DNA from: Deltaproteobacteria bacterium
GTDB taxonomy: Bacteria > JAGRBM01 > JAHCIT01
Assembly (NCBI GenBank): GCA_026129095.1
Contig: JAHCIT010000013.1
Coordinates: 1-64,000, forward strand
DNA length: 64,000 nucleotides
Reading direction: 5' to 3'
Numbering within the stretch: position 1 is the stretch's first letter; the number at the start of each line of letters is the position of its first letter. The position numbers and the translations under genes were made by a program. The notes beneath the pieces are model-generated. The model saw only the letters and a list, made by a program, of their open reading frames with translations. It did no database searches and had not been told where the DNA came from. Of the stretch, positions 1 to 64,000 are shown piece by piece.

Positions 1-2
1 GA

Positions 3-608
3 AAATTTTTCAAAGTTGTGTTAGCGGTAGTGGTAATCGCTGCTACTTCAGCATTGGCAGGACTTGTATTCGCAGCTATTGGTGGCACCAATCTGGGTGT
101 TGCGGCCGGAGTTGGTGGGTTTACCGGCGGGTCATTGGGCCTGGCCCGGTCCGCCCATCGAAATGTAGATGACTTGGAAGGGATGTTAGTGGGTTCCATG
201 ATTGGAACCGGAATAGGCATTCTAACCGGAATTCTCACGTATCTTGGCGGAGCATATATTCGGGAAAACCTCACCGAAGTTTCTGAATTTCTTGGCGACA
301 GTGCCCGAAATGCAGGCAAGGAGGCGCTAGAGGGACTCCAAACCCAGCCGGGTGGACAGGCGGCGGCCGGTGGAGAAGTCGCCTATTCGCTTGCCAGGAA
401 GATATTCAGACCCGCACTAAACTTTATCTTCCAAGACGGCCCATGGGCAGAGGGAATCCGTTCAGCAGTATTTACTGGCGGTACTGTTACCGGCGGGTAT
501 TTTGCGGCGAAAAGGATCGATCAGCTCGTGGATTACCTAAAGAACAGAAGGAACTGCATTTCTGTGGATATCCACGGGAATTCGATGTCACACGCCTGCC
601 CCATATAA
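3..608 (+). CDS. C-terminal part of a large protein, probably an RHS/YD-repeat protein tip (Gly/Ala-rich hydrophobic region); 5' truncated by the window edge
   Basis: Frame is open from base 3 (KFFKVVLAVVVIAAT...). Glycine-zipper-like hydrophobic helices resemble the region following RHS cores, and GC is visibly lower than in neighbours. The RHS core itself is not in the window. Confidence 0.45.
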   Translation, partial: KFFKVVLAVVVIAATSALAGLVFAAIGGTNLGVAAGVGGFTGGSLGLARSAHRNVDDLEGMLVGSMIGTGIGILTGILTYLGGAYIRENLTEVSEFLGDSARNAGKEALEGLQTQPGGQAAAGGEVAYSLARKIFRPALNFIFQDGPWAEGIRSAVFTGGTVTGGYFAAKRIDQLVDYLKNRRNCISVDIHGNSMSHACPI

Positions 609-623
609 CTAAAAGCCAGTGAT

Positions 624-1412
624 ATGAAGTGTCCATCAGCAATACGAATTGCTCCCCTTGTCCTGATCAGTTTGGCATTGGCAGTCTTCCTGCCCAGTTG
701 CGCAATGAAGCCGGGCCCAGCCCTGGAACCTATCGACGACATGGTGCTGATCCCGGCGGGCAGCTTCTTCTTCGGAAAGGATGAAATACCCCAATTCCTT
801 CCGGATTTCTGGATTGACCGGCATGAGGTAACGGTCAGCGAATACTATCAGTGTGTCCGTGCGGGCGTCTGTACTCCGCCTGAACCCGTTTTGATTGGAT
901 TGTGGCCGCTGTGCAGCTGGAACTATCCGTTCTTCTTCGGGTCGGGTGAGCCCCGTTCCGGCCGCGAGCGCCGTCCGGTGAACTGCGTAACGTGGGACCA
1001 GGCCAGTATCTACTGCCAGTGGGCAGGCAAGCGGCTGCCGACAGAAAGGGAATGGGAGAAGGCTGCACGGGGCGATGACCGGCGGATGTACCCCTGGGGC
1101 GATGCGCCGCCGTCCTGCGATCGTGCGGTGATGAGGAAAAACAATGTGTCTGGTTGTGGCGCAAAAACGACATGGGATGTTTGCTCAAAGCCGGATGGAA
1201 ACTCGCCGCATGGCCTGTGCGACATGTCCGGCAATGTGTGGGAGTGGGTGGCTGACTGGGCAGAGATTCCGGGAAGATCGGAGGCAATAAAAATTATCAA
1301 AGGTGGGACGTATCGTTGCGATCAGGATTCAAAGACATTGAAACTGACATACCAGGGTGGGGGAAGAAACGAGTTCGCCGTAGATGTTGTCGGCTTTCGA
1401 TGTGCGAAATAG
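624..1412 (+). CDS. FGE-sulfatase (SUMF1/formylglycine-generating enzyme-like, C-type lectin fold) domain lipoprotein
   Basis: Motifs IPAGSF, HEVTVSEY, PVNCVTW, RLPTEREWEKAARG, YPWG, GLCDMSGNVWEWV and GFRC; signal peptide with lipobox-like LPSC. Confidence 0.9.
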   Translation: MKCPSAIRIAPLVLISLALAVFLPSCAMKPGPALEPIDDMVLIPAGSFFFGKDEIPQFLPDFWIDRHEVTVSEYYQCVRAGVCTPPEPVLIGLWPLCSWNYPFFFGSGEPRSGRERRPVNCVTWDQASIYCQWAGKRLPTEREWEKAARGDDRRMYPWGDAPPSCDRAVMRKNNVSGCGAKTTWDVCSKPDGNSPHGLCDMSGNVWEWVADWAEIPGRSEAIKIIKGGTYRCDQDSKTLKLTYQGGGRNEFAVDVVGFRCAK

Positions 1413-1570
1413 CGAGTGCCATCCCCATCACCACCCCCGCGTGGGTGAGTATCCGGTCGAAGGTGGCTTGGGGCCTGCATGTCGCCGTACCAGGGCGAGA
1501 CGAGAAACATCAGGTAAACGGCTGCGAGATAAATCCAGACGGAAGCGAGCAGTAGCCGGCGGGGGGCAAA

Positions 1571-1588
1571 GGCAGGAGCTCTCCTGCC
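1571..1588. other. Short inverted repeat/hairpin between the FGE gene and the photolyase
   Basis: GGCAGGAG-CT-CTCCTGCC flanked by G and C runs; no U-tract. Confidence 0.3.
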
Positions 1589-1628
1589 ACCCCCTCCCCG
1601 TTATAGCCTTGCGTCGGGGGCACCGGTC

Positions 1629-3137
1629 ATGATGGACCGGATGGAGTCCCGTGTTCCTGATCTTCGCGTGCGGGTGCGCAGCCCGTCGCCGGTGAATCCG
1701 GACGGCCGGTTTGTCCTGTACTGGATGCTCATGGGCCGCCGTCCGGCGTGGAACTTCGCGCTGGACCGGGCCGTGGAGTGGGCGTCCGAACTGAAGAAGC
1801 CGCTCGTCGTTTTCGAGGGTGTCCGCCTCCAGTATCCCTGGGCGAGCGACCGCCTGCACCGGTTCCTGCTGGACGGGATGCGCGACAACCTGAGGGCGTT
1901 CGCGGCGGCGCCGGCCTGCTACTACCCCTATGTCGAAACCGCCCCCGATGCCGGGAAGGGGCTCGTCCGGGCGCTCGCGGGGCTGGCCGCCGTCGTGGTG
2001 ACCGACGACTATCCGGCGTTCATGATCCCGGCCATGACCGAAGCGGCCGCCCGGCAGTCGCCGGTCCGGTTCGAGCAGGTCGATTCGAACGGCCTGCTCC
2101 CCATGCAGGCGGCCGGGGCGGTTTATCCCACGGCCTACGCGTTCCGCCGGTTTTTGCAGAAGGAACTCCCCGCCCACCTGCTGGCATTTCCAAGGGCCAG
2201 TCCCCTGAAAGGGGTCACGATCCCGGCGCTCGATGCCCTCCCCGCGGAGATCACCGGGCGCTGGCCCGCCGCCACTGCCGCTATGCTGGAGGGCGGGCAG
2301 AGGTTTCTCGCCTCGCTCCCCATCGACCACCGCGCCGGGGCGGCCGGGACGCCGGGCGGTTTCCGGGCGGGACGAAAGCAGCTTGGGGATTTTCTCGGTG
2401 CCCGGCTCCCCCGCTATCCGGAAGACCGCAGCGAGCCGGAGAAAGACGGCGGATCGGGCCTTTCACCCTATCTCCACTTCGGACATGTGTCGGCCCACGA
2501 GATCGCGGATGCCGTGTTCCGGGACGCGGGCTGGTCGCCGCAGCGGCTCGGCACCGGGGCGCAGGGCCGCAAGGAAGGGTGGTGGGGGCTGCCGCCAGCG
2601 GCCGAGGCCTTTCTGGACGAACTCGTCACTTGGCGGGAGCTGGGCTTCAACTTCTGTTCCCGGCGGGACGACTACGACCGGTACGAATCCCTTCCCGACT
2701 GGGCGCTTCACACGCTCGCCCGGCACGCGGGCGACCGGCGGCCCCATGTTTACCGGTTCGAGGAGTTCGACGGCGCCCGGACACACGACGCCCTGTGGAA
2801 CGCCGCCCAGTCTCAGCTCGTCCGGGAGGGCCGGATGCACAACTACCTGCGGATGCTCTGGGGAAAGAAGATCCTCGAATGGTCGGAGGGGCCTTCGACG
2901 GCGCTCGCCACGATGATCGAGCTGAACAACCGCTACGCGCTCGATGGCCGGGATCCGAACTCCTACAGCGGGATATTCTGGGTTTTGGGGCGGTACGACC
3001 GGCCCTGGGGGCCGGAGCGGCCCATCTTCGGGACCGTCCGCTACATGAGCAGCGAGAACACCGCCCGGAAGTTCAGCGTGAAGAACTATATCCGCAAATA
3101 CGCCCCGGACGGCGGCGGGCAGGGCGCGCTGCTGTAG
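1629..3137 (+). CDS. phrB: Deoxyribodipyrimidine (CPD) photolyase, class II-like
   Basis: VLYWM, NFALDRA, SGLSPYLHFG, ELVTWREL, THDALWNAAQ, MHNYLRMLWGKK, DGRDPNSY, YDRPW and IFGTVRYM. Confidence 0.9.
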   Translation: MMDRMESRVPDLRVRVRSPSPVNPDGRFVLYWMLMGRRPAWNFALDRAVEWASELKKPLVVFEGVRLQYPWASDRLHRFLLDGMRDNLRAFAAAPACYYPYVETAPDAGKGLVRALAGLAAVVVTDDYPAFMIPAMTEAAARQSPVRFEQVDSNGLLPMQAAGAVYPTAYAFRRFLQKELPAHLLAFPRASPLKGVTIPALDALPAEITGRWPAATAAMLEGGQRFLASLPIDHRAGAAGTPGGFRAGRKQLGDFLGARLPRYPEDRSEPEKDGGSGLSPYLHFGHVSAHEIADAVFRDAGWSPQRLGTGAQGRKEGWWGLPPAAEAFLDELVTWRELGFNFCSRRDDYDRYESLPDWALHTLARHAGDRRPHVYRFEEFDGARTHDALWNAAQSQLVREGRMHNYLRMLWGKKILEWSEGPSTALATMIELNNRYALDGRDPNSYSGIFWVLGRYDRPWGPERPIFGTVRYMSSENTARKFSVKNYIRKYAPDGGGQGALL

Positions 3138-3143
3138 GACGGT

Positions 3144-4187
3144 TCAGGCCGGTTGCTGCTGGCTGACGCAGTGGAAGGCGCCGAAGCCCCAGACGAGATC
3201 GTAGGAGTAGATGCCGATCACCTCGCGGCCGGGGAAACAGCCGCGCAGAACGGCGAGGGCCTGCTCGTCGCGGGGCTGCCCGAAGGTGGGGACGAGGACC
3301 ACCCGGTTTCCGATATAGAAATTGGCGTAGCTCGCCGGCAGCGGTGTGTCCTCGTAGACCATCCGCTCGGGCATGGGCAGTTCGACGATCCGGAAGGGAG
3401 AGCCGTCCTTGTCCCTCGCCAGCCGAAGCGTCTCCAGGTTTTTTTGCAGCGGTTCGTGGTTCGGGCTCGCCGGGTCCGGCTCCACGGCGGTGACGATGGT
3501 CTTCGGATCCACGAACCGCGTGATGTCGTCCACATGGCCGTCGGTGTCGTCGCCCTCGATGCCGTCGTGAAGCCAGATGAAGTGGTCCGCGCCCAGATAA
3601 TCGGTGAGGTACCGTTCGATATCCTTTTGCTGGAGATGGGGATTCCGGTTCGGGTTCAGCAGGCACTGGGCCGTGGTGATGAGCGTTCCCCGGCCGTTCA
3701 CGTCAATGGACCCGCCCTCCAGCACGATACCGGGTTTGAAATGCCGCAGCCGGAACCGCTGGGCGATGCGGCCCGGAATGGCGTTGTCCAGATCCCACGG
3801 GGGGTATTTCCCTCCCCACTTGTTGAACTCCCAGTCGGTGACGGCGATTTCGCCGGTCCGGTCATTCCTGACGAAGATCGGGCCGTGATCGCGGCACCAG
3901 GCGTCGTTCGTGGGGAAGGGGTGCAGCAGGTACATGTCCTGCGGGACGCCGGATTCGGAGAGGAGACTCGCTACCCCGGCGGCCATCGCCTCTCCGGTGA
4001 CGTTGATGTGCACGAACTCGCCCGTCCGGGTCAGATGGTGGACCATCTCGGCCCAGATGGGCGGTATCTTCTCGATCTTTCCCGGCCACGACTGCTCGTT
4101 GTGCGGCCAGGAGAGCCAGGTGGCGGCGTGGGGCTCGAACTCGGCGGGCATCCGGAAGCCCAGCTCCCGGGGTGTGGGGGATGACAT
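3144..4187 (-). CDS. aguA: Agmatine deiminase (peptidylarginine deiminase family)
   Basis: RMPAEF, DAWCRDHGP, FNKWGGKY, LEGGSIDVNG, DDTDGHVDD, ASYANF and GAFHCVSQQQP. Confidence 0.93.
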   Translation of the reverse strand: MSSPTPRELGFRMPAEFEPHAATWLSWPHNEQSWPGKIEKIPPIWAEMVHHLTRTGEFVHINVTGEAMAAGVASLLSESGVPQDMYLLHPFPTNDAWCRDHGPIFVRNDRTGEIAVTDWEFNKWGGKYPPWDLDNAIPGRIAQRFRLRHFKPGIVLEGGSIDVNGRGTLITTAQCLLNPNRNPHLQQKDIERYLTDYLGADHFIWLHDGIEGDDTDGHVDDITRFVDPKTIVTAVEPDPASPNHEPLQKNLETLRLARDKDGSPFRIVELPMPERMVYEDTPLPASYANFYIGNRVVLVPTFGQPRDEQALAVLRGCFPGREVIGIYSYDLVWGFGAFHCVSQQQPA

Positions 4188-4196
4188 GCGTCCGGG

Positions 4197-5141
4197 TCAG
4201 CTCCCCTTGTCCAGATACCGCCGGGTGAGGCCGCCATAGGCATCAATGCGCCGGTCGCGCAGGAATGGCCAGTTCCGGCGGACCACCTCGATCCGCTTGA
4301 GATCGGCCTCGCCCACCAGGATTGCCTCGCGGTTTGCCGATGCCCTGGCGACGAACTGCCCCTGCGGATCGCAGAGGAACGACTGGCCCCAGAACTCGAT
4401 CCCGCCCTTGCGGTCGCCGCCGTGTTCATGGCCGACACGGTTGGCGACGGCGACATAGACGCCATTGGCGATGGCATGGGCCCGCTGGATGGTTTCCCAG
4501 GAATCGTGCTGGGCCTTCCCGTAGCGGCCCTTCTCGGAAGGATGCCAGCCGATCGCGGTCGGATAGAACAGGATCTGCGCGCCCTGAAGCGCGGTGAGCC
4601 GTGCTCCCTCGGGGTACCACTGGTCCCAGCAGATGAGGACGCCGATTTCGGCGAATTTTGTCCGGAAGGTGCGGAAGCCCAGATCGCCCGGCGTGAAGTA
4701 GTATTTCTCGTAGAACAGCGGATCGTCCGGAATGTGCATTTTCCGGTATATGCCCAGGTAGGAGCCGTCGGCATCCAGGACCGCCGTCGTGTTGTGGTAA
4801 ATGCCGGCCGTCCGCCGCTCGAACAGCGACGCCACGACAGCCACGCCGTGCCTTTTCGCCGCCTTCGAGATGGCTTCCGTGGAGGGGCCGGGAACCGGCT
4901 CGGCGAGGTCGAAGTTCTGGTAGTTCTCCGACTGGCAGAAGTAGAGCGAACGGAACAGCTCCTGGAGACAGACGATCTGCGCGCCTTTGCGGGCTGCCTC
5001 GCCGATCCGGTCGATCGCCTTCTGGAGATTCGCCTTGGGGTCGGCGGAGCAGGACATCTGGACCAGCCCGATCCTGACCGTGTCCGTGCTCTGTGCCGCG
5101 GTCTTGCGGGCGCTGCTTTTCGGCTTGCGTTTGGACGGCAT
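4197..5141 (-). CDS. aguB: N-carbamoylputrescine amidase (carbon-nitrogen hydrolase)
   Basis: Nitrilase triad QELF / YRKMHIP / ICWDQW; EKYYFTPGD, FLRDRR; adjacent to aguA. Confidence 0.9.
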   Translation of the reverse strand: MPSKRKPKSSARKTAAQSTDTVRIGLVQMSCSADPKANLQKAIDRIGEAARKGAQIVCLQELFRSLYFCQSENYQNFDLAEPVPGPSTEAISKAAKRHGVAVVASLFERRTAGIYHNTTAVLDADGSYLGIYRKMHIPDDPLFYEKYYFTPGDLGFRTFRTKFAEIGVLICWDQWYPEGARLTALQGAQILFYPTAIGWHPSEKGRYGKAQHDSWETIQRAHAIANGVYVAVANRVGHEHGGDRKGGIEFWGQSFLCDPQGQFVARASANREAILVGEADLKRIEVVRRNWPFLRDRRIDAYGGLTRRYLDKGS

Positions 5142-5144
5142 GGA

Positions 5145-5885
5145 CTACTTCCCCCGGTGCTTCTCGTACAGGCTGTCCCGCCAGCGGATGAGATCGCCAA
5201 ACTCCCCGGTGAGGCTCTCATCGTACAGGCAACGCCGGGTTCCCGGCTGGAGCGGCAGATACCGGTCGGCGGGAGGATTCATGAACTGCAGCGCCGCCGC
5301 CATGGCTATGTCGGCATAGGTAAACCGGCCGAGCAAATAGGGGGAAGAAGCGGCCAGCCGTCCCCGGAGGGCCAGAAGCTGCTCACGGTACCGGTCGCGG
5401 TGGGCTTCCAGTGGCCGTGCGCCAAGATTGTATTTCCGTGCGATGAACCGGGTTCCGGAGCGGGCCATCGGGATGAGGGACTTGCGGAGACTTTCCGGTA
5501 CGGCGGCGGGGAGCGCTTCGGCAAGTGCCTCCTCGTCATGGCTGAAATTGTCCGTCACCAGTGCGCGGCCTGCCTCCAGTGCGATCTCGCTCGCCCCGTT
5601 CCAGTTGAGGATTTCACCCATGAGTTCGGCCGGGAACAGGCGGGGGCCGTGGCCGGTCTGTTCGGCCCGTTGGGCGATGGCGAGGGAATCGCTCACTGTG
5701 CCTGAACTTCCGATCAGCACCGGGACCGTAATCCGCCCGGTCACACGGCGGGTGCGGAGCCGGAGCAGCACTTCCCCCAGCATCGGCATGTGAGCCTCTT
5801 CCCGGTACGGAATCCGGTGGTGGTCGAGTGCCCAACGAGCCTTCTCGGACCAGGGGGAGTAGGAAAGGGCGACCAGTGTATCCAT
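5145..5885 (-). CDS. Glutathione S-transferase family protein
   Basis: SPWSEKARWALDH, TVPVL, DSLAIA and FTYADIA. Confidence 0.8.
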   Translation of the reverse strand: MDTLVALSYSPWSEKARWALDHHRIPYREEAHMPMLGEVLLRLRTRRVTGRITVPVLIGSSGTVSDSLAIAQRAEQTGHGPRLFPAELMGEILNWNGASEIALEAGRALVTDNFSHDEEALAEALPAAVPESLRKSLIPMARSGTRFIARKYNLGARPLEAHRDRYREQLLALRGRLAASSPYLLGRFTYADIAMAAALQFMNPPADRYLPLQPGTRRCLYDESLTGEFGDLIRWRDSLYEKHRGK

Positions 5886-5958
5886 CGGTATTCCGCCTCG
5901 GCCTACACACTTGGCCCAAAGGGCGGCAGATAGGCAAGTCAGGAAGCGCGAAACGGGT

Positions 5959-6351
5959 TCACGGACTGGTGACGGTTTCGATCACGGCCCGGGCATAGTC
6001 GGTGAACTTGTCGAAATCGCGGCCCTTGGGGAACGCCTGCACCTGGGCGAGGGCGGCTTCCTCGATAATGGCCGCCCGGTTGGAGACCAGTACGAACCGG
6101 GTCAGATCGTCAGGGCGGGTCTTGGCGAGGAACTTCACCAGCGTGGACCATCCCTGCACGACCTTGTCCTGGAACAGCATCGAATCGCTGGTAACGATCA
6201 GGGCATATTTCCGCTGGCGGAGATGGGCGGCGAACTCCTCTATGGAACTGACGGAATCGACCGGCAACCTGAATGTCGTGCCCAGGCGCTTGGCGAACTC
6301 CTCGCGTCCCTCAAACGTCGGACTGTCGACATACAGTATTCGGTAGTTCAC
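5959..6351 (-). CDS. Small hypothetical protein, degenerate response-regulator receiver-like
   Basis: RILYVD...ALIVTSD...FVLVS...FPK pattern resembles the REC fold; plausible codon usage. Confidence 0.5.
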   Translation of the reverse strand: MNYRILYVDSPTFEGREEFAKRLGTTFRLPVDSVSSIEEFAAHLRQRKYALIVTSDSMLFQDKVVQGWSTLVKFLAKTRPDDLTRFVLVSNRAAIIEEAALAQVQAFPKGRDFDKFTDYARAVIETVTSP

Positions 6352-6562
6352 TGTCGGTGTCTGGTGCCCCCGTGGCCCATGTCCCTCCGGCCCCGGTTCG
6401 GAAAGCGATACCCTCTATTTGTAGCACTCTTTTGCCATCTGTAGTAACTGGCCACGTGACCGCCGTCACACTCCGGTCTGGTCGGTTGGCAGTGCCGGGA
6501 GTAGCGGTTACGAACCCTCGCCAGCCAGAAACATCTGTATACAGGAGATCAGCCAGGTTCAT

Positions 6563-7747
6563 ATGCTCAAGGTCAGACGGATTGATGAAACGGATGTGCA
6601 GGGAAAACGCGTGCTGGTGCGGTGCGATTTCAACGTGCCGATCCGCGACGGCAGGGTTACAGAGGACACCCGCGTCCGGGCCCACCTGAAAACCATCAAC
6701 TACCTTCTGGAGCGTGGCTGTTCCGTCATCCTGATGAGTCATCTGGGCCGTCCGAAGGGAAAGTCCAATCCGGAGTTTTCGCTGAAGCCGGTCGTTCCGG
6801 TGCTGTCGGAGCATCTCAAGCGGCCGGTGACACTGGCACCCGACTGCATCGGCCCCGATGCAGAAAAACTGGCCGCCGCCCTGAAGCCGGGCGAGGTACT
6901 GCTCCTCGAAAATCTCCGCTTCCACAAGGAAGAGGAAAAGAACGATCCGGACTTTGCCCGGAAGCTGGCAGTGCTGGCGTCCGTTTATGTCAACGATGCC
7001 TTTGCCGCGAGTCACCGGGCTCATGCTTCCGTTGTGGGACTGGTGCCGTTCGTCCAGTCATCGTGCGCTGGTTTTCTGCTGGTTTCGGAGGTGGAAACCT
7101 TCAACCGGTCATTCGCCAGTCCGGCGCGGCCGCTCGTCATGGTGCTCGGCGGAGCGAAAGTCTCCACCAAGATCGGCCTCATCCGGAATCTCCTCCCCAA
7201 AGTGGATTCGCTCCTGATCGGCGGGGCGATGGCCAACACGTTCATCGCCGCCAGGGGAAATCCGGTCGGAAAGAGCCTGCAGGAAACGGACTTCCATGCC
7301 GAGGCAATGGCGGTTCTGGCCGAAGCCTCCAGTATGGGGAAAAGGATACTGCTGCCGGTGGATGTCATTTGTGCGCCGTCGCCGGATGATGCGGCCCATA
7401 AGCAGGTTGTGCCGGTGGGGAGTATCCCGGCCGGTTCAATGGCGCTTGATATAGGCCCCCGGACGGCAGAACTGTTTGCCGCTGAAATTGCGGCCGCCCG
7501 GACGGTGGTCTGGAACGGTCCGGTCGGGCTGTTCGAGATGCCTGGTTTCGACGAGGGTACCCGTGCCATCGCCCGTGCCATCGCTGGCAACAGGGAGGCG
7601 CTCACGGTGGGCGGGGGCGGCGATACCGATGCCGCCCTGGAGATGACGGGCCTCAAGGAAAAGTTTTCCCACGTCTCGACCGGCGGCGGAGCTTTCCTGG
7701 AACTGCTTGAAGGGCGCGACCTGCCGGCGATTACGGCCCTTGGCTAG
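6563..7747 (+). CDS. pgk: Phosphoglycerate kinase
   Basis: RCDFNVP, SHLGRP, LLENLRF, VNDAFAASHRAHAS, GGAKVSTK, WNGPVG, GGGDT and STGGGAFLE. Confidence 0.98.
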   Translation: MLKVRRIDETDVQGKRVLVRCDFNVPIRDGRVTEDTRVRAHLKTINYLLERGCSVILMSHLGRPKGKSNPEFSLKPVVPVLSEHLKRPVTLAPDCIGPDAEKLAAALKPGEVLLLENLRFHKEEEKNDPDFARKLAVLASVYVNDAFAASHRAHASVVGLVPFVQSSCAGFLLVSEVETFNRSFASPARPLVMVLGGAKVSTKIGLIRNLLPKVDSLLIGGAMANTFIAARGNPVGKSLQETDFHAEAMAVLAEASSMGKRILLPVDVICAPSPDDAAHKQVVPVGSIPAGSMALDIGPRTAELFAAEIAAARTVVWNGPVGLFEMPGFDEGTRAIARAIAGNREALTVGGGGDTDAALEMTGLKEKFSHVSTGGGAFLELLEGRDLPAITALG

Positions 7748-9833
7748 GCGTGGGGTCCGGTTTCCCGCGGCTGTCCAGAATGGCCTGTCCAAAATCCGCA
7801 CCCTGTGCCTCTAGCTGGATCTGACGGGGGACTTCCGCTCCGAGTGACTTCAGCTTTTCGATCAGTGGCCGGGCCCGGGACCGGTAGCCTTTTTTCAGCC
7901 ACACCCGGCTCATGAGCACCAGACAGGGGATATGGTCCGGGTCTGCCGCGAGGCATCCGTTCAGATAGGCTTCGGCCGTATCGAACTGGTTGCGCAGCAG
8001 CGCATGGAGGGCGAGCGTGGCGCGGGCATGGATATTTCCGGGGTCGGTTTCGGCCGCTTCTTCAAGCAGGGCCTCCCCAAGCCGGACGAGTTCGGGGCTC
8101 TCCTGTTCCATGTAGTAATCCCCGGCGGCAGTGAGCGCTTCGGACGACCGGGCCGACTGCTCGACCAGTTCCGACAGGGCCACATCCACTGCCTTGTCGC
8201 CGTACCTGCTGCGAAGCCGTGCGGCTGCCCGCACGAACTCGACAGCCGGGCGGGGTGTCTCTGTTATCCAGCGGCTCGCCGCCAGACGGGCATACTGGGG
8301 GGCCCCCATGTCCTGCATGGCCCGGATATTCTCGAAATAGATCCAGTCGAAATCGCTACCGGAACCCTTTGCTGTTTGGACGGCGCGCCGCTTGCTGGCG
8401 ACGGCCTCCTGCCACAGCTCATCAGCCACACTGAACTCCTCATCCACGGTATAGAGCTTGGCGGCGAGGAACAGTCCTGCCGGATAGTCCGGCAGCACCT
8501 TCAGGGCATGGCGTATGCGTTCCTTGGCGAGGCCGATGGCACCCTCCTGGGCAGCGCAGGCGGCAAGGTTTGTCAGGACCATCACGGAATCGGGCACATG
8601 GTGAACCGCGGTCTCGAATCGGCGGCAGGCGGTGGCCCAGTCCGGGTTCCGTGTATGGGAAAGGGCCGAATAGGAGATCAGGAGGGCCGTTCCGGCAGCC
8701 ACCGGCAGCACGATCTGTTTCCGGCGTGTGAAGTCCTCCAGGCTGAACCGGTGGAACAGCATCCACCCCGCCCCAAGGGCGAAAAAGGCTGCCGGGCCGT
8801 ACAGCAGCCGGTCTCCAAAGACAGTGCCGATCGGTATCGGGATATTCGATACCGGGAATAAAAGGGCCAGTATCCCGCCAGCGGCTATCCAGAGCGGGTG
8901 GGGATGCTTCAACACTCCCCAGGCAGCAAGCGGAAACAGTCCCAGTGCAAGGAGCCCTGTGAACGACTGCCAGGATGCCAGGGGGTATGCAATGAAATCC
9001 GGATACCCGTACAGGGCGACCAAGGGGTACGGAACGGCAAGCCGGGCAAGATAGGTCCAGAGAATGTGCCCTGCGTTGAGGATGCGTTCATGGAAAGGGA
9101 GCGCAGCCAGCGGGTTGGCAGCAAACTCCGCGAGACCGGCGGCGAGCGCCCATCCTACCGTCAGCATCCGGAGAGCGAGGAACAGGGCGACCATGGCGCA
9201 CCAGGCCACCGCGACCCACCAGCAGGTACGGCGGATTTCGGGCGTTGCCGCGGGCGCTGCCAGACCAAGGAGCACGATCACAGCCGCACCGGCCGCCGCC
9301 TGTTCCTTGGAGAGGATCGCGCAAAGGATGGCGCCGGATGAGGCGATGATGACCATCGCCCGCCCGGAATCGGCATAGCGGGGAGATGCGATCAGCAGGG
9401 CCAGCAGCAGGAACAGCAGGGCCCATAACTCCGACTGGGCCACCAGCCAGTTGACGGGTTCGGTCGCGGCCGGGTGGGCGGCAAATACCAGCCCGGCGGC
9501 GATGGCGGCAGGTACCGGGAAACCCCAGGCGAGTGCTGTTTCCAGCAGGAGCAGGGCGTTACCCGCATGGAGTGCTGTGCTGACCATCCGGTATCCGCTG
9601 CCATTGGTCCCGAATATCCGGCCCTGAATGGCCAGCGCGCCGGTTGAAACCGGCCGCCACTGCAGGGTGCCCGGAATGTGGTCGCGGCTTACGGAATCAG
9701 CCCAGTTCTGGCCGAACGGGATGCTGCTTACCTCGTCAAAGTGAAGTTCACTGTGAAAGGCATTGGAATACAGGGCCACCGTCAGTAGCAGGATGGCCAC
9801 CCGGGAGACGATCAGTTTGACGGAAGGCGTCAT
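7731..9833 (-). CDS. TMTC-like (DUF1736) GT-C membrane glycosyltransferase with C-terminal TPRs
   Basis: FDE near N-terminus, WRPV, LHAGN, FAAHP..TEPVNW, LSKEQA, PIGTVFGDRLLY, RNPDW, then TPR helices. Start set at ATG 9833; the ORF track extends to 9953. Confidence 0.75.
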   Translation of the reverse strand: MTPSVKLIVSRVAILLLTVALYSNAFHSELHFDEVSSIPFGQNWADSVSRDHIPGTLQWRPVSTGALAIQGRIFGTNGSGYRMVSTALHAGNALLLLETALAWGFPVPAAIAAGLVFAAHPAATEPVNWLVAQSELWALLFLLLALLIASPRYADSGRAMVIIASSGAILCAILSKEQAAAGAAVIVLLGLAAPAATPEIRRTCWWVAVAWCAMVALFLALRMLTVGWALAAGLAEFAANPLAALPFHERILNAGHILWTYLARLAVPYPLVALYGYPDFIAYPLASWQSFTGLLALGLFPLAAWGVLKHPHPLWIAAGGILALLFPVSNIPIPIGTVFGDRLLYGPAAFFALGAGWMLFHRFSLEDFTRRKQIVLPVAAGTALLISYSALSHTRNPDWATACRRFETAVHHVPDSVMVLTNLAACAAQEGAIGLAKERIRHALKVLPDYPAGLFLAAKLYTVDEEFSVADELWQEAVASKRRAVQTAKGSGSDFDWIYFENIRAMQDMGAPQYARLAASRWITETPRPAVEFVRAAARLRSRYGDKAVDVALSELVEQSARSSEALTAAGDYYMEQESPELVRLGEALLEEAAETDPGNIHARATLALHALLRNQFDTAEAYLNGCLAADPDHIPCLVLMSRVWLKKGYRSRARPLIEKLKSLGAEVPRQIQLEAQGADFGQAILDSRGKPDPTPSQGP

Positions 9834-10147
9834 TGAAGCGGTCCGGACGACAGTCCGGCGATAGGCTCCTTTCCCGAAAAGCGGTAGCAGGATAACGGTT
9901 TTTAGTGACGCACGGAAACTGGCCCCAACCGTGAAACTGTTCGGCGGGGGCATTTGAATGTGGGCGGAACCGGTCTAAACTCCGCCCATCGGCAGCCAGA
10001 TACGGCCACCCGTTCAGGAAGCGGCAGGCCGTACAACTCATGGAAATAGTGCCCGTTTCCAGACCAGCCGGAACCCGCCAACCTGACCGTGGCGTCGGTG
10101 GTGGCAGGCGTGCAAGGGCCGGAATGCAAGAGGTTTGAAGACAGGAT

Positions 10148-11872
10148 ATGCCACCTCCGCCAGGAAAACTCGGTGAACTTCTCGTCCGCGAAAAGCTGAT
10201 TTCGCCCCTGCAGCTCCAGCAGGCGATGAATGAGGCCAAGAAGACCGGCCAGCGGCTCGGTTCGGCACTGATATCGACAGGAGCCGTCAAGGAAGAAGAT
10301 CTGACCGAGTTCCTTTCGCGCCAGTATGGCGTGCCGACGATCAATCTGGACGAGTTTGAAATCGACCGGGAAGTGATCGCGCTCGTTCCGGAGAAGCAGG
10401 CCCGCCAGCACAAGCTGATCCCGGTAAACCGTGCCGGCTCGACGCTGATCGTGGCGATGGTCGATCCGTCGAACATCCAGGCGGTGGACGACATCAAGTT
10501 CGTAACCAGCTACCAGCAGATCGAGGTGGTCGTCTCTACCGATACCGCGATCATGGCCGCCATCGACAAATACTACACGCAGATCCAGCAGGCCGCAGAA
10601 GCGAATCTGGAAAGCCTCGACATGCCGGACCTGAGCGATATTGAGCTCGGCGAGGATGACGAGGATGTGAACCTGGACGAACTGGGCAACGCGTCCAATG
10701 ATGCGCCGGTCGTCAAGCTGTGCAACTACATCCTGACCGAGGCGATCAAGCGCAAGGCATCGGACATTCATATCGAGCCATACGAAAAATCCTTCCGGGT
10801 GCGTTACCGGCAGGACGGCGATCTCATGGAGTTCATGAAGCCGCCGATGAAGCTCAAGAATGCCATCACGGCCCGCCTCAAGGTCATGGCGAACCTGGAT
10901 ATCGCCGAGCGGCGGCTTCCGCAGGACGGCCGGATCAAGATCAAGATGAAGGGTATTGGCGAGATGGACTACCGGGTGTCCGTGCTGCCCACCCTGTTTG
11001 GCGAGAAGGTATGCATGCGCCTTCTGGACAAGTCGAATCTCCAGCTCGACATGACCAAGCTCGGTTTTGATGAATACCAGCTAGGCCAGTGGCGTACCGG
11101 CATCGAGCGTCCGAACGGCATGTGCCTGGTGACGGGCCCTACCGGTTCCGGCAAGACAACGACACTTTATTCGGCGCTTTCGGAACTGAACTCCGAAGAC
11201 GTGAACATATCGACGGCGGAAGATCCCGTGGAGTTCAACTTCTTCGGCATCAACCAGTGCCAGATGAAGGAAGATATCGGCCTGAACTTTGCCGCGGCGC
11301 TCCGCAGCTTTCTCCGTCAGGATCCAGACATCATTCTGGTGGGCGAGATCCGCGACTTTGAAACGGCGGAAATCGCCATCAAGGCCGCGCTCACCGGCCA
11401 CCTGGTGCTCTCGACGCTGCATACGAACGATGCCCCGGCCACGGTGAGCCGCCTGCTCAACATGGGTGTCGAGCCGTTCCTCGTGGCGAGCGCCGTAAAC
11501 GTCATTCTCGCGCAGCGGCTCTGCAAGAAGATCTGCCAGAACTGCAAGACCGAGGACACGGAGATCACCAAGAAGGCACTGGTGGATTTCGGTGTTCCGG
11601 CCGACCAGGTGGACGAATTCGTGCCCTTCAAGGGTGCCGGGTGCGACAAGTGCAACAATACCGGTTTCAAGGGCCGTATCGCCATCTACGAAGTCATGCC
11701 GATGTATTCCGACCTGAAGGAACTGATCCTGAACGGCGCGTCGTCGCTGGAGATCAAGAAGGAAGCGATGCGGCTCGGCATGTGGACCATGCGGTATTCC
11801 GGTGTCGTCCAGATGCGCAAAGGGCTGACCACCATGGCGCAGGTGGCGCAGAACTCGTCGCCGGACAACTGA
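10148..11872 (+). CDS. pilB: Type IV-A pilus assembly ATPase PilB with N-terminal MshEN-like region
   Basis: ASDIHIEP, ERRLPQDG, GPTGSGKTT, LRQDPDII, AALTGHLV, AQRL..C..C zinc motif and GRIAIYE. Confidence 0.95.
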   Translation: MPPPPGKLGELLVREKLISPLQLQQAMNEAKKTGQRLGSALISTGAVKEEDLTEFLSRQYGVPTINLDEFEIDREVIALVPEKQARQHKLIPVNRAGSTLIVAMVDPSNIQAVDDIKFVTSYQQIEVVVSTDTAIMAAIDKYYTQIQQAAEANLESLDMPDLSDIELGEDDEDVNLDELGNASNDAPVVKLCNYILTEAIKRKASDIHIEPYEKSFRVRYRQDGDLMEFMKPPMKLKNAITARLKVMANLDIAERRLPQDGRIKIKMKGIGEMDYRVSVLPTLFGEKVCMRLLDKSNLQLDMTKLGFDEYQLGQWRTGIERPNGMCLVTGPTGSGKTTTLYSALSELNSEDVNISTAEDPVEFNFFGINQCQMKEDIGLNFAAALRSFLRQDPDIILVGEIRDFETAEIAIKAALTGHLVLSTLHTNDAPATVSRLLNMGVEPFLVASAVNVILAQRLCKKICQNCKTEDTEITKKALVDFGVPADQVDEFVPFKGAGCDKCNNTGFKGRIAIYEVMPMYSDLKELILNGASSLEIKKEAMRLGMWTMRYSGVVQMRKGLTTMAQVAQNSSPDN

Positions 11873-11928
11873 CAGGTTCTATCTGGCGGACGGGATGATA
11901 CTGAGCAGGGAAAGAGGAGAAATACCGG

Positions 11929-13035
11929 ATGTCAGGCGTTAACCTTCACCAGCTTCTCAAGGTGATGATCGACAAGGGCGGTTCCGATCTTCATCTTTCG
12001 ACCAATTCTCCTCCCCAGATCCGGATTGACGGCGACCTGACGCCGCTGAAGACGCCGCCGCTGACTCCGGCCGATACGAAACAGCTCGCCTATTCGATCC
12101 TGACCGAGTCCCAGAAGCACTCCTTCGAGGAAAACAACGAGCTCGACCTTTCGTTCGGGGTCAAGGGCCTGGCACGGTTCCGTGCCAATGTGTTCATGCA
12201 GCGCGGGGCCGTAGGGGCCGTGTACCGGGCGATTCCATTCAAGATCATGTCATTTGAGGAACTCGGTCTTCCGTCCGTCGTGGCGGCGATAGCCGACAAG
12301 CCACGCGGGCTGGTCCTGGTGACCGGCCCCACCGGTTCCGGCAAGTCGACAACGCTCGCCACGATTATCGACAAGATCAACACCGAGCAGGCCTCGCACA
12401 TCCTGACCGTTGAGGATCCGATCGAGTTCCTCCATCCACACAAGCGTTCGCTGGTCAACCAGCGGGAGGTTCATGCCGATACCAAGAGCTTCAAGACCGC
12501 ACTCAAGTTCATTCTCCGGCAGGATCCGGACGTGGTGCTGATCGGCGAGATGCGCGATCTGGAAACCGTCGAGGCTGCGCTCACCGTGTCGGAAACCGGC
12601 CACATGGCATTCGGGACACTGCATACGAATTCGTGTGCCCAGACCATTAACCGGATTCTGGACGTCTTCCCTGCCTACCAGCAGCCCCAGGTCCGCGCCC
12701 AGCTCTCCTTCGTGCTTGAAGGAGTACTGTCCCAGTCGCTGCTCCAGAAGGCGACCGGAAAAGGCCGTGTGATGGCCATGGAGATCATGGTCCCGAACAG
12801 CGCCATCCGGAACCTGATCCGTGAAGACAAGATTCACCAGATATATTCGCAGATGCAGGTGGGCCAGAAGAAATACGGCATGCAGACGATGAACCAGTCA
12901 CTGTTCAACCTGTTCCAGAAGCGGCTCATCAATATCGACGAGTGTTTCTCCAGAACCTCGGATCCCGAGGAACTTCGTACGATGATGCAGCGGGCAAACA
13001 TCCTGCCGCCGCAGTATGCCAACATGGAAGTCTAG
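11929..13035 (+). CDS. pilT: Type IV pilus retraction ATPase PilT
   Basis: SDLHL, GPTGSGKSTT, EDPIEF, LRQDPDV, ETGH...TLHT, AIRNLIRE and GMQT. Confidence 0.97.
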   Translation: MSGVNLHQLLKVMIDKGGSDLHLSTNSPPQIRIDGDLTPLKTPPLTPADTKQLAYSILTESQKHSFEENNELDLSFGVKGLARFRANVFMQRGAVGAVYRAIPFKIMSFEELGLPSVVAAIADKPRGLVLVTGPTGSGKSTTLATIIDKINTEQASHILTVEDPIEFLHPHKRSLVNQREVHADTKSFKTALKFILRQDPDVVLIGEMRDLETVEAALTVSETGHMAFGTLHTNSCAQTINRILDVFPAYQQPQVRAQLSFVLEGVLSQSLLQKATGKGRVMAMEIMVPNSAIRNLIREDKIHQIYSQMQVGQKKYGMQTMNQSLFNLFQKRLINIDECFSRTSDPEELRTMMQRANILPPQYANMEV

Positions 13036-13053
13036 GGTTTCCCCGGTAACCGG

Positions 13054-15441
13054 GTGGGTGGTACGCCTGAGGTGAACCCGCCTGGCCAGCCATCTCTCCC
13101 CATCCGGTTCCGTTTGTACGGAGCGGCGGCGCTGCTCAATCTGGCCGTGATGGGGCCGGTCTATGCCGGGTTCTCCGTCTTCTATTTTCGTGATGTGCTC
13201 ACGAACTACACGCCGTATCTCGCGTGGTTTTCCGGCCGGGTCGCCTCCGGCGAACTGCCCTTCTGGATGGACGGCATATTCGGCGGCATGCCTTTCTGGG
13301 GTGATCCGGTTCAGGGAGTCCTGTATCCGCTCCGGTGGCTGATGGTCCCGCTGAGGGGGCTGCATCCGGCGCATGCCTGCTCGGTTTTTATTGGCATTCA
13401 CTACCTTCTGGCCCATGCAGGCTATATCCGGCTGCTGTCGAATCTGGGGGTGCGGCCCGCAATCGCATTTCTGGCGGCTGCCGGTCTGGTATACGGCACG
13501 GTGGGGCTAGGCCTCCATGCGGCGATCCAGTTTCTTGCAGGCTTCGCCCTGATGGGATGGCTGGGCGCGGCGCTCCTGGACCATTTGCGAAACCCCACGG
13601 TCCGAACGATGACCGGTCTTGCCCTCTGGGTGGCACTGCTCGTGACCACCGGTGATCTCCAGTCGGTTTATCTGGTCAGCCTTTTTGCGCTGGGGGTGAG
13701 CCGCCCCTGGATTCCCGGAGGCCGCCGGACATTCGCTCTCACCTTCGGCGGGCTGGCGCTGGCGGCATTCCTCACGGCGGCCATTCTTGTCCCGGGGGTC
13801 GAACTGTCACTGAACTCAAGCCGCGGCGAATCGAACACTCTTTCCCTGGTGCAGGCATGGTCCTGGAATCCGGTCCGGCTTGTCGAGTGGATTGCGCCGG
13901 GCCTGTTCGATCCCCCGCCGGAAGCGTCGGCGGACATGAGCGGTATTTCACGTCCGGTGGTGGCGGGTCTCGGGCTTTATTTCTTGCGCGCCCATCCGGG
14001 GATGGTGGTCCTGCTGCTGCTGCCCTGGCTGGTATCAGCGGCCCGGGGGGAGATCCGGATCCGCTGTTTGCTTGCTCTCGCGGCGATTTCGCTGCTGACG
14101 GCCGGAGGGGAGTATTTCGGATTCTATGAACTTCTCTGGAACCTGCTTCCGGGCTGGAAACAGTTCCGGTTTCCGGAGCGGTTCCTGCTTTCGGTGGTCA
14201 TTTCCTTGTGGCTCGCATCGGCTCTGGTAATGGAAAAGCTCGCATCCGGGGTGTGGCGCCCCTCACGGGCGCTGCCCGCGGTGATATTTTGCGGAGTCCT
14301 CCTGATGCTATCGCTGGCCGGGATGACAGGAGGCGGTTCGTGGGCCGGCATGCCTGCCGAGGTTGCCGCTTTGAAGGCCAACCCCCTTTTCAGGGAGCAT
14401 GCCCTGTCGGCATTCCGCTGGGGGTTGCTGCTGCTTGCAGGCGGGATGGGGTTCCTGTGGTTGCTCTGGCGGGATGACCGGCGCTGGTTGCCGACGTTTG
14501 GCGCACTGGTTGCGCTGGAGTTTGGCGTTGCCGGATATCCGGTTCTGCGAACTATTCCGGCCGAACTGTTTCCCATGCCACCCGGGGTCATGCGCCTGCT
14601 GGCAAATCGGTCAGACGAGCGTATCGTCCCTTTGCGGATCCAGATGGAGACCGGCCAGCAGGTGTTGCCGGTCCAGAGGGCCCGGGAAGTTGGGGCAGCG
14701 CTGTTCTGGCAGGGGCTCGCCGGTGATCTGGTGCTGCTGACACCCTTTTCCATACCGGGCGGGTACAACTCCTCCCGTCCGCTGGACCATGAACTTGCCA
14801 CAAGAACAATCCCTCCCCTCAACGGCCTTCGTCTTCAGTCGCTGGATTACGTGGCGGCAGTGCCCGGCTGGACCCCGCCGGTGGACGGCTTCGAGTGCGC
14901 CGGACCGGAGGGGGAGCCTCCATTACGCCTATGCCGGTTCGTGGAATCTCTTCAGCCAGTCCGGGCGCCACGGCACTGGAAACAGGTGAATGATCATGCC
15001 GTCCTGGAAGGCCTGCTGTCGGATCCGGACTGGAATCCTGGCGAAGTCGAGTATCTCGGCCCCCGGCTTTCAGGACATCCCATGCCAGCGGTCCCGGTTC
15101 TGGACGGGACCGATGAAGGAGCCATTCTCCATGCAATCCACTGGACTCCCGAAATCCGCCGGATTGAAGTGGAACGCGACAGTCCTGGTCCCATCATCCT
15201 GCGGGACAACTACTTTCCCGGCTGGAATGTCTACGTGAACGGCAAGCGCAGTGATACCCTGGTCGCCAACGGGTTTCAGCTTGCAGCATGGGTCCCGGCT
15301 GGCAGGTCGACCGTCGAATTCCATTACGAACCGCTCAGCCTTGCCATCGGTCTCTGGATTTCAGGGCTGACGGTTCTGGCCATGATTGGCTGGTATGCCC
15401 GCCACCGGCGCAGTCGTATGGCGGACCAGAAACCTACCTGA
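13054..15441 (+). CDS. YfhO-family polytopic membrane glycosyltransferase (GT-C)
   Basis: FRD, LPFW..GGMPF.GDP...LYP, FRFPERF, C-terminal YFPGW.V.VNG...VPAG...VEFHYEP and many TM helices; exact start uncertain. Confidence 0.8.
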   Translation: MGGTPEVNPPGQPSLPIRFRLYGAAALLNLAVMGPVYAGFSVFYFRDVLTNYTPYLAWFSGRVASGELPFWMDGIFGGMPFWGDPVQGVLYPLRWLMVPLRGLHPAHACSVFIGIHYLLAHAGYIRLLSNLGVRPAIAFLAAAGLVYGTVGLGLHAAIQFLAGFALMGWLGAALLDHLRNPTVRTMTGLALWVALLVTTGDLQSVYLVSLFALGVSRPWIPGGRRTFALTFGGLALAAFLTAAILVPGVELSLNSSRGESNTLSLVQAWSWNPVRLVEWIAPGLFDPPPEASADMSGISRPVVAGLGLYFLRAHPGMVVLLLLPWLVSAARGEIRIRCLLALAAISLLTAGGEYFGFYELLWNLLPGWKQFRFPERFLLSVVISLWLASALVMEKLASGVWRPSRALPAVIFCGVLLMLSLAGMTGGGSWAGMPAEVAALKANPLFREHALSAFRWGLLLLAGGMGFLWLLWRDDRRWLPTFGALVALEFGVAGYPVLRTIPAELFPMPPGVMRLLANRSDERIVPLRIQMETGQQVLPVQRAREVGAALFWQGLAGDLVLLTPFSIPGGYNSSRPLDHELATRTIPPLNGLRLQSLDYVAAVPGWTPPVDGFECAGPEGEPPLRLCRFVESLQPVRAPRHWKQVNDHAVLEGLLSDPDWNPGEVEYLGPRLSGHPMPAVPVLDGTDEGAILHAIHWTPEIRRIEVERDSPGPIILRDNYFPGWNVYVNGKRSDTLVANGFQLAAWVPAGRSTVEFHYEPLSLAIGLWISGLTVLAMIGWYARHRRSRMADQKPT

Positions 15442-17011
15442 GTGTGGACAGCAGGCTTTCTGCCACTTTCATTCCGTCGACCGCCGCCGACACGATACCA
15501 CCTGCCCAGCCGGGGCCTTCACCGGCAGGATAAAGCCCCATGAGCCCTTCGGCTTCCAGTGTTTGGGTCCGGGCGATCTGGACGGGGGAGGATGTCCGGC
15601 TTTCGACGGCAATGAGCAGCGCTTCCTCGGAATCGAAGCCTCGTATCTGACGTGTGAACCTCCGGATTGAGCGCTCCAGCGCCGCCTCGCATGGCTGCGG
15701 GAGGAGTCCGTGCAGATCGGCTGCAACCACAGAGGGAAGAAAACTTGTCGAGGGAAGGGATGCGGACTCCCGCTGGGCTAGATAGTCCACAAGCCGCTGG
15801 GCTGGAGCGCGGTAGCTGCCTCCGCCCAGTGCGAAGGCCCGCTTTTCCAGTTCTGCCTGCCAGTCCATTCCGCGGAGCGGTCCTTGGCCGGGAAAATCAT
15901 CCGGATTTATCTGGACGACCAGTGCCGCGTTGGCGAACCGGTGGTCGCGGGCGAAGTTCGACATGCCGTTTACTACAAGGCCGCCGGGCGCGCTGGAGGC
16001 GTTGATGACGAGGCCGCCGGGGCACATGCAGAAGCTGTAGACGCCACGCCCCGTTTCCCGGTCCGTGACGGCAAGCCGGTAGTCAGCCGCCGGCAACGGG
16101 CCGTCGCGTTCTTTCCCGTAACGGGCACGGTCGATCAGCGGCTGGGGGTGCTCCACGCGAAAACCCACCGCGAAAGGTTTTGCTTCCATCCGGAGTCCGG
16201 CGCGTTCCAGCGCCGGGAAGAGATCCCGTGCCGAGTGTCCTGGCGCAAGAACGACACGGCTGGCGGATATTTCTTCACCTGTCGATATCCGGAGTCCGGC
16301 CACCCGTCCGTTTAGGTGAAGGATATCCGTTACTTCGGTGCCAAAACGGAACTCGGTGCCCAGCTGCTCCAGATGATCCCGCAACCGGCGCAGGAGCCGT
16401 TTCAGGAAGTTGGTCCCGATGTGCGGCTTGCCATCGGTAAGGATGCGCTCCGGTGCGCCGTATTCGACCAGACGCCGGAATACCCACCCGATGCGCCGGT
16501 CGTTCTTTCTGGTCGTCAGCTTGCCGTCAGAAAAGGCTCCAGCACCGCCTTCTCCAAACTGGACATTGGAGCGGGGGTTCAGCGTTCCATAGCGCCAGAA
16601 CCGGGCGACGGTGACGGTACGTTTCTCCACGGGTTCTCCCATTTCCAGGATCAGGGGCGGAGCGCCACCCTCGGCAAGTACCAGTGCGGCGAACAGGCCG
16701 GCCGGGCCTGCACCAATAACGACCGGCCGGGACGCGGGCCGGGAGGGCAGCGGAGTTGGGGGCTGGTACGGAATCTCCACGGTGACGGGCTCGATTCGGC
16801 CGGGCACAGTGGGGACATTTGCCAGATCGGTTTCTGCAAGCAGCCGGTAAACCCAGATCACCGGCCGGTGGCGGGCATCGCGGCTCACCTTGAGGACGGA
16901 GCAGTCCTGTATCCGTTCAGGCGTGGTTCCGATGGCACTGGCCGCCAGTTCCTTGAGGCCGTCCCTGTCCAGCTCCCTGTCAGCCCGGAGATTGGAGAGT
17001 ATCAGTTTCAC
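15434..17011 (-). CDS. NAD(P)/FAD-dependent oxidoreductase (uncharacterized FAD dehydrogenase family)
   Basis: VIGAGPAG, QFGEGGAGAFSDGKL, PHIGT, GHSARD, SFCMCPGG, ESRTSSP and GEG.GWAGGIVSAAVDG. Confidence 0.9.
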   Translation of the reverse strand: MKLILSNLRADRELDRDGLKELAASAIGTTPERIQDCSVLKVSRDARHRPVIWVYRLLAETDLANVPTVPGRIEPVTVEIPYQPPTPLPSRPASRPVVIGAGPAGLFAALVLAEGGAPPLILEMGEPVEKRTVTVARFWRYGTLNPRSNVQFGEGGAGAFSDGKLTTRKNDRRIGWVFRRLVEYGAPERILTDGKPHIGTNFLKRLLRRLRDHLEQLGTEFRFGTEVTDILHLNGRVAGLRISTGEEISASRVVLAPGHSARDLFPALERAGLRMEAKPFAVGFRVEHPQPLIDRARYGKERDGPLPAADYRLAVTDRETGRGVYSFCMCPGGLVINASSAPGGLVVNGMSNFARDHRFANAALVVQINPDDFPGQGPLRGMDWQAELEKRAFALGGGSYRAPAQRLVDYLAQRESASLPSTSFLPSVVAADLHGLLPQPCEAALERSIRRFTRQIRGFDSEEALLIAVESRTSSPVQIARTQTLEAEGLMGLYPAGEGPGWAGGIVSAAVDGMKVAESLLSTLR

Positions 17012-17025
17012 GTTTTGCCTTGCTG

Positions 17026-19656
17026 TCAGGGCTTGCGGCTCCGCTGGCGGGTTTGTTCGGCAAGCGCACGGGCCTCATCGGCCCGGTCCTTCAGTTTCAG
17101 TGAATCGTACATCCGGGCGATGGCTTCGTAAGGCCGGGGATCACCGGGGACATTCACCGCATAGTCGGTCCAGACACGCCGGGCCTCCTCATGCAGCCGC
17201 CGGCGGATGTGCAGACTGGCCAGATAGTCGGCGTAGGTCCAGTTCGCCGGTTCGCGGCTTGCCACTATCCGCATCTCGCGGATGGCGTCGCCGATGGTCG
17301 AGAGGCTCCGGGCAAGTGCCTGCGCGTAAGAGTAACGGTATGGCGGCCGGTCCGGAAACCGGGCAGTCAGTTCCTGCCAGAATGCCACGCCGGGGTCCGC
17401 CTGGAACTCGACATAGGCGTTGTAGAGTTTCTGCCAGGTCTGATGCCGGTCCGGTTCCAGTTCCAGTGCCTTGCGGTAGGCGGAGACTGCATCGGCAACC
17501 TCCTGATTCAACCGGGAAAGGTCGCCGCGCAACTCATATGTTTCTGGCGTTCCGGGCGAATGCTGGTGAAAGGCATCGAGCCGGTGAATGGCGCCGTTGT
17601 AGTCGCCAAGGCTTTTCAGTGTTTCTGCCAGCCGGATCAGGTGATGGGGGTTCTCGGGCTCGGCAATGCTGGCCAGTTCATATTGCTCCCGGGCCTGTCC
17701 GGGAACATTGAAACGGCGCAGCAGGTCTCCAAATACCGTTTGAAACCGGGCCGTTTGCGGGAATGTCTGGCGGATTACCGGATACAGCCGGAGGAGCCGC
17801 TCCCTGTCCTTCAGGGGATCTCCGGCAATCACGGGCAGTACGCTTCCTGTCAGTTCAGGACGTTCCTTGAGCAGCAGTCCGAAGCTGAGCAGGGCATCGC
17901 CGAAATTGCCCTGCCGCCAGTCGAAAAGGGCGAGGGCATAAAGCGGGCGCCAGTCATGTGGTGAAAGCTCAACCGCCTCTACGAGATCCGCCCTGGCGGC
18001 GTCGGGGAGCCCCGCCTCTGCCTTCCAGCGCGCGCGCTGGCGGCGGTAGGTTGCTGACCGTGGATCAAGGGTGAGCGCAAGGTCGTAAGCTCCGATGATT
18101 TCCCTGATGGCCGTTTGGCGGCCAGTGATTTCGGTATCTCCGGCGGAGGCAGGGATCATCTTCTCCAGCAGCCCGGCGCGGAGTGCCTCGCGCCGGGCAA
18201 AGGGCAGCGGACCGATGCGTACTGCCAGGTCCAGATAACCGATTGCTTCTTCCGGGTTGCCCATGAGCGTACGGGCACGGCGCTCATGGGTGGCGGCGAG
18301 CAGCCGGGTAACGGACAGGTAGCCAAACAGCAGGAGACCCAGGACTGGCACGGTGGCCAGTGCGAACCGTTTCCATCCGTGGGCCCTCAGCCGTTCGGCC
18401 TCGTCGCTCTGCCGGTGCGAGGCCGAGGCCATGATGCACGCCAGTACCGCGATGGCGGCGAATGCATTTGCCGGGATGCGGAGCCCGAAATCCACGAGCG
18501 AATGGACGAATACGGCCACAATGGCGACCGTTCCGCCCCGGACCATCGCCCGGTCGTAAATGCTTCTGATTTCGTTCCGTGCGGAAAAGACGTGGAGAAA
18601 GAACAGGGCCGAAGTCAGCACGAGCAGCAAGGCCCCCACGATTCCCGTCTCGGTCACGATCTGCAGCAGGTCGTTATGAACGTGATCAACCCGGTAGAGA
18701 ATGCCTGCGGGGCGGTGGGATGGAAACCAGGCGGCGAACTGGCCGGGGCCGATCCCCGTTACGGGATGGTCCGCCAGCATGCCAAGCGCCGATTTCCACA
18801 TCTCTATCCGTTCGAGAGCGGACGGCTCCTGTATGGTGGCTGCGCGGGCCAGCCGCATGGTGAATGAATCGCTGCCGAACCAGACCGCAGTCAGCATCAG
18901 TATGAGTGCAATACCGGCGATTACCTCCACGATCCGGCGGGCCGAACTCGAAGTCCGATGGAGGATGAAGTCGAGCCCTACCGTTACACCGGCCACACAC
19001 ATGGCCATGAAACCGCCCAGGCTGCCGGTCAGAAAGAAGGCCATGAGCAGGGAAGAGGCGAGCAGGAACAGGAAACCGGGCCGCTCCCATAGCCTGCCGG
19101 CGGAACTTGCCGCCGACCGGAAGGCCACTCCGGCGTAGTAGGTAACAGGGATGAGCGACAGCAGGAGCAAGGCGAAATGGTTCCGGTTCACGAATGTACC
19201 GGAGAGCTGCCACAATCCGGGGCCTGATGCCGGTGCGCCTTCTCCCGGAAACCGGACGACCAGTCCGATCCCGGCGGCAAGGAGTGCGATGGCCGCCATC
19301 AGCACGATGGATCGCTCAAGCACCTGCCGGTCCCGGTAGTGGTGGACCAGCGCGATATACAGGGCAAGACCGGTCAGCCAGTAAAGGGCTTCCTCCAGTG
19401 CCTCGGCACTGGGTTCAGGGACCAGAGCACGGACGAACAGGTACAGAACAAACAGCCCGACGGCCATAACGGCCTTCCAGCCTGGTACGGCGGTATGTCC
19501 GGTGCGGATCCACTCGGCGATCACTGTCACGGCGAGCACGAAAGCGGTGATCTCAAGAATAAACCGGCCCAGCGGAGTGATTCCGCCGGCATAAAGAACC
19601 AGAACGGCAAAACCGGAACCGGCGGCCAGTTCCCTCAGGATCGCCAGCTGCTTCAC
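17026..19656 (-). CDS. O-antigen ligase / O-oligosaccharyltransferase (Wzy_C) family protein with C-terminal TPRs
   Basis: GTFVNRNHFA, RIEMW, GIGPGQF, HVHNDLLQ...ETGIVG and HSLVDF.L.IPAN, followed by a long TPR array. Confidence 0.85.
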   Translation of the reverse strand: MKQLAILRELAAGSGFAVLVLYAGGITPLGRFILEITAFVLAVTVIAEWIRTGHTAVPGWKAVMAVGLFVLYLFVRALVPEPSAEALEEALYWLTGLALYIALVHHYRDRQVLERSIVLMAAIALLAAGIGLVVRFPGEGAPASGPGLWQLSGTFVNRNHFALLLLSLIPVTYYAGVAFRSAASSAGRLWERPGFLFLLASSLLMAFFLTGSLGGFMAMCVAGVTVGLDFILHRTSSSARRIVEVIAGIALILMLTAVWFGSDSFTMRLARAATIQEPSALERIEMWKSALGMLADHPVTGIGPGQFAAWFPSHRPAGILYRVDHVHNDLLQIVTETGIVGALLLVLTSALFFLHVFSARNEIRSIYDRAMVRGGTVAIVAVFVHSLVDFGLRIPANAFAAIAVLACIMASASHRQSDEAERLRAHGWKRFALATVPVLGLLLFGYLSVTRLLAATHERRARTLMGNPEEAIGYLDLAVRIGPLPFARREALRAGLLEKMIPASAGDTEITGRQTAIREIIGAYDLALTLDPRSATYRRQRARWKAEAGLPDAARADLVEAVELSPHDWRPLYALALFDWRQGNFGDALLSFGLLLKERPELTGSVLPVIAGDPLKDRERLLRLYPVIRQTFPQTARFQTVFGDLLRRFNVPGQAREQYELASIAEPENPHHLIRLAETLKSLGDYNGAIHRLDAFHQHSPGTPETYELRGDLSRLNQEVADAVSAYRKALELEPDRHQTWQKLYNAYVEFQADPGVAFWQELTARFPDRPPYRYSYAQALARSLSTIGDAIREMRIVASREPANWTYADYLASLHIRRRLHEEARRVWTDYAVNVPGDPRPYEAIARMYDSLKLKDRADEARALAEQTRQRSRKP

Positions 19657-19668
19657 CCGGGGCTGCTC

Positions 19669-21612
19669 CTACTGGGCCCGGCTGGAAGCTGGATAGGTGT
19701 AGTAATAGTACTGGTGGTGCTTGAGATCTGTGAACCGGTTCATCACAACCCCGTAGACCTTGGTGCCGGTCTTCCGGATCTGGTCGAGGGCACGGCCGAC
19801 GTCGCCCCGGTTTATGCTCGAAGCGTCGAACACCATGATGACCCCCTGAACGGCGGTGGCGAGAATCGCCGCATCAGCCACAGGCAGTACCGGCGACGCA
19901 TCGATAATCACCTGGTCATACTCCGAAACTGCCGCGGCGATCAGTTCCTTCAGGCGGCCGGATTCCAGCAGTTCCGAGGGATTGGGCGTGATGACCCCGC
20001 AGGTCATGATGTCCAGTTTCTCCAGCCAGGTAGGAACCACTGCCTCGTGGTAGTCGTCGATGTCACCAGCCAGGTAGTGCGTGAATCCCATCTTCGCGTT
20101 CAGGCCCAGTTCCCGGTGGATGTTCGGGTTCCTCAGGTCCGCGTCGATCAGCAGTACCCGCTTGCCGGCGAGGGCAGTGGCAACGGCCAGATTGATCGCG
20201 GTCGTCGTCTTGCCCTCACGGGGAGAACAACTGGTGAGCAGCAGCGAACGGCCACTCTCAATCGAATGCGAAAACTTCACATTGGTGCGAAGGGTCCGGT
20301 AGGCCTCAGCCGGAATGGACGCCGGCCGGAGCCTGGATACCAGGGCCGCAGGCAAAACGCTGCCGGGATCATCACCATCATTCTCGGAGATGACCGGGAT
20401 GGTCCCCAGAATCGGTACATCGAACAGATCCTTGAACTCGTCGAGGCTCTTGATGCGGGGGTCCATCAGCTCAATCAGCAGTGCGGAAAGGATCCCCAGG
20501 GCGATGCCGATCAGTGCGGCCAGTGAGATGGTCCGCCGCGGGGTTGGACGGATTGGCGTTACCGGCCGTTCCGCCTTTTCGACGATGCGGATGTCGGTCT
20601 CGGCGATATTGCCGGTGATGTCGATTTCCTTCAGCTTCTGGATCAGGGCGTTGTAAAGCGCCTTGTTTGTATCGGCAGTCCGGCGCAAAAGGTCATACTG
20701 GATCGCCTTTTCACGTACCTCGATCGCCTGTTCCCGTGATGCCTTGCGTGAACGTTTCAGGGCTTCTTCCTGACGGGCAATCCGGCTGCGCAGCGAGGCG
20801 ATCTGCTCGTCGAGCCCCCGCATTCTCGGGTGGGCGGGGAGATATCGTGCGGACAGTTCAGTTTTTTCGGCCTCCCGGGCGATCAGTTGCGAGCGCAGGC
20901 TCTGCAGGACATCGCCTTCCATTCCGGTGGCGAACTGCCCCTGAACGGTTCCTGTCTGGACCTGCGATGGCATCTGCGTCTCGGCGGCGATTTCGACCAA
21001 GTCTACGCCATGCTCCTTGATGTAGTCGATCACCGCGAGTTCCGACTCCTGGACCCGCTGTTCCAGCTCGATGATCTGCTCTTTCAGCCACGTGTGTGAT
21101 CTGGTGAAGCTTTCAATCTGTTCCTCGATCGTGCGGGAGATGTACTGTTCCGCGTAGGTGTTGGCTATCCGCATTGCGCGATCGGGACTCGTGTCGCGTG
21201 CTATGACACGTATGATCCGGGTGTTCTCATGGCGGCGGATCTCGATGGATGACATCGTTCTGCGCACCCAGTCGGCAAACACGGCCTCGCCATCGGCCTC
21301 GGGGGTGATACCCATGGCACGGGTCACCCGCTCGGCCATCGGCTTCGAGCGGAGAATCTCCATCTCCGTGTCGAACTTCATATTGGTGATGTAGTAGGCC
21401 TCGAACGAAACCAGCTGGCGCGGGAGCATTTTGCTGACCGCTTCCGGCTGGAGGGAGACACGTGCCTCGGCCTGGTAGACCCGGGGCTCGCGGAGCGTGA
21501 CGGCAGCGGCTGTAACTGTCACCAGGCCGGCGACCGTCGCGGCAATCCAGCCGCGTTTGCGGAGAAACCGGACGACTTCGTGATGGGACAGTCTTTCAAC
21601 GTTCAGGTTCAA
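19669..21612 (-). CDS. wzc: Polysaccharide co-polymerase / tyrosine autokinase (Wzc)
   Basis: Two TM segments with a coiled coil; EAYRTLRTN, Walker A SPREGKTT, LIDADLR, IIDASP; C-terminal YYYYTY cluster. Confidence 0.92.
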   Translation of the reverse strand: MNLNVERLSHHEVVRFLRKRGWIAATVAGLVTVTAAAVTLREPRVYQAEARVSLQPEAVSKMLPRQLVSFEAYYITNMKFDTEMEILRSKPMAERVTRAMGITPEADGEAVFADWVRRTMSSIEIRRHENTRIIRVIARDTSPDRAMRIANTYAEQYISRTIEEQIESFTRSHTWLKEQIIELEQRVQESELAVIDYIKEHGVDLVEIAAETQMPSQVQTGTVQGQFATGMEGDVLQSLRSQLIAREAEKTELSARYLPAHPRMRGLDEQIASLRSRIARQEEALKRSRKASREQAIEVREKAIQYDLLRRTADTNKALYNALIQKLKEIDITGNIAETDIRIVEKAERPVTPIRPTPRRTISLAALIGIALGILSALLIELMDPRIKSLDEFKDLFDVPILGTIPVISENDGDDPGSVLPAALVSRLRPASIPAEAYRTLRTNVKFSHSIESGRSLLLTSCSPREGKTTTAINLAVATALAGKRVLLIDADLRNPNIHRELGLNAKMGFTHYLAGDIDDYHEAVVPTWLEKLDIMTCGVITPNPSELLESGRLKELIAAAVSEYDQVIIDASPVLPVADAAILATAVQGVIMVFDASSINRGDVGRALDQIRKTGTKVYGVVMNRFTDLKHHQYYYYTYPASSRAQ

Positions 21613-21627
21613 GTTCGTTGGTCCCGC

Positions 21628-22530
21628 CTAGAAAAAGCTTTCTGGCACGGTAATCAGGTCGCCGGGAAGCAGTTTCAGGTTCTTGTCCTTGTCGCCTTTC
21701 AGGATATCAGCCACCCGTACCATGAATATCTCGCGCTCCGGGCCTTGTCCCCGGATAACGCGGCTCCGGTTGGCCGATGCGTATTCGGTGGTGCCGCCTG
21801 CCTGGAGGACGACGTTCAGGACGGTGGTGTCTTCGTTCCACTCATAGGCACCTGGCCGCTGTATGGCGCCGGTGATGTACACAACATTTGCGGTCCCCCG
21901 TCCCCCATCCCGTGCGGTACGGACGAAAACGATGTCTCCGCTGCGGAGCCTGAGATTCTGGGACAGGTCGCCGCGGGTAAACAGAGCCGACAGATCCACG
22001 CGGCGGATTTCAACCGGCGTACCGCCTTCCCGCTCCGGAGAGTCGCCCAGCCGGACCACATCACCGGTCAGGGTGCCCCCGGCTTCCGGTCCGCCGGCCT
22101 CCAGCAGCACTTTCAGAATGCTTGGATCCTCATCCAGGAAGAACAGGCCGGGCCTCTTGACCGACCCGAACACGTAGACCTTCTGGCTCCGGTAGCTGGC
22201 GACAGAAACCGTGACTATCGGGTCGACGAGGTAGCTTTCGGCAAGCTTCCGTGTGATTTCATCATCCAGCGACTGGGTGGTTCGTCCAGCGGCCTTGATC
22301 TGCCCGAGTAGCGGGAATTGAAGAACGCCCTGCGACGAGACTTCAAACTCGCCAGTGAGGTCAGCTTCCCTCCAGACAGTGATCTGGAGCCGGTCTTGCG
22401 GACCGATCCGGTAGGACTCTCCGGCATCAGCTGCATGGGCCCGGTCCGCAAACAATCCCGCGCTGCCGAACACCATGGCCAGTGCCAATATGATGATCTT
22501 CCGGTTCATGATCTGTCGGAAGTATAACAT
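21628..22530 (-). CDS. wza: Polysaccharide export protein (Wza/OPX, Poly_export + SLBB domains)
   Basis: YRIGPQD.L.ITVW, FPLLG.I.AAG.T, YLVDP.V.V, V.V.GSVKRPG and two SLBB repeats; short type ending VPESFF. Confidence 0.9.
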   Translation of the reverse strand: MLYFRQIMNRKIIILALAMVFGSAGLFADRAHAADAGESYRIGPQDRLQITVWREADLTGEFEVSSQGVLQFPLLGQIKAAGRTTQSLDDEITRKLAESYLVDPIVTVSVASYRSQKVYVFGSVKRPGLFFLDEDPSILKVLLEAGGPEAGGTLTGDVVRLGDSPEREGGTPVEIRRVDLSALFTRGDLSQNLRLRSGDIVFVRTARDGGRGTANVVYITGAIQRPGAYEWNEDTTVLNVVLQAGGTTEYASANRSRVIRGQGPEREIFMVRVADILKGDKDKNLKLLPGDLITVPESFF

Positions 22531-22569
22531 ATCAGACTTACGATGATTTCCAGTTGATAGAGGGGGCTT

Positions 22570-23763
22570 CTAGAGGGTCAGCTTTAACCCGGTCGTGGCT
22601 ACATGCCCGCTGAAGCGGTTGGCCTCCAGCCCCTTAAAATAGGTGTACCCCGCACTTGCACTCAGTTCCTTGCGTATCGGGTACGAAAGCCCGGTTGTAA
22701 TCGAAAAGAATGCCGAGTCCGGATTCCCGCCCGCCCCCGTGGGAAGCACGAGGAGAGAAGCCCGCGAATAGGTTGCCGAACCGCCCCATCCGATTTTCCG
22801 GGTTAGCTGGTATCCGGCCTTTCCGTTGACGGACAGGAGCCTGACGGCGGTGCCCCGGGAGTCCATCCGCTCGGCATACGAGAGATCGGCCGCCATCTTC
22901 AGCCTGTTGTTTGGCGTCCAGATGATTCCACCATTGGCCGCCGGATTGGTCAGCGTTCTGGAGGCGATACGCGCAAACGACACTCCCGCTCCCATATGCG
23001 TTTCGAGCCTCGGACCGGTCCGGTAGTTTACCGTCGCGGTGGTGGTCAGGGTGGTCAGGGTATAGAGCGGCACGACAGGGGTGCCAGCTATGAAGCCGTC
23101 GTAGAACCGTGTCTGACTGAAGCCCTGCGTCAGCGAGATCCGGGTTTTGGGACTCAGCCGCCGCTCGAAGGAGGCCGAAGCACGGTAGTTGTAGGAGTCA
23201 TTGGGCAGGTCGATCAGCGTGACGGCTTCATAGCCCATGCCGAGGGTGAGGCGGTTCCGGCCAGCCAGTGGCGCATCGTAGTGCAGGTTCACACCGGCGC
23301 GGTTCACGCTGGTGAGATTCGCCGGGGTTTCGGCCGGCCGGGAGAACTCGATGGGCTGGGCGTAAAACCGGTCGGATAGCGAGAGACGCATTCGCCGGCC
23401 CAGCCGGAAGGCGAGATTCACTCCTGCATCGGGCAAAATCTTGTCGGCCAGTCCACTGTCGGCGAATGTATAGGCGGCAATCCCCGCATCCATCGAGAAT
23501 TCGCCAAATGCGGCCTGCGGCCGGATCGAGAACCGCGGCCTGTAAACAGCATACAGGGTGCTGTTTGCGGCGTTTCCGGCGGCATAGTTCACATTGGTCG
23601 AATAGTAGCCATCGACGCCAAGAGTGAACTGCCAGAACGAGTTCTCGAAGGAAGCGCGGGCCGGAAACGCTTGTCCCGTCAGCAGGATGGCGAGACAAAG
23701 TGTCAGCCAGCGGGCACGGGGAAAATTCTGGAGGTGGGCAGGCAGTCGCGGCAGGGGCGGCAT
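22570..23763 (-). CDS. Outer-membrane beta-barrel associated with polysaccharide export
   Basis: Signal peptide, alternating amphipathic beta-strands and terminal strand GLKLTL; located next to wza. Confidence 0.7.
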   Translation of the reverse strand: MPPLPRLPAHLQNFPRARWLTLCLAILLTGQAFPARASFENSFWQFTLGVDGYYSTNVNYAAGNAANSTLYAVYRPRFSIRPQAAFGEFSMDAGIAAYTFADSGLADKILPDAGVNLAFRLGRRMRLSLSDRFYAQPIEFSRPAETPANLTSVNRAGVNLHYDAPLAGRNRLTLGMGYEAVTLIDLPNDSYNYRASASFERRLSPKTRISLTQGFSQTRFYDGFIAGTPVVPLYTLTTLTTTATVNYRTGPRLETHMGAGVSFARIASRTLTNPAANGGIIWTPNNRLKMAADLSYAERMDSRGTAVRLLSVNGKAGYQLTRKIGWGGSATYSRASLLVLPTGAGGNPDSAFFSITTGLSYPIRKELSASAGYTYFKGLEANRFSGHVATTGLKLTL

Positions 23764-23767
23764 CAGC

Positions 23768-25243
23768 TCACGGAAGCCCCCCGGCCGGGATATAGGGACT
23801 CACCGGGGTACCGAAGTTCCCCTCATCGCCAAGCTGGAAATCGCCCCAGTCGATCGGATGATCAGGCAGGATGGCAAAGTCGGGGCTTCCGCCAAGCAGG
23901 TCCTCGCGCTCCTGCATCCGGAGCTGCCCTATCCGGTCGGTGAAAAGCACTGACTGCAGGTTGGAGGCAAGCCCGCCCTCGTCTACCGGGGCAAGCGGTT
24001 CGCCTTCCTGGAGGCCTGCTGCCATCGCCACCTGGTAATACGAGGATGTGCTCTCATCCTTGCGGGCGATTTGCAGGTCAAAGATCTTGACGGAGGAGCC
24101 AGCCCGTAGCACGACCCGGTTTGCGCCCCTTTTCAGTTCCACAACCCCAATAGTAAATGGCTTGGGCGCGTTGTCCGGAGTTCGGACCTGGGCGTCGTCG
24201 CTCCGGCATCCGTTCACGGACCAGGATGTCTTGCCATTTCCGCTCATGGTGGCGCGCAGTTCAAAAAGGCCCGCATCCGGGGCATTGATGATGAATTCGG
24301 TCCGTCCGGCGTCAGTACCCAGCAACGGCCGCTTGACGGATATGCCCTGCCGGGGCTGGCCACGCTCGTCGGATACATCCGAAGGCCTTACTGAATCGGG
24401 ATTTCTTACAGCGGCGGCAGCAGGAATGACTTCAGGAGGCTTGCCCGCGTCCGGGAGATCCTTCATCAGCCCCAGCGCCCGCACCATCGCCACGGTTTTT
24501 TCTCCATAGGTCAGGGGCTCATTCAGCGGCCCCTGGAAATCAGGAGTCACCGGCCCCATGCATGGAGTATCAACCCTGATCTCTCCGATGGAACCTCCCG
24601 GTGGCAGCGTGACCCGCAACTGGTGAGTGCCGGCAGGGAGCTTCAGCGGCTCTGCCTGGGTGGAAGTGCCGGAGCCGTCATCTCGGGCCGCAACGGGTGC
24701 GCCGTTGTTGACAGCCCAGACCTGGGTGCCGCCTCGCACGGTGGCCGAAATCGTCACTTCACCGGCTCGGAGCGTAGTGAACTGGTAGATGACCGGTGCG
24801 GCGGCTCCCCTCGCATGCAGGATTTTCTGCGGTTTGTTTCCTACAAGGACCGTCCCTTCACGGATGTTGGGTGCGGCGGTTGTGTAGTTGGCCGGGTCGA
24901 TCTGGATCTCTCCGCCACCATTCATGAACTCCACCGGGTCAACCGAATTGCTCTCATCACCGGTCGGCAGGTTGAAGCCGAGTTTCTTCGCCAGAGACCT
25001 GGCAAATTCCTTGCGGCTTACAAACCGTGCGGATGAAGCAGTATCCTGGATAATAGTGCCGCCCCCGCCGGATGTCTGGGCGAGCGAAGTTCTGCTGTCA
25101 GCGAGCGAAAATACGACAAACAGGGCTGCCACAGCAGCACCGATCCGGCGAGGACCAAGATGGAGTTGAAGGCGGTTCATGCGTGCCAACACTTGCCTGC
25201 CGGATGGCATATCGCCCCGGCCAATACTATCCTCCCGCGCCAA
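23768..25243 (-). CDS. Secreted hypothetical protein with SLH-like helices and beta-sandwich (CBM-like) inserts
   Basis: Hydrophobic signal ending SLAQ; VSRKEFARSLAKKLG and PLTYGEKTVAMVRALG; LPAGTHQL and LKRGANRV strands; start uncertain. Confidence 0.6.
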   Translation of the reverse strand: MAREDSIGRGDMPSGRQVLARMNRLQLHLGPRRIGAAVAALFVVFSLADSRTSLAQTSGGGGTIIQDTASSARFVSRKEFARSLAKKLGFNLPTGDESNSVDPVEFMNGGGEIQIDPANYTTAAPNIREGTVLVGNKPQKILHARGAAAPVIYQFTTLRAGEVTISATVRGGTQVWAVNNGAPVAARDDGSGTSTQAEPLKLPAGTHQLRVTLPPGGSIGEIRVDTPCMGPVTPDFQGPLNEPLTYGEKTVAMVRALGLMKDLPDAGKPPEVIPAAAAVRNPDSVRPSDVSDERGQPRQGISVKRPLLGTDAGRTEFIINAPDAGLFELRATMSGNGKTSWSVNGCRSDDAQVRTPDNAPKPFTIGVVELKRGANRVVLRAGSSVKIFDLQIARKDESTSSYYQVAMAAGLQEGEPLAPVDEGGLASNLQSVLFTDRIGQLRMQEREDLLGGSPDFAILPDHPIDWGDFQLGDEGNFGTPVSPYIPAGGLP

Positions 25244-25389
25244 ATGACCCCCCGGCCCGCGGAAATAGTTTGATCCGCCTGCCAGATTCGTGCAATAAAA
25301 AAGGCAAAAGTTTTATATAGTTACGTGATTTGTGCCCACTGGTTTCCGTTTCGAATTGGAACGTGAAAAGACGCCGGTAACGACAGGAT

Positions 25390-27162
25390 ATGGCTGATTC
25401 AGGGCTGATAGACAGGCTGATTGCAGGACAGGCCGAAGCGTCCGACCTGTGCGGACAGGATTTCACTGGCGCCCAGCTTGCTGGCTGCCGGTTTCCTTCT
25501 GGCCGGATAGAGAATGTGAATTTTGAACGCTGTGAACTCGGTGGAGCCAGCTTTGCCGGAACCGAGTTCTCGAACTGCAATTTCACGGCGGCCCGGTTCC
25601 GCGGTGCCGAGGCCCAGGGTGCGGTTTTTGGAAGCTGCGATCTGACTGCTTCCGAACTGGCCCAGATCAATATTACCCACGCCCAGTTCAAGGGATGCCG
25701 TTTCGACAAGTCCTTCTGGCAGGGCGTCACGGCACACGAACTGACCGCAGACCAGTGTTCGTTCCAGGAAGCACGGATGGAGGAGGTTGATTGCTCACGG
25801 GGCGTCTTTCGCGGGTGCGAGTTCCGGAAGTCTTCCCTGTCCCGGTGGATTTTTGTTGAAGGGGTTCTTGCTCGGCCGGTTCTGGATGGTGTCCGTATCG
25901 AAGGCGGGCAGTTCCGGCGGACACGGTTCCAGTCGGTTGATGCCCGCGGGACAGTGATAGCCTCCACGGATCTGAGGGAAACTGTCTGGGAACTGGCGAA
26001 ACTGTCCTCGATGCAGTTCACCGAATGCCGTCTCGATTCGAGCCGCTGGGAATCGTGCCAGCTACCGCAGGCGCGGTTTCAGCTGGTGAGGCTTGATGAT
26101 GTCGTGTTTGAGGAGTGTGACCTCCAGAAGGTTACGCTGGACAACTCGACCATGCGCCGCTCGGTGTTTGACCGGGTAATGATGGAAGACGCCTCGCTTG
26201 CGAGCGTTGATGCGAATGCCGCCTCGTTTGCCATGACGCGCCTTGCCGGAGCGGACCTGACATCGGGGATGTTCGACCGGGCCTGTTTCGAGGGGGCCCT
26301 GATGGACCGCGTGAAGGCAGGAGGTGCGAGCTTCGCAGGTGCCGTGCTGTCGGGTGCGATCCTGAGCGGCATGGAGGCTGAAGCGGCGGTGTTTTCTGGC
26401 GCCAATGCCTCGTGGAGCCGCTGGCACAATTGCCGGATCCGGGGGATGCAGGCCGAGGGGCTTAAGGCGCCCGGCCTCGATCTGGCCGGATCGGTGCTGA
26501 CCGAGGTGGCGCTGGCAGGAGCTGATCTCAGATACAGCGACTGGAGCCGTACCAAGCTGGCTCATTCAGCGATTACCGGTGCGGTCTTGACGGGTGCCAA
26601 CCTGTCATCAGCCCGCTGGCAGGCTGTTGATCTCAGGGGATCGCGGACTGACCAGGTCCGGACGCAGGGCGGGAGTTTCGCAAGCGTCCTGAGTGACCTG
26701 CCGCTGGACCCGGCTCTTGCAGAAGCGGAAAACGAGACGGCAGATCTGCCGGTCACCCCGTCGTCACGGTCGCGGGCGGCCAAGACTGCCGCCCGGCCGG
26801 CGGCACGTGAAAAACTACGGCCGGAGACAGCGACGGATTTCATATACGACCAGTGGCCACTCCTTCTGGGACTGATCACAGGACCGGCGATGTTTCTGGC
26901 ACTGGCGTATCTCGCCCGGTTCGATCCGTCCATGCTGGGAATATTGCTGTCTCGTGGCCTGTATATTCCGGCTGGTGCGGCGACGGTTCTGGTCTTATCA
27001 TTGATCGGGAGCGGCGTGCGTCATGCGGTCCGGGTGGCCGAAGGGCGGGATGGCTCGGTGTCCAGTTTTCTGGCGTCACTGGTCGTGAACGGCGTTTCGC
27101 TTGGTGTCTGGTCTTCACTGGCAGCCTGGTATGCCGCTGCAGTGCGGATAAAGGGAGGCTGA
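25390..27162 (+). CDS. Pentapeptide-repeat protein with C-terminal transmembrane helices
   Basis: About 430 aa of 5-residue A(D/N/x)(L/F)xx repeats, then a Pro/Ala/Arg linker and about three hydrophobic segments. Confidence 0.88.
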   Translation: MADSGLIDRLIAGQAEASDLCGQDFTGAQLAGCRFPSGRIENVNFERCELGGASFAGTEFSNCNFTAARFRGAEAQGAVFGSCDLTASELAQINITHAQFKGCRFDKSFWQGVTAHELTADQCSFQEARMEEVDCSRGVFRGCEFRKSSLSRWIFVEGVLARPVLDGVRIEGGQFRRTRFQSVDARGTVIASTDLRETVWELAKLSSMQFTECRLDSSRWESCQLPQARFQLVRLDDVVFEECDLQKVTLDNSTMRRSVFDRVMMEDASLASVDANAASFAMTRLAGADLTSGMFDRACFEGALMDRVKAGGASFAGAVLSGAILSGMEAEAAVFSGANASWSRWHNCRIRGMQAEGLKAPGLDLAGSVLTEVALAGADLRYSDWSRTKLAHSAITGAVLTGANLSSARWQAVDLRGSRTDQVRTQGGSFASVLSDLPLDPALAEAENETADLPVTPSSRSRAAKTAARPAAREKLRPETATDFIYDQWPLLLGLITGPAMFLALAYLARFDPSMLGILLSRGLYIPAGAATVLVLSLIGSGVRHAVRVAEGRDGSVSSFLASLVVNGVSLGVWSSLAAWYAAAVRIKGG

Positions 27163-27166
27163 CACC

Positions 27167-29464
27167 ATGGCGGCACCCGGACCGGTTGTGATCGACCCCA
27201 AGGAAAAAAAGAAGCTCACCGGACTTGCCCGCAAGGCAGCCCGGAGAGGAGAGCACCGTGAGGCCGGCGAGTTATACGTTCGGGCCGGTGAACTGAAAGA
27301 AGCCGTGCGGTGCTATCTCGCTGCCAGCGACATATCGGAGGCGTCGGTTCTGCTGGCCCGTGCCGGTGATCCGATCGGTGCCGCAAAACTGAGGGAAAAC
27401 CTTGAAGAGTGGTCCTTTGCTGGCGATCTGTACCGTCACGGCAAGGCATGGGATGACGCCGCCCGCTGCTTTGACCGCGCCCACAAGCCCGCCGAGCAGG
27501 CACGGGTCTACATCGCAGCCGGCCAGTCCGTAAAAGCGGCCCAGCTTCTGGAGAAACTGGGGCTCAGCCGGATGGCGGCTTGGACCTATGCCGAGGCCGG
27601 AGAGCCGGAACGTGCTGCGGCTGCCTTCAGGTCAGCGTACGAGGCTGAAGTGGAGCGTTTTCACACCGATTCCGCCGTTCAGCGGTCAGTGCCCGTGATA
27701 GGGCTGGCACGCATGTCTGGCAGGATGCTGGCGGCGGCGGGGAAACTAGAAGACGGCGTGGCATTCCTGGAATCGGCCGGCCTGTATTCGGACGCCGCCG
27801 AAATCCTCAAGCTGGGTGGGCAGGTCTCCCGGGCGGCGGACTACCTGGTTCGTAGCGGACGGCTTCTGGAAGCGGCTGCCATGCTTGACGAATCGGGCGA
27901 GAAGGCGCGGGCAGATGAGCTTCGCGGTGATCTGGCTCTCAGCAAGGGACAGAAGCGTGAAGCGATCCGGTATTATGAGCGGGCTGGCCAGTTCGAGCGG
28001 GCCGGGCAACTTTACGAGGAGTCCGACGATCCGGCCAGCGCGGCACGGATGTACGAGATGGGCGGCCAGTTCGACCGTGCGGCTGATCTCCACCGGCAAA
28101 GCGGCGATTCCCTGCGGGCGGCGCAAGCATTTGAAAAGGCCAAGGCATGGGAGGCGGCTGCCGAAGAGTATGTAAAGGCCAAGGAACTCACCCGGGCGAC
28201 CCAGATGCTCGAACAGGCCGGCAGGAAATTCCAGGCAGCCGATCTGTATATCCGCCGGGGGCGGCTGGAAGAGGCGATCCGGTTGCTGCAGGAGCTTGAG
28301 TCCGACGACACCAACTATCGGCAGGGAAAGTCGATGCTTGGGGACATATTCCGCGAAAAAGGAATGTTCTCGCTGGCGATCAAGAGTTACCAGCTGGCCG
28401 TCGGTAACGATGAAGTGACCGCATCCAATATCGAGGCATTCTACCAGATGGCCGCCTGCCATGAACGGGAAGGGAACCTCACGGCGGCAGCGGCACTGTT
28501 CGAGCGGATACTGGTTCGGGATTACCTGTACAAGGACACTCAATCCCGGCTGCAGAGCCTCAAACGCCAGATCGGGGAGGGGTCATCCGGCCGTACAACT
28601 ACCGGTGGCCGTGGCCGCGATGCCTATGCCGAGACGATGTTCGGTGCTCCGGCAGCGCCACCGAAGCCCAAGCGCTACCGGGTGGAATCGGAACTGGGCC
28701 GTGGTGGCATGGGTATCGTCTACAAGGCCCATGACACCCTGCTGGACCGGGAAACTGCCCTCAAGGTGTTGCCGCCGCATTTCAAGGCGCATCCGCAGGC
28801 TCTGGAAGCATTTTTCCGGGAAGCCAAGGCGGCCGCCGCCATGAACCACCCGAATATCGTCACGATCTATGACATGGGCGAGGATGCAGGCGACAACTAC
28901 ATCGCCATGGAGTTCGTTGACGGGCAGACACTCCGCGAAGTCCTGAACCAGCAGAAGCTTTTCCCGGTGAAGGCGGCCCTGCTGGTGGCCGGACAGATCT
29001 GCCGGGCACTGGAATATGCCCACGGCCGCCGGGTCATCCACCGGGATATCAAGCCGGCCAATATCATGTGGACGAAGGACAAGCAGGTGAAGATCATGGA
29101 CTTCGGGCTCGCCAAGGTGGTGAGTGAAGTCCAGGCGCAGCAGACGATCGTCGCCGGAACACCCTACTATATGAGCCCTGAACAGACGCTTGGTGAAGGG
29201 GTAGACTACCGGACGGATATCTATTCGACCGGAGTCACGCTGTTCGAACTGCTCACCGGCCGCGTACCGTTCAAGGATGGCGACGTGGCCTATCACCACA
29301 TGCACACACCGCCGCCGGCTGCTTCGTCATTCAACCCGAAAGTTTCTCCGGCCCTGGATGCGGTGATTCAGAAGGCGATGTCGAAGAACAAGGAGGAACG
29401 TCATCAGGGCGCACGCGCCCTGTTCGACGATCTGAAAAGTCTGGTGGACAAGGGACTGGTGTAG
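27167..29464 (+). CDS. Hanks-type Ser/Thr protein kinase with N-terminal helical repeat solenoid
   Basis: LGRGGMG.VY, ALK, HPNIV, HRDIKPAN, DFG, GTPYYMSPE and DIYS.G; N-terminal 13-aa repeats plus TPR. Confidence 0.93.
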   Translation: MAAPGPVVIDPKEKKKLTGLARKAARRGEHREAGELYVRAGELKEAVRCYLAASDISEASVLLARAGDPIGAAKLRENLEEWSFAGDLYRHGKAWDDAARCFDRAHKPAEQARVYIAAGQSVKAAQLLEKLGLSRMAAWTYAEAGEPERAAAAFRSAYEAEVERFHTDSAVQRSVPVIGLARMSGRMLAAAGKLEDGVAFLESAGLYSDAAEILKLGGQVSRAADYLVRSGRLLEAAAMLDESGEKARADELRGDLALSKGQKREAIRYYERAGQFERAGQLYEESDDPASAARMYEMGGQFDRAADLHRQSGDSLRAAQAFEKAKAWEAAAEEYVKAKELTRATQMLEQAGRKFQAADLYIRRGRLEEAIRLLQELESDDTNYRQGKSMLGDIFREKGMFSLAIKSYQLAVGNDEVTASNIEAFYQMAACHEREGNLTAAAALFERILVRDYLYKDTQSRLQSLKRQIGEGSSGRTTTGGRGRDAYAETMFGAPAAPPKPKRYRVESELGRGGMGIVYKAHDTLLDRETALKVLPPHFKAHPQALEAFFREAKAAAAMNHPNIVTIYDMGEDAGDNYIAMEFVDGQTLREVLNQQKLFPVKAALLVAGQICRALEYAHGRRVIHRDIKPANIMWTKDKQVKIMDFGLAKVVSEVQAQQTIVAGTPYYMSPEQTLGEGVDYRTDIYSTGVTLFELLTGRVPFKDGDVAYHHMHTPPPAASSFNPKVSPALDAVIQKAMSKNKEERHQGARALFDDLKSLVDKGLV

Positions 29465-29470
29465 ACCGGC

Positions 29471-32158
29471 CTACACCTTGAAGTTCTGGACAGTTGTCGA
29501 CAGTGTCTGGGCCTCGGCGGCCAGCAGCCTGATCGCCTCATTCAGTTCCAGCACCCGGTCCAGGTTGTTCCGGCTCGATTCGCTGATCGAGGTCGCGGCC
29601 CAGCTTATTTCCTTGGCCCCTGCGCCCTGCTCGCGGGCAGCGCGGTCGATGCTCTCCACAAGGCCCGCGATCCGCTGGATCCGCTCGGAGATCCGTTCCG
29701 TGAGCCGTTTCTGCTCCAGCACGGTACCGCGCACCTCGTTGGCGGTCGCCTGCATCGCCTCTGATGCCTTGGTGATCTGGTCCGCGCCGCGCTTCTGTTC
29801 GTCCGTGGCCCGGGCGATGCTGTCCACCATCTCTACGGTGCGGCTGATGGAACGGGTAATATCCGCCGCACTCTGCGACTGTTCTCCGGTGGCCTGCGCG
29901 ATCCGTTTGACACGCTCGGTGATCTCGACGGTGGAGTACTGGATCTGTTCAAGTGCGGCGCGGACTTCGGCCGAGACGGTGACGCCGTGCTCTATCTGCT
30001 GGTCGCCTTCCAGAACGAGCTGGACCGCACTGGCCGCTTCCTTGAGGATTGCCTGAATGCGCTCGCCGATATCGCGGGCGCTCCGCTGGGTGCGCCCGGC
30101 AAGCTGCTTGATCTGGCCGGCGACGACCGAGAACCCGGCTCCTTCCTCGCCTGCCTGGGCAGCGATGATGGCCGCATTGAGCGACAGCAGGTTCGTTTTG
30201 GTGGCAACGTCCTGGATGACCTGAACGATCTCCCGGATTTCGCTCAGGCTCTGGCTGAGCTGCTGCATGGTAGTGGTGGCCTGAAGCGAAGTATCACGGA
30301 TGGCCTCCATTGTCTGAAGGTTTTCCTGCACGGCACGGGCACCGAGTTCGGCATCGTGGAGCACCCGGGAAGCAGTATCGACCGAGTCATTGGCGAGATC
30401 ACGCACGCTGACAATCGACTGCTCCATTTCCCGGATACTGGAGGCAGTATCGTTCGCGGTCATCGACAGGGTATCGATATTGTCCACGACCGAACGGATG
30501 GATGCGGCCACCTCGAAAATCGACGAATTGGTTTCCTCGATTCGTGCCGACAGGGAGTCCACCGATTTCTCCACTGCGGCACTCCCTTGGGAAACCTCCC
30601 GGACTTCATCGATGGCAGTACGCGCCTCTTCTGAAAGTCCGCCAACCGTGCGGGAAACCTCATTCAAGCTCCGGCCGATCTGCTCAATGGAAACCGACGC
30701 CACATCAACGGCCTTGACCTGGGCCTCGGTGGAGTGATGCACCTCGCCGGAAGAACGGCTGACCCTGCTGGAAATCTCGCCAAGCTGCGCGCTCGACTGG
30801 CTGATGCGGCCGACGAGCGAGCGAAGTCCGTCGCGCATGAGCTGCACTGCCCGGCTCACGCGGCCCACCTCGTTGTATGCCGCCACATTTACCGGTTTTG
30901 ACAGGTCACCCTCGGCGATACCCGCCAGTGATGAGAGAAGCCGCATGAGCGGCTGTGTGATCCCTTCGGCCGAAAAGACGGCGATCCGCCACAGGAGAAC
31001 TCCGGTTGTGAGGAACAGGGCGGCCACCAGGAACACGGTGGTCAGATCCTGCTGGATATCCCGCCGCGGGAATACCATGGCCACTGCTCCGCCGCCCGTC
31101 AGCGGAATCCAGACCCAAAGGTCCAGCTTTCGGCTCAGCATCCGGCGGTAGCTGACGTCCTGCCGCGTTGTGGAGTCAGCCTGCAAGGCATCCATCACGT
31201 CTATCTCTGCCGTGCGGAGGGTGTCTTTGCGGGTCAGCCCGGCGTCGGCGATCCAGCGCAGTTCCGTTTCCGTGAGCGGCGTCTGCGCAAGCTGGCGTTC
31301 CAGGCTCTGGCTTTCGCCGACGAGACTCCCGTTCCGGTCAAGCCACAGGGCGGCGCCGTTGGGCGAGGGTTTGAAGACCGCCATCTGGGTATCCATGATC
31401 TGCACGATTTCATCGACTCCGGCGGGATCCTCACCGGCGGCCTCCAGCTGCTGGTGCCAGGCGGCCAGCCGGTAGACGGCTAGCCGTTCCATGGTGAACC
31501 GCACAGTTTTCTCGCCTTGGGCGAACCCGAACAGGATTCCAAAGCCGCACAGGATCACCAGCAGCCAGGCTACAGGCCAGCCGATCAGCCACCGCATCTG
31601 GCGGATCCGTGGCCGGAAAACAGCGTCATCGAGCGGCAGGCCGCCCTTGATCCGGAAATACTGGAATGCTGGTTCGAGCTTGGCCTCGGCGAGCGCCCGC
31701 TGGTATATCGAAATCATGACGCCGACGGCGGTGGCGACGAAAACAATCATCGTTTTCTCGATCCAGCCGACAACGAACTCCTCCCGGAATCCGTAGATGG
31801 CGGCGCTCATCATGCCGCCCAGCGGCCAGACGCAGATGACCCAGATGGTCGAATGAATGACCATCCGGTTGAGACACTCGATGAACTTCCGGGCCTGCTC
31901 GGGAGTCAGGTCGTGGCTCTGGGCATCTTCATCGTTTTCATAGTCCAGGACCGGCTTGGTCCACTGTCTGGCCGTGAGGATATGCGCAGCCATCAGGCCC
32001 ACAAAAACCGCGAAAAACTGCGTGAGCGGTACCGGGTCAAAAATCAGGTCCGGGTTAAGTTCTGTCAGCGCCATCAGGATGCTGGCAGCCAGGCCAACGC
32101 CGATGACCGAATAGACGCCGTACCAAACGAACAGTTGCGTGAAAGCCCGCCGGATCAA
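29471..32158 (-). CDS. Methyl-accepting chemotaxis protein
   Basis: Multiple TM helices, HAMP (IAEGDLS..V...YNEVG) and signalling tip TNLLSLNAAIIAAQAGEEGAGFSVVA. Confidence 0.92.
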   Translation of the reverse strand: MIRRAFTQLFVWYGVYSVIGVGLAASILMALTELNPDLIFDPVPLTQFFAVFVGLMAAHILTARQWTKPVLDYENDEDAQSHDLTPEQARKFIECLNRMVIHSTIWVICVWPLGGMMSAAIYGFREEFVVGWIEKTMIVFVATAVGVMISIYQRALAEAKLEPAFQYFRIKGGLPLDDAVFRPRIRQMRWLIGWPVAWLLVILCGFGILFGFAQGEKTVRFTMERLAVYRLAAWHQQLEAAGEDPAGVDEIVQIMDTQMAVFKPSPNGAALWLDRNGSLVGESQSLERQLAQTPLTETELRWIADAGLTRKDTLRTAEIDVMDALQADSTTRQDVSYRRMLSRKLDLWVWIPLTGGGAVAMVFPRRDIQQDLTTVFLVAALFLTTGVLLWRIAVFSAEGITQPLMRLLSSLAGIAEGDLSKPVNVAAYNEVGRVSRAVQLMRDGLRSLVGRISQSSAQLGEISSRVSRSSGEVHHSTEAQVKAVDVASVSIEQIGRSLNEVSRTVGGLSEEARTAIDEVREVSQGSAAVEKSVDSLSARIEETNSSIFEVAASIRSVVDNIDTLSMTANDTASSIREMEQSIVSVRDLANDSVDTASRVLHDAELGARAVQENLQTMEAIRDTSLQATTTMQQLSQSLSEIREIVQVIQDVATKTNLLSLNAAIIAAQAGEEGAGFSVVAGQIKQLAGRTQRSARDIGERIQAILKEAASAVQLVLEGDQQIEHGVTVSAEVRAALEQIQYSTVEITERVKRIAQATGEQSQSAADITRSISRTVEMVDSIARATDEQKRGADQITKASEAMQATANEVRGTVLEQKRLTERISERIQRIAGLVESIDRAAREQGAGAKEISWAATSISESSRNNLDRVLELNEAIRLLAAEAQTLSTTVQNFKV

Positions 32159-32245
32159 TTGGTGGTCCTTTTCACTGACCAGACGGAACGGGACAGGACG
32201 CCGGTTTTTTTGCTGCCCTTGATCGTTGTGCTAGCCAGTATGAAT

Positions 32246-32273
32246 ATCATAGCTGTTTCCAGCCGGGGGACAA
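32246..32273 (-). promoter_or_regulatory. Possible sigma-70 promoter of the MCP gene
   Basis: Minus strand TTGTCC-16 nt-TATGAT, about 90 nt upstream of the MCP start. Confidence 0.3.
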
Positions 32274-32292
32274 TCTGATCCGGCGATGGGTT

Positions 32293-33963
32293 TCAACCCT
32301 GTTTCCTGAGCCTGCCCGCCAGTCCTGTACCGGCAATCAGCAGCGAAATCAGCGTCAGCGGCCAGTCTCCGGCCGCCGTATAGAGACTCGGAATGTCCGC
32401 GGCGTAAACCTCACCAGACAGTATCCCTTCCGTGAATATGGGTAGCGGTGTTCCTGCATATCGCCCCAACGGATCAACGATGGCGCTGATGCCGGTTCCG
32501 GCATTGCGGACGAGATACTTCCGGTGCTCGATCGCCCGGAGCCGGCTCTGCTCCATATGCTGGGCCGCCGCCCGGGTTTCGCCGAACCAGGCATCGTTGG
32601 AGACATTAAGAATGACCTGTGCGCCCGAGCGTACGAGATTCCGGACCAGTGCGGGGTAGAGCGCCTCGAAACAGATCACCGGTCCCAGGGTGAACCTTCC
32701 GATTCTGAACAGGGTGGCCTGTCCGCCCGGGGTGTAATCGTCGGGCACGGCTTCCGCACGGGGAAACAGCGGGTTTCCTGTCAATGGGTTGAACTCGGCG
32801 AACAGGAGAAGCTGGTTCTTGTCGTAACGGGCAGTAAAGCCGGTTCTAGGGTCCACCTGGAAAATCGAGTTGAAGTAACGGGGGCCGCCACCGGGTCCGC
32901 TGAAATCGGCGTGGGGACCGCCGAGGAGCAGATGCGCGCCTGACGAGAACGCGAGGGCATACAGGCGACGGCCCCATTCGTTGCCGCTGTCGGTGACATA
33001 GGTGTTCATCGCCGTTTCCGGCCAGATGATGACATCTGGCTTTGATTCGGACGCCGCCTGCTCGGAAAGTGCCAGATGGCGGTTCATGTTCTGCGGGACC
33101 AGTTCGGGTTGCCAGCGTTCACCCTGCCGGATGTTTGCCTGAATGGCGGCGATGCGGAGCGGAGTGCCGGTTCTGCGCGTTTCCTTCAGGGCGGCCTCGA
33201 CCCATAGCGAGCGAACTGCGCCATAGAGGAGCAGGACGGCGAGGACTCCTCCGGCCCAGCGAAGCGGAGGAGAATGGCGCAGGTAACCGGCTAGCGGGAC
33301 CGGGCGGGCGTGGAGATACCGCTCAACGGCCTCATAAAGGAACCCGCCGGTGAGGGCGGCGACGAATGAGTGGCCCCGTACACCGAACAGGTCAACTGAC
33401 TGGGCCAAAAGGTCCGAGCTGCCCAGTCCGGCACCGATGAGTCCCCACGGCATGCTGAGCGGGCCGGTCGTGCGGAAGATATCAGTCAGGAATGCCACCG
33501 ATCCCGCCAGGAGCGGCCGGACGATGTAGCGAGGAACGGATTTTGGCGATGGCGAAGGGCCTGTGGAGGCCCCTGCAAGCAGTCTCCAGAGAAACACCGG
33601 GAGTCCTTCGAAAAAACCATTGCCGACACCCACGATAAAGACCGTGAATCCAGCACTTGCCAGTACGCCCATACGGTAATGGTCGTGGACCGCGGTGTAG
33701 ACCCAGGACGCGGTCGCAAGTGCCGAGACGGTTCCATAAATGAGTGATGCGATGGCCGATTGGACAAGCCCAAGGCGACGGACGGCCAGCATCGGGAGCG
33801 CTGCTGCCGCCAGGGTTCCGGCCGGAAAATGCATGGGCGCCAGGCCGGCCGGGAGCAGCAGGCCGCCTGCGACTGGCAGCAGCAGAATGTACAGCCAGGG
33901 GCGCTGGACTGTATCCGGACGCGCCCCGGGGACGCCCTGATATTTTTCGCCGGAGTTCGCCAT
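32293..33963 (-). CDS. lnt: Apolipoprotein N-acyltransferase
   Basis: TM N-terminal half, [39 protein letters not shown] and GISAIVDP.G. Confidence 0.93.
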
Positions 33964-34063
33964 TTCCAGAAGGGAGACGCTACCTTGCCCGCCGGTCTGT
34001 GAACAAGGAACCGCAATGTCTGCCCGTGCTTTCGGCGGCCCGGTTTCCTCACACCGGCAAGGA

Positions 34064-36118
<2,055 letters not shown>

Positions 36119-36211
36119 CCTGGCATTCCTCCCTGTTTAAGGGTTGACGCATCGGTCCGGATCGGTGAAAACCGATGGGACAAATTCACTGCGTGCGGAG
36201 GTATTGCAGGC

Positions 36212-36946
36212 ATGGATATCAGGACCGAATGGATCGAGATCGATGTGGGCGGGCAGAAGATGCGTTCTTATCTGGCGCAGCCCAAATCCGGCGGGCCATA
36301 TCCCGGTGTGATCGTCATACAGGAGATTTTCGGAGTTAACTCCCATATCCGCAGTGTCGCCGAGCGCGTTGCGGCCGAGGGATATGTGGCACTCGCTCCG
36401 GAGATGTTTCACCGCACTGCCCCCAAGCTGGAACTGGGATATGAGCAGGCCGATTTCGGAAAGGGCCTTGAGCTCATGGCCAAGGCAAAGCTGGATGAAA
36501 TTCGCGCTGATCTTGGTGCGGCCAAGACGTTCCTCGAAGGATATGCGGCCTCGAAGGAGAAGAAGACCGGCTGCATGGGATTCTGCTTCGGCGGTCATGT
36601 TACCTATATCGCAGCCTGTGACCTCGGGATTGATGCCGCCGCGAGTTTCTACGGCGGCGGTATTGCTGTTGGTTCGCCGGGTGGCGGCTCACCGACGTTC
36701 GAGCGGACGAAGAACATCAAGGGTGAAGTCCTGTGCCTGTTCGGCGCCAAGGATGCCTATATCCCCGCCGACCAGGTGAAGAAGATCGGAGACGCCCTGA
36801 AGGCTGCCGGCGTGAATCATGAGGTCAAGGTCTACGATGGTGCCGACCATGGCTTCTTCTGCGACCAGCGGGGCACCTATCAGGAGGCTGCGGCCAGGGA
36901 CGCGTGGGAGAAGGTCAAGGCACTTTTCCGGCGAGCATTGGCGTAA
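36212..36946 (+). CDS. Dienelactone hydrolase family protein
   Basis: QEIFGVN, GFCFGG nucleophile, FGAKD and GADHGF. Confidence 0.93.
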   Translation: MDIRTEWIEIDVGGQKMRSYLAQPKSGGPYPGVIVIQEIFGVNSHIRSVAERVAAEGYVALAPEMFHRTAPKLELGYEQADFGKGLELMAKAKLDEIRADLGAAKTFLEGYAASKEKKTGCMGFCFGGHVTYIAACDLGIDAAASFYGGGIAVGSPGGGSPTFERTKNIKGEVLCLFGAKDAYIPADQVKKIGDALKAAGVNHEVKVYDGADHGFFCDQRGTYQEAAARDAWEKVKALFRRALA

Positions 36947-36951
36947 ACGGT

Positions 36952-37236
36952 ATGGAAGTCATTCTCGCCACATTTGAAATCAAGCCGGACAAGACCGGTG
37001 AGTTCGAGGCCCTCGGCAGGGAACTGGTTGCCGCCACCCACAAGGAGCCCGGCTGCCTGCTGTACCGTCTCCACAAGAGCGGTGAACGGACATATATTTT
37101 CTACGAGGCTTATGTCGATGCCGATGCGGTGAAAGCCCATATGGCGGGCCCTGCTTTACGGGAACTGTTCCCGAAGGTGCAGGCGCTTCTTGCCTCACCG
37201 CCCAGGATCGAGCGGCCAGCGGTCATCGCCGGATAA
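36952..37236 (+). CDS. Antibiotic biosynthesis monooxygenase (ABM) family protein
   Basis: EPGCLLY.L, FYEAY...AVKAH; ATG 5 nt after the upstream stop. Confidence 0.85.
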   Translation: MEVILATFEIKPDKTGEFEALGRELVAATHKEPGCLLYRLHKSGERTYIFYEAYVDADAVKAHMAGPALRELFPKVQALLASPPRIERPAVIAG

Positions 37237-37242
37237 GGGTCG

Positions 37243-37992
37243 TTACACTTTCAGCACGTCCGGCAGCTCTTTCAGGGCCCGGATCGTTTGGTCCGGCTGG
37301 ACCTGTTCAGGTGCGAGTTCGAGGTTCTTCAGGTTGATCCAGATGGCACGGAGCCCGAGATCTTTCGGTCCCTTTACGTCGGCCAGATGCGTGTCGCCGA
37401 CCATGACAGCCTTTTCGTGCGGGACACCGGTTTCGCGCACAGCCAAGTCATACAGTTCCCGGCGGGGCTTGCAGAGTCCCAGCGCGTCCGAGATCACGAT
37501 GCTTTTGAAGCGGGCAGTCCAGCCAAATTTTTCCAGGATCGCGTGCCCCGCGCTCGTATGATCAAAGTTGGAGATGAGCGCCACCGGTACTTTCGCGGCA
37601 TAGGCCTCCAGCAGTTCGGTGGCGCGTTCGGCGGGCCGGGCGTGCCTGACGAGATATCCCATGTGCAGTTCGGTCATTTCACCGGCCAGTTCCGGACCGG
37701 CATTGATGCCGAGCCGGGCGAGCAGCCGCTCGTGCCGCGTGGTGGCCGCAATCTCCCGGTGCTCAGCGGCCTTTTCCTTCTGGATGTCCAGGTAAACGGC
37801 GATCAGCTCGTTCAGGAACCGGTCCAGAGGGATATCGTACCCTTTCCCGGCGAGAAAATCACGGAGCCGTCCGGCAGTGGAAGGACGTTCCTGGCCCGCA
37901 AACGTGACACGGGGGAAACCCTCGTAATCGATGTGGATCAGGGTATCGAACAGGTCGAAAAAGACCGCTTCACAGGAAATGGGGTCTGACAT
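37243..37992 (-). CDS. HAD-superfamily hydrolase
   Basis: FDLFDTL, ISN, KP and MVGD...DVKG. Confidence 0.88.
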   Translation of the reverse strand: MSDPISCEAVFFDLFDTLIHIDYEGFPRVTFAGQERPSTAGRLRDFLAGKGYDIPLDRFLNELIAVYLDIQKEKAAEHREIAATTRHERLLARLGINAGPELAGEMTELHMGYLVRHARPAERATELLEAYAAKVPVALISNFDHTSAGHAILEKFGWTARFKSIVISDALGLCKPRRELYDLAVRETGVPHEKAVMVGDTHLADVKGPKDLGLRAIWINLKNLELAPEQVQPDQTIRALKELPDVLKV

Positions 37993-38069
37993 CGGCGGCG
38001 AGTCTACACGACCCGGAGCACCGTGGGCAGTTGATTTGGTACGCCCGGCGAAGGAACCCTCTCTCCTGC

Positions 38070-38912
38070 ATGACAGCTGAGATCCCTGGCTACATTCACG
38101 GCTATTCGGACAGCGAGGAGACGCGGCTTATCGAGCAGGCCGGGTTGCTGGCGCCATTTGTGTTCGGCGGCCTGGACTATTCCGCAGGCGGGCCGCTGCT
38201 GGAACTGGGGTGTGCTGTGGGTGCGGAGCTGAAGCTGATGCACCGCAAGTGGCCCCGCCTTGAGCTATGGGGTGTGGACCGCGCTGCGGGGCACCTGGAG
38301 CGGGCCCGCCGCTATCTCGCGCCGGAAATTGCCGCCGGACAGGTCAATCTGGTGGAGGCTGACGCCGCCCGCCTGCCGTTCGGGGACGGCCGGTTTGGCC
38401 GCGTGGTGACGATCTGGCTTCTGGAGCATGTTCCGGAGCCGGGCAGGGTGATCGTCGAGGCGCTCCGGGTTCTGAAACCTGGCGGCGAGCTCGTATTGAC
38501 TGAAGTATCCAACGAATCCCTCAGATTCGATCCGCCGGTGCCAGAGATTGCCGCCTGGTGGGATGCGTTCAACCGTTACCAGCAGCAGGGAGGTGGCGAC
38601 CCGTTTATCGGCCCCAAACTGGAAGGGTTCGCAAAGGCCGCCGGTGCTGTTGATGTCCGTTCTGAAGCACTACGGATGATCGATACCCGGCGGGATCCCG
38701 GCGAACGCCGGAAATGGGCAGTCTATCTTCAAGCCCTCTTATTGTCGGCCGCACCGGGAATGATTGCCGCCGGGCTGGTGTCTGAAGCGGACGCTCGCCT
38801 GGTGCGGGCGGCCTTTACCCGGGTGTCCAGCGATAGTTCTGTATCGTTTAGATACGATGCAACCCGGTTAGCCTGCCGCCGGGCCTCAGATTTTCTGCAA
38901 ATAGCAAAGTAA
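38070..38912 (+). CDS. Class I SAM-dependent methyltransferase
   Basis: YIHG...E..RL..QA, LELGCAVG, ADAARLPF, LEHV and RVLKPGG. Confidence 0.88.
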   Translation: MTAEIPGYIHGYSDSEETRLIEQAGLLAPFVFGGLDYSAGGPLLELGCAVGAELKLMHRKWPRLELWGVDRAAGHLERARRYLAPEIAAGQVNLVEADAARLPFGDGRFGRVVTIWLLEHVPEPGRVIVEALRVLKPGGELVLTEVSNESLRFDPPVPEIAAWWDAFNRYQQQGGGDPFIGPKLEGFAKAAGAVDVRSEALRMIDTRRDPGERRKWAVYLQALLLSAAPGMIAAGLVSEADARLVRAAFTRVSSDSSVSFRYDATRLACRRASDFLQIAK

Positions 38913-38922
38913 TATCTAATAA

Positions 38923-38935
38923 TATCAATATGTTG
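38923..38935 (+). promoter_or_regulatory. IHF binding site
   Basis: TATCAATATGTTG is an exact match to WATCAANNNNTTR, with an AT-rich tract upstream. Confidence 0.65.
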
Positions 38936-38962
38936 ATCGCCTGACCCCTGATTGTGCCTTCA

Positions 38963-38978
38963 TGGCACAGTCCCTGCT
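38963..38978 (+). promoter_or_regulatory. Sigma-54 (-24/-12) promoter
   Basis: TGGCACAGTCCCTGCT: TGGCAC plus GG-N10-GC spacing, 27 nt downstream of the IHF site. Confidence 0.7.
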
Positions 38979-39133
38979 TTACTTGTATTCAGATGAGTAG
39001 AGACGGCACCAAAACGATTCATTATGATGCAAAACAGGAAAAACCGAAGCATAATAGTATCTATTTGAATCGTTTTGGCGGCTGAAATCGGCTCATCGCA
39101 GGTTACTAAAGACCACAGGGAGTCAAATTGGAC

Positions 39134-40645
<1,512 letters not shown>

Positions 40646-40660
<15 letters not shown>

Positions 40661-41128
40661 CCTGCCCGGCTGATGAGGGGCGTCTCTGAATGACGCCGCC
40701 AGCAACAGCCATAGAAAGACCGGCGGCAGGCAGAGCAGGGTGGTCATTACGCTCATGAAGGTGACTCGTCCGGGCGCCAGATGTGCTGCTTCCGGAACGG
40801 CGAATGAAGGATCGGCGGGATCGGCCAGAAGCGCGATCCCGTCGCCCGTCTGGGGTCTTGAGCCGTCAGGACTTACGATACGGGCGTCTCCCTGCCAGGT
40901 CTTGCCATCTGCTGCCCATTCGAAGCTGACATAGGTCGCCCGCTCACCCCGGACTTCCCGTTGCAGGGAGTGGACAACCGTACCCGTGATCCGGATTCCG
41001 CCCTGCTCGAAAATCCGCCCGGTTCGCAACTCCAGCCGGAGGCTCAGGGCCGCGATCACGGCCGGTATGCAGGCGATGAACGAAAACAGAACGAGAACGG
41101 TGCGCTGGCGGTGAAGTGGCACAAACAT
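40646..41128 (-). CDS. Hypothetical two-TM membrane protein (DUF3592-like)
   Basis: TM - G...TGTVV...GD.I.L..DP.DP - TM architecture. Confidence 0.5.
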
Positions 41129-41190
41129 GGCGTGGCGAGTGTAGCCCGGTTTCCCCTCCGGCGGCGGGTGATTTACGATCTCCCCGGATC

Positions 41191-42996
41191 ATGCCGATCA
41201 TAAGACTGCCAGATACCGTTGTCAGCCAGATCGCCGCTGGCGAGGTGGTCGAGCGGCCGGCAAGCGCCCTGAAGGAACTGGTCGAGAATGCCCTCGATGC
41301 CGGGTCCACCCATCTCGAAATCGGACTGGCTGCGGGCGGGAAAGAACTTATCCGGGTCTCCGATAATGGCAGGGGGATTCCGCTGGAAGAACTACCGGTC
41401 GCGCTCGAACGGCATGCGACCAGCAAGGTGCGCCGGGTCGAGGATCTTCATTCGATCACGACGTTCGGTTTTCGCGGTGAGGCGCTTCCCTCCATTGCAT
41501 CGGTTTCCGAGTTCCTGATCGAGAGCCGTGCCGCTGGCGCAGAAGTGGGCGGCAGGATAGAGGTCAGCGGCGGGGTACTTTCACCGGTAAGACCCGCTTC
41601 CCGGCCGCCTGGAACGGTGGTTGAGGTGCGTAACCTGTTTCTGCCGGTTCCGGCCCGGCGGAAGTTCCTGAAAAGCGAGACGGCGGAACTCCGGCGCTGC
41701 TGCGAAGTGATCGATGCGGTTATTTTCAGCAGGGAGGATGTGGGTCTCAGGGTCAGCCACGACGGCCACGAATCGTATAACGTCCCGTCCCGTGCGACAC
41801 TTGAAGACCGTGCGGAAGTGGTATGGGGCAGGAAACTGCGTGGGCAGCTTCACTCTCTCGACTGGGAGGGAATGATGCAGGGGTCGGTACCGGTCCGGGT
41901 ATCGGGGCTTCTTTCCGGGCCCCGGCAGTCCAGCCCGGCGGCGCGCAGCATCTTCCTCATGGTGAACGGCAGGCCCATCCGGGACCGGGCGCTCACTGCG
42001 GCCGTGACACAGGCTTACCGCGAGGTACTCGTTGAGCAGCGTTACCCCTTTGCCGTGATCCGGATCGAACTGGACCCGGAACGTGTCGATGTGAATGTTC
42101 ATCCGGCCAAGACCGAAGTCCGGTTTCAGGATCCGGGCGCGGTCTTTTCGGCTGTTCACCGGGCGGTAAAGCACCTTGTCGAATCGGCTCCGTGGAACCG
42201 CGAAGGGGAGAAGCCGCTGCCTCTCTCGCCATGGAAAAGGCAGGCCGGGGTTCAGGACAGCGGGCAGTTGCAGCCGCCATCACTGCCCCAGATGCCGTTA
42301 TCTGACGGCTTCGCGGCCTTCGGATACGCCCGCCGGGGAAGCGCCGCTCCGGCAGTGGTGCTGGAAGCGCAGCCGGAACCCGCAGAGCCCCGCAAGTCCA
42401 GGGGGCGGTTCGGTTCGCTCGACGTGATCGGGCAGGTCCGGAATGAATTCCTGCTCTGCCAGGACGGAGAAGCGCTCATTGTCATTGACCAGCACGCGGC
42501 GATGGAGCGGGTCGCATTCGAACGTCTCCGCCGGCGTTTCGATCCGGATGCAAAACCGGCATCCAGGCAACCGCTGCTCGTTCCGGAGACTGTCGAACTG
42601 TCGCGCCCGGAACTGGCGGCCGTGGTGGAAGGGCGGGCCGTACTGGAAAAGCTCGGTTTCGAGTTCGAACCGTTCGGTCCTACGACGGTCCTGCTCCGGT
42701 CGGTCCCGGCGATCTTTGGTCGCCGTCAGCCATCGAGGCTTTTTCTCGAAATTGCGGGCGACCTTGCCGACGAAGGGGTGGGGGGGGCTGACCGCGAAGC
42801 CATCGACCAGCTTTGTGCCCGCATGGCCTGCCACGCCGTGATCCGTGGTCCGAGGCCGCTTTCCCCGGAGGAACGGCAGGCTTTTCTGGACGAGATGGAC
42901 GAGGCCGACTTCGGCGCCCACTGTCCCCATGGCCGCCCCGTTTACTTCGAGATACCGTTTGTCGAAATCGAGCGGCGCTTCGGGAAAAAGGTGTGA
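41191..42996 (+). CDS. mutL: DNA mismatch repair endonuclease MutL
   Basis: QIAAGEVVERP, KELVENALDA, GFRGEALPSI, DVNVHPAK, endonuclease motif DQHAAMER..FE, clamp motif QPLLVP and CPHGRP. Confidence 0.97.
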   Translation: MPIIRLPDTVVSQIAAGEVVERPASALKELVENALDAGSTHLEIGLAAGGKELIRVSDNGRGIPLEELPVALERHATSKVRRVEDLHSITTFGFRGEALPSIASVSEFLIESRAAGAEVGGRIEVSGGVLSPVRPASRPPGTVVEVRNLFLPVPARRKFLKSETAELRRCCEVIDAVIFSREDVGLRVSHDGHESYNVPSRATLEDRAEVVWGRKLRGQLHSLDWEGMMQGSVPVRVSGLLSGPRQSSPAARSIFLMVNGRPIRDRALTAAVTQAYREVLVEQRYPFAVIRIELDPERVDVNVHPAKTEVRFQDPGAVFSAVHRAVKHLVESAPWNREGEKPLPLSPWKRQAGVQDSGQLQPPSLPQMPLSDGFAAFGYARRGSAAPAVVLEAQPEPAEPRKSRGRFGSLDVIGQVRNEFLLCQDGEALIVIDQHAAMERVAFERLRRRFDPDAKPASRQPLLVPETVELSRPELAAVVEGRAVLEKLGFEFEPFGPTTVLLRSVPAIFGRRQPSRLFLEIAGDLADEGVGGADREAIDQLCARMACHAVIRGPRPLSPEERQAFLDEMDEADFGAHCPHGRPVYFEIPFVEIERRFGKKV

Positions 42997-43940
42997 CCTT
43001 AAGGGCGGCTGTCATCTCCGGCCCCACGGCGGGTGGGAAGTCGCTACTCGCGCTGACTGTGGCGCGGCTGGCGGAAACACGGAAGAAGCCTGCCGTCGAG
43101 ATTGTCTCGGCTGATTCGGTGCAAGTCTATGCCGGATTCGACATCGGATCCTCCAAGGCTCCGGCGGCTGAACGGGCATCCGTTCCCCATCATCTGGTCG
43201 ATATCCGCGATCCGAAGCTCGGCCCCGCTGCGCGCTATACGGCGGCAGAGTTTCTCTCCGATGCCGTCAGGACGATCGGCGAGATCAGTGGGCGGGGCCA
43301 TACGCCGCTGGTGGTGGGCGGTTCGGGGCTTTACCTGAGAGCGCTTCTCAAGGGACTCTCCGGCGCGCCGCCCGTCCCGGAGGATGTGCAGGCGGCGCTG
43401 GAACAGGAGGCGGATGAGCGCGGACTCCCGGCGCTCCGGGCGGAACTGGAAACGCAGGATCCCGTTACCGCCGGGATCGTGAAACCGGGCGACCGGCGCC
43501 GGATCCTGCGGGCGCTCGGGGTGTTCAGGGTCACGGGTAGGCCGCTAGGCGACTGGAACCGGGAGCACGGCTTCAGGGCCCGGCCCATCGAGGCGCGGGT
43601 TTTCGTGCTTTCCCCGCCCCGCGAGGAACTCCGCCGCCGGATTGCGGTGAGAACCCGCGAGATGCTGGAGAGGGGCCTTGTGAGCGAGGTGAAGAACCTG
43701 CTCGCCAGCGGGGTGCCACAGGACGCGCCACCGTTCGAGGCGATCGGCTACAAGCAGGTTCTGAAACATCTTGCCGAAGGCGCCTTTAGGGGACCGGGCG
43801 AGCTGGAGGCAGAAATCACTCTCCGGACCCAGCAGTATGCCAAGCAGCAGGTTACCTGGTGGCGGAGCGAAACGGACGTGGAATGGGTGGACCCTGCGGC
43901 CGTGAGCCTGGAAGCACTGGCGGAGAGGTTCCCCGTCTGA
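42993..43940 (+). CDS. miaA: tRNA dimethylallyltransferase
   Basis: GPTAGGKS, SADSVQVY.G.DIG, HHLVD, VGGSGLY, AIGYKQ and YAKQQ.TW; GTG start overlaps the mutL stop. Confidence 0.95.
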   Translation: MTLRAAVISGPTAGGKSLLALTVARLAETRKKPAVEIVSADSVQVYAGFDIGSSKAPAAERASVPHHLVDIRDPKLGPAARYTAAEFLSDAVRTIGEISGRGHTPLVVGGSGLYLRALLKGLSGAPPVPEDVQAALEQEADERGLPALRAELETQDPVTAGIVKPGDRRRILRALGVFRVTGRPLGDWNREHGFRARPIEARVFVLSPPREELRRRIAVRTREMLERGLVSEVKNLLASGVPQDAPPFEAIGYKQVLKHLAEGAFRGPGELEAEITLRTQQYAKQQVTWWRSETDVEWVDPAAVSLEALAERFPV

Positions 43941-44022
43941 TCCGCTGCCGGCATTCTCTGCCGTTTGGAATTGTTCGCACCGCCCGGATACAGTCCGTTA
44001 TCCGGTCCGTTAGGGAGCAGGT

Positions 44023-45156
44023 GTGCCAGCGAAACGTTCAGGGAGCAGGAAGGAACAGAGAACCGGCGCGAATGCTTCGGGGCCGAAAAATGGCGTGCTG
44101 GACGGCCTGCGACGCGAGATCGACGCCATTGACGATCAGGTTCTTGCGCTCCTGAATGCCCGGGGACGGGTGGTCCAGAAGGTCGGCGAATACAAGCGCG
44201 AGCAGGCAACCCATATACACGTGCCCGAGCGGGAGCGTCTGGTCCTGGATCGGCTTTTCCGGCAGAACACGGGGCCACTGTCGAACCGCGCCATTGAGGC
44301 CATTTACCGGGAGATATTTTCGGCGGCGATCTCGCTGGAGCGGGAAATCAGGGCGGCCTATCTCGGGCCGGAGGGGACATTCTCCCACCTGGCGGCCCTC
44401 AGGTACTTCGGTTCGTCGGCGGGCTACTTGCCGCAGCCGGCAATTGATGATGTGTTCCGGGCTGTCGAACAGCAGCGCGCCGACTATGGACTTGTGCCCC
44501 TGGAAAACTCCACCGAGGGAACCGTCACCTATACGTTCGACCGGTTTGTCGATACGCCGGTGAAAATATGTGCCGAGACCTACGTCGAGATACATCACCA
44601 CCTGCTGTCGACAACGGGCGATTCCGGAAAGATCCGCCACATCTATTCGTTCTCGCAGCCGTTCGCGCAGTGCCGCCAGTGGCTCGCCAGGAACATGCCC
44701 GGTATCGAGATCCGGCCGGCGACGAGCAGCGCGAACGCTGCCGAGCTGGCCGCCGGTGACCCGAAGGCGGCGGCCATTGCCAGCGAACTGGCGGCCGATC
44801 TCTACGGACTGAAATATGCCGCCCGCCGGATTGAAGACCTGAGCCAGAACGAGACCCGGTTCGCCGTGATCGGCCTGCAGGAGACAAAACCCACTGGCCG
44901 GGACAAGACGACGCTCGTCTGTTCGGTGAAGGATGAACCCGGCATCCTGTTTCGGCTTCTGCAACCCGCCGCCCGTGCGAAGATCAATCTTTCCAAGATC
45001 GAGAGCCGGCCCTCGCGTACCCGCAAATGGGAATCGGTCTTTTTCTTCGACCTGATGGGCCACGCCCATGACCCGAAGGTGTCCCGCGTACTTTCCCAGA
45101 TGCGCGCCTGCTGCCAGCTCTTCCGGGTGCTGGGCAGTTATCCCGCTGCCCGGTAG
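44023..45156 (+). CDS. pheA: Chorismate mutase / prephenate dehydratase
   Basis: LRREIDAID, YLGPEGTFS, PLENSTEG, NETRF and ACT domain INLSKIESRP. Confidence 0.95.
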   Translation: MPAKRSGSRKEQRTGANASGPKNGVLDGLRREIDAIDDQVLALLNARGRVVQKVGEYKREQATHIHVPERERLVLDRLFRQNTGPLSNRAIEAIYREIFSAAISLEREIRAAYLGPEGTFSHLAALRYFGSSAGYLPQPAIDDVFRAVEQQRADYGLVPLENSTEGTVTYTFDRFVDTPVKICAETYVEIHHHLLSTTGDSGKIRHIYSFSQPFAQCRQWLARNMPGIEIRPATSSANAAELAAGDPKAAAIASELAADLYGLKYAARRIEDLSQNETRFAVIGLQETKPTGRDKTTLVCSVKDEPGILFRLLQPAARAKINLSKIESRPSRTRKWESVFFFDLMGHAHDPKVSRVLSQMRACCQLFRVLGSYPAAR

Positions 45157-45247
45157 GTGGAGAATGCCACCCGTTTGCCCCACCGGTACCCCCGTGCTAC
45201 GCGAGGCTGCCCGGAGGGGCGCCTCCCCGCCGCGGGGCGATATATCC

Positions 45248-46351
45248 GTGATCGAAATTCCCAAAAATATCAGTGAGTTGTTGCCCTACGTTCCAGGCAA
45301 GCCGGTCGAGGAACTGGAACGCGAACTGGGCCTCCAGGAGATCATCAAGCTGGCCTCCAATGAGAACCCCCTGGGGGGTTCACCCAAGGGGGTGGAAGCT
45401 GCCCGGCGGGCGCTGGAATCGGTTCAGCTTTACCCGGACGGTTCGGGCTACCGGCTGAAGCAGAAACTGGCAACCCTTCATCAGGTTGCGCCGGAACAGA
45501 TCGTCCTGGGGAACGGCTCCAATGACGTTATCGAAATCGCCGCCCGGACGCTGCTCACCCCCGGCACGACAGCGGTCATGTTCCGCCATGCCTTTGTCGT
45601 CTATCCGCTGGTGACCGGGGCTGCCGGTGCCGGACTGATTGAGGTTCCGGTCGAAGATCGAGGCGGTTTCCGGCAGGAGATGGACCGGCTTTTGGCGGCG
45701 ATCCGGCCGGACACGCGGATCGTTTTTCTGGCAAATCCCAACAACCCGACCGGTTCAATGGTGGGCCGGACGGACTTCGATGCTTTCGTGGCGAAACTGC
45801 CGCCTCACGTGCTGCTGCTCGTCGATGAGGCATATGCCGAATACGTCACCGATTCCGACTACCCCGATCCCTGGCCGCTGGTCCGGTCTGGCTGCGAAAA
45901 CATCCTCGTGACGCGGACGTTTTCCAAGATATACGGACTCGCGGGTCTCAGGGCGGGCTATGGCGTGACCAGCGCAAGACTCGCCGGATTTCTGGAGCGG
46001 GTCCGGCAGCCGTTCAACGTAAACTCCTGCGCACTGGCGGCCGCCGAGGCTGCCCTGGACGATACGGGGTTTGTGCGCCGCTCCCGTGACCTCAATACCC
46101 GCGGGCTCCAGATGCTCCGCGACGGATGCAAGCGGCTGGGGCTGGAAGCCACGCCTTCATGGGCCAATTTCGTGCTGGTCCGTATTCCCCGCCCGCCGAA
46201 AGCCGTGTATGAGGCGATGCTGAGGGAAGGGGTGATCGTCCGGCCCGTGGGGGTCTACGGACTGGACGAACATCTCCGGATCAGCGTGGGCGAAGCGGAC
46301 CAGAATATCCGCTGCCTGAAGGTTCTCGAAGAGGTGCTGAAGCGTGTTTGA
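45248..46351 (+). CDS. hisC: Histidinol-phosphate/aromatic aminotransferase
   Basis: YVPGKP, KLASNENP, GNGSND, NPNNPTG, DEAY and RTFSKIYGLAGLR. Confidence 0.95.
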   Translation: MIEIPKNISELLPYVPGKPVEELERELGLQEIIKLASNENPLGGSPKGVEAARRALESVQLYPDGSGYRLKQKLATLHQVAPEQIVLGNGSNDVIEIAARTLLTPGTTAVMFRHAFVVYPLVTGAAGAGLIEVPVEDRGGFRQEMDRLLAAIRPDTRIVFLANPNNPTGSMVGRTDFDAFVAKLPPHVLLLVDEAYAEYVTDSDYPDPWPLVRSGCENILVTRTFSKIYGLAGLRAGYGVTSARLAGFLERVRQPFNVNSCALAAAEAALDDTGFVRRSRDLNTRGLQMLRDGCKRLGLEATPSWANFVLVRIPRPPKAVYEAMLREGVIVRPVGVYGLDEHLRISVGEADQNIRCLKVLEEVLKRV

Positions 46352-47207
46352 ACGGGCGCTCATCGTGGGCGTGGGCCTCATGGGCGGATCGCTGGGGATG
46401 GCGATTCGCCGCAAGGGTCTGGCGAAGACCGTCGTGGGGCTGGGCCGTTCAGCCGACAAGCTCAGGCGCGCGAAGGAACTGGGCGCCATCGACGAATACG
46501 GAACCGGGATCGGAGACGTGGCCGACGGCTGCGATCTCGTCGTCATGTGCACACCGGTTGAACTGATACCCGATCTTGCCTTCGATGTGGCGGGCGACCG
46601 CGTGTTCCCTGGCTGCGTCTTTACCGATGTGGGCTCGGTAAAGGGGAACCTGTGCGCGTATCTCGACAAGCGGATGCCCGCGCACACCCCGTTCGTGGGT
46701 TCGCACCCGATCGCCGGGGCGGCCGAGGCGGGCGTCGAACATGCCCGGGCTGATCTCTATGACGGCCACGTCTGCATCATCACGCCGACACCCGCCACCG
46801 ACGCCGCCGCCAAGTCGAAGATTACCGATTTCTGGAAGCGGATCGGCATGCGGGTCGAGGAGATGAGTCCGGCCGAGCACGACGCCGTGCTGGCCTCGAT
46901 CAGCCACCTGCCGCACATGATCGCCTATGCACTGTTCGATGCCGCCCTGGAAGCCGATAAAATACGTGCGGGCGCGCTCCAGATGGCGGCCGGGGGCCTC
47001 AAGGACACCACCCGGATCGCCCAGAGCCCCGGCGCCCTGTGGGCAAGGCTGCTCACCGAGAACCGTGATGAGGTGATGAAATCCCTTGGACGGTTCGAGC
47101 AATCGCTGGGGGAAATCCGCAGGCTCGTGGAGGCCGGAGATATCGGCGCCCTCTCGGCCCATCTGGAGCAGATCGCTGCCAGCCGCCGCAAGCTGGGGTC
47201 GTCATGA
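46344..47207 (+). CDS. tyrA: Prephenate/arogenate dehydrogenase
   Basis: GVGLMGGS, TDVGSVK, HPIAG, HD...A.ISHLPH and DTTRIA. Confidence 0.93.
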   Translation: MFERALIVGVGLMGGSLGMAIRRKGLAKTVVGLGRSADKLRRAKELGAIDEYGTGIGDVADGCDLVVMCTPVELIPDLAFDVAGDRVFPGCVFTDVGSVKGNLCAYLDKRMPAHTPFVGSHPIAGAAEAGVEHARADLYDGHVCIITPTPATDAAAKSKITDFWKRIGMRVEEMSPAEHDAVLASISHLPHMIAYALFDAALEADKIRAGALQMAAGGLKDTTRIAQSPGALWARLLTENRDEVMKSLGRFEQSLGEIRRLVEAGDIGALSAHLEQIAASRRKLGSS

Positions 47208-48514
47208 GCTCGGTCACGCTCAAGCCGGTATCGAAGGTCCGCGGCGAAATCGCGCTGCCAGGGGACAAGTCGGTTTCCCACCGGTCGATGATGTTCGGTT
47301 CGCTGGCCGACGGGGTGACCGAGGTGGATAATTTCCTCGAATCCGAGGACTGCATTGCCACCCGTCGAGCCTTTGAGCTCATGGGAGTGCGGATTGAAAC
47401 CCCCGGTCCCGGCCGCGTGACGGTGCATGGAGCCGGCGTTGATGGCTTGAGAGAACCAGCCCAGACCATTGACGTGGGAAACTCCGGGACGTCGATCCGG
47501 CTGCTTACCGGAATACTCGCCGGGCAGCATTTCCGCTCACGCCTCGATGGCGATGTGTCGATCCGCCGCCGTCCGATGAAGCGGGTTGTTGAGCCCCTGA
47601 GAAAAATGGGCGCCATCATCACGGGGGAAAACGACGGCCAGAATGCACCGCTTGTGGTCGGCCCCCTGCCGGCGGGAGTCAGCCTCACCGGTATCGACCA
47701 TGTTTCTTCAGTTGCGAGCGCGCAGGTGAAATCCGCGATTCTGCTTGCGGGGCTTTTTGCCAGTGGTGTTACCAGCGTGAGCGAGCCGGCGGTTTCACGG
47801 GACCATACCGAAAGGATGTTTGCCCACTTCGGGGTCAAGCTGAAGCGTTCGGGGAAAAAGGTCTCCATTGCCGGAGGGCAGCGGCTTAAGGCCGCCCCGG
47901 TGACGGTGCCGGGGGACATATCTTCGGCCGCCTTTTTCCTGGTGGCGGGGCTTCTCGCAGGCGAGGGGGAACTGGTGCTGAAGAACGTCGGTGTGAACCC
48001 GACGCGCGACGGGATCCTGGCGGCACTGGAACGCATGGGCGCCCTGATCGAACGGCTGGACGAGCGGGTCCAGTGCGGAGAGCCGGTAGCCACCCTGAGG
48101 GTCCGTCCGGCAAAGCTCAAGGATGCACAGATCGGCGGCGCGCTCATTCCCCGCCTGATCGACGAGGTGCCGGCGCTGGCCGTGGCGGCAGCCTTCGCTC
48201 ATGGCCAGACGGTGATCAAGAATGCCGAGGAACTCCGGGTGAAGGAGTCCGACCGGATCGCCACGATGGCCGAAGGGCTGCGCGAGGCAGGCATCAAGGT
48301 CCAGGAGACGAACGAAGGGATGAAAATATTCGGCGATCCGTCGCACCGGGTGAAGGCTACCCGGTTCAAATCCCACGGCGATCACCGGGTGGCAATGAGC
48401 CTGTCGCTGCTCTCGCTGCGCGCCGATGAGCCGATCGAAATCGACGATACGGACTGCGTGGCCACCTCATTCCCCGGCTTCTTCCGGCTGTTCGGGGAGG
48501 TCACTTCTGCGTGA
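47204..48514 (+). CDS. aroA: 3-phosphoshikimate 1-carboxyvinyltransferase (EPSPS)
   Basis: PGDKSVSHR, GNSGT, RPM.R, ASAQVKSA, SRDHTE, ELRVKESDR and DHR.AM. Confidence 0.97.
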   Translation: MSSVTLKPVSKVRGEIALPGDKSVSHRSMMFGSLADGVTEVDNFLESEDCIATRRAFELMGVRIETPGPGRVTVHGAGVDGLREPAQTIDVGNSGTSIRLLTGILAGQHFRSRLDGDVSIRRRPMKRVVEPLRKMGAIITGENDGQNAPLVVGPLPAGVSLTGIDHVSSVASAQVKSAILLAGLFASGVTSVSEPAVSRDHTERMFAHFGVKLKRSGKKVSIAGGQRLKAAPVTVPGDISSAAFFLVAGLLAGEGELVLKNVGVNPTRDGILAALERMGALIERLDERVQCGEPVATLRVRPAKLKDAQIGGALIPRLIDEVPALAVAAAFAHGQTVIKNAEELRVKESDRIATMAEGLREAGIKVQETNEGMKIFGDPSHRVKATRFKSHGDHRVAMSLSLLSLRADEPIEIDDTDCVATSFPGFFRLFGEVTSA

Positions 48515-49176
48515 GCCGCCGCCCTGTGGTCGCCATCGACGGCCCCTCCGGTGCCGGAAAGAGCACGGTCAGCAAGGCGGTCGCCCGGCGGCTGGGGTAT
48601 GTCTACATGGATACGGGCGCCATGTACCGGGCGGCTGCTCTGGCAGCGATCCGGGCCGGTGTGGATGTGGCCGATCCCGTGCAGGTAACGAAACTGGCCC
48701 CTGCTCTCGATATCCGTCTTGAGTCCGGACCAGACGGCCTTCGGACGATTCTGGGTGGAGAAGATGTGTCCAGCCTGATCCGGACCCCGGAAATCAGCAT
48801 GGCAGCCTCCACAATCAGCAGGCACCAGCCGATTCGTGACCGCCTGACGGCTCTTCAGCGCCGGATGGGCGAAAAGGGCGGCCTTGTGTGCGAGGGGCGG
48901 GATATGGGGACAGTGGTGTTTCCCGACTCCCCGGCCAAGTTTTTCCTGTCAGCCTCTCTTGAAGAGCGGGCCCGCCGCCGTTTCCGCGAACTGAGGGAAA
49001 AGGGCGAATCCGTCACCCTGGAGGCAACGATTGAGGAAATGCGCCGCCGGGATGAGCAGGATTCCAGCCGGGACATCGCCCCGCTGAAGGTGGCCCCCGG
49101 TGCGGTCGAAATTGACTCCTCCAGCCTGACGGTGGATCAGGTCGTGGAAATCATTTTGCGACGGGTGGACGAGTAG
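48511..49176 (+). CDS. cmk: Cytidylate kinase
   Basis: IDGPSGAGKST, DTGAMYR and EGRDMGTVVFP. Confidence 0.97.
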   Translation: MSRRPVVAIDGPSGAGKSTVSKAVARRLGYVYMDTGAMYRAAALAAIRAGVDVADPVQVTKLAPALDIRLESGPDGLRTILGGEDVSSLIRTPEISMAASTISRHQPIRDRLTALQRRMGEKGGLVCEGRDMGTVVFPDSPAKFFLSASLEERARRRFRELREKGESVTLEATIEEMRRRDEQDSSRDIAPLKVAPGAVEIDSSSLTVDQVVEIILRRVDE

Positions 49177-49404
49177 CCTTCCTTCGGATAGAACCTTGGG
49201 GCCAGGAACCGGCCAGTCCCTTCAAACTGGCTCCGGTCCGGTCGCAAAGCCCGATAAGGGCAAATCCGAATGCCGGCCAGGAAATCCAGTTGAGAGTGCC
49301 CGGGGAGGCAGGGCCGCTCGCACTTGATTTCAGCGTCCTGGATAAGGTGATTATGGAAGGGGCAGGAAGTCCCTTCCCGAATAAGGTGGTCAGTGTCAGT
49401 CGTT

Positions 49405-51222
49405 ATGTCAGCAGATGAGAAACGGTCACAGGGCAGCAGCGGTGGCGGAGACAGCTTCGCCGAACTGTTCGAAAAAAGTGTCGCAGCGGAGAGCATTCGT
49501 CCAGGCGAGGTCGTCACGGGGACGGTCGTGGCCGTTGACGGCGATGAAGTCATTATCGACATTGGATACAAGAGCGAGGGCCGTGTCCCGGTCTTCCAGT
49601 TCACCGATGATGGCGGCAAGGTCATTGTGCAGCCCGGCCACAAGATCCGGGTCATGGTCGAGGATCTCGAGGACCAGGGCGGATTCGTGCGCCTCTCGAA
49701 GGAGAAAGCCGATCGCCGCCGTATCTGGGATGAAATACAGGAGGCTTTTGAAAAGAACCTCGTGGTTGAAGGACGGATCACCGGACGCGTGAAGGGCGGC
49801 CTCCAGGTCGACATCGGTGTGAAGGCATTCCTGCCCCAGTCGCAGGTGGATCTCCACAAGGTTCGCAACCTGGATCCGTATCTCAACAGCAAGGAATCCC
49901 TGCGGTTCAAGATCATCAAGTGCAACAAGGCCCGCAACAATGTGGTGGTGTCCCGCCGTGATGTGCTCGAAGTAGAGCGCGAGGTGGAACGGAACCAGAC
50001 CCTGAAAACCCTTGAGGTCGGCTCTACCATTACTGGCAAGGTGAAGAACCTCACCGACTACGGCGCATTCGTGGACCTGGGCGGAATTGACGGTCTGCTG
50101 CACATTACCGACATGTCGTACGGCCGGCTCAACAACCCGGCTGAACGGGTGAAGGTCAACGAGGATGTGACCGTGAAGGTCCTCCGGATTGACCATGAAA
50201 CCGACCGGGACGGCAAGGACCGTTACAAGGTAGCACTCGGTCTCAAGCAACTGGAGCCCGATCCCTGGTCGGACGTGGATTACCGGTTCCCCATTGGGAC
50301 CAAGGTCAAGGGCAAGGTGGTTTCCGTGGTGGATTACGGAGCCTTCGTCGAAATCGTCGAAGGAGTCGAGGGTCTCGTCCATTTCTCCGAGATGACATGG
50401 TCGAAGAAGGCCAAGCACCAGCATCCGTCCAAATTCATCAAGGTCGGAGCCGAGGTCGAGGCCGTCATCCTGTCCATTGACAAGAACAGCCGGCGCATTT
50501 CGCTCGGCATGAAGCAGCTTCTCAAGAATCCGTGGGAAGAACTGGCCACAACGCACCCGGTGGGTTCGATCATCGAGGGCAAGGTCAAGTCCATTACCGA
50601 CTTCGGCATCTTCGTCGAGCTGAACGACGAAGTGGACGGTCTTGTCCATGTGTCGGATATCTCGTGGACCAAGAAGGTGAAGAATCCGGCGGAGATGTTT
50701 ACCAAGGATGAGGTCATCAAGGCCAAGATCCAGTCCATCGACGTGGACAACGAAAAAGTATCCCTGTCGATCAAGCATCTGGAGTCCGACCCGTGGGGAG
50801 ATTTCAAGTCCCAGTACCGGCGCGGGTCCATCATCGAAGGCGTGGTGAAGTCGATCGCCGATTTTGGCGCGTTCGTCGAGATTGTCGAGGGAGTCGAGGG
50901 TCTCATCCGGACCAACGAGATATCAACCGAGCCGGTCCGTAATGCCGGCGAAGTGGTGAAGATCGGCGACAAGATCCGCGCTGAAATCACTTCCATTGAT
51001 GATAACGAGCGCAAGGTTGGCCTGTCGGTCCGCCAGATGGAGATGAACGCCACCAAGGCTGACATCAAGAAGTTCATCGAGACTCAGGGCAAGGCAAGGG
51101 CCAGTCTCGGCGACATTCTCGCCGATCGCATCGCCGAAAAGGCGGCTGCCAGCCAGCCCGCTACGGAAGCTGCTGCGGCCGAACCGGAAGCTTCCGGCAG
51201 CGGCAAAGAGAGCAAGGAATAG
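49405..51222 (+). CDS. rpsA: 30S ribosomal protein S1
   Basis: DIGYKSEG, AFLPQSQ and repeated S1 domains (DYGAFV..G..GL.H); start 49393 or 49405. Confidence 0.97.
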   Translation: MSADEKRSQGSSGGGDSFAELFEKSVAAESIRPGEVVTGTVVAVDGDEVIIDIGYKSEGRVPVFQFTDDGGKVIVQPGHKIRVMVEDLEDQGGFVRLSKEKADRRRIWDEIQEAFEKNLVVEGRITGRVKGGLQVDIGVKAFLPQSQVDLHKVRNLDPYLNSKESLRFKIIKCNKARNNVVVSRRDVLEVEREVERNQTLKTLEVGSTITGKVKNLTDYGAFVDLGGIDGLLHITDMSYGRLNNPAERVKVNEDVTVKVLRIDHETDRDGKDRYKVALGLKQLEPDPWSDVDYRFPIGTKVKGKVVSVVDYGAFVEIVEGVEGLVHFSEMTWSKKAKHQHPSKFIKVGAEVEAVILSIDKNSRRISLGMKQLLKNPWEELATTHPVGSIIEGKVKSITDFGIFVELNDEVDGLVHVSDISWTKKVKNPAEMFTKDEVIKAKIQSIDVDNEKVSLSIKHLESDPWGDFKSQYRRGSIIEGVVKSIADFGAFVEIVEGVEGLIRTNEISTEPVRNAGEVVKIGDKIRAEITSIDDNERKVGLSVRQMEMNATKADIKKFIETQGKARASLGDILADRIAEKAAASQPATEAAAAEPEASGSGKESKE

Positions 51223-51228
51223 GAAGCA

Positions 51229-51264
51229 GCAGCGGGCCGTTCACTACCGGCCCGCTGCCATTTT
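51229..51264 (+). terminator. Intrinsic terminator-like hairpin after rpsA
   Basis: Perfect 11-bp stem GCAGCGGGCCG / CGGCCCGCTGC, 8-nt loop, followed by CATTTT. Confidence 0.6.
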
Positions 51265-51276
51265 GGAGAGCCGGCA

Positions 51277-52233
51277 TTGGCGAGCAAGACCTCACGGGCC
51301 GTCTGGATCATTGTCGGCACAACGCTCGTCCTGGTGCTGGTCATCCTTACTGGAAGCCTGTTCTCCCCTTCCGATTCGTCCGGTCCGGCGTCAGCCATGC
51401 TCCGGGGCCGGGCGTCGGGATCGGTCGCGGTGGTGCCCATTGAAGGCCCGATTTTCAATGCCCGTCCGGTCATCAAGCAGCTCCACGCAAGGAGCGAAGA
51501 CAAGTCCATCAAGGCGCTCGTAGTCCGCGTGGACAGTCCCGGCGGGGGCGTGGTGCCAAGCCAGGAGATTTACAACAAGATCCGGCGCATACGGGAGGGC
51601 GGAAAGCCCGTCGTCGTGTCGTTCGGATCGACGGCGGCCTCCGGGGGATACTATGTCGCTTCGGCCGCCGACTGGATCGTGTCCAACCCCGGTACGATCA
51701 CCGGCTCCATAGGTGTGCTGATCGAGACGGCGAAATTCCACAAACTGCTGGCCAAGATTGGCGTTGAATCGGTGGTTATCAAGAACTCAAAAGGCACATT
51801 CAAGGATATCCTGAATCCGGCACGGGACATGACTGGCGAAGAGGAAAGGCTGCTCAAGTCGCTCCTGGATTCCACTTTTGACCAGTTCGTTGATGCCATC
51901 GTCGAAGGTCGTAAAATGGACCGGGCAGAGGTGCTGGCGGTGGCTGACGGGCGGATATTTACTGGTGTGCAGGCTGCGGCGGCGGGCCTGGTGGATCAGG
52001 TCGGTGATCTCGACGCCGCCATCGCCAAGGCCGGGGAACTGGCAAAGCTCGGTCCAGACCCGCATGTCATTTACCCGCGCCGCCCCAAGCCGACGATTTT
52101 CAACCTGTTTCCCGATCAGGATGACGAATGGTCTGGTCCTGACGAGACGCCGTTTCTGGGCAAGCTCCTCGGACGGCAGATCGCCCAGCATCTCGAATTC
52201 AACGGTCTTCTTTTCTACCTGATGCCCCGGTAA
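51277..52233 (+). CDS. sppA: Signal peptide peptidase SppA (36K type)
   Basis: DSPGG, AASGGYY, TITGSIGV, FKD and DGRIFTG. Confidence 0.93.
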   Translation: MASKTSRAVWIIVGTTLVLVLVILTGSLFSPSDSSGPASAMLRGRASGSVAVVPIEGPIFNARPVIKQLHARSEDKSIKALVVRVDSPGGGVVPSQEIYNKIRRIREGGKPVVVSFGSTAASGGYYVASAADWIVSNPGTITGSIGVLIETAKFHKLLAKIGVESVVIKNSKGTFKDILNPARDMTGEEERLLKSLLDSTFDQFVDAIVEGRKMDRAEVLAVADGRIFTGVQAAAAGLVDQVGDLDAAIAKAGELAKLGPDPHVIYPRRPKPTIFNLFPDQDDEWSGPDETPFLGKLLGRQIAQHLEFNGLLFYLMPR

Positions 52234-52257
52234 GCCGTTTGGGCAGGGAGTGATCCC

Positions 52258-52890
52258 GTGGCTGGCAAGCGCAACAAGCAGGTTTCCGGACGGGCAAGGA
52301 CGAAGACGCACCGCGCTTCCTCCAGGAAGCCGGGTGGCAGCAGGCTCCGGATGCGGGGCGTGGACCTGCAGCCGGAATCACCACGGACACGCGCAAGACT
52401 CTGGGCTCCCTGGCGGATGGACTATATCAAGGGACACGCCACGAATGGTCCTGCCTTCCAGGGGTGTGTGCTCTGTGAGCTGCTCAGGATGGATGATGGA
52501 GACGGGAACCTCGTTCTCTGCCGGACCGGAAATGCCTACGTGGTGATGAACCGGTATCCTTACACGAACGGGCACCTCATGGTGGTTCCTCGCCGCCATA
52601 CGAGCGATTTCACATCGCTGACCGCGGAGGAAACGGCAGGCCTGATGGAGCTTATCCAGAAGTCAGTGGCCGCCCTCCAGCAGTCGATCCGGGCACAGGG
52701 GTTCAATGTCGGCATGAATATCGGCCGGATTGCCGGGGCCGGAATCGATGAACACCTGCACTTCCACGTTGTGCCGCGCTGGAACGGTGATACCAACTTC
52801 ATGCCGGTTCTGGCTGACGTGAACCTGGTGAATGACCATCTTGTGCCCAGCTATCGCCTGATCCGGGAAACGATGAAGAAGCTGGGGTAG
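52258..52890 (+). CDS. HIT family protein (Ap4A hydrolase/phosphorylase-like)
   Basis: LWAPWRMDYI, N.YPY..GH, FNVG.N.G..AGAG and HLHFHVVPRW; true start may be further downstream. Confidence 0.9.
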   Translation: MAGKRNKQVSGRARTKTHRASSRKPGGSRLRMRGVDLQPESPRTRARLWAPWRMDYIKGHATNGPAFQGCVLCELLRMDDGDGNLVLCRTGNAYVVMNRYPYTNGHLMVVPRRHTSDFTSLTAEETAGLMELIQKSVAALQQSIRAQGFNVGMNIGRIAGAGIDEHLHFHVVPRWNGDTNFMPVLADVNLVNDHLVPSYRLIRETMKKLG

Positions 52891-52897
52891 GGCAGTC

Positions 52898-53848
52898 CTA
52901 TTTCGGCGACGGAACAGTCTTGATCAGTTCGTCCAGTACGAGATCTGCCGGTTTCTGGCGGGGATCTTTGGCGATGATCCGGTGGAGCATCACTGGCTTG
53001 GCGACTGTCTGAACATCCTCGGGGATGACAAACCCCCGTCCCCGGACAAGCGCCAGCGCCTGCGCCGCCCGTTTGAGTGCCAATGAGCCACGGGGCGACA
53101 TACCCTGTGTGAACCGGGCATCCGCGCGGGTCGCTCCGGACAGCCGTACGATGTAATCAAGCACCGTTTCCTCAACCCGGACAGCCGCGGCTGCAGCCTG
53201 TAAATCTGACATCGCATTCACACCGAGTACTGGCTTCAGGCTCGACCACTCGGGGTGACCCAGCGTTTCGCGCAGGATGTCGCGTTCTTCGGCTTCTGCC
53301 GGGTAACCCATGGAAAGCCTCATCAGGAACCTGTCGAGCTGGCTTTCCGGAAGGGGGAACGTGCCGTGCGGCTCGTGAGGGTTCTGGGTGGCGATGACAA
53401 AGAATGGCTGGGGAAGCTTCAGCGTTTCGTTTTCGATGGAAACTTGCCCTTCGCTCATGGCCTCCAGCAGGGCCGACTGCGTTTTGGGTGAAGCACGGTT
53501 GATCTCGTCAGCCAGAATGATGTGGTGGAAAATCGGACCTGGTACCAGCTCGAACCGGCGATCGGACTCCTTCCAGATTGACACCCCCAGGATATCGGAT
53601 GGCAGGAGATCGCTGGTGAACTGGATACGGCGGAAACTGGCATCGAGGCTCCGGGCGAGGGCCTGTGCGAGCGTTGTTTTCCCAACACCTGGGAGATCTT
53701 CCAGGAGGACGTGCCCTTGGGCGAGCAGGGCGGCTACGACCAGCTCGATTATCTCGTCCTTGCCCCGGATCATGCGGCCGATGGACGACCTGAGCGCCTG
53801 TATCTGCTGGACGGCCGGGGATGGAGAGGTTTGCGTGGCGGGCTGCAT
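52898..53848 (-). CDS. MoxR-family AAA+ ATPase
   Basis: GHVLLED.PGVGKT, RIQFTSDLLPSD, LADEINR..PKTQSALLE, ATQNP and LPESQLDRF. Confidence 0.95.
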   Translation of the reverse strand: MQPATQTSPSPAVQQIQALRSSIGRMIRGKDEIIELVVAALLAQGHVLLEDLPGVGKTTLAQALARSLDASFRRIQFTSDLLPSDILGVSIWKESDRRFELVPGPIFHHIILADEINRASPKTQSALLEAMSEGQVSIENETLKLPQPFFVIATQNPHEPHGTFPLPESQLDRFLMRLSMGYPAEAEERDILRETLGHPEWSSLKPVLGVNAMSDLQAAAAAVRVEETVLDYIVRLSGATRADARFTQGMSPRGSLALKRAAQALALVRGRGFVIPEDVQTVAKPVMLHRIIAKDPRQKPADLVLDELIKTVPSPK

Positions 53849-53858
53849 CGATGATCCC

Positions 53859-54689
53859 TTACTTTCCCTGGAACACGGGCTGACGTTTTTCGATAAAGGC
53901 CCGCTGGCCCTCGCGCAGATCCTCTGACAGGAAACAGGCGATCCGGATCTGCTTGAGTTCCTGTTCCCTGGCGGCGTCCAGCGGAGGAGCGTCCAGCAGG
54001 TAGCGGATCGTCTTTTTCATCCCGCGGACGGCAAGTGGGGCGTTGGCCGCAATCCGCTGAATGAGTGTTTCTGCGGCCGCGTCCAGGTTGCTCCGGTCCG
54101 CAATCCGGCTGACGAGTCCCAGCCGGAGTGCCTCCTCCATCGTGACCGGTTCGCCAGCCAGGAACAGCATGCGCGTAGCTCCCGCGCCGATCAGGTCAAT
54201 GAACTTCTTGATACCCCGAGGATGATAACAGATGCCCAGTCGTGCGGGCGGCATCGAGAACTTCCCGTGCGAGGCAGCCAGGCGAAAGTCGCAGGTGACG
54301 GCCAGTTCCGCTCCCGCTCCATAGGCATGGCCGTTCAGGATAGCGACTGTCGGGAGGGGAAACTCCTCGACCCTATCCAGCATCCTTAGCAGTTCGTTGG
54401 CTTCGATGTCGTTCGAATCCTTGCGGACGCCATGGCTATCGCCGGGGCGGGCGCCTCCGGTCGGGATCGCGGCAATGTCATAGCCGGAGCAGAACGCTTC
54501 GTCACCGGCCCCGCGGAATATCACGACCCGGACGTCATTATTCTTCTGAACGTCATCCAGAACTTTCGAGACAGCCACTGCCATCTCCGCATCCAGGGAG
54601 TTCCGTTTGGCGGGATTGGTGAGCTGGATTCGGGTTACAGGGCCGGTCTCGACGAGCACCTTGCCGCTGGCGAGCGATTGGGTAGCCAT
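53859..54689 (-). CDS. Enoyl-CoA hydratase/isomerase (crotonase) family protein
   Basis: KRNSL, AFCSGYD, NGHAYGAGAELA..CD.R, NAPLAV and EG..AF.EKR.P.F.G. Confidence 0.9.
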   Translation of the reverse strand: MATQSLASGKVLVETGPVTRIQLTNPAKRNSLDAEMAVAVSKVLDDVQKNNDVRVVIFRGAGDEAFCSGYDIAAIPTGGARPGDSHGVRKDSNDIEANELLRMLDRVEEFPLPTVAILNGHAYGAGAELAVTCDFRLAASHGKFSMPPARLGICYHPRGIKKFIDLIGAGATRMLFLAGEPVTMEEALRLGLVSRIADRSNLDAAAETLIQRIAANAPLAVRGMKKTIRYLLDAPPLDAAREQELKQIRIACFLSEDLREGQRAFIEKRQPVFQGK

Positions 54690-54835
54690 TACCTGTGAGC
54701 TTGGCCAATCGGGCACAGAGGCTCAAGGGCCGCAAACACCCTGTTCCTATGCCATGTCTGCCCGGCTTGCCTCATTTAGACCGTGCGGTAGGGTTTGGCT
54801 GGGGAAACGGAAGCGGGCAGGAGGTTGATGCAGAC

Positions 54836-56062
54836 ATGGCGAAGAAGGCTCAGGGCAGCACGAAGAAGACCACGGCAAAAAGCAGTTCCCGCACGGCGGC
54901 ATCGTCAAGGCGGGTGGCGTCCGGCGTCCCTGCCGAAACACCCATCGACAGGCGGCTTGCGCTGGTGAATGGAGCGGGTGGTTTTCTGGGACTTAATGTG
55001 GTGCGGGAGCTGGTCCGCCAGGGCTGGCATGTGCGGGCAAGTGACCTGCCGCAGGTCAGAATCGACCATCTCTCCCGTGATTTCGGCGTGGAAACGCAGC
55101 CGGCGGACCTTTTGGACCTTGAGCAGTGCCGTGCACTCGTGAATGGAGTCACCCACGTCTTCAATCTCGCGGGACTGTTCAACTTCGCCGCCAGCCGTGA
55201 GCAGCTTTTCAATGCCAACGTGAAGGCAACCGAAATGATGTGCCGTGCCGCTTCCGGGACAAAACTGGAGCGTTTCGTGCATGTGGCGACCATCGGTGTC
55301 TATGGAAGAATGGGCCGCCGCGCAGCGGATGAGAGCTGGCCGCACCGGCCGAAGAATCCCTATGAGGCGACCAAGGAACAGGGAGAGGCTGTGGCGTTTC
55401 ACTATGCACGCACCCGCGGACTCCCGGTGGTATCGCTCCGGCCGACCGTGATCTATGGGCCGCGTTCCCGCTACGGCGTTGTCACGTTCCTGTCGGCTAT
55501 TGCCATGCTGCGGTTTTTCGGCATCCGGAAGGCTCCGGCTATCCCTGGAGGGCCGAAACTCTCACATGTGCACGTCGAGGATGTCGCCCGCGCGCTGGTG
55601 CATATTGCCACCCATGGCAAGGTGGGCGAGGCCTACAACTGCGCCGACGATACCCCGCAGGCGTGGGGTGATCTGGCCACTTTCATGGCTGGCGAGTTCG
55701 GCATCGAACCGGCTGATGAATACCATGTACCGGACCCGGTTTTTCACCTGCTGGGCCGGGTGGCGCCATACGTGCCGAAATCATGGCTTGCCGGCCGGCA
55801 GAAGCAGATTGACCAGCAGTGGCAGAAGCTGGTGGAAGCCGGCGTGAAGGATTTCCTGAAACCCACGCTCGACATGGATTTTCTTGGTTACCTCCGGTCG
55901 AACCATATCCTCGACACCGGGAAGCTGAAGAACACCGGCTTCAGGTTGAACTATCCGCGCACGGTCGATGGCCTGCGTCAGACGATCGAGTGGTACCGGG
56001 AGGCGGGCTGGCTGCCGAGGCTGGACCAGTTCCACCAGTCCGGCAGCCGGGCTACGGCCTGA
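54836..56062 (+). CDS. NAD-dependent epimerase/dehydratase (extended SDR, 3-beta-HSD-like)
   Basis: GAGGFLG, YEATK (YxxxK), LRP..IYGP and HVEDVA. Confidence 0.85.
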   Translation: MAKKAQGSTKKTTAKSSSRTAASSRRVASGVPAETPIDRRLALVNGAGGFLGLNVVRELVRQGWHVRASDLPQVRIDHLSRDFGVETQPADLLDLEQCRALVNGVTHVFNLAGLFNFAASREQLFNANVKATEMMCRAASGTKLERFVHVATIGVYGRMGRRAADESWPHRPKNPYEATKEQGEAVAFHYARTRGLPVVSLRPTVIYGPRSRYGVVTFLSAIAMLRFFGIRKAPAIPGGPKLSHVHVEDVARALVHIATHGKVGEAYNCADDTPQAWGDLATFMAGEFGIEPADEYHVPDPVFHLLGRVAPYVPKSWLAGRQKQIDQQWQKLVEAGVKDFLKPTLDMDFLGYLRSNHILDTGKLKNTGFRLNYPRTVDGLRQTIEWYREAGWLPRLDQFHQSGSRATA

Positions 56063-56073
56063 CACCTGCACGA

Positions 56074-56460
56074 ATGAAAACCGACACGGTATTCGTGGAC
56101 GCCACGCGCGTGGTGACGGATGCGGGCCGCATCTCGCTGTTTTTGTGGGTGGATGTCATGCGCGGAGACGGTGGTGAGGTGCTGACCGGCGAGCCGGCGA
56201 GGCTATGGGTCGAGCTGGAATGGGAAAAGACCGGTGGCGAGGCGGAATCTCTCCGAATGTACGAGGAGGCAGTTCCTGCCGAGTGGCTCACCGGTTCCGC
56301 GCCTGACCGGAGGCTCAAGGCCAGAGTCCGGGCGCTGTTCGAGGAAGGCCGGGACCGGATGTACGCCGTGGGTGCCGGCGGGACGATGGCATGGGCCCGT
56401 GACTGGATGAAGTCGGGCCGGCCGGCCGGGAAAACTCCTAGTTCAGGAACGGCAGAATAG
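56074..56460 (+). CDS. Hypothetical protein
   Basis: ATG 11 nt after the upstream stop (MKTDTVFVDATRVV...); fills the gap; no recognisable family. Confidence 0.45.
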   Translation: MKTDTVFVDATRVVTDAGRISLFLWVDVMRGDGGEVLTGEPARLWVELEWEKTGGEAESLRMYEEAVPAEWLTGSAPDRRLKARVRALFEEGRDRMYAVGAGGTMAWARDWMKSGRPAGKTPSSGTAE

Positions 56461-57664
56461 GCATGCCGGTCTTGGGATCAGTATCGAGCAGGACGGCTTC
56501 CAGATAGAAAACGAGATCCAGCCAGTAGAACAGGCAGTAGGCTCCTGCCACCAGGAACAGGATGAAGCTGGGCCAGAAAACGGCCTTGCCGCAGGGTTTT
56601 GCAGCGGCTCCGGGCCATATCCAGTTGCCGATGAAGACCCCAATCGCCGTCATCAGGTAGCTGGCAATGACGAGCCGGGGCTCGCGGCCCGAGATGTTGA
56701 CCATGGACTCGACATCTCCGGTACCGAAGGTAAGCCAAGCGGTGACACCGAAAAGGATGGCGAAAAGCGGCAGCAGCCAGAGCGCCGTTGAACCGGCAGA
56801 ACGCGCCAGTTCCTTCCACGGGGCGGGGGCCGGAGCGAGCCAAACCAGCGTAATGGCGGAGAGCGCGAGCAGCAGGAACGATCCCAGCAGTGCCTGATAG
56901 CGGGCGACGTAGAGATGGGCTTTCACCCGCTGGGCGGGGCTGGGGGGCGGGACGCCCAGTTTTTCGCCAAGCGCGGTAGCAGCATCATAGTAGGCGGCCG
57001 ACTGGGAGTAGCGGTTTCGCGTAAACTCCAGATCGCCCAGACCTTTCAGTGCAAACGCCGCCGACAGGGTGCCGGGATAACGGTCAAACACCATCCGGTA
57101 CAAACGGCGTGAATCATCGAAACGGTTCTGACGGAACGCATTCTTGGCAAGGAAAAAGAGATATTCGGGCGAACGCGGATAGCCGGGATTGGCCTCGGTA
57201 AGCCTGAGCATTTCCTGCTCGAATGCTTCCTCACCGATGTCCTTCCGGGTGTCGAGGAGTTTCTGGAACTCCTTGTAGGTTGCCGCCCATTTACCCTCGA
57301 ACGGAAGCAGTGAGGGGAGCCGCCGCTCCACGCGGGCCGCTGCACGGCTGTCATGATAGCGGGAGACGACCAGCCGGTATATTTCGAGTGCGCCGTCCAC
57401 ATCGTGAAGTTGCTGGTCACGGATGAAACCACACTGAAACAGCGCGCTCGGCGCTGACGGGCTGGCGGGGTATTTGTTCGCCACTTCCAGATAGATCCGG
57501 CAGGCTTCATCGAGATTCCCCGCCGTCTCAGCCTTCTGGCCCTCGACGAACAGGATCTCGCCAGGTTCCTCCGGCGCAGATGCCTCGCCGGTAGCAAGTA
57601 CGGCCAGAGGCATCAGGCCGCAACCATATGCAGCAACCAGAAGGAGACCCCGCCAGCGGGCCAC
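56438..57664 (-). CDS. TPR-repeat (BamD/CpoB-like) exported domain followed by about four C-terminal TM helices
   Basis: N-terminal signal; repeats such as YLEVANKYPASPSAPSALF and YRMVFDRYPGT..A..AL..LG; hydrophobic C-terminal third; starts 2 nt after the upstream stop. Confidence 0.75.
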   Translation of the reverse strand: MARWRGLLLVAAYGCGLMPLAVLATGEASAPEEPGEILFVEGQKAETAGNLDEACRIYLEVANKYPASPSAPSALFQCGFIRDQQLHDVDGALEIYRLVVSRYHDSRAAARVERRLPSLLPFEGKWAATYKEFQKLLDTRKDIGEEAFEQEMLRLTEANPGYPRSPEYLFFLAKNAFRQNRFDDSRRLYRMVFDRYPGTLSAAFALKGLGDLEFTRNRYSQSAAYYDAATALGEKLGVPPPSPAQRVKAHLYVARYQALLGSFLLLALSAITLVWLAPAPAPWKELARSAGSTALWLLPLFAILFGVTAWLTFGTGDVESMVNISGREPRLVIASYLMTAIGVFIGNWIWPGAAAKPCGKAVFWPSFILFLVAGAYCLFYWLDLVFYLEAVLLDTDPKTGMPILPFLN

Positions 57665-57666
57665 GG

Positions 57667-58737
57667 CTATTTCTTTCCTGCCGGCCTGACGGGCGGTGTC
57701 GTAACCGCCGGTGCGGTGCCGATCTGTTGCACTTCCATCCGGACGCGGTGCTGTGTGTCATAGGTATAGTGGTGCGGTGCAGGGATGGTCAGAACGCCGT
57801 TATAGTAGAGTTCAGCCTTGAGAGGGACCGAAAGTTCACGATCAATCCAGATTGTGCCCTCATAGTTTCGCACCGTGATGCCGGGGTTTTCTCCGGTATA
57901 GTGAGAGGGGCCCGTCTTGTACTGGTCTACGGTCCTGCCCAGCCATTCTCCCACCCCTGCGAGCTCGTAGCCGATGGCCTGCCGGGTTTCGTTGACCCAC
58001 CGGCGGAGAAGGTCATGGGAAAGCAGATCGAGTTGCCCTGAAGTGATGGAATTCAGAAGCTGCTGGTCTTCCTCAGGTGACTGCTCGTTGATGTCAGCGG
58101 CCTGCTTGTCGCCAGGCCGCTGAAGGAGCGGCCGGTTCCCGATCAGCCAGAACTGGCTCTTGTAAAGCGGCTTGTGGAAGGTCTGGGCGGGACTATCGGT
58201 ATCGACGTTGTAACTGGCGTGCCAGTCTCCGTTCGAAGCCTTGGTGAAACGCACGGCACCCTTGCTGTATACCTTGCCCAGCTTCGGCTCCGAACTTTTC
58301 ATCTCGAAACTGAAATCGACCACGAAGGACGGCAGGTTGTCGAAAGTCCGCCGGAACGGCTGGTTAACGGCAGCGATGACCGACGACAATGTTTCGGGAA
58401 GCTTCTCAGGGACTTCTTCTTCCTGCCGGCGTCCCTGGTGCATGGTCATCGGTTCGAGTGTCACGCCCTGCATCTCGGGCTCCACCTCACCCTCTGCATA
58501 GAGCTGCCCGGATTCCATGCGCTGTTCTTCCACCCATGCACGGGCCTTCTTGACGTGGTCCACTTCCGCACCCCGTTGCGGTGGTGCCGACGGGATGAGG
58601 CCATCCGGAAGTTCCGAACGGGTAGTGAGGTACAGAAGATAAATGCTGACCACGACCGCAATGGCCAGCGCCGCCATGACAAAGCGGCGAACATTGTCCG
58701 CTTTCGGGACTGGTGGACTGGATGGAGGCTCAGTCAC
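57667..58737 (-). CDS. Single-pass membrane protein with beta-rich periplasmic domain (LolA/LppX-like by motif)
   Basis: GTG start overlapping the upstream TGA (GTGA); TM FVMAALAIAVVVSIYLLYL; G.GEWLGR.V..Y and EGTIWID...VPLKAE. Confidence 0.6.
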   Translation of the reverse strand: MTEPPSSPPVPKADNVRRFVMAALAIAVVVSIYLLYLTTRSELPDGLIPSAPPQRGAEVDHVKKARAWVEEQRMESGQLYAEGEVEPEMQGVTLEPMTMHQGRRQEEEVPEKLPETLSSVIAAVNQPFRRTFDNLPSFVVDFSFEMKSSEPKLGKVYSKGAVRFTKASNGDWHASYNVDTDSPAQTFHKPLYKSQFWLIGNRPLLQRPGDKQAADINEQSPEEDQQLLNSITSGQLDLLSHDLLRRWVNETRQAIGYELAGVGEWLGRTVDQYKTGPSHYTGENPGITVRNYEGTIWIDRELSVPLKAELYYNGVLTIPAPHHYTYDTQHRVRMEVQQIGTAPAVTTPPVRPAGKK

Positions 58738-58973
58738 GATGCCGCTTCCGTCCCGGACTGGCCCGGCATGGGCTCGCCGTGGCCTGGTTTCACACGGCTT
58801 CGCAGGTAAGCCGAGATGACCGGTATCGCTACCATGAGAAAACCCGAAAAGATCACAAGCGGTGTGAGATCGGCACCGATCGAAGACGAGTTCGGGTTGT
58901 AGCCGAACTTCACTTCGAGCACCCGTCCGCGCCGCCGTTTCCACGGCAGTATCCATTTGCTCCAGAACGACAT
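58734..58973 (-). CDS. 79-aa membrane micro-protein with GYNPNSSS motif (candidate radical SAM substrate)
   Basis: SD GGAG upstream of ATG 58973; basic KRRRGR, KFGYNPNSSSIG and one TM helix; stop overlaps the next start. Confidence 0.65.
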   Translation of the reverse strand: MSFWSKWILPWKRRRGRVLEVKFGYNPNSSSIGADLTPLVIFSGFLMVAIPVISAYLRSRVKPGHGEPMPGQSGTEAAS

Positions 58974-59147
58974 CCTGCAAGTCTCCGGTCGTTATCCAGC
59001 AGTCGAAGCTCCACCATAGCACCGGCGCGGCTGGCGCGGGAAGGGGAGATTATCCCGGACACCCTTCGCCATTATTGTCCAGTTAATGAGTTCTCGCCGT
59101 TACAGGGCAGATTGGATATATTTGGCTGAACAGGGCAGCATTTCCGG

Positions 59148-60341
59148 ATGGATACCAAGGCGGGCTGGCGATACCGGTACGAGCCGTTCGGCGGGATTAT
59201 CTCCGTCGAGGAGCCGCCGCTCCTCATGCTGGTGGACCAGGACTACCTGCGCGAGCGGGGCGTGGCGGAAAGCCCGGCGTGGAGTGAGCCCTGGGACGGC
59301 CAGCTTTCGGCGCCGACAGAAGTGCATCTGGCGCTCACCAACTATTGCGCTGCCGGCTGCACGGCTTGCTACATGGACTCGCGGCCGACTGACCGGCTGG
59401 AGACCGAACGGAAGGATTATGAACTGGCCCTGGGCCGGATCCGTACTCTGGCTGGAATGGGTGTATTCCATGTGGCGCTGGGCGGCGGAGAGACGCTGGA
59501 AGTGCCGTGGCTGTTTGATCTCGCCGCCGAGATGAGAAAGCTCGGCATGGTACCGAACATCACGACGAGTGGCCTGGGCATGACGGAGGAGAAAGCCCGC
59601 CGTTGCCGGATATTCGGGCAGGTGAACGTGTCGGTGGATGATCTGGGCGAGCGTTACCGCGAAAGCCGCGGATACCAGGGGTTCGAGGCGGCTGAGAAAG
59701 CAATCGGCTTGCTGCAAAGAGAGGGCATCCCGGTTGGCATCAACTGCGTCATCTCCCGCAAGAACATCGGCCACCTGGATGAGATATTCGCCTGGGTGAA
59801 GCGGAATAAACTTCTGGAGATCGAGCTGCTGCGCTTCAAGCCGGCGGGACGTGGCGCCGAACACTATGGGGAGTTCTGCCTCACGGCGGAGCAGGCGGAA
59901 AACTTCTTCCCGCAGGTAAAAACACTCACGCGCAAGCACCGGATCCGGGTAAAACTCGACTGCTCGTTCGGGCCGTTCGTCTACTTCCACAAGCCAGACC
60001 GGGAGACCGTGCGGTTTTTCTCCATCCGGGGCTGCGAGGGGGGCAACTGGCTCGCCGCCGTCCACCCCGATGGCCGGGCGGCCCCATGCAGTTTCGCCTG
60101 GGATGAAAGTGTTCCGGTGGCTGATCTGCCCTCGAAATGGAAAGACCCGTCGGCCTTTGCCAACTTCAAGGCATGGTGGACAAACCCGCCTGAGCCCTGC
60201 GCCTCGTGCGACTATCTGGACCTTTGCCATGGTGGATGCCATGCGGTGTCGAAACACACGAACGGCAGTTTCCAGGCACTCGATCCCGAGTGTCCTTCGG
60301 TGCGGCGCTACCGGGCGGGACTGGAGGGGAAGCAGGGATGA
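59148..60341 (+). CDS. Radical SAM/SPASM domain protein
   Basis: CAAGCTAC (CxxxCxxC), LGGGE, NITTSG; SPASM GCEGG...HPDG..PC, CASCDYLDLCHGGC and DPECP. Confidence 0.95.
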   Translation: MDTKAGWRYRYEPFGGIISVEEPPLLMLVDQDYLRERGVAESPAWSEPWDGQLSAPTEVHLALTNYCAAGCTACYMDSRPTDRLETERKDYELALGRIRTLAGMGVFHVALGGGETLEVPWLFDLAAEMRKLGMVPNITTSGLGMTEEKARRCRIFGQVNVSVDDLGERYRESRGYQGFEAAEKAIGLLQREGIPVGINCVISRKNIGHLDEIFAWVKRNKLLEIELLRFKPAGRGAEHYGEFCLTAEQAENFFPQVKTLTRKHRIRVKLDCSFGPFVYFHKPDRETVRFFSIRGCEGGNWLAAVHPDGRAAPCSFAWDESVPVADLPSKWKDPSAFANFKAWWTNPPEPCASCDYLDLCHGGCHAVSKHTNGSFQALDPECPSVRRYRAGLEGKQG

Positions 60342-60814
60342 GCCAGATTGTTTTTGAATCGTCGGCGCGTCTGCTCACGCTGCTGCACGGTCTTGCCGGA
60401 ATCGCGCTTACTGGCGCACTTACCCACGGGGCGGTTTTCATCTGGAAAGGAAACCGCACCGGGGCGGCGGGCTACTACCGGCGGGCGGAGAAGTTCTGGC
60501 CCGTCATTCACATATCGCTCTTTGCTTCCATGCTGCTGGGGTTCATTGCCTACCCGACCTACCGGATCCGTACCCGCGCCGAGTTCCTCGACGCCCACTA
60601 TCCGCTGGTGGTGGACCTGTTCGATCTCAAGGAAAACTACGCCTCGATCGTTTTCGTGCTGGTGTTCGGGGCCTGGCTCCTCCGTCACGCACCGCTCAAA
60701 AGCCAGGCGCGGCAGCTTCTGCACGACAACTTCTACTACGCGGCCACGGCCCTTACCTGGCTTATTGCCGTGCTGGGGCTATGGGTGACGCTGCACCGGG
60801 GGATCGGTACATGA
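60338..60814 (+). CDS. Small four-TM membrane protein of unknown function
   Basis: ATGA overlap with the rSAM stop; LLHG...LTHG in TM1, loop YPTYRIRTR..FLD...P...LFDLKEN. Confidence 0.75.
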   Translation: MSQIVFESSARLLTLLHGLAGIALTGALTHGAVFIWKGNRTGAAGYYRRAEKFWPVIHISLFASMLLGFIAYPTYRIRTRAEFLDAHYPLVVDLFDLKENYASIVFVLVFGAWLLRHAPLKSQARQLLHDNFYYAATALTWLIAVLGLWVTLHRGIGT

Positions 60815-61185
60815 GTGAAGCTCCAGAAAACAGTACGAAAGGCACCGGCGTGGCTGCTGCCGCGATTCTGGTGAGCACCTTTGGGCTCATGTTCGCGCTT
60901 CTGGCGATTCTTCCTGTCAAGGTGCCCGCCTACATCCCGCTGGAACACCGCTGGCAGTGGGGGATGCCCGATCCTCCGCTCATCGGGATGGACTACTACG
61001 GCCGGACCATCGTCGCGCTGGTTGTGGCGGTCGTCGCTTCCGGCATCGCCTGGATCATCGCCGGTCCCGTTGCCAGATGGAAACCGGCTGAAAACTCCCA
61101 GGGGGTGAAGATGCTCGCTATCTACGCCTTCACAGGGACGGCGCTGTCGGTGTTCATCTACTGCTATACGCTCGTATTCAAGTGA
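60811..61185 (+). CDS. Small three-TM membrane protein of unknown function
   Basis: ATGA overlap with the upstream stop; loop YIPLEHRWQW...MDYYGR between TMs. Confidence 0.7.
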   Translation: MSEAPENSTKGTGVAAAAILVSTFGLMFALLAILPVKVPAYIPLEHRWQWGMPDPPLIGMDYYGRTIVALVVAVVASGIAWIIAGPVARWKPAENSQGVKMLAIYAFTGTALSVFIYCYTLVFK

Positions 61186-61303
61186 TCTGTGCCGGGAGTC
61201 TTGCTCCCCATTGACTCTCCGGTCGATTTTGGCTCGACTGGCCGTTCCGGGTGGAGCATTGTGGCCCCCGGCTATCTCCAGGGGAGTTCAAAGGTAACAG
61301 CAT

Positions 61304-62716
61304 ATGGTCGGCATCATGGCATACGGGGCATATGTCCCCTTTCACCGGCTCCAGCGCAAGGCGCTCAACGAGGCCCACGGCAAGCCGGGAGGCAAGGGCG
61401 AGCGGTCGGTTGCCAACTACGACGAGGATTCGGTTTCGATGGCGGTTGAGGCCGCCTGGAATGCCTTGTGGAAATACGACACGAAGCAGGTGGGGACAGT
61501 CTATCTCGGCACGACGACGAATCCGTACGCCGAAAAGGCTTCCAGCACGACTATTGCCGCCGCCCTCGACATGCCACCGCAGGTCCGCACGGCCGATTTC
61601 GGTGATTCGCTCAGGGCGGGTTCGAGTGCCCTGCTGGCGGCGCTGGATGCGGCAGTCTCGACGGGTAAGCCCGCACTGGCGCTGGCCGGGGACTGCCGGA
61701 TCGGCGGAGCCGGTGGCGGCAACGAAAGCAGTTTCGGTGACGGGGCGGCCGCGTTCCTGTTCGGAACAGGGGATCTTGTGGCGCGGGTGCTGGCGACGGC
61801 CAGTGTTGCCAACGAGATCGTGGACAACTTCCGCCGCCATGAGGACGTGATGGTCCGCAACTGGGAAGAGCGGTTCGGCATTGTCCAGGGTGTGAACCGG
61901 GCCATACCTGCAGCGGTGAAGCAGGCGCTCCAGCAGGCGGGTCTCAAAGGGGAGCAGGTGGACCGGTTCGTCTGCGCCTCGCCTTCGAGCAAGGCAACGC
62001 AGGCCGTGGCCAAGATGTGCGGCATCAGGCCGGAAGCCATCGAGGATGCGCTGGAAGCCACGGTCGGCCAGGCAGGCGCCGCCCACGGACCGATGATGCT
62101 CACCGGGGCACTGGAAAAGGCGAAAGCCGGCGACAAAATCCTTTTCGTATCTTATGCCGAAGGAGCCGATGCGCTGCTCTTGGAGGCGACACCGGGCATT
62201 GACGCCTGGCGCCCCAAGCGGCACCTCTCTGACCTTATTGAACGCAAGCGGAACGACATCCGCTACACGGACTACCTCAGGTGGCGGAATCTGCTTGATT
62301 TCGAGCCGCCCCGCCGCCCGGAAATGAAGCGTCCGGCAGCAACTGCCATGTTCCGGAACTATCACCAGAACCTCGGCCTCTACGGAAGCCGCTGCACGGC
62401 TTGCGGAGCATTGAGCTACCCCAAGCAGCGTGTCTGCTGGAAGTGCCGTGCCAAGGACAAGACCACCGACTACTCGTTCCGTACGGCCAAGGGAAAGATA
62501 CGGACATTTTCGGCCGACCATTTGGCCTACACACCTGCGCCGCCGGAACTGCTGGTGGTGATCGATTTTGAGGAAGGGGGACGGCTCATGTGCAACATGG
62601 CCGACGTTGACCTCAAGAACGTCAAGGTTGGCGAGCCGGTCGAGATGACCTTCCGCCGGCTCTATGAAGCGGGTGGAATTTTCAACTACGCATGGAAAGC
62701 GAAGGCGGCGGGCTGA
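61304..62716 (+). CDS. HMG-CoA synthase-like domain fused to DUF35 Zn-ribbon/OB-fold
   Basis: GI.AYGAYVP..R, ERSVA.YDEDS..MAVEAA, GDGAAA; C-terminal CTACG..YP...CWKC and VKVG.PVEMTFRR. Confidence 0.88.
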   Translation: MVGIMAYGAYVPFHRLQRKALNEAHGKPGGKGERSVANYDEDSVSMAVEAAWNALWKYDTKQVGTVYLGTTTNPYAEKASSTTIAAALDMPPQVRTADFGDSLRAGSSALLAALDAAVSTGKPALALAGDCRIGGAGGGNESSFGDGAAAFLFGTGDLVARVLATASVANEIVDNFRRHEDVMVRNWEERFGIVQGVNRAIPAAVKQALQQAGLKGEQVDRFVCASPSSKATQAVAKMCGIRPEAIEDALEATVGQAGAAHGPMMLTGALEKAKAGDKILFVSYAEGADALLLEATPGIDAWRPKRHLSDLIERKRNDIRYTDYLRWRNLLDFEPPRRPEMKRPAATAMFRNYHQNLGLYGSRCTACGALSYPKQRVCWKCRAKDKTTDYSFRTAKGKIRTFSADHLAYTPAPPELLVVIDFEEGGRLMCNMADVDLKNVKVGEPVEMTFRRLYEAGGIFNYAWKAKAAG

Positions 62717-62748
62717 TCCAGCCTTCCTCTTAAGGGGAGTACGAAATC

Positions 62749-63930
62749 ATGGCAGGAACCATCAAGGACCGTGTGGCAGTCGTCGGCATGGGATGTTCGA
62801 AGTTCGGCGAACGCTGGGAATCCAGCGTTGAGGACCTGCTCGTCGAGGCAGCCTACGAAGCCTATGAATCGGCTGGCATAGACCCCAAGCAGCTCGAAGC
62901 GGCATGGTTTGGCACCATGAACTCCGGCCGGGCAGCCCTGCCGCTGTCGCAGTCGCTGAAGCTCGACTACATCCCGATTACCCGCGTCGAGAACATGTGC
63001 GCTACCGGCAGCGAGGCCTTCCGGAATGCCTGTTATGCGGTCGCTTCTGGTGCCTATGACCTGGTGATGGCGATCGGTGTCGAGAAGCTGAAGGATTCCG
63101 GCTATTCCGGTCTCACGTCAGCCATGCCCGATTCCGACGGTACCGAGCCGAACCTCTCGGCTCCATCGGCCTTTGCGCTGCTGGCCCCGGCCTATGCGGC
63201 CAAATATGGCGTCAGTACCGAGAAGATGAAGGAGGTACTTTCGCGCATTGCCATGAAGAACCACGCCAACGGGGCGCTCAATCCCAAGGCGCAGTTCCAG
63301 AAGGCAGTCTCGATGGACGAGTGCCTGAAGTCACCCACGGTGGCGAGCCCGCTGGGCATTTTCGACTGCTCGGGGGTCGCCGACGGGGCCGCTGCCGCGA
63401 TCATCTGCCGGGCCGAGGATGCCCACAAGTACAACAAGAAGCCGATGTACGTGAAGGCACTCACCATTGCCGCCGGGACGGGGGAGGGTGCACTCAACCC
63501 GGACTTCGACTTCACCATGATCAATGAGAACGTCCGCGCCGCGAAGGAAGCCTACCGGCAGGCGGGCATCACAGACCCGGCGAAGCAGATCTCCATGGCC
63601 GAAGTCCATGACTGCTTCACGCCGACCGAGCTCGTTATCTACGAAGACCTCGGTTTCACCGCTCGCGGGCAGGGCTGGAAAGACGTTCTGGACGGCGCGT
63701 TCGAACTGGGCGGCCGTTTGCCCGTGAACCCCGACGGCGGCTTGAAAAGTTTCGGTCACCCCATCGGTGCGTCCGGCCTCAGGATGCTCTACGAATGCTG
63801 GCTCCAGTTCCGCGGTGAGGCGGGAAAACGCCAGCTTCCCGACCCCAGGCTGGCTGTCACCCACAACCTGGGCGGCCAGCCTTGGCGTTGCGTCGCCTTC
63901 GTCAGTGTCGTCGGCAAAGAGGCCGGGTGA
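62749..63930 (+). CDS. Thiolase-family acetyl-CoA acetyltransferase (SCP2/archaeal type)
   Basis: VENMCATG, DCS...DGAAA, AEVHDCF, VNPDGGL, GHPIGASG and HNLGG. Confidence 0.92.
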   Translation: MAGTIKDRVAVVGMGCSKFGERWESSVEDLLVEAAYEAYESAGIDPKQLEAAWFGTMNSGRAALPLSQSLKLDYIPITRVENMCATGSEAFRNACYAVASGAYDLVMAIGVEKLKDSGYSGLTSAMPDSDGTEPNLSAPSAFALLAPAYAAKYGVSTEKMKEVLSRIAMKNHANGALNPKAQFQKAVSMDECLKSPTVASPLGIFDCSGVADGAAAAIICRAEDAHKYNKKPMYVKALTIAAGTGEGALNPDFDFTMINENVRAAKEAYRQAGITDPAKQISMAEVHDCFTPTELVIYEDLGFTARGQGWKDVLDGAFELGGRLPVNPDGGLKSFGHPIGASGLRMLYECWLQFRGEAGKRQLPDPRLAVTHNLGGQPWRCVAFVSVVGKEAG

Positions 63931-64000
63931 ACCGGTCTAGGGATCGAGAAAATACCAAATAATTTCAGCTAATTAGCAGTCACGTCTTTTAATTGCCAGT

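Follow-up and report, generated by a model that had tools for sequence, protein, structure and literature searches.

The conserved unit at this locus is a two-gene pair, consisting of a radical SAM (rSAM)/SPASM enzyme and a 79-aa protein with a single transmembrane (TM) helix, and not the six-gene set in which the pair is found here. The pair is conserved in many bacterial phyla and is unstudied; the small protein accompanies the enzyme as its conserved partner and is probably its substrate. It is held with moderate confidence that the enzyme recognises this cytoplasm-facing membrane micro-protein by strand pairing and modifies its NPNSSS loop, with the product staying tethered to the membrane.

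Locus layout and conservation of the pair

The window is the whole stretch of DNA that was analysed, 64,000 nucleotides from a Deltaproteobacteria bacterium. All six genes, with their overlaps and the divergent gap of 174 bp, were borne out as described in the initial annotation, and each open reading frame was confirmed:

56438..57664, minus strand: P0004 gene, TPR + 4TM protein, 408 aa
57667..58737, minus strand: P0003 gene, possibly LolA-like single-pass periplasmic protein, 356 aa
58734..58973, minus strand: P0002 gene, micro-protein, 79 aa, single TM
58803..58859, minus strand: micro-protein TM helix, residues 39-57 (hydropathy 2.3)
58881..58898, minus strand: NPNSSS codons (N26-P27-N28-S29-S30-S31), motif in 147/148 family representatives
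58974..59147, no strand: divergent intergenic gap between micro-protein and rSAM genes, 174 bp
59148..60341, plus strand: P0001 gene, rSAM/SPASM enzyme, 397 aa
59160..59285, plus strand: N-terminal mini-domain, residues 5-46, from the structure model; predicted docking site for micro-protein residues 17-23
59346..59369, plus strand: CxxxCxxC cluster motif (C67/C71/C74), invariant in 20/20 aligned sequences
60033..60293, plus strand: SPASM domain, residues 296-382 (TIGR04085 match; 20-sequence alignment)
60338..60814, plus strand: P0005 gene, 4TM protein, 158 aa
60811..61185, plus strand: P0006 gene, 3TM protein, 124 aa

A GTGA overlap (58734-58737) joins the micro-protein and P0003 genes, a 2-nt gap (57665-57666) lies between the P0003 and P0004 genes, and ATGA overlaps join the rSAM gene to that of P0005 (60338-60341) and the P0005 gene to that of P0006 (60811-60814). 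Searching 56200-61500 for sigma-70-like promoters gave 0 sites against 1.2 expected, a result that is weakly informative for this organism.

There are 404 enzyme loci among the species representatives of the genome collection, and by the organism labels in record titles the family includes Myxococcota, Planctomycetota, Nitrospirota, relatives of Geobacter, Acidobacteriota and others. Neighbourhoods were compared at 80 rSAM-anchored loci from many phyla, and the micro-protein was sought within 7 kb of the enzyme. Its gene was found near the enzyme in 73/80 loci using tblastn, ORF clustering and the NPNSS motif, and its usual place is directly upstream of the enzyme on the same strand: of 78 motif occurrences, 75 share the strand of the enzyme and 58 start 119-300 nt upstream of the enzyme start. 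The divergent arrangement, which had been taken as a feature of the system, is thus a local rearrangement, and while all six genes of the proposed cassette are present here, what is conserved is the enzyme/micro-protein pair.

The phyletic sample of 248 genomes from three lineages gives the same picture, with both genes in 13 genomes, neither in 235 and one alone in none. In the class of G047 both genes occur in 8/121 genomes, always adjacent, and neither in 113; in the order of G046 both occur in 1/121 and neither in 120 (ortholog grade); in the window's own order both are found in four genomes and neither in two. Co-occurrence of the two arms across genomes had been set as a test of the proposal, and the arms do co-occur. 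Five genomes have no micro-protein gene beside the enzyme, four of which carry one elsewhere. Counting against the pairing are G043 (8.4 Mb), in which the enzyme is present and the micro-protein was not detected anywhere, and three loci with full 7-kb flanks and no micro-protein gene near the enzyme.

The enzyme, the micro-protein and their predicted complex

P0001 belongs to the radical SAM superfamily (PF04055, 46.9 bits against a cut-off of 29.5) and carries a SPASM domain (TIGR04085, 41.3 bits against a cut-off of 27). The alignment shows invariant cysteines throughout the SPASM domain (C296, C314, C351, C354, C360, C364 and C382), and C272 upstream of it is likewise invariant. The N-terminal mini-domain is modelled as three strands (7-12, 15-20 and 25-30) with short helices, and its residues R10, E12, G15, G16, I17, P23, L26 and V29 are conserved; enzyme paralogues in the order of G046 have no such mini-domain. 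Among PDB entries PqqE matches best in sequence (6c8v, E 3e-28, nearly full length), followed by SkfB, anSME, SuiB and CteB, and the ten best Foldseek matches of the enzyme model are chains of the same five proteins at query TM-scores of 0.57-0.72, with small-molecule enzymes reaching at most 0.50 among the matches listed.

The enzyme is a member of a large unnamed family. Named identities were rejected for MftC (TIGR03962, 103.6 bits against a cut-off of 265, with no MftA/MftB neighbours in the recurrent clusters), PqqE (TIGR02109, 91.3 against 381.35, with no PqqD-like gene among recurrent neighbours), the GeoRSP system rSAM (TIGR04303, 88.8 against 400) and the anaerobic sulfatase maturase (TIGR03942, 32.2 against 349.45, with a differing motif). 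Searches of Pfam and NCBIfam families and of the literature found no description of the rSAM/micro-protein pair, and the view that the system matches no named cassette held against NCBIfam models and the literature.

The micro-protein, P0002, consists of a basic N-terminal strand with the consensus G-[RK]-[IV]-L-x-[VI]-[KR], a G-x-NPNSSS-x-G loop, one TM helix and a variable tail; its family has 593 representatives at 50% identity, and many of the homologues are tail-anchored. The motif was originally described as GYNPNSSS, which is present here as residues 24-31, although the Tyr is variable among the 148 representatives examined and it is G-x-N-P-N-S-S-S that 147 of them carry in invariant or almost invariant form. 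Within these 147, the G at -2 and the following N, P, N, S and S are each found in all, the third S in 146 and the G at +7 in 143. Only 12-22 residues precede the motif, and the mean net charge over the 15 residues before it is +4.2 in the motif-bearing representatives; by the positive-inside rule the N-terminus should face the cytoplasm.

Co-folding of the two proteins gave a score of 0.92 in each of three runs, compared to 0.00 for the best control, with a partner pLDDT of 71-73 and at least 92% of contacts common to the runs; in calibration, the tool's mark was reached by 116/157 solved complexes and 2/215 mismatched pairs. In the predicted complex, the basic strand lies on the three-strand mini-domain of the enzyme and the loop inside the barrel, such that micro-protein residues 17-23 contact enzyme residues 25-33 and 290-292, and residues 14-40 contact barrel and SPASM residues. 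The 93-residue interface holds 34 of the 75 invariant enzyme residues (odds ratio 3.7, p = 2e-6); part of this enrichment is to be expected, as all rSAM enzymes conserve the barrel residues that bind SAM. The proposed functional link between the enzyme and the micro-protein is upheld, since the genes adjoin in 73/80 loci, are co-present or co-absent in the 248 genomes and encode proteins that co-fold at 0.92 against 0.00; the co-fold is a prediction passing its controls that fits a substrate and a stable subunit alike.

In the reading favoured here, a cytoplasmic rSAM/SPASM enzyme would recognise a small membrane-anchored protein with a cytoplasmic N-terminus, the three-strand mini-domain pairing with the basic strand and acting as a built-in substitute for a separate PqqD/RRE protein. 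This pairing would put the adjacent G-x-N-P-N-S-S-S-x-G loop into the active-site barrel, where the 5'-deoxyadenosyl radical would take a hydrogen from the loop and two auxiliary clusters would handle the electron. As no protease or exporter accompanies the system, the product would remain membrane-tethered on the cytoplasmic side, where it may act with facultative TPR+4TM, 4TM and 3TM partners, joined in this lineage by the LolA-like protein. The NPNSSS loop is most likely the substrate that is chemically modified, and candidate chemistries are anSME-type oxidation at Ser C-beta, epimerisation and an intra-loop cross-link. Known SPASM cross-linkers usually target aromatic or Cys residues, neither of which occurs in the loop, and this is a point against its being a substrate.

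Neighbouring proteins and competing readings

TM segments were called by hydropathy in 19-residue Kyte-Doolittle windows, giving one in P0003 (19-37), an N-terminal signal-like segment and four TM segments in P0004, four segments in P0005 (the first reaching only 1.47) and three in P0006 (the third reaching only 1.56). The TPR+TM, 4TM and 3TM proteins accompany the pair frequently but facultatively. The TPR+4TM protein, for which TPR_2 (33 bits, cut-off 27), TPR_6 (30.4, cut-off 26.3) and TPR_14 (26.4, cut-off 23.5) establish TPR membership, is the commonest of them (51-53/80 loci by profile), though its gene is missing beside the cassette in the sole same-order genome with a readable flank. 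The 4TM protein, with conserved H17, H30 and a YP-YR...FD-KE loop in P0005, is found in 27/80 loci by tblastn and 35/80 by profile, and the 3TM protein in 5/80 and 24-28/80, respectively. Recurrent neighbour clusters across the 80 loci also comprise a metallophosphoesterase and small unknown proteins. When representative members of clusters 0-44 were scanned, no PqqD/RRE gene, peptidase or ABC exporter was found, in agreement with what had been noted at this locus.

P0003 is a lineage-specific add-on, with its gene at 1/80 loci and only six relatives in a protein search. Its description as LolA-like fared less well: the top Foldseek PDB matches to its low-confidence model (pLDDT 52.8) are nearly all of the LolA superfamily (RseB, LolA, LprG, LprF and MucB; E 4e-7 to 1e-4), yet query TM-scores are just 0.16-0.27 and there is no family match in Pfam or NCBIfam. 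Structure neighbours in the Atlas include LppX_LprAFG and DUF6612 at TM 0.45-0.50. P0003 may thus possibly have a LolA-superfamily fold, and such a neighbour hints at lipid handling, so the substrate of the enzyme could be a non-peptide.

In an alternative that is unlikely but by no means negligible, the micro-protein is a permanent membrane-anchoring or lid subunit whose NPNSSS residues form part of the active site. It would recruit the soluble enzyme to the membrane's inner face, and the molecule acted on there would be a small one embedded in the membrane, for instance a lipid, isoprenoid or quinone. In favour of this, the micro-protein has a tail anchor and is accompanied by no protease or exporter, the recurrent partners are all integral membrane proteins, lineage-specific add-ons appear to have lipid-binding folds (LolA, LprG and RseB being the top matches of P0003), and the co-fold suits a stable complex as well as a substrate complex. 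The membrane-lipid rSAM enzyme GDGT-MAS is also among the structural matches at rank 20; however, it aligns at a query TM of only 0.47 (34 bits), and all of the listed matches ranking above it are, as far as is known, peptide or protein maturases. Six consecutive invariant polar residues with flanking glycines resemble a core peptide more than a lid, and the predicted docking of a leader-like strand on an RRE-like strand is a known mode of substrate recognition.

It is very improbable that the pair belongs to a secreted or released RiPP system, in which the N-terminal peptide would be modified, cut and exported, with the 4TM, 3TM and TPR proteins serving in export or immunity. The enzyme does fall in the RiPP-maturase fold group, and TMcin is a reported precedent for a membrane-integrated RiPP precursor (PMC13252029). 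Against this, recurrent clusters 0-44 of the 80 loci were found to contain neither a peptidase or S2P-type protease nor an ABC exporter, so the locus is not a classical secreted RiPP cluster; conserved polar residues are almost absent from the TM domain of the TPR protein; and the part to be modified would lie at the extreme N-terminus, on the side predicted to be cytoplasmic. Least credible of all, to the point of being dismissed, is a tetrapyrrole-type small-molecule enzyme beside a coincidental or spurious small ORF, since the NirJ2, NirJ1, NirJ, AhbD and AhbC models do score (66.2-73.3 bits) but far under their cut-offs of 500-650 and under MftC and PqqE, placing the enzyme outside the family named beforehand as refuting, and the small ORF, with its 593 representatives at 50% identity, is conserved and co-occurs strictly with the enzyme in the sampled genomes.

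Significance and comparison with known systems

The action of rSAM/SPASM enzymes on ribosomal peptides has yielded cofactors (PQQ, mycofactocin) and new cross-link chemistry. Here the target loop offers none of the residue types on which known SPASM cross-linkers act, and the putative substrate is membrane-tethered without release machinery; the reaction, once worked out, would probably bring to light radical chemistry of a new kind on Asn, Pro or Ser, and probably also show a modified membrane micro-protein in a new role. A speculative and rather improbable extension is that the enzyme turns the loop into a new peptide-derived prosthetic group or cross-linked catalytic/redox centre, tail-anchored at the cytoplasmic membrane face as the working part of a TPR+4TM/4TM/3TM membrane complex, and thus a membrane-bound counterpart of PQQ/mycofactocin spread horizontally across more than 10 phyla. 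Since a cultured carrier exists, Geomesophilobacter sediminis Red875, the question is directly testable.

In comparing the system to others, TMcin (TmcA) is alike in having a precursor with a TM helix that membrane proteins process at the membrane, but unlike the system here it is reported to be staphylococcal and plasmid-borne, with an antimicrobial product, and to depend on secretion, an S2P-clan protease and a DsbA-type oxidoreductase; neither "radical" nor "rSAM" is mentioned in that text (PMC13252029).

The best structural match of the enzyme is SuiB (5v1s, query TM 0.72, E 5e-16). SuiB/SuiA (streptide), SkfB, CteB and ChlB are RRE-bearing rSAM/SPASM RiPP maturases, and the enzyme shares their layout of N-terminal recognition element, rSAM barrel and SPASM domain as well as, in the model, the docking of a leader-like strand through strand pairing. 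Sequence identity is only 12-19%, the recognition element here is much shorter, the target loop has no Lys/Trp or Cys, and with no protease or exporter the product is probably retained in the membrane.

anSME/AtsB, which convert Ser/Cys to formylglycine on sulfatases, are SPASM enzymes that oxidise Ser C-beta in a short conserved protein motif (TM 0.59-0.63), and among known SPASM chemistries theirs is, to our knowledge, the only one directed at a residue type, Ser, that NPNSSS carries invariantly. They differ in the low score of the anSME model, in their (C/S)-x-(P/A)-x-R motif and in that no sulfatase lies near this locus.

Closest in sequence are PqqE/PqqA(/PqqD) and MftC/MftA(/MftB), whose models give the best matches (91.3 and 103.6 bits), although far below family cut-offs (381 and 265). 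In contrast to these systems, the peptide here bears a TM helix, its core is without Glu/Tyr or a C-terminal Val-Tyr, no downstream cofactor-processing enzymes recur, and the separate PqqD/MftB chaperone seems to be replaced by the mini-domain of about 45 residues. Shared with them is an rSAM/SPASM enzyme whose gene adjoins that of a very short protein, itself built around a small invariant core.

Gene layout and expression of the locus

Six open reading frames diverge around a short intergenic gap, and the reading frames, their overlaps and the gap proposed in the initial annotation were recovered in full:

56438-57664, minus strand, TPR protein with four transmembrane (TM) segments (TPR+TM, P0004), 2-nt gap to the P0003 gene
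57667-58737, minus strand, LolA-like single-pass protein (P0003), GTGA overlap with the micro-protein gene
58734-58973, minus strand, micro-protein of 79 aa
58974-59147, divergent gap of 174 bp
59148-60341, plus strand, radical SAM (rSAM)/SPASM enzyme
60338-60814, plus strand, 4TM protein (P0005), ATGA overlap with the rSAM gene
60811-61185, plus strand, 3TM protein (P0006), ATGA overlap with the 4TM gene

The numbers of TM segments assigned earlier are backed by hydropathy, the weakest segments being helix 1 of the 4TM protein (1.47) and helix 3 of the 3TM protein (1.56). Family scans identified Radical_SAM (46.9 bits) and SPASM (41.3 bits) in the enzyme and TPR repeats in P0004; the micro-protein, P0003, P0005 and P0006 returned no family match in Pfam and NCBIfam.

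RNA-library contigs, which give neither strand nor level, provide at most a weak hint that these genes are transcribed. Seven contigs of the metatranscriptome run X13 (at least 99% alike) cover parts of five of the six genes and cross both the 58734-58737 and the 60811-60814 junctions; they include only the last 17 bases of the micro-protein gene and do not reach the divergent gap; a lack of coverage in any part is not equivalent to silence. In a second RNA run, X8, a 95-99% alike contig spans the divergent gap, so DNA carry-over in such libraries is possible. A sigma-70 promoter scan of the gap gave 0 sites, a result of little weight for this organism. Near-identical DNA to 56438-61185 (0.59-0.82 of sampled words) is also found in soil metagenome runs of one study, besides the probable source sample, activated sludge.

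Next to the cassette, at 61304-63930 on the plus strand, Pfam recognizes a 470-aa protein made of a KAS-III/HMG-CoA-synthase-like part, a ChsH2-type zinc ribbon and an OB fold, followed by a thiolase-like protein (Thiolase_C_1); this gene pair resembles the archaeal-type thiolase/HMG-CoA synthase/DUF35 arrangement. A 213-aa reading frame at 55819-56460 (plus strand) matches no Pfam family, runs about 240 nt into the 3' end of an SDR/epimerase gene (54695-56062), and may not be a real gene.

Family placement of the enzyme and the micro-protein

Judged from its sequence, the enzyme is a member of no named family, as every NCBIfam equivalog model scores far under its cut-off: MftC at 103.6 bits (cut-off 265), PqqE at 91.3 (381), GeoRSP at 88.8 (400), NirJ2, NirJ1, NirJ, AhbD and AhbC at 66-73 (500-650), and anSME at 32 (349). 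This agrees with the earlier statement that no named cassette could be matched. The closest solved relative by sequence is PqqE (6c8v, 3e-28), then SkfB, anSME, SuiB and CteB. An AlphaFold2 model built from a 20-sequence alignment (pLDDT 92.9, pTM 0.90) has its best structural matches in SuiB (query TM-score 0.72), SkfB, PqqE, anSME, CteB and TigE, with ChlB, also a peptide maturase, at rank 22; the small-molecule rSAM enzymes GDGT-MAS, viperins, BlsE and DesII reach a TM-score of 0.50 or less. Clustering with the heme d1/Ahb enzymes, which the initial annotation had named as evidence against its own reading, was not observed, since those scores lie far under the cut-offs and the best structural matches are peptide maturases.

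A protein search with the enzyme gave 1721 matches at E ≤ 0.001, and of the best 120, more than 110 are full-length relatives sharing 44-51% identity (E 1e-122 to 1e-109), drawn from metagenome-assembled genomes (MAGs) labelled Myxococcales, Planctomycetota, Deltaproteobacteria and Bdellovibrionota. Scanning one genome per species located 404 loci encoding an enzyme relative, the best 80 of which were fetched with flanks of up to 7 kb for the comparisons below. One of these loci, L033, belongs to a cultured organism, Geomesophilobacter sediminis Red875.

The micro-protein is likewise a member of a sizeable family: searching 1.84 billion representatives with its profile yielded 593 matches at E ≤ 0.001, 363 of them at E ≤ 1e-10. 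Lengths among the best 150 run from 51 to 146 aa, with no fused forms seen there, and 148 of the 150 were examined, the window's own protein and one other, P0008, being already in the query alignment. NPNSS is present in 147 of the 148, the exception reading NANSSS. Within the 147, G(-2) and each residue of NPNSS are invariant, the third S is kept in 146, G(+7) and L(-7) in 143 each, and G(-10) in 138; position -8 always holds I or V, and K or R occupies position -4 in 138. The motif had been introduced as GYNPNSSS; G-x-NPNSSS is indeed kept across the family, but the Tyr at position -1 is found in only 78 of 147, with L, M, V, C or F otherwise. A median of 22 residues (minimum 12) with a mean net charge of +4.2 lies ahead of the motif, and a TM helix and then a variable tail lie downstream; as this tail is only a few residues long in many Myxococcales-type members, these are tail-anchored proteins. 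The NPNSSS loop should face the cytoplasm, given the positive-inside rule and the fact that Fe-S/SAM enzymes work there. No NCBIfam model had a meaningful match to any of 37 micro-protein members.

Conservation of the pair and its neighbours

The pairing of the two genes is seen in most loci, with the micro-protein detected in 73 of 80 by tblastn, clustering of reading frames (cluster 3) and a six-frame search for the bare NPNSS motif. The motif lies on the enzyme's strand in 75 of 78 occurrences, and in 58 of 78 it starts 119-300 nt upstream of the enzyme start, the small gene then directly preceding the enzyme gene, often with an overlap. The three exceptions, in which it lies on the other strand, come from the window's two relatives and from one Gammaproteobacteria MAG; the divergent layout emphasized earlier is thus present in the window, but as a local rearrangement and not as a general rule. 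Two micro-protein gene copies occur in five loci (L032, L052, L065, L080 and L086), several of which are Planctomycetota-type layouts, and in most of them a TPR+TM gene adjoins each paralogous copy.

Seven loci do not show the small gene; in four of them the sequence upstream of the enzyme is shorter than 300 nt, and in the other three the flanks are complete. A profile search of all seven for a divergent micro-protein gave a chance hit only (E 1.8). When five genomes of such loci were searched in full, the small gene was found elsewhere in four, in some cases adjoining a TPR+TM gene; genome G043 carries the enzyme and, over its whole length, no detectable micro-protein gene. At L097 (genome G041) and L099 (G042), in genomes whose enzyme has no micro-protein gene beside it, the micro-protein gene immediately follows a TPR+TM gene and no rSAM gene lies within 1.5 kb, an arrangement indicating that the link between the TPR+TM protein and the micro-protein can outlast that between the micro-protein and the rSAM enzyme.

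The same pairing holds in whole genomes. In the class of G047, 8 of 121 genomes have both genes, always adjacent, and 113 have neither; in the order of G046, 1 of 121 has both and 120 have neither; and in the window's own order, both are present in four of six genomes (G000, G001, G004 and G005) and absent from G002 (95% complete) and G003 (83% complete), with no genome in any of the three groups holding one only. In the order of G046, a strong micro-protein match coincides with an ortholog-grade enzyme (521 bits, from profile position 7) in G046 alone, and 54 genomes within G051-G170 carry only a SPASM paralogue (145-179 bits) which lacks the N-terminal mini-domain, as its match starts near profile position 50; none of these 54 has a strong micro-protein match. 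Three weak micro-protein matches in this order (E 7.5e-5 to 3.4e-4) were treated as chance because they cover only profile positions 20-59, the TM part, in genomes without an ortholog-grade enzyme. Across the 248 sampled genomes, which are related and not independent, none has one partner alone; with the 73 of 80 loci, this upholds for the enzyme and the micro-protein the co-occurrence of the two arms on which the initial annotation had made its reading depend. Patchy spread with strict co-occurrence is the pattern expected of an obligate pair moving by horizontal transfer.

The remaining genes are less constant. Profile searches placed the TPR+multi-TM family (three mutually detecting clusters) in 51-53 of 80 loci, the 4TM protein in 35 (first-pass profile; the iterated profile, with 65 loci, drifted) and the 3TM protein in 24-28, at least one of the three being present in 74. 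Where both flanks extend to 3 kb or more (50 loci), the counts are 47 for the micro-protein, 41 for TPR+TM, 18 for 4TM and 15 for 3TM. A secreted purple-acid-phosphatase-like metallophosphoesterase with PKD domains is encoded in 32 of 80 loci (e.g., L090:3354-5168), and no such gene adjoins the cassette in the searched part of the window. Writing P for phosphoesterase, T for TPR+TM, M for micro-protein, R for rSAM, F for 4TM, 3 for 3TM, and x and y for small lineage-specific proteins, and taking organism labels from record titles, the order P-T-M-R is typical of MAGs labelled Geobacter, Nitrospirota and Acidobacteria, M-R-F-3-x of Myxococcales MAGs, P-F-3-T-M-R of Archangium-type MAGs and M-T-R-y of Planctomycetota-type MAGs.

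P0003, for which a LolA-superfamily fold is suggested by modelling, was found in 1 of 80 loci and has six relatives in a protein search, all at least 50% identical. It adjoins the cassette, together with the TPR+TM gene, only in the same-family genome G001; in G005 the 6.7 kb preceding the pair showed neither gene, and the contig of G004 ends too near the pair for its flank to count. P0003 is therefore a lineage-specific add-on, and the TPR+TM gene, though common elsewhere, is facultative. The six-gene cassette of the initial annotation accordingly stands for the window, where all six genes are present, but it does not form the unit conserved across loci, as the TPR+TM, 4TM and 3TM genes are facultative.

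Conserved features of the 4TM protein, a four-helix bundle, are a YP-YR...FD-KE loop and two His residues, H17 and H30, both in TM1. No other His is conserved, and heme ligation by the two was considered but not adopted. The protein's structural neighbours in the Atlas (DUF4405, CopD, DUF2231 and DUF2269, TM-score 0.6-0.66) serve as leads only. Homology with the TM domain of the TPR protein was rejected (hhalign probability <1%), and a catalytic role for that domain, such as an intramembrane protease, found no support, as it has hardly any conserved polar residue.

Predicted complex, proposed mechanism and comparison with known systems

Co-folding of the enzyme and the micro-protein, each entered as an alignment, scored 0.92 in three of three runs, with the best of three controls at 0.00; the runs had at least 92% of contacts in common and a partner pLDDT of 71-73. 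In calibration, the mark was reached by 116 of 157 solved complexes and 2 of 215 mismatched pairs, counts which hold only roughly here because the analysis supplied its own alignments. The most confident contacts join micro-protein residues 17-23, a basic strand, to enzyme residues 25-33 and 290-292. In the model, the enzyme's N-terminal mini-domain has three strands (7-12, 15-20 and 25-30), the third being the one contacted, and invariant positions within the mini-domain include R10, E12, G15, G16, I17, P23, L26 and V29. Micro-protein residues 14-40, loop included, touch the Y75 region at the cluster motif, the GGGE stretch 110-113, residues 137-139, 156-160, 197-199 and 226-231, and the SPASM region at 267-273, 283-304 and 314-316. 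Of 75 invariant enzyme residues, 34 fall in the 93-residue interface (odds ratio 3.7, p = 2e-6), an enrichment that is only partly independent evidence because, to our knowledge, barrel residues are conserved in all rSAM enzymes. The predicted picture matches leader-strand recognition by an RRE, here seemingly built into the enzyme, which would account for the lack of a PqqD gene among the recurrent neighbours. Binding is supported by the model; modification is beyond what a model can show.

Taken as a whole, the data are best read as an enzyme that probably modifies the NPNSSS loop of a membrane-held micro-protein, a reading favoured with moderate confidence. The enzyme would bind the tail-anchored micro-protein at its basic strand and abstract a hydrogen from the loop, with the SPASM clusters handling the electron, and the modified protein would stay in the membrane and act together with the facultative membrane partners. 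Candidate chemistry, by analogy with anSME, is Ser C-beta oxidation, the only precedent known to us that fits the residues; alternatives are epimerisation and an intra-loop link of the ether, C-C or C-N type.

The main competing explanation, in which the micro-protein serves permanently as an anchor or lid and the enzyme acts on a membrane small molecule, is distinctly less probable: the lipid-binding folds among lineage-specific neighbours lean toward it, and the enzyme's kinship with peptide maturases leans against it. A released RiPP is improbable, as protease and exporter are both missing from the recurrent neighbour clusters scanned. A tetrapyrrole-type enzyme beside a chance neighbour is hardly credible, being contradicted by the low Nir/Ahb scores, by a micro-protein family of 593 matches and by the strict co-occurrence in the class of G047.

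Modification of the membrane-held loop remains the preferred reading, and the pair is undescribed in the sense of being found neither in the literature searched nor in Pfam and NCBIfam. Queries for NPNSSS, for NPNSS with radical SAM, and for radical SAM with tail-anchored and SPASM had no match in that literature (subscription journals and bioRxiv/preprint supplements lay outside the search), and broader queries returned only known systems and unrelated work, nothing relevant to the pair. One recent precedent of a membrane-integrated RiPP precursor is TMcin, which is described as made with no rSAM enzyme, unlike the window's pair (PMC13252029). The pair would work like the peptide-maturase pairs of the PqqE/PqqA, MftC/MftA and SuiB/SuiA type while being a member of none; the enzyme class and the logic of the system are familiar, and what is new is the putative substrate motif, the predicted membrane tethering, the apparent built-in recognition domain and the partner set.
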